From: an uncultured Nitrospiraceae bacterium
Lineage (GTDB): Bacteria > Nitrospirota > Thermodesulfovibrionia > Thermodesulfovibrionales > Dissulfurispiraceae
DNA: 10,512 bases
Assembly (NCBI GenBank): GCA_947085205.1
Contig: CAMTVO010000045.1
Location: 1-10,512, forward strand
Reading direction: 5' to 3'
Position numbers and translations under genes: made by a program. Positions 1-10,512 of this stretch are shown here, piece after piece. The first letter of the stretch is position 1. Every line of letters begins with the position of its first letter. The notes under the pieces are model-generated. The model had not been told where the DNA came from. It did not search any database and worked only from the letters and a program-made list of their open reading frames with translations.

Positions 1-142
1 AAGAAAGCATAGACTCCAAAAAGGCCTTACAAAAACTGGAAGAGATAAAGAAAGTGACAAACTCATTGTAGCTACAATGAGTTTGTCACTTTCTTTATCT
101 CTTCCAGTTTTTGTAAGGCCTTTTTGGAGTCTATGCTTTCTT
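1..142. repeat. Perfect inverted repeat with no spacer (71-bp arms within the window), duplicating the trpD 3' end
   Basis: 1-71 is the exact reverse complement of 72-142, with the centre at TTGTAG|CTACAA. Plus-strand 3-71 encodes [22 protein letters not shown], identical to the TrpD C-terminus. Confidence 0.97.
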
Positions 143-1082
143 CTGCAATTTCACTTGCTGTCCTGAAGTCCTTTGCAAGTCCTGCAACTACAATTGCTGC
201 TGCTGAGTTCATGACCACTATGTCCCGCTTTGGGCCTTTGTCCCCATTGAGGATTGAAAGTGTTATATCCGCATTCTCTTTTTTGTTGCCTCCTGCAAGA
301 TCCCTGCAATCAGCCCTTTGAAATCCGAAGTCTTCCGGTGTTATGTAAGAGGTCTCGACTTTTCCGTCTTTATATCTCGAAACCCTTGTGCCGTCGCATA
401 TGGTTATTTCGTCAAGACCGTCTTCTCCATGAACAACCATTGCATCAACAGCGCCAAGGTTTCCAAGCACCGATGCCAACGGCTCTGTCAGTTTGTCGGC
501 AAAAACGCCCAATACCTGCCGCTTTGCACTCGCGGGGTTTGTGAGCGGGCCGAGGATATTGAATACTGTCCTTATGCCTATTTCCCTGCGCGGGCCGATT
601 GCGAATTTCATTGCAGGATGGAACAATGGAGCAAAGAGAAAACCGAAGTTCGTCTCAAACAGGCATTTTTCAACCTTTTCAGGGGGTAGTTCGATATTTA
701 CCCCGAGGGCCTCAAGCACATCTGCACTTCCAGACTGGCTCGATACCGAGCGGTTTCCGTGTTTTGCGACAGGCACTCCGGATGCAGCAACAACAATGGC
801 TGTTGTCGTTGAGATGTTAAATGTACCTGACATGTCGCCGCCTGTGCCGCATGTGTCGATAACCCCTTCAGGGGCTTTAATCTTTGTAGCCTTCTCCCTC
901 AGTATCTTTGCTGCGCCTGTGATTTCTTCTATTGTCTCACCCTTAATCCGCAAGGCTGTGAGGAATGCGCCTATCTGTGCGTCTGTGGCCTTACCTTCCA
1001 TTATCTCTGTCATGCACTCTGCCATTTCGGATTCGGAAAGGCTTATGTTTTGTATTACGAGACTTATGGCCTCTTTTATCAT
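72..1082 (-). CDS. trpD: Anthranilate phosphoribosyltransferase
   Basis: 336 aa with motifs [46 protein letters not shown] and DGLDEI. The start overlaps the trpG stop (ATGA). Confidence 0.98.
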
Positions 1083-1690
1083 GCCGTTTTCCCCAGCTTT
1101 ATGAAGTTCCTCAAAAGGTCCTTGCCCACTGTTGTGAGTATGGATTCTGGATGAAACTGAACGCCCTCGACTATAAACTCTTTATGCCTCACTCCCATTA
1201 TAATAATGTCTGACTCCTGACCCCTGACCTCTGACCCCTGACTCATATATGTCCATGCAGTTATTTCGAGGCAGTCCGGAAGTGTCTCTTTTTTTATTAC
1301 GAGGGAATGGTATCTTGTCGCCTCAAATGGATTAGGCAGGCCTTCGAATATCGTCTTTCCATCGTGATAAATCATGGATGTCTTTCCATGCATCAGATTC
1401 GGCGCCCTCACAATCTCTCCGCCAAATGCAGCTCCTATGGACTGATGACCGAGGCATACGCCTAAAATCGGGATCTTTCCTGCAAAATACTTGATTGCAT
1501 CTATGGATATTCCGGCCTCTCTCGGTGTGCATGGGCCCGGAGATATGACAATCCTTTCAGGATTCATTTTTTCTATGTCATCGATAGTTGTCTTGTCGTT
1601 CCTGAATACTCTAATATCCTCGCCAAGCTCTCCGAGATACTGGACGAGGTTGTATGTAAAAGAGTCGTAGTTGTCTATCATCAAAATCAT
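1079..1690 (-). CDS. trpG: Anthranilate synthase component II (class I glutamine amidotransferase, TrpG/PabA family)
   Basis: [16 protein letters not shown]-terminus, ISPGP, GVCLGHQ (catalytic Cys), RYHSL, QFHPES (His-Glu). Lies between trpE and trpD. Confidence 0.96.
1210..1244. repeat. Five tandem heptamers CTGACYY inside trpG
   Basis: CTGACTC CTGACCC CTGACCT CTGACCC CTGACTC, encoding roughly [12 protein letters not shown] on the minus strand. Confidence 0.92.
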
Positions 1691-1692
1691 AT

Positions 1693-3180
1693 TTAACCCC
1701 TCTCAAAAAACTCTACGGCCTTCATCATTGCCATTGCCTTGTTTACGGTCTCCATATATTCTTTTTCCGGCACAGAGTCGGCAACAATCCCTGCGCCTGC
1801 CTGAACATATACCTTACCGTTTTTTATAATCAATGTCCTGATTGTGATGCAAGTATCCATATTTGCTGAATAGCCGAAATAGCCGACTGAACCTGCATAC
1901 GGCCCCCTTTTTGTAGGTTCAAGCTCCTCTATTATTTCCATAGCCCTTACCTTTGGAGCGCCTGTTACTGTACCTGCAGGGAAGCATGCCCTGAATACAT
2001 CAAAGGCATCAAGACCCTCCTTGAGCCTGCCTTCCACATTTGATACAAGATGCATCACATGGCTGTAACGCTCGACATTCATGAGTTCCGTAACCTTGAC
2101 AGAACCCATTTCCGAAACCCTTCCTACATCGTTCCTTCCCAAATCAACAAGCATTATGTGCTCTGCGAGCTCTTTCGGGTCTTTCTTTAAATCCTCTTCA
2201 AGTAATCTGTCTTCCTCTTCTGTTTCCCCTCTCTTTCTTGTCCCTGCAATCGGTCTGAGGGTTATTTTGTCTCCTTCGAGGCGCACGAGGATTTCGGGAG
2301 AAGATCCGACGATTTGCGACTCGCCTATATCGAGGTAATACATGTACGGAGAAGGGTTTATTATCCTTAAAGCCCTGTATATGTCAAAAGGATTTATGTC
2401 AGCCTTTCTCTCAAACCGCTGTGAAAGTACGAGTTGAAAAACATCGCCTGCCTTTATGTACTCCTTTGATTTTGTTACTGCGTTCAGAAAGTCCTCTTTT
2501 GTAAAATTGGAAGAAAAATCGCCGGTGGAGGCGATAGGCGATAGGTTATAGGCAATGGGTGTAGTCCCTTGCCTTAATTCTTCTATAATTTTATCTATAC
2601 GTCCCTCTGCCTCTTCGTATGCGTTTTTAATGTCTCTCCCCTCTGTGCGGGTGTTGCATACCACTTTTATAGTCTGTTTGAGGTTGTCGAAGACGAGGAC
2701 CGTATCGGTGAGCATGAGGAACACATCAGGCATGTCGATCTCCGGTTTTGGATTGTCAGGAATTCTTTCGAAGAACTTTACGACATCATAGCCTATGTAG
2801 CCTACAAAGCCGCCTGAGAACCTCGGCAATCCCTTAACATCGACAGGTTTGAATTTGGAAAGGATGTTCTTCACAAAATCAAGAGGGTCTGCTGCAGCAA
2901 TAAACCTTTCATCGGTGCGAGATCCTTCGAATTCCGCATTATGGGTTACTGTCGTCTCCCCTTTCCTGCAAATCACAGTCATCGACGGCTCTATGCCGAT
3001 AAACGAGTATCTCGCCCATTTTTCACCGCCGATAACGCTCTCTAAAAGGAAAGACGGCTTTTTGTTCAGCTTGAGATAGGCGCTTACAGGAGTCTCGACA
3101 TCTCCAAGTATCTCTTTGTAAAGAGGGATAAGGTTTCCCTTTTTTGACAGCTCTTTAAATTCGTTTAAGTTCAGATTCAT
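1693..3180 (-). CDS. trpE: Anthranilate synthase component I
   Basis: Motifs [49 protein letters not shown] and AGAGIV. Start placed at ATG 3180 (MNLNLNEF), which has AGGA just upstream, rather than TTG 3216. Confidence 0.96.
2530..2557. repeat. Four degenerate tandem heptamers in the trpE interdomain linker
   Basis: GGCGATA GGCGATA GGTTATA GGCAATG, encoding [10 protein letters not shown] on the minus strand. Confidence 0.75.
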
Positions 3181-3226
3181 TTTTCCTATTTTAATTGATT
3201 CACATGTTTTTCGCAATTGCCGAAAC

Positions 3227-3256
3227 TTTACTTAAATCACGCCTATCTGTTATAAA
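3227..3256 (+). promoter_or_regulatory. Putative sigma70 promoter for tRNA-Val and the downstream operon
   Basis: TTTACT (3227-3232), an 18-nt spacer, then TATAAA (3251-3256) with an extended -10 TG at 3248-3249. Ends 16 nt before the tRNA. Confidence 0.45.
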
Positions 3257-3272
3257 TACAAGATAATTTCGC

Positions 3273-3347
3273 GGGCGATTAGCTCAGTGGGAGAGCGCTT
3301 CCTTCACACGGAAGAGGTCGCAGGTTCAATCCCTGCATCGCCTACCA
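3273..3347 (+). tRNA. tRNA-Val (anticodon CAC)
   Basis: 75 nt. Acceptor stem GGGCGAT/ATCGCCT, D-arm GCTC..GAGC, anticodon arm CTTCC-TTCACAC-GGAAG (CAC at 3305-3307), T-arm GCAGG-TTCAATC-CCTGC, encoded ACCA end. Confidence 0.98.
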
Positions 3348-3360
3348 TTGAAACAGCGGG

Positions 3361-3414
3361 TTGAGGTTGAGGTAAAGTTTGAGAAAACAAATCTTAGCCT
3401 GAACCTTAATTTTT
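3361..3414 (+). repeat. Imperfect hairpin built from hexamer repeats, between the tRNA and ugd (possible terminator or processing stem)
   Basis: TTGAGGTTGAGGTAAAG-TTTG-(AGAAAA)-CAAA-T-CTTAGCCTGAACCTTAA, followed by TTTTT. Confidence 0.55.
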
Positions 3415-3428
3415 AAGGAGACTGAAAG

Positions 3429-4727
3429 GTGCACATTGCAGTAATCGGAACAGGTTATGTAGGACTCGTTACAGGCGCATGCTTTTCAGAATTCGGCGTC
3501 TTCGTAACCTGCGTTGATAAAGATAAAAATAAGACAGAGTCTTTGAAACAAGGAGCTATCCCTTTTTATGAACCAGGCCTCGAAGAGCTTGTAAAGAGAA
3601 ATATCAAGCAAGGCAGACTGAAATTCACAACAGACATCGGAGAAGCAATCGAAGAATCGCTCGTCATCTTTATTGCCGTCGGCACACCTCCGAGAGAAGA
3701 CGGCTCTGCTGACCTCAGTTATGTGGATGAGGTTTCAAAAGAGATTGCAAACCATATAAAAAGCTACAAGGTCATCGTAACAAAAAGCACTGTGCCTGTA
3801 GGGACAGGAGAAAGAATAAGGGGTATAATCTCTCAGAATCTCAAAGAAGAGGTCGATTTCGATATAGTCTCGAATCCTGAATTCCTCCGAGAAGGCGCTG
3901 CGATAGAGGATTTCATGAGGCCGAACAGGGTTGTCATAGGAGCAAAGAGCCAGCAGGCAATAGCGATTATGAAAGATCTCTACAAGCCTCTCTATCTCAT
4001 CGAGACATCATTTGTAATAACAAATATAGAAACAGCGGAGCTTATAAAATACGCCTCAAACTCTTTCCTTGCCGCAAAAATCTCGTTTATCAATGAAATG
4101 GCGATGCTGTGCGAAAAGGTAGGTGCAGATGTTAATGTAGTTGCAAAAGGAATGGGGCTTGACGGAAGGATAGGGACGAAGTTCCTCCATGCAGGGCCGG
4201 GATTCGGCGGTTCATGTTTTCCTAAAGATACAAAGGCATTATTAAAAATCGCCGCAGACAAAGGCGTGAAGTTAAGTATAGTCGATGCGGCAATAAAGGC
4301 GAATGAAAATCAACTGGTGTGGGCAGCGGACAAGATTGAAAGTGCTTTTAATGACATCAACGGCAAAACTATTGCCGTTTTGGGGCTATCCTTCAAGCCC
4401 AATACAGACGACATAAGAGAAGCGCCTGCGATTTTCATTATTCAAAGCCTTTTAAAAGAAGGGGCGGCTGTAAACGCATACGACCCTGTTGCAATGGATA
4501 ATACAAAGGCAATACTGCCTGATATAACATATTGCAAAGATGCATACGATGCATGCGAAAATGCAGACGCTGTTGTCATTGTCACAGAATGGAACCAGTT
4601 CAGAAACCTCGATTTGGAGAGGCTTGCCAAGCTTTTGAAGCAGCCCTATTTCTTTGATCTCAGAAATATATATGACCCTCAGAGAATGAAAACGCTGGGA
4701 TTCAGATACTACTCTATCGGCCGATAA
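3429..4727 (+). CDS. ugd: UDP-glucose 6-dehydrogenase
   Basis: GTG start with SD AAGGAG (3415-3420). Motifs IGTGYVGL (Rossmann), AVGTP, KSTVPVGT, SNPEFLREG, ELIKYASN, GFGGSCFPKD (catalytic Cys), FKPNTDDIRE and DLRN. Confidence 0.97.
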   Translation: MHIAVIGTGYVGLVTGACFSEFGVFVTCVDKDKNKTESLKQGAIPFYEPGLEELVKRNIKQGRLKFTTDIGEAIEESLVIFIAVGTPPREDGSADLSYVDEVSKEIANHIKSYKVIVTKSTVPVGTGERIRGIISQNLKEEVDFDIVSNPEFLREGAAIEDFMRPNRVVIGAKSQQAIAIMKDLYKPLYLIETSFVITNIETAELIKYASNSFLAAKISFINEMAMLCEKVGADVNVVAKGMGLDGRIGTKFLHAGPGFGGSCFPKDTKALLKIAADKGVKLSIVDAAIKANENQLVWAADKIESAFNDINGKTIAVLGLSFKPNTDDIREAPAIFIIQSLLKEGAAVNAYDPVAMDNTKAILPDITYCKDAYDACENADAVVIVTEWNQFRNLDLERLAKLLKQPYFFDLRNIYDPQRMKTLGFRYYSIGR

Positions 4728-4755
4728 TCTTTCTGCCAATATGCGAGGTCTTAAC

Positions 4756-4923
4756 GTGAAGTGTAAAGAATGCAATGGCGAGCTGAGGTTGATTATCGGT
4801 TGAAAGACCGTATATTTCCGCTGCATGGAGTGCGGCATGGAGTTTAAGGTTTCTGAATATATCGATGAAATTGACGGCGATACATGGGACAGGATAGCCA
4901 TCAGGCCATGTAATCGAGCATAA
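4756..4923 (+). CDS. Small dual-CXXC (zinc-ribbon-like) protein with in-frame UGA; probable selenoprotein, 55 aa
   Basis: SD GAGGT (4745-4749) then GTG 4756. Translation MKCKECNGELRLIIG-U(TGA 4801-4803)-KTVYFRCMECGMEFKVSEYIDEIDGDTWDRIAIRPCNRA*. Fills the ugd-NYN gap and has a SECIS-like hairpin after the UGA. An in-frame ATG at 4741 is an alternative start. Confidence 0.85.
4805..4852 (+). promoter_or_regulatory. Putative bacterial SECIS element
   Basis: Upper stem GCUGCA (4820-4825)/UGCGGC (4831-4836) with loop UGGAG; UUCC (4816-4819)/GGAG (4839-4842) after an AU bulge; lower stem AGACC/GGUUU. The G-containing loop starts 22 nt after the UGA. Confidence 0.7.
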
Positions 4924-4935
4924 GGGAGGAATGTC

Positions 4936-5463
4936 ATTTCTTATATCATAATCGACGGATACAATGTCATCGGGATTTTCCATAAGGATATGGAAAAGGC
5001 GAGGGACGGGTTTGTTGACCTTCTGATAGGCTACAGAAAAATAAAGATGCATGACATCACAGTGGTCTTCGACGGACACAAGAGCGGCTCAGGTATTGAG
5101 AATGTGGCAGTTAGAGGGGGAGTGAAAATCATCTATTCAAGACTCGGAGACCGGGCTGATGATGTTATAAAGAGGCTTATATCGAAGGACAGAAGGGAAT
5201 GGATTGTGGTGACTTCTGACAGAGGCATTGCTGACCATGCATGGTCTGTGAATTCAATACCGATACCGTCAGACAGGTTTTTCGAGACAGTATCAAAGCA
5301 GATAAATCGGAATAACGCAGAAACAGAAACTACAGCCAAAGATGCCGATGAGTTTTTATACAAAGACCTTGATGATGCCGAATATTCCAATTCTTTAAAA
5401 GGCAATCCGAATAAGCTTTCAAAAAAAGAAAAAGCGGTCAGAAGGGCATTGAGCAAATTATAA
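4936..5463 (+). CDS. NYN domain (YacP/Rae1-like, PIN fold) putative endoribonuclease, probable AUU start
   Basis: The frame extends upstream of ATG 4990 to give SYIIIDGYNVIG (the DGYN motif), followed by VVFDG, ADDVI and VVTSDR. SD GGGAGG (4924-4929) lies 6 nt before in-frame ATT 4936. No in-frame ATG/GTG/TTG occurs between TAA 4923 and the motif. Confidence 0.85.
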   Translation: MSYIIIDGYNVIGIFHKDMEKARDGFVDLLIGYRKIKMHDITVVFDGHKSGSGIENVAVRGGVKIIYSRLGDRADDVIKRLISKDRREWIVVTSDRGIADHAWSVNSIPIPSDRFFETVSKQINRNNAETETTAKDADEFLYKDLDDAEYSNSLKGNPNKLSKKEKAVRRALSKL

Positions 5464-5465
5464 AA

Positions 5466-6359
5466 ATGGTTAATTGGTTTTTAAAGCTTAGACCTGCTGA
5501 TACTATAACCGCCTTATTCAGTTTTCTTCTTTTAATTCTAACTGCTATTTTTTACAAAAAAATCCCATCTGCGGGTTACCTCATGCTTATATATGCGTCA
5601 TTGATATTTTTTCAATTAACTGTTGTGCGTTTAAGCAGGCTTAACTTATTTCTCACATTGACCCGTGACATAGTATTCCCTGTAATCAGCGTCCTTATTA
5701 TATTTGACAGCCTTGAATTGATTGTTCACAATATCAATCCACAGGATCTGGACTATTTTCTTATAAGGCTTGATTATCTTATCTTTGGGGTTCATCCCAC
5801 CGTTGTTTTGGAAAAGATTATGAATCCATTGTTAACCGATGTTCTTCAAGTCGCTTACTCCACATACTATTTTCTGCCGGTAATGCTGGGTGTGGCGCTT
5901 AAACTGAAAGGCGGGGATGAAGACTTTGAAAAGTCCCTTTTTTTGATACTTCTGTGTTTTTATCTCTCTTATGTGGGTTATGTGCTTGTGCCTGCCCTTG
6001 GTCCGAGGTATGCGATGGAGCATCTCCATGAAGGAGAACTGGCAGGTTTTCTGGTATCCCGGCCCATTCAGGATACATTAAATCTTCTGGAGGGGATTAA
6101 GAGGAATGCTTTCCCCAGCGGACATACAGGGGTTACTCTTATAGTGCTGTTTTTGGCGTTCCGGTATGTAAGGCGGCTTTTCTGGATAATGTTGACTCCG
6201 GCGATACTTCTAATTATTGCCACCGTGTACTGCAGGTATCACTATGTGATTGATGTTATCGCAGGGATATTACTGACTGTTGTTACAATTGCTGTCGGTG
6301 AAGTATACTATTTCTTGCACAAAAGAAGAAATAATGAGCTTGCCAAACACCAAAACTAA
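5466..6359 (+). CDS. PAP2-superfamily polytopic membrane phosphatase/phosphotransferase (Aur1/IPC-synthase-like)
   Basis: Many hydrophobic helices; motifs PALGPR, AFPSGHT and RYHYVIDVIAG. Confidence 0.88.
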   Translation: MVNWFLKLRPADTITALFSFLLLILTAIFYKKIPSAGYLMLIYASLIFFQLTVVRLSRLNLFLTLTRDIVFPVISVLIIFDSLELIVHNINPQDLDYFLIRLDYLIFGVHPTVVLEKIMNPLLTDVLQVAYSTYYFLPVMLGVALKLKGGDEDFEKSLFLILLCFYLSYVGYVLVPALGPRYAMEHLHEGELAGFLVSRPIQDTLNLLEGIKRNAFPSGHTGVTLIVLFLAFRYVRRLFWIMLTPAILLIIATVYCRYHYVIDVIAGILLTVVTIAVGEVYYFLHKRRNNELAKHQN

Positions 6360-6411
6360 GGGAGGAATAATCATTGAGGAGAGAGACAATAAAACTTCCA
6401 AGAGCGGGACA

Positions 6412-7260
6412 ATGATACAGAGCATGACAGGTTTTGGTTCTGCGGAAAGGGATGGATTCAGGGTTGAGGTGCGCTCCTTAAATCACAAATACATTGATAT
6501 TTCTGTCAGGATGCCGTCTGTTTTAATGGAGCACGAAATGCCTATCAGGAACCTGATTAAGGAGAGGTTTACGAGGGGCAAATTTGATGTTAATATATCA
6601 CTTACGGATAAAAGGCAGTTGAAGGTGTGCGTTAACAAAGATATGGCAAAGGCTATGTACAACGCATTTTCGGAACTCCAGAAAGAATTATCTTTGCCGG
6701 GCTCTCTGAGTATCGACTTTTTTTCGGGGTACAGGGAGTTTTTAATGTCAGAAGAGCCGGAATATAATATAGAAGCCTTGTTCAGCGCCCTTAATGACGC
6801 TTTATCAAAGGTCGAGGAGATGCGGAGAAGCGAAGGCGAAACTCTGCGAGGAGAACTCGGAGAGCGGCTGAAAAGGCTCGAAAATATGCAGAGTGAAATA
6901 GAAGGGCTTTCAAAGGGGATGGCAGCTTCATATAAAAAAACGATTTCAAAGAGAATAGCCGAGCTTGTTGCCAATCTGTTGATAGACGAGACAAGGCTTG
7001 CGCAGGAAGTCGCCCTTATGGCACAGAAAAGTGACATAACGGAGGAGTTGGCGAGGTTTAAGAGCCATATACAGCAGTTTCATTCTTCTTTGGACAATGG
7101 AGATGTCATCGGCAGAAAGCTCGATTTTATTCTGCAGGAGATGAACAGGGAGTCAAATACCATCGCATCGAAGACCGATGATGTAAGGGTTATCAATTTG
7201 ACTATAGATATGAAGACCGACATGGAAAAGCTCAGGGAGCAGGTTCAGAATATTCAGTAG
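6412..7260 (+). CDS. yicC: YicC/YloC family endoribonuclease
   Basis: MIQSMTGFG N-terminus, EVRSLNHKY, DITEELARFKSH, GRKLDFILQEMNRESNTIASK, EKLREQVQNIQ. Standard position upstream of remA-gmk. The start may be further upstream (ATT 6373). Confidence 0.95.
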   Translation: MIQSMTGFGSAERDGFRVEVRSLNHKYIDISVRMPSVLMEHEMPIRNLIKERFTRGKFDVNISLTDKRQLKVCVNKDMAKAMYNAFSELQKELSLPGSLSIDFFSGYREFLMSEEPEYNIEALFSALNDALSKVEEMRRSEGETLRGELGERLKRLENMQSEIEGLSKGMAASYKKTISKRIAELVANLLIDETRLAQEVALMAQKSDITEELARFKSHIQQFHSSLDNGDVIGRKLDFILQEMNRESNTIASKTDDVRVINLTIDMKTDMEKLREQVQNIQ

Positions 7261-7282
7261 TTTTTGGCAGTAGATTTTGGCA

Positions 7283-7555
7283 ATGAAAAATATTCTTGTA
7301 AACATAGGATTTGGCAATGTCATATCAGCCGGCAGGGTTGTGGCTGTTGTAAGTCCAGGATCTTCTCCTATTAAGAAGCTGAGGGAAGAGGCAAGGGAGA
7401 GGGGCAAGCTTATAGACGCCACAGAGGGCAAGAAGACACGCTCTATAATAGTTACAGACAGCGACCATATTATACTTTCCGCGATTCAGGTGGAGACAAT
7501 AGCCCAGAGGATTTCCGGCCAGAGGGCTTCTGAGTCAAAGAAAGAATTTGAGTAA
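7283..7555 (+). CDS. remA: DUF370/RemA (YlzA) family regulator
   Basis: [29 protein letters not shown]...[31 protein letters not shown]; yicC-remA-gmk-rpoZ-coaBC synteny. Confidence 0.93.
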
Positions 7556-7613
7556 GCGTTCACTATGGCAGATTGCAGGCTGGTGAACGGTTACGAACTT
7601 GAAGGAACATAGC

Positions 7614-8234
7614 ATGAGACAAAAAAGAGGTAGCCTGTTTGTGGTTTCCGCTCCATCCGGCGCAGGCAAGACCACGCTTTGCCGGAAGCTGAGGGATGCC
7701 TTCCCTGATTTGAAATTTTCTGTCTCTTATACAACCCGCAAGCCGCGCGAGGGCGAGATAGACGACGTTCATTATACCTTTGTTGATGAGGATGAGTTCC
7801 GTTCAATGATAACCGACGGTGAGTTTGTTGAGTGGGCTCAGGTGCACGGCAATTTTTACGGCACTTCCAAAAAAAGGATAGAGGATATGATGAACAAAGG
7901 CTTTGATGTCCTGCTCGATATAGATGTTCATGGTGCAAGGCAGATAAGGGAGCGATTTCCGGACAGCGTATTGATTTTTGTGCTGCCGCCTTCGATAGAC
8001 GAGCTTAAAAAGAGACTTTCGGGCAGGATGACCGATTCTGAAGATGTGATTAAGAAGAGGCTGAAGAATGCGGCAGACGAGATAAGCGGGTATAAAAATT
8101 ACGATTATGTTATTATAAACGACCTTTTTGAGGACGCCCTCAAGGAGATGGTTGCTGTAGTCGTTGCCGAAAGGGCAAGGACATCCAAGATAGACGAAGA
8201 ACTGGTAAGAGAAAATTTTTTGAAGGAGGAGTAA
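7614..8234 (+). CDS. gmk: Guanylate kinase
   Basis: SAPSGAGKTT P-loop, SVSYTTRKPREGE, NFYGT, LLDIDVHG, FVLPPS. ATG 7614 has SD AAGGA at 7602-7606. Confidence 0.97.
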   Translation: MRQKRGSLFVVSAPSGAGKTTLCRKLRDAFPDLKFSVSYTTRKPREGEIDDVHYTFVDEDEFRSMITDGEFVEWAQVHGNFYGTSKKRIEDMMNKGFDVLLDIDVHGARQIRERFPDSVLIFVLPPSIDELKKRLSGRMTDSEDVIKKRLKNAADEISGYKNYDYVIINDLFEDALKEMVAVVVAERARTSKIDEELVRENFLKEE

Positions 8235-8235
8235 C

Positions 8236-8637
8236 ATGGACATTATAGCTCTCCCTGTAGAGTATGACAAAAAGAAGATAGAGAGCAGATACAGGCTTGT
8301 GGTAATAGCCGCACAGAGGGCAAGGGAACTTTCTTTAGGCGCAGCGCAGAAGGTGCAGACAAAGGCAAAGAAGGTGACCACAACCGCCATTCTGGAATCA
8401 CTTTCGGGCAGCATAGAGTTTATAACCGGCGAAGATGCGGTTATTGCAAAAGAAAAGGCGGAAAAGATAGATTACAAGAAGCTGATAGAGGAGAGGAGAA
8501 GGCCGATAGAGGATCTGTCCGAGCTTGAAAAAGACCTGAAGGTTTATCTCCACGAAAAGGGAGCAACAGAGAGGGCTTTAGAGGAGCTTTTCGCAGAGAC
8601 CGAAGAGGGCGAGGAGTCCGAAGAAGTCAAAGAGTAA
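8236..8637 (+). CDS. rpoZ: RNA polymerase omega subunit with a long charged C-terminal extension
   Basis: SRYRLVVIAAQRAREL and KVTTTAILE core; SD AGGAGGAG; located between gmk and coaBC. Confidence 0.93.
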   Translation: MDIIALPVEYDKKKIESRYRLVVIAAQRARELSLGAAQKVQTKAKKVTTTAILESLSGSIEFITGEDAVIAKEKAEKIDYKKLIEERRRPIEDLSELEKDLKVYLHEKGATERALEELFAETEEGEESEEVKE

Positions 8638-8648
8638 AAGGGATAGCC

Positions 8649-9830
8649 GTGCTAAAGGACAGGTCTATACTTTTAAGCATTACAGGAAGCGTAGCCGCTT
8701 ACAAGTCCATAGAACTAATAAAGGCATTAAGACATGAAGGGGCCTCTGTTAAGGTTATCATGACAGAGGCCTCAAGGCGTTTTATAACGCCCCTGTCCAT
8801 CGAGCTTGCATCCGGCGAGAAGGTCTATTGCGATATGTTCGAGTCTCCGCTTTCTCATGTAAGCCTTCCGGCAGATTCCGACCTGTTTGTTATAGCGCCT
8901 GCAACAGCCAATATTATAGGTAAATACGCAAACGGCATGGCAGACGACCTTCTGAGCACTGCGTTGTTAGCTTTTAATGGCAAGGTGATTATTGCTCCAG
9001 CCATGAACTGGAGGATGTACGAGAATCAAATCTTTCAGAAAAACCTTCAATATCTCAATTCTATCGGCGTAAAATTCGTAGGCCCTGAAAGGGGGAGCCT
9101 TGCATGCGGCGAGGAAGGCATCGGCAGAATGGCGGATGTCGAGAAGATAATGGAGGCGATAATGACCGCCTTTACGGAACAGGACATGGCAGGAGAGAAT
9201 GTCCTTGTCACAGCAGGGCCTACAAGGGAATACATAGACCCTGTAAGGTACATATCCAACAGGTCATCGGGCAAAATGGGATATGCAATTGCAAAAATTG
9301 CCAAAAGGAGGGGTGCAGATGTCACACTGATAAGCGGCCCGGTGTCGATAAAGCCGCCTGACGGAGTTGATTTAATTCGCGTTGAGACAGCCAATGATAT
9401 GCATGAGGCTGTTATGGACAATATCTCGATGTCTTCAATATTAGTGATGTCAGCGGCAGTTGCGGATTACATGCCTGTTGAATCAAAGGGCATGAAGATG
9501 GAAAAGAAAGAGGGATTTTCATTAAATCTCATAAAGACTATAGACATCCTTGAAGAGGCAGGAAGGTTTAAGAATAAGCCGTTCATCGTAGGATTCTCAG
9601 CAGAGACAGGGCAGCGGCTTGACAGGGCAAGGAAAAAGCTCACGGCCAAGGATATAGACATGATTGTATTCAATGACGTGACAAAGGCGGGTTCCGGTTT
9701 TGATACCGATACCAACGAGGTCGTGATTATCGACGGAAAAGGCGAGAAAGAACTTCCATTAATGAGCAAGGAAGATGTTGCTGTCACTTTATTTGACAGG
9801 ATAATAGAATTAAAGAATAACACCGGTTAG
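8649..9830 (+). CDS. coaBC: Bifunctional phosphopantothenoylcysteine decarboxylase / phosphopantothenate-cysteine ligase
   Basis: TGSVAAYK, APATANIIGK, APAMN, LACGEEGIGR, TAGPTREYIDPVRYISNRSSGKMG, AAVADY, VGFSAET. Confidence 0.97.
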   Translation: MLKDRSILLSITGSVAAYKSIELIKALRHEGASVKVIMTEASRRFITPLSIELASGEKVYCDMFESPLSHVSLPADSDLFVIAPATANIIGKYANGMADDLLSTALLAFNGKVIIAPAMNWRMYENQIFQKNLQYLNSIGVKFVGPERGSLACGEEGIGRMADVEKIMEAIMTAFTEQDMAGENVLVTAGPTREYIDPVRYISNRSSGKMGYAIAKIAKRRGADVTLISGPVSIKPPDGVDLIRVETANDMHEAVMDNISMSSILVMSAAVADYMPVESKGMKMEKKEGFSLNLIKTIDILEEAGRFKNKPFIVGFSAETGQRLDRARKKLTAKDIDMIVFNDVTKAGSGFDTDTNEVVIIDGKGEKELPLMSKEDVAVTLFDRIIELKNNTG

Positions 9831-9833
9831 GAA

Positions 9834-10340
9834 ATGAATACAAAGGAAGACAGCTTATACATAAAGCGGCTTAAAGAGAGGCTGAGACAGAAGCCTGATT
9901 CAAAGGTCTTTCTATCTTTTGCCGAAGAGCTAAGGAAAAAAGACAGAATAGAGGACGCAATAACCGTCCTCATTGACGGTGTAAAGAAAAACCCTGATTT
10001 CATTGCCGCAAGGCTTACCCTTGCAAGATGGTATCTATCGAGCGATATGTCTTCAGAGGCGAAAAAAGAATTTTCAGAGATTATAGAGAGGACTCCCGAT
10101 AATATTTTTGCCCGAAGAGGACTGAAAGAGGCTTACAGGAGGCTCGGCGAACCAATAGCCGCCAAAGAAGCGGTTGTAAGCCAATTGAGCACTTTTTTAG
10201 AGGCGGTAAAATTGCATTTCTCTCCGGAACCGGAAGTATTCAGCAATTCCGTTAAAGACAAGGCAATTGTTGTTGGCCGTCTCGACAGATTTTTAGAAGC
10301 CGTTAAAATGCATTTTAACCCTAAGGACAGCCTCTCTTAA
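9834..10340 (+). CDS. Tetratricopeptide-repeat protein with a duplicated C-terminal amphipathic helix
   Basis: TPR-like helices (PDSKVFLSFAEELRK; NPDFIAARLTLARWY; PDNIFARRGL). FLEAVKLHF and FLEAVKMHF are repeated 32 aa apart. Confidence 0.8.
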   Translation: MNTKEDSLYIKRLKERLRQKPDSKVFLSFAEELRKKDRIEDAITVLIDGVKKNPDFIAARLTLARWYLSSDMSSEAKKEFSEIIERTPDNIFARRGLKEAYRRLGEPIAAKEAVVSQLSTFLEAVKLHFSPEPEVFSNSVKDKAIVVGRLDRFLEAVKMHFNPKDSLS

Positions 10341-10346
10341 CCCGAA

Positions 10347-10374
10347 CCCTCATGAGCCTTCGGCTCACAAAGGG
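10347..10374. repeat. REP-like hairpin after the TPR gene
   Basis: CCCT-CA-TGAGCC-TTC-GGCTCA-CAA-AGGG, with no U-tract. Confidence 0.55.
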
Positions 10375-10467
10375 AAATGAAAATGACAGCAATAGAACTG
10401 TTTTACATAAAAACCATATAAGAACAAATAGGAGCCTCTTGCAAAAGTCATAAAAAGAGAAGAGTTT

Positions 10468-10512
10468 GTCATTCCCACGAAAGTGGGAATCCAGGGTTTC
10501 CCGTGAAAACGG
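10468..10512. repeat. dRS3-like palindromic repeat(s) ATTCCC-N8-GGGAAT, the second copy truncated by the window end
   Basis: GTC-ATTCCCAC-GAAA-GTGGGAAT-CCAG (core 10471-10490), then TTCCCGT-GAAA-ACGG (10498-10512). Confidence 0.75.

Follow-up and report, generated by a model that had tools for sequence, protein, structure and literature searches.

The closest described relatives of the gene analysed here are the proteins of the family OS_HP3, reported by Zhang and Gladyshev in 2007 as a predicted and then new selenoprotein family; its entry in that survey holds two members, no Cys homologues and a SECIS-like hairpin, and gives no function (PMC1976440). According to the entries on it in a 2026 review (PMC13188914), OS_HP3 is the family of the model NF041197, the 'dual CXXC motif small (seleno)protein', which is listed there a second time as 'hypothetical protein DW' from the deep-Sep paper, and its motif is given as RxU or GxU. 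Desulfosarcina are named as carriers in the part of the deep-Sep paper that concerns the family (PMC12013277). A literature search under the family names found no experimental work, including 75Se labelling or mass spectrometry, on NF041197 proteins. The model itself is an NCBIfam equivalog (CxxC_Se_CxxC) with a curated cut-off of 40 bits.

The window, by which we mean the whole stretch of 10,512 bp that was analysed, belongs to a genome of 65 contigs that is 89.7% complete. Its gene order is trpE-G-D (minus strand), UDP-glucose dehydrogenase (UGDH), the selenoprotein gene, a YacP-like NYN gene, PAP2, yicC, remA, gmk, rpoZ, coaBC and a TPR gene. The features discussed below are collected in Table 1.

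Table 1. Features of the selenoprotein locus, numbered from the first base of the window.
Feature	Coordinates	Strand	Remarks
Promoter-like site, TTCAGA-16 nt spacer-GATAAT	4701..4728	+	Consensus match only
Shine-Dalgarno-like GAGG	4746..4749	+	6 nt upstream of the GTG start, from the sequence
Dual-CXXC small selenoprotein CDS (predicted)	4756..4923	+	55 residues; GTG start at 4756; TGA taken as Sec at codon 16; TAA stop at 4921-4923; NF041197 match
In-frame TGA, predicted Sec codon, residue 16	4801..4803	+	Cys codons here in 7/7 stop-free homologues; same in an independent run
SECIS-like hairpin	4816..4842	+	Lower stem 4816-4819/4839-4842, AU bulge, upper stem 4820-4826/4830-4836, loop GGA 4827-4829; overlaps the R-C-M-E-C-G codons
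GGGAGG ribosome-binding site of the NYN gene	4924..4929	+	Directly after the TAA stop
YacP-like NYN-domain gene	4936..5463	+	ATT start (predicted) 12 nt past the TAA of the selenoprotein gene; PF05991, 83.2 bits; no sequence difference in run X2

An earlier note on this DNA had picked out a 55-codon frame, opened by a GTG behind a Shine-Dalgarno sequence and interrupted by a TGA at codon 16, that was hidden from the track of open reading frames. Both the sequence and the table-11 ORF list bear this out: the list holds no plus-strand ORF at the locus, the frame being left out because of its in-frame TGA. With the TGA read as selenocysteine (Sec, U), the 55 residues are VKCKECNGELRLIIG-U-KTVYFRCMECGMEFKVSEYIDEIDGDTWDRIAIRPCNRA, and the layout is CxxC-x9-U-x6-CxxC, with C3-x2-C6 (CKEC), U16 and C23-x2-C26 (CMEC) followed by an acidic stretch and a PCNRA tail. 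A contig from an independent DNA run of another study (X2) is identical to the window over 4723-5189, and this excludes an assembly or sequencing error as the source of the TGA. Two long opposite-strand ORFs (4452-4937 and 4714-5079) were rejected, as they run into the UGDH and NYN genes and match no Pfam family. In a further run (X6), a related strain (90-95% alike) is represented by contigs that match the end of the UGDH gene and the NYN gene and diverge at 4702 and 4916, such that the stretch with the selenoprotein gene must differ or be replaced in that population. A 5-bp hairpin, CGGTT GAAA GACCG at 4797-4810, encloses the UGA itself and was flagged as terminator-like.

The signals upstream of the start codon vary among homologues. 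The window copy has a Shine-Dalgarno sequence and its GATAAT box lies at 4723-4728. In 15 of 50 homologous loci (among others L020, L022-L024, L027-L029, L047, L049, L051-L053 and L055) a -10-like box (TGGTATATT, TATAAT or TATACT) ends 5-9 nt upstream of the start codon and no Shine-Dalgarno sequence is seen, an arrangement that suggests leaderless or near-leaderless mRNAs; some of the remaining loci have the same box 25-35 nt upstream.

Searched with U read as C, the protein matches the NF041197 profile at 60.7 bits (E 1.1e-16; residues 3-54 on profile positions 1-52 of 53), and the family that the earlier note had suggested is thus the correct one. A six-frame scan of the whole genome found a single copy, at 51.1 bits with one TGA read through. 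Pfam gave nothing above threshold for the 55-residue protein, with zinc-ribbon models below their cut-offs. Like NF041197/OS_HP3, the window copy is some 55 residues long, with Sec placed between two CXXC motifs and a SECIS-like hairpin after the UGA, and no structural difference from the family was found. The published OS_HP3 examples, as far as these sources describe them, are from Olavius symbionts and Desulfosarcina, whereas the window copy is from a genome near Nitrospirota / Thermodesulfovibrionales MAGs: the closest named relatives of the gene are in MAGs with these labels, at 89% identity in a search of genome contigs with this single protein that gave only six close relatives. The residue before U in the window copy is Gly (IIGU), to be set beside the RxU or GxU of the review entry. 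No fused or longer forms of the protein were seen among 5612 candidates, which is weak evidence.

The window gene is an ordinary member of a known, curated and computationally defined selenoprotein family, not a new one, and its value as a discovery is small, given that a curated NCBIfam model exists and the family appears in selenoproteome surveys from 2007 to 2026. It does illustrate that a reader without tools is able to spot a true Sec gene. In protein databases the family is almost invisible. Of 18 relatives found there, 16 are C-terminal fragments of 31-37 residues, called from Met24 within the second CxxC and named 'hypothetical protein'; the other two are full-length, and one of these, from Candidatus Magnetobacterium, bears the family name. 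Gene callers systematically cut the NF041197 family at the TGA.

The reading of the TGA as Sec was examined in homologues from two sets of genomes, a group of related genomes and an even sample of 401 genomes of the phylum. In the related genomes 53 of 61 have an NF041197 match, and all 55 matches listed contain exactly one TGA. In the phylum sample 182 of 401 genomes have a match; among the 150 matches listed (38 more lie outside this list) 143 contain one TGA and seven contain none, and when the loci of these seven were retrieved codon 16 proved to be TGT or TGC in every one. All 30 of the relatives' loci examined repeat the 55-codon layout of the window gene and its TGA at codon 16, as do 13 further Sec forms from the phylum sample, and the TGA also occupies this codon in six of six loci from genome contigs and ten of 14 metagenome loci, the other four metagenome loci being Cys forms. 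Such recurrence is far more than chance would give. No residue other than Sec (TGA) or Cys was found at position 16 among the homologues examined, Trp and Arg included, which supports the selenoprotein reading of the earlier note.

The two halves of the frame are conserved alike. In 50 aligned homologues C3, C6, U/C16, C23, C26 and Y35 are invariant, and L12, D40, W44, R50 and R54 are at least 90% conserved. Nucleotide diversity at codon positions 1, 2 and 3 is 0.44, 0.34 and 0.65 before the TGA and 0.35, 0.28 and 0.56 after it, such that conservation does continue past the TGA and the frame, to judge by these values, evolves as coding sequence on both sides. TGA is also a normal stop codon, ending trpG in the window and many homologues' own frames, and global recoding of TGA is therefore excluded. 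An alternative code with TGA as Trp or Gly was ruled out on this ground and because column 16 otherwise holds Cys and never Trp or Gly.

Immediately downstream is the SECIS-like stem-loop that had been noticed at the outset, and its UGGAG (4826-4830) does begin 22 nt after the UGA. The upper stem of 7 bp begins 16 nt after the TGA, and a 4-bp lower stem extends the window hairpin to 12 nt after the UGA, a geometry that we take to fit bacterial SECIS elements. Folding of 30 homologues with RNAalifold gave one consensus element, with a 7-bp stem and a 3-nt loop (mostly GGA). Across 55 distinct Sec forms 93.8% of cells are paired versus 18-50% with slid partners, and the covariation score is 0.206 versus 0.118 in shuffles, with none of 500 shuffles reaching it; compensatory change is seen in only two of the seven pairs, the two end pairs. 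The stem is formed by the codons of the conserved RCxxCG, and protein constraint may therefore explain part of its conservation. Cys forms retain the CxxC motif and are hence a useful control. Mean local folding energy is -10.0 kcal/mol in 43 Sec forms and -3.8 kcal/mol in the seven Cys forms, which stand for about four independent lineages, and a single Cys form (L054) keeps a strong fold, at -9.2 kcal/mol. The hairpin is retained in forms with TGA at codon 16 and eroded in those with a Cys codon there.

The features by which bacterial selenoproteins have been recognised (PMC1976440) are found here, namely an in-frame TGA that is conserved in homologues and aligned with Cys in others, and a stem-loop just downstream of the UGA with a G in its apical loop. 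The UGA at codon 16 is almost certainly read as Sec, and the gene is predicted to encode a genuine selenoprotein of the NF041197 family.

The predicted Sec machinery of the source genome is complete: the earlier note had proposed looking for selA, selB, selC and selD, and SelA (633.6 bits), SelB (384.6 bits), SelD (330.4 bits) and a tRNA-Sec (71.4 bits, anticodon TCA) were all found. What that note had named as speaking against a selenoprotein, a non-Cys residue at position 16, no conservation past the TGA or no Sec machinery in the genome, was in no case observed. The genome's own selD (contig C19, 28630-29544) has one in-frame TGA, and a 6-bp hairpin with a GGC loop begins 11 nt beyond it, in the same style as the hairpin of the window gene.

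In the Nitrospirota NF041197 tracks the Sec trait very closely. In the phylum sample selA is present in 202 of 401 genomes and its tallies by family mirror those of NF041197, which by comparison of the genome lists occurs in roughly 175 of the 202 selA-positive genomes. Families f1, f10 and f25 have selA in 36/37, 15/15 and 37/38 genomes and NF041197 in 32/37, 15/15 and 31/38 respectively, and the 20 families without selA have NF041197 in none of 190 genomes; family f22 is an exception, with selA in 3/3 and NF041197 in 0/3. Eight listed genomes of the class lack a selA match, and of these three have a Cys form, four a TGA form and one neither; the other four of the seven genomes with a Cys form have selA. 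These tallies are descriptions and not tests, because related genomes are not independent.

Structure prediction with AlphaFold2 from the alignment of 50 homologues gave a model of moderate confidence (mean pLDDT 68.8, pTM 0.43), with strands at 9-14, 19-23 and 29-31, helices at 32-35 and 41-48, and a disordered tail. The first two strands are located between the CxxC knuckles, and residue 16 falls in the turn that joins them. A fold search over 48,161 chains gave nothing at Z 5 or above (best Z 3.3), and the weak matches are for the most part to zinc ribbons (those of RNA polymerase subunits, NrdR and topoisomerase I) and otherwise to Rieske cluster-binding loops. A sequence search of the PDB gave zinc-finger noise and no family-specific match, and a search of the ESM Atlas with a natural Cys homologue gave only its own family and generic zinc ribbons. 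On this model Sec16 would sit at a turn between two strands of what is probably a zinc ribbon. The four invariant Cys would fit a metal site, in keeping with the Zn or Fe binding proposed at the outset. The suggested pairing of Sec16 with Cys52 fared less well: in the alignment 35 of 43 Sec forms and three of seven Cys forms have Cys52, and the rest (8/43 and 4/7) have Ser, Ala or Gly there; because Cys52 is not conserved, it is unlikely to be an obligatory partner of Sec16. It may assist in most members but cannot be essential.

Several known protein types share parts of this plan. Zinc-ribbon modules (the N-terminal ribbons of Rpb9/RPA12, NrdR, topoisomerase I and S27e) have two CxxC knuckles separated by a beta-hairpin, as is predicted here, although the structural matches are weak (Z 2.8-3.3) and the sequence matches sub-threshold; these modules are without Sec at the hairpin tip, and NF041197 adds a conserved acidic helix (EYIDEID..W) and an RP[C/S]NR[A/V] tail. 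Rubredoxin and rubrerythrin-like Fe(Cys)4 proteins are also small proteins of anaerobes with four Cys in two CxxC(G) knuckles, but the window protein differs in spacing and in its C-terminal helix, and its only hit of this kind, to the rubrerythrin-like profile NF033497, is below the cut-off (15.6 bits versus 32, with 10 residues matched). In MsrB / SelR enzymes two CxxC pairs bind a structural Zn and the catalytic Sec or Cys is a separate residue; these proteins have about 130 residues and another fold, and no search gave a sequence or fold match between them and the window protein.

Downstream, the YacP-like NYN gene is likely to be co-transcribed with the selenoprotein gene. In this gene, which would encode an RNase of the Rae1 type, the conserved IIIDGYNV motif is not preceded by any ATG, GTG or TTG start. 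Instead, a GGAGG box is followed 5-8 nt later by an ATT, three codons before IIIDGYNV, and this ATT is kept in at least 14 loci (among them, besides the window, L020, L023, L025, L027, L028, L030, L031, L035, L069, L071, L074 and L088); the position is ATC or ATA in three loci and TTG or ATG in others. The ATT looks like a conserved AUU start codon. Further along, the longest yicC frame (6280-7260) overlaps the PAP2 gene (5466-6359) by 80 bases, and its YicC domain begins only at residue 46, the true start probably being further downstream.

Neighbouring genes vary between lineages and give no consistent functional clue. Among 30 relatives' loci, 18 have an NYN gene and 15 a PAP2 gene at a distance of no more than 1.5 kb. 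In other lineages rpsT is directly downstream in five loci and aspS directly upstream in five loci and in L080, with gltX (one locus), rplM(-rpsI) (two) and an HflX-type GTPase (one) as rarer neighbours, and further lineages have genes for cytochromes c, DUF3786, purH-like or DsbC-like proteins. A translation or RNA theme among these neighbours is suggestive but weak. Two families of Cys-rich proteins of about 170-207 residues also flank the gene in relatives. One, a CxxCxxCC-type protein of about 190 residues, is directly downstream in nine loci (L021, L023, L027, L030, L032, L037, L039, L044 and L045) and scores 24.5 bits (L027) and 16.4 bits (L044) against PF03692, whose cut-off is 23; the other is divergently encoded upstream in seven loci (L023, L025, L033, L035, L038, L045 and L048) and has no Pfam match. 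Neither was found by tblastn in the source genome (at its 89.7% completeness), and they are therefore not obligatory partners there.

The best explanation for the locus, to which we give a probability of about 0.85, is that the gene is an intact NF041197 member whose UGA16 is decoded as Sec by SelB and tRNA-Sec, aided by the hairpin at 4816-4842, and whose product may be a metal-held ribbon with an exposed selenol. C3, C6, C23 and C26 would likely hold one metal ion, Zn or, as in rubredoxin, Fe, in a zinc-ribbon fold. Sec16 might then be a reactive selenol, exposed on a small protein that acts on a partner in redox chemistry, sulfur/selenium relay or metal handling; this functional part, a structural metal site carrying an exposed selenol for redox or relay, is tentative, and we put it somewhat below even odds. 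That the TGA is instead an ordinary stop, arising by nonsense mutation or sequencing error and leaving a 15-codon remnant and an unrelated frame or a pseudogene, is scarcely credible. The genome does use TGA as a normal stop at trpG, and gene callers treat this one as a stop to produce the C-terminal fragments that fill the databases, but the constancy of TGA at this codon with Cys in the remaining homologues, the coding-type conservation on both sides, the identical sequence in the independent run and the complete Sec machinery all argue against it. It is unlikely, though less strikingly so, that residue 16 is itself part of the metal site, with four Cys and Sec binding Fe, Ni, Hg, another soft metal or a small cluster in a rubredoxin-like electron carrier or metal chaperone. 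Five invariant Cys/Sec positions would suit such a site, as would the sub-threshold matches to a rubrerythrin-like domain and to HypA (12.4 bits) and the weak structural match (Z 2.9, with an rmsd of 1.5 over 32 residues) to Rieske cluster-binding subdomains; none of these matches reaches its threshold, however, and all are typical of any CxxC...CxxC knuckle pair, and the model has residue 16 outside both knuckles.

The remaining explanations look to the neighbouring genes. A zinc ribbon associated with translation or RNA, bound to the ribosome or to an RNase with Sec as a redox switch, would accord with the frequent YacP-like NYN RNase gene downstream, with the ribosomal, aminoacyl-tRNA synthetase and GTPase genes that adjoin the gene elsewhere, and with a resemblance, albeit weak, to the zinc ribbons of S27e, L31, IF2-beta and RNA-polymerase subunits. 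But the genomes are not independent and these contexts reduce to about six at the level of lineages, among a dozen; the other lineages have the cytochrome, DUF3786, purH-like or DsbC-like neighbours, no match is significant, and the protein is roughly neutral with an acidic helix where typical ribosomal proteins are basic, all of which leaves the proposal improbable. Less probable again is that the frame is a selenium-sensing leader, in which ribosomes must read through UGA16 to reach the RNase gene with its weak ATT start and the peptide is secondary. The TAA stop followed immediately by GGGAGG and the ATT start is what such a leader would need, and the ATT is conserved, yet the peptide is strongly conserved over its full length with invariant residues past the UGA, unrelated genes adjoin the selenoprotein gene in other lineages, the RNase gene is still ATT-started in the nine loci in which the CxxCxxCC gene lies in between, and Cys forms persist in genomes without selA. 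We also regard as doubtful, to much the same degree as the RNA-associated ribbon, a wider view in which the protein belongs to the core selenoproteins of nearly all Sec-using anaerobic Nitrospirota, its exposed selenol serving RNA or translation quality control or a selenium/sulfur relay, and in which Sec decoding also gates the ATT-started YacP/Rae1-like RNase gene.

On the preferred reading, a 55-residue NF041197 selenoprotein with one predicted exposed Sec would lend itself readily to expression, metal analysis and structural study. The sole RNA run found, a metatranscriptome (X10), has coverage restricted to 5081-5287 of a relative, a stretch outside the selenoprotein gene and hence uninformative about it. 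One genome of family f25 (G174) has three copies of the gene. Two of these are followed by an ArsR-type regulator gene, one of them near an AIR-synthase-like gene and the other near a DsrE-like gene, and the third has an AIR-synthase-like fragment nearby.

Follow-up and report, generated by a model that had tools for sequence, protein, structure and literature searches.

A Rae1-type nuclease gene with an inferred AUU start codon behind a small selenoprotein gene in a Nitrospirota genome

Genes and features of the locus

The window, a 10,512-nt stretch from an uncultured Nitrospiraceae bacterium (order Thermodesulfovibrionales), encodes a series of co-directional genes from a UDP-glucose dehydrogenase to coaBC (Table 1). 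No UDP-glucose dehydrogenase gene was found at the matching place in the relatives examined. An earlier note, made from the DNA alone, had named four adjacent genes as encoding a selenoprotein, a Rae1-like NYN ribonuclease, a PAP2 protein and a YicC ribonuclease, and profile matches bear out all four identities. The tight packing that it described also holds, with gaps of 12 nt (selenoprotein stop to ATT 4936), 2 nt (nuclease to PAP2) and 52 nt (PAP2 to yicC), as does the order of the remA-gmk-rpoZ-coaBC genes downstream. The Shine-Dalgarno (SD) core of the nuclease gene abuts the selenoprotein stop codon (TAA, 4921-4923), as the note had it, and none of the intergenic gaps contains a terminator-like site, in line with its remark that no terminator is obvious. 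Weak 5-bp terminator-like matches occur inside the selenoprotein gene (4797-4810) and inside the PAP2 gene. A candidate internal promoter in the selenoprotein gene (4789-4816) was rejected: it has 9/12 matches only, chance alone would give 17 such sites in a window of this size, and by eye it is not kept among relatives of the gene. In RNA run X1 (a single small-share run, as contigs only), no contig covers the selenoprotein gene or its junction with the nuclease gene.

Table 1. Positions of genes and sequence elements in the window
Feature	Positions	Strand	Remarks
UDP-glucose dehydrogenase gene	3429..4727	+	ends 28 nt before the selenoprotein gene
Selenoprotein gene (dual-CXXC small selenoprotein, NF041197)	4756..4923	+	55 aa; GTG start; Sec at codon 16
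Sec16 codon, in-frame UGA	4801..4803	+	TGA at codon 16 in relatives
SECIS-like hairpin	4820..4836	+	spans the second CxxC codons; G at loop start
SD core GGAGG of the nuclease gene	4925..4929	+	6 nt before ATT
ATT, inferred non-canonical nuclease start codon	4936..4938	+	in register with Met1 of B. subtilis Rae1
Rae1/YacP-type NYN endoribonuclease gene	4936..5463	+	175 aa; D7, D46, D75, D95
PAP2_3 membrane phosphatase/phosphotransferase gene	5466..6359	+	assigned by score and motifs
YicC/YloC-family endoribonuclease gene	6412..7260	+	start ATG 6412; heads the yicC-remA-gmk-rpoZ-coaBC block
remA-like gene	7283..7555	+	
gmk	7614..8234	+	
rpoZ	8236..8637	+	
coaBC	8649..9830	+	

Profile and fold matches identify the second of the four genes as one for a Rae1/YacP-type NYN nuclease whose catalytic aspartates are intact. 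Its product scores 83.2 bits against PF05991 (gathering score 24.6), and in a Foldseek search Rae1 is the best match (E 1.6e-7), with only Rae1 chains below 0.001. Like Bacillus subtilis Rae1 (YacP; PF05991; PDB 5MQ8/5MQ9), with which it shares fold and N-terminal register, the protein has D7 and a second aspartate (D75) aligned with the catalytic D7 and D81; D7, D46, D75 and D95 are invariant in 103/103. A D7N D81N protein is the catalytic mutant of Rae1 (PMC10351889), and Rae1 has been reported from >94% of surveyed Nitrospirota (PMC13622287). Unlike the B. subtilis gene, the one described here has a putative non-canonical start and stands before PAP2-yicC-gmk. A scan of viral contigs gave no relative of the nuclease.

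The PAP2 protein scores 76.6 against PAP2_3 (cut-off 27) and carries FPSGH and YHYxxD motifs; an assignment to phosphoinositol dihydroceramide synthase (NF052609) was rejected at 33.8 against a curated cut-off of 480. The YicC protein scores 212.9 against TIGR00255 (cut-off 167.5) and matches a solved YicC over its full length (E 2e-33).

In the order, the wider arrangement is [divergent Cys-cluster gene]-selenoprotein-ykgJ-NYN-PAP2-yggU-yicC-remA-gmk-rpoZ, of which this genome is without the divergent gene, ykgJ and yggU. PAP2 is the most constant downstream neighbour of the nuclease gene in the order (49/66). Judged by gene order, yicC is part of an old yicC-remA-gmk-rpoZ block, which it accompanies even in Bacillus, distant from rae1. 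A Bacillus record shares the order yicC/yloC-remA-gmk-rpoZ(-coaBC), whereas in families f1 and f10 the selenoprotein, nuclease and PAP2 genes, often with ykgJ and yggU, are prefixed to it.

The selenoprotein gene and its neighbours

By profile score and conserved residues, the first gene belongs to NF041197, a known family of dual-CXXC selenoproteins (OS_HP3 / hypothetical protein DW), with 60.7 bits against a curated cut-off of 40. A published table of known prokaryotic selenoproteins includes this type, with RxU/GxU motifs (PMC13188914). The available text of that paper gives it no function or neighbourhood, and the link to YkgJ-like genes and rae1 comes from the present comparison. C3, C6, C23 and C26 are invariant in an alignment of 59 rows, U16 lies between the two CxxC motifs, and natural Cys forms exist (P0002, P0003). 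The earlier reading of UGA 4801 as selenocysteine is supported by the sequences: the codon is in frame, the TGA and SECIS are conserved, and the genome encodes selA, selB, selD and tRNA-Sec. Each of the 55/55 family matches (from 53/61 genomes; selA was detected in 59/61) has one TGA, at codon 16 throughout. Across a set of 78 loci, which was anchored on TGA, the UGA is invariant; the hairpin exceeds synonymous controls in 76/78 loci, compared with 36/78 and 35/78 for two control segments, and G occupies the loop position in 71/78. Compensatory changes are few, chiefly at the loop-closing pair.

The predicted fold of the protein resembles a zinc ribbon, in which Sec occupies the turn that joins two strands. 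A structure search with this model returned generic zinc-ribbon rows only (best Z 3.5), and Foldseek returned nothing below E 0.001. A fusion with the nuclease by readthrough of the TAA would be in frame here, yet gap and frame vary among relatives and 55/55 selenoprotein genes stop at 54-60 aa, and this candidate was rejected; no fused forms occur among the 55 genes. YkgJ-like genes flank the selenoprotein gene in four families, an RF-1-domain (ArfB-like) gene precedes two paralogous copies, aspS neighbours it at 12 or more of the 18 loci from another class, and two loci have rpsT as a neighbour.

The adjacency of selenoprotein and nuclease genes, on which the earlier note had built its proposal, is not conserved. 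Direct contact occurs in only 22/78 selenoprotein loci, namely 20/36 in family f1, 2/24 elsewhere in the order and 0/18 in another class, and the flanks retrieved for 12 metagenome loci contain no nuclease gene. Within family f1 the selenoprotein gene lies no more than 1.5 kb upstream of the nuclease gene in 31/32 genomes having both, a long retention that counts against the reading preferred below; comparison of gene orders indicates that direct contact there arises via loss of the intervening ykgJ-like gene. In other classes, too, the distributions of the two genes disagree. One family has the selenoprotein gene in 21/26 genomes and no nuclease above the cut-off, and another has the nuclease in 18/18 and the selenoprotein in 0/18; family f18 has the selenoprotein without the nuclease, and families f15, f17 and f21-f24 have the reverse.

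The start codon of the nuclease gene

The weak start that the earlier note ascribed to the nuclease gene is borne out and can be refined to ATT 4936 rather than the first ATG, at 4990. Its position is fixed by the swapping of ATG/GTG/TTG with ATT/ATC/ATA (together, ATH) at one and the same codon among relatives, together with the register of Rae1. A start at ATG 4990 would delete the invariant DGYN motif and was rejected; the database form of the protein (157 aa) begins there and is without catalytic Asp7, so that its annotation calls for correction, and in relatives the annotated starts are scattered too. The out-of-frame ATG 4931, considered as a 6-codon mini-ORF or frameshift entry, was also rejected: a single nucleotide separates it from the SD core, and most relatives lack it.

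Among 66 genomes of the order, the start is ATH in 35, canonical in 27, ambiguous in 2 and other in 2. A second sample of 68 further loci, picked for their resemblance to an alignment in which ATH genes abound, has ATH in 52. The open frame holds no ATG/GTG/TTG before Asp7 in 28/66 nuclease genes, against 4/285 for eight neighbour genes (the four exceptions are PAP2 in G002 and G016 and yggU in G003 and G034). ATT is strongly preferred to ATA and ATC, making up 29/37 Ile codons at the start position and about one third within the same genes. In the 66-genome sample, genes with ATH starts have a median SD energy of -10.3, against -4.7 for those with canonical starts, whose SDs are weak in the second sample as well (median -3.0). 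In this genome the SD is strong and lies in an open region with little local structure (z +1.25). A tree of the nuclease built by a quick method needs 13 changes of start class, at least 4 of them forced, with ATH scattered over deep branches; as the genomes are related, the start-class counts overstate independence. Since about 40% of the order genomes in the first sample have a canonical start, AUU is dispensable.

ATH starts occur without a selenoprotein gene upstream in 12/35 cases of the first sample, without a selenoprotein gene or ykgJ upstream in 46/52 of the second, and often behind a divergent gene (18/45). The AUU-type start therefore needs no ribosome coming from the selenoprotein, and the earlier suggestion that nuclease synthesis depends on UGA readthrough is not sustained.

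The gene has the sequence features of an infC/pcnB-type start: a conserved ATH, a spaced SD and no canonical alternative. As in infC and pcnB, a strong SD is followed 5-7 nt on by AUU/AUC/AUA, lineage-wide. Unlike them, the gene would encode a nuclease of the ribosome-associated type rather than IF3 or poly(A) polymerase, and its start reverts to AUG in many genomes; the likeness is one of sequence. The infC gene of this genome itself has an SD and an ATA start. The literature searched, as far as its available text goes, yielded no report of a rae1 gene starting at a non-AUG codon, and the start would join the few AUU starts known to be conserved in bacteria.

Control of nuclease supply

Rae1 is a nuclease that has reportedly been tied of late to ribosome stalling and collisions. 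We consider it reasonably probable, from the comparisons above, that the locus is an inherited, loosely conserved housekeeping cluster whose nuclease is likely kept low by its own AUU start, likely repressed by IF3 and likely not governed by selenium. 30S subunits would initiate de novo at the SD and AUU, IF3 would reject most of these initiation complexes, as at infC, and the nuclease would stay scarce, its synthesis tracking the IF3 loop. Like B. subtilis Rae1, the enzyme would cut mRNA behind stalled or collided ribosomes. The selenoprotein would be a metal-binding redox protein with YkgJ-like cysteine-cluster proteins as its steadier neighbours. By analogy with infC and pcnB, the start likely limits how much nuclease is made and may put its synthesis under repression by IF3. 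Published work shows IF3 to select against AUU/AUC/AUA starts and to antagonise the use of leaderless mRNA (PMC4611024, PMC5499595). AUU genes are not necessarily poorly expressed (PMC5499595).

A possible but doubtful alternative is a plain throttle without IF3 sensing, as at pcnB, in which AUU, a weak SD and a leaderless start would be interchangeable means to nuclease scarcity, with no regulatory input. The weak SDs of canonical-start copies and the frequent switching of start class are consistent with it, whereas a strong SD retained beside AUU would partly undo the throttle and fits the infC design; the strong preference for ATT over ATA and ATC also argues against it. Selenium gating, as proposed in the earlier note, holds that only ribosomes decoding UGA16 reach the selenoprotein stop and reinitiate at the nuclease gene, with downstream genes affected by polarity. 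It could draw on the short gap (12 nt here, no more than 33 nt in 13/22 direct cases), on the place of the selenoprotein gene near the cluster head in family f1, and on the selenium-dependent transcription through a Sec codon known for Treponema primitia fdhF(Sec) (PMC3892789). As there, a UGA in frame plus a SECIS close to the 5' end could uncouple translation here and lead to polarity. There, however, the effect falls on the selenoenzyme's own gene, and here the arrangement is not conserved: gaps range from 11 to 167 nt, often with ykgJ between, and AUU is retained without any selenoprotein gene upstream. The nuclease SD is strong and open, and E. coli reporters with an SD gain only ~40-50% from upstream translation (PMC3592434). 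We regard gating as improbable, and the selenium-gated functional module proposed earlier is not supported, given the rare adjacency, the AUU start that persists without a selenoprotein gene, the discordant distributions and the place of yicC in a separate old block. Such a system would have been more surprising. By these comparisons selenium is likely not what turns on nuclease synthesis, though a modest coupling or polarity effect (~2-fold or less) may exist in this genome. No paper linking the selenoprotein and the nuclease was found in the searched literature, so far as its text was available.

A role of the selenoprotein in translation quality control, as a redox or metal partner that acts with the nuclease or with the ribosome, is also quite unlikely. 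Translation genes (rae1, ArfB-like, aspS, rpsT) recur among its neighbours, but the distributions of the two genes are discordant (f18 against f15, f17 and f21-f24), none of the 55 selenoprotein genes is fused, and it is YkgJ-like genes that stand beside it in four families. Very improbable is a self-limiting loop in which selenium shortage stalls ribosomes at UGA16, whereupon the mRNA of the nuclease's own operon is cut by the enzyme ~12 nt upstream. Rae1 does cleave 12 nt upstream of a stalled ribosome, also where the stall is at the stop codon of a 16-17-codon ORF (PMC12407103), and UGA is codon 16 in 55/55 loci; however, its position is unchanged where the nuclease gene is unlinked or absent, and 15 codons are insufficient, a specific arrest peptide being required (PMC12407103).

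How cells set the level of Rae1 is not addressed in the literature found, within the text available, and the order-wide AUU start offers a one-codon handle for testing its control. An extension of IF3 repression, tentative and rather unlikely, is that across Nitrospirota a Rae1-type collision nuclease is tied to the IF3 loop, by SD and AUU in Thermodesulfovibrionales and by a leaderless AUG in other classes, both IF3-repressible. If true, the supply of a rescue nuclease would be set by IF3's signal, and initiation fidelity would be linked to mRNA quality control. In other Nitrospirota classes the start is canonical in 37/37, and a -10-like hexamer stands just before the ATG in 17/37, many of them from one genus, compared with 3/140 and 6/156 control ORFs (first ATG of long ORFs). 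Within the order such hexamers show no clear enrichment (6/27 against 109/858). Three records from other phyla, two Bacillales rae1 genes with ATG and one actinomycete gene with GTG, have these codons near the start position.

Gene layout and the selenoprotein gene

The contig (10.5 kb) was taken whole as the window, and the source genome is 89.7% complete. Gene calls, the gap sizes from ugd through coaBC (28, 12, 2, 52, 22, 58, 1 and 11 nt) and a scan of these gaps, which found no terminator-like site, bear out the closely packed, co-directional series described in the earlier note. Six of the 19 terminator-like matches in the window stem from a perfect fold-back at 1-142, with 1-70 being the reverse complement of 73-142; it overlaps the end of trpD and is likely an assembly artefact of the contig end. 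In trpG, 7-base repeats (CTGACCC-like, 1216-1243) make the encoded protein seem to carry a small insertion. RpoZ (8236-8637; 133 aa) has a long acidic C-terminal extension past its ~60-aa omega domain.

Genes called in the window
Feature	Position	Strand	Remark
trpE-trpG-trpD-like genes	72-3347	minus	divergent from tRNA-Val; names presumed from translations
tRNA-Val	3273-3347		divergent from trpE-trpG-trpD-like genes
ugd	3429-4727	+	
Selenoprotein gene	4756-4923	+	55 codons, TGA in frame
NYN gene	start 4936	+	predicted ATT start
PAP2_3 gene	5466-6359	+	
yicC	6412-7260	+	
remA, gmk, rpoZ, coaBC	downstream of yicC	+	in the order given

Judged by its sequence, the selenoprotein is real, as the earlier note had supposed, and it belongs to a known family. 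It scores 60.7 bits (cut-off 40) against NF041197, a family tabulated by a 2026 review on selenoproteins of prokaryotes (PMC13188914). Genomes of the order, which we take to be Thermodesulfovibrionales, carry the gene in 53 of 61 cases, each of 55 family matches has one TGA, at codon 16, and the source genome encodes selA, selB, selD and tRNA-Sec. A 7-pair hairpin 16-33 nt past the UGA beats synonymous controls in 76/78 loci, compared with only 36/78 and 35/78 for two control segments. As a rule, the apical loop of a bacterial SECIS element has a G near its beginning. The Cys codons within the hairpin are TGC in 72/78 and 76/78 loci (first CxxC: 58 and 47). The predicted model (pLDDT 76) places Sec at a turn between two strands and shows a weak likeness to known structures, namely generic zinc ribbons.

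In a recorded homologue (P0004), Trp stands both in place of Sec and at the end of the protein, as would be expected if a gene caller had translated TGA as Trp. One genome that is 98% complete (G006) has the gene with its TGA, yet no selA match. At five loci (L043, L051, L053, L059 and L064) an extended -10-like TGnTATATT lies ~9 nt before the selenoprotein ATG, without a Shine-Dalgarno sequence (SD), hinting that transcripts there may be leaderless or near-leaderless.

The Rae1-type nuclease gene and its start codon

The NYN protein matches PF05991 (83 bits), its structure matches below E 0.001 are to B. subtilis Rae1 only, and its D7 and D75 align with D7 and D81, the pair reported as altered in a Rae1 catalytic mutant (PMC10351889); its identification as Rae1-like thus stands. 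D7, D46, D75 and D95 are unchanged in 103/103 homologues, and we infer nuclease activity. Rae1 is described as acting on collided ribosomes (PMC13622287) and cleaving 12 nt upstream of stalled ones (PMC12407103).

The weak start proposed for this gene is supported, since the frame contains no ATG, GTG or TTG between the selenoprotein stop and the DGYN motif, and ATT 4936 is the sixth codon ahead of Asp7, at the position that aligns with Met1 of Rae1. GGAGG precedes it by 6 nt. The public record is a 157-aa form from ATG 4990, and the 175-aa form was not found in the protein collection searched; some annotated relatives start at the right codon and others at scattered places.

The same codon in relatives is ATT, ATC, ATA, TTG, GTG or ATG. 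Start-codon counts come from kindred genomes and thus are not independent trials: among 66 genomes of the order, 35 have ATH (AUU, AUC or AUA) and 27 a canonical codon at the start place, 2 are ambiguous and 2 have some other codon. In one of those counted as ATH (G027), initiation may instead take place at an ATG that lies four codons further upstream. In other classes the start is canonical in 37/37 genomes examined, a subset of 53 with an NYN match. The open frame lacks any canonical codon in 28/66 genomes, compared with 4/285 for eight neighbouring genes. ATT supplies 29/37 Ile codons at the start place and 209/633 inside the same genes, and SDs are stronger at ATH starts (median -10.3 kcal/mol vs -4.7 for canonical). 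A second sample (80 named loci, minus 11 duplicates and one cut by a contig end) yields 52 ATH, 15 canonical and 1 other, with the canonical alternative absent in 39 of the 52. A quick tree built from 72 proteins requires 13 changes of start class, and strong branches force at least four of them. As far as the literature searched shows, a predicted non-canonical start codon shared across an order by genes for Rae1-type nucleases would be new.

Gene neighbourhood across the phylum

The earlier note viewed the selenoprotein, NYN, PAP2 and yicC genes as a module. Comparison of gene order argues that the four are members of a larger cluster with gains and losses and no dedicated unit, because selenoprotein-NYN adjacency varies, the distributions of the two genes are discordant and the yicC block is separate in Bacillus. 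The expected linkage is near-constant in family f1, with the selenoprotein gene ≤1.5 kb upstream of NYN in 31/32 genomes having both, but not in other families of the order (2/17). Directly 3' of the selenoprotein gene, 22 of 78 loci have NYN (20 in f1, 2 in f10), 21 (four families) a CxxCxxCC gene of PF03692, which we take to be ykgJ-like, and 35 some other gene. Since ykgJ presence differs within congeneric pairs (G018/G032, G027/G008, G006/G026, G010/G029), direct adjacency most likely arose via repeated loss of this middle gene.

In the source genome, an incomplete assembly, searches turned up no convincing match to ykgJ (best E 2.7e-4) and none to yggU or to a divergent gene that flanks the selenoprotein gene in 29 loci of three families (e.g. 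L060:3386-3928). The product of this divergent gene (170-180 aa) has no Pfam or NCBIfam match, and its nearest atlas clusters are unnamed or YkgJ-named. Among 121 genomes sampled across the phylum, 21/26 of family f18 carry the selenoprotein gene and none has NYN over the cut-off, whereas f22 has NYN in 18/18 and the selenoprotein gene in none. The f18 copies lie behind aspS in at least 12/18 loci, and 12 metagenome loci of the selenoprotein gene have no NYN within the fetched flank. A Bacillus record shares the window's yicC-remA-gmk-rpoZ order, megabases from its rae1. NYN-PAP2 is the steadiest pair (49/66); the families are known and the operon mostly known. Two loci (L072 and L073, in G012 and G030) have second selenoprotein copies directly behind an RF-1-domain gene, presumably ArfB-like, and before a CxxCxxCC gene.

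Selenium supply and initiation at the NYN gene

In the first sample, 13 ATH starts lie behind the selenoprotein gene, 10 behind ykgJ and 12 behind neither, and 8 canonical starts lie behind the selenoprotein gene. In the second, 46/52 ATH genes have neither upstream. Upstream genes at 45 of these 46 loci were called with a crude ORF caller; 18/45 are divergent, and two of these 18 extend across the start and could be shadow ORFs. An extended -10-like hexamer is often present at the divergent loci, so NYN would be first in its transcript there. By comparison, the weak start appears independent of the selenoprotein gene, contrary to the earlier proposal. Gating of NYN synthesis by selenium through UGA readthrough is therefore improbable. 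Polar effects exerted by a Sec codon have a reported precedent (PMC3892789) and may exist in this genome. Translation from upstream accounted for ~40-50% of initiation in E. coli reporters that had an SD and a gap of 3-20 nt (PMC3592434), which by analogy likely sets a ceiling for any selenium effect.

The mechanism we propose is that initiation would occur de novo at the SD and AUU, and that IF3 would repress it, as at infC. In the source genome infC has GGAGGTG ahead of an apparent ATA start (L164:1480-1510, G000:C38), an SD with ATA where NYN has an SD with ATT. The main rival is a plain throttle on NYN without regulation. A weak case can be made for a role of the selenoprotein in translation, its gene being repeatedly found beside translation genes.

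IF3 is reported to discriminate against AUU, AUC and AUA and to antagonise leaderless mRNAs (PMC5499595, PMC4611024). In other classes, a -10-like hexamer lies 4-7 nt before the NYN ATG in 17/37 genomes, dominated by one genus, compared with 3/140 and 6/156 control ORFs (a crude control); the order shows no clear enrichment (6/27 vs 109/858). Read beside this antagonism, the hexamers near the ATG of other-class NYN genes are suggestive.
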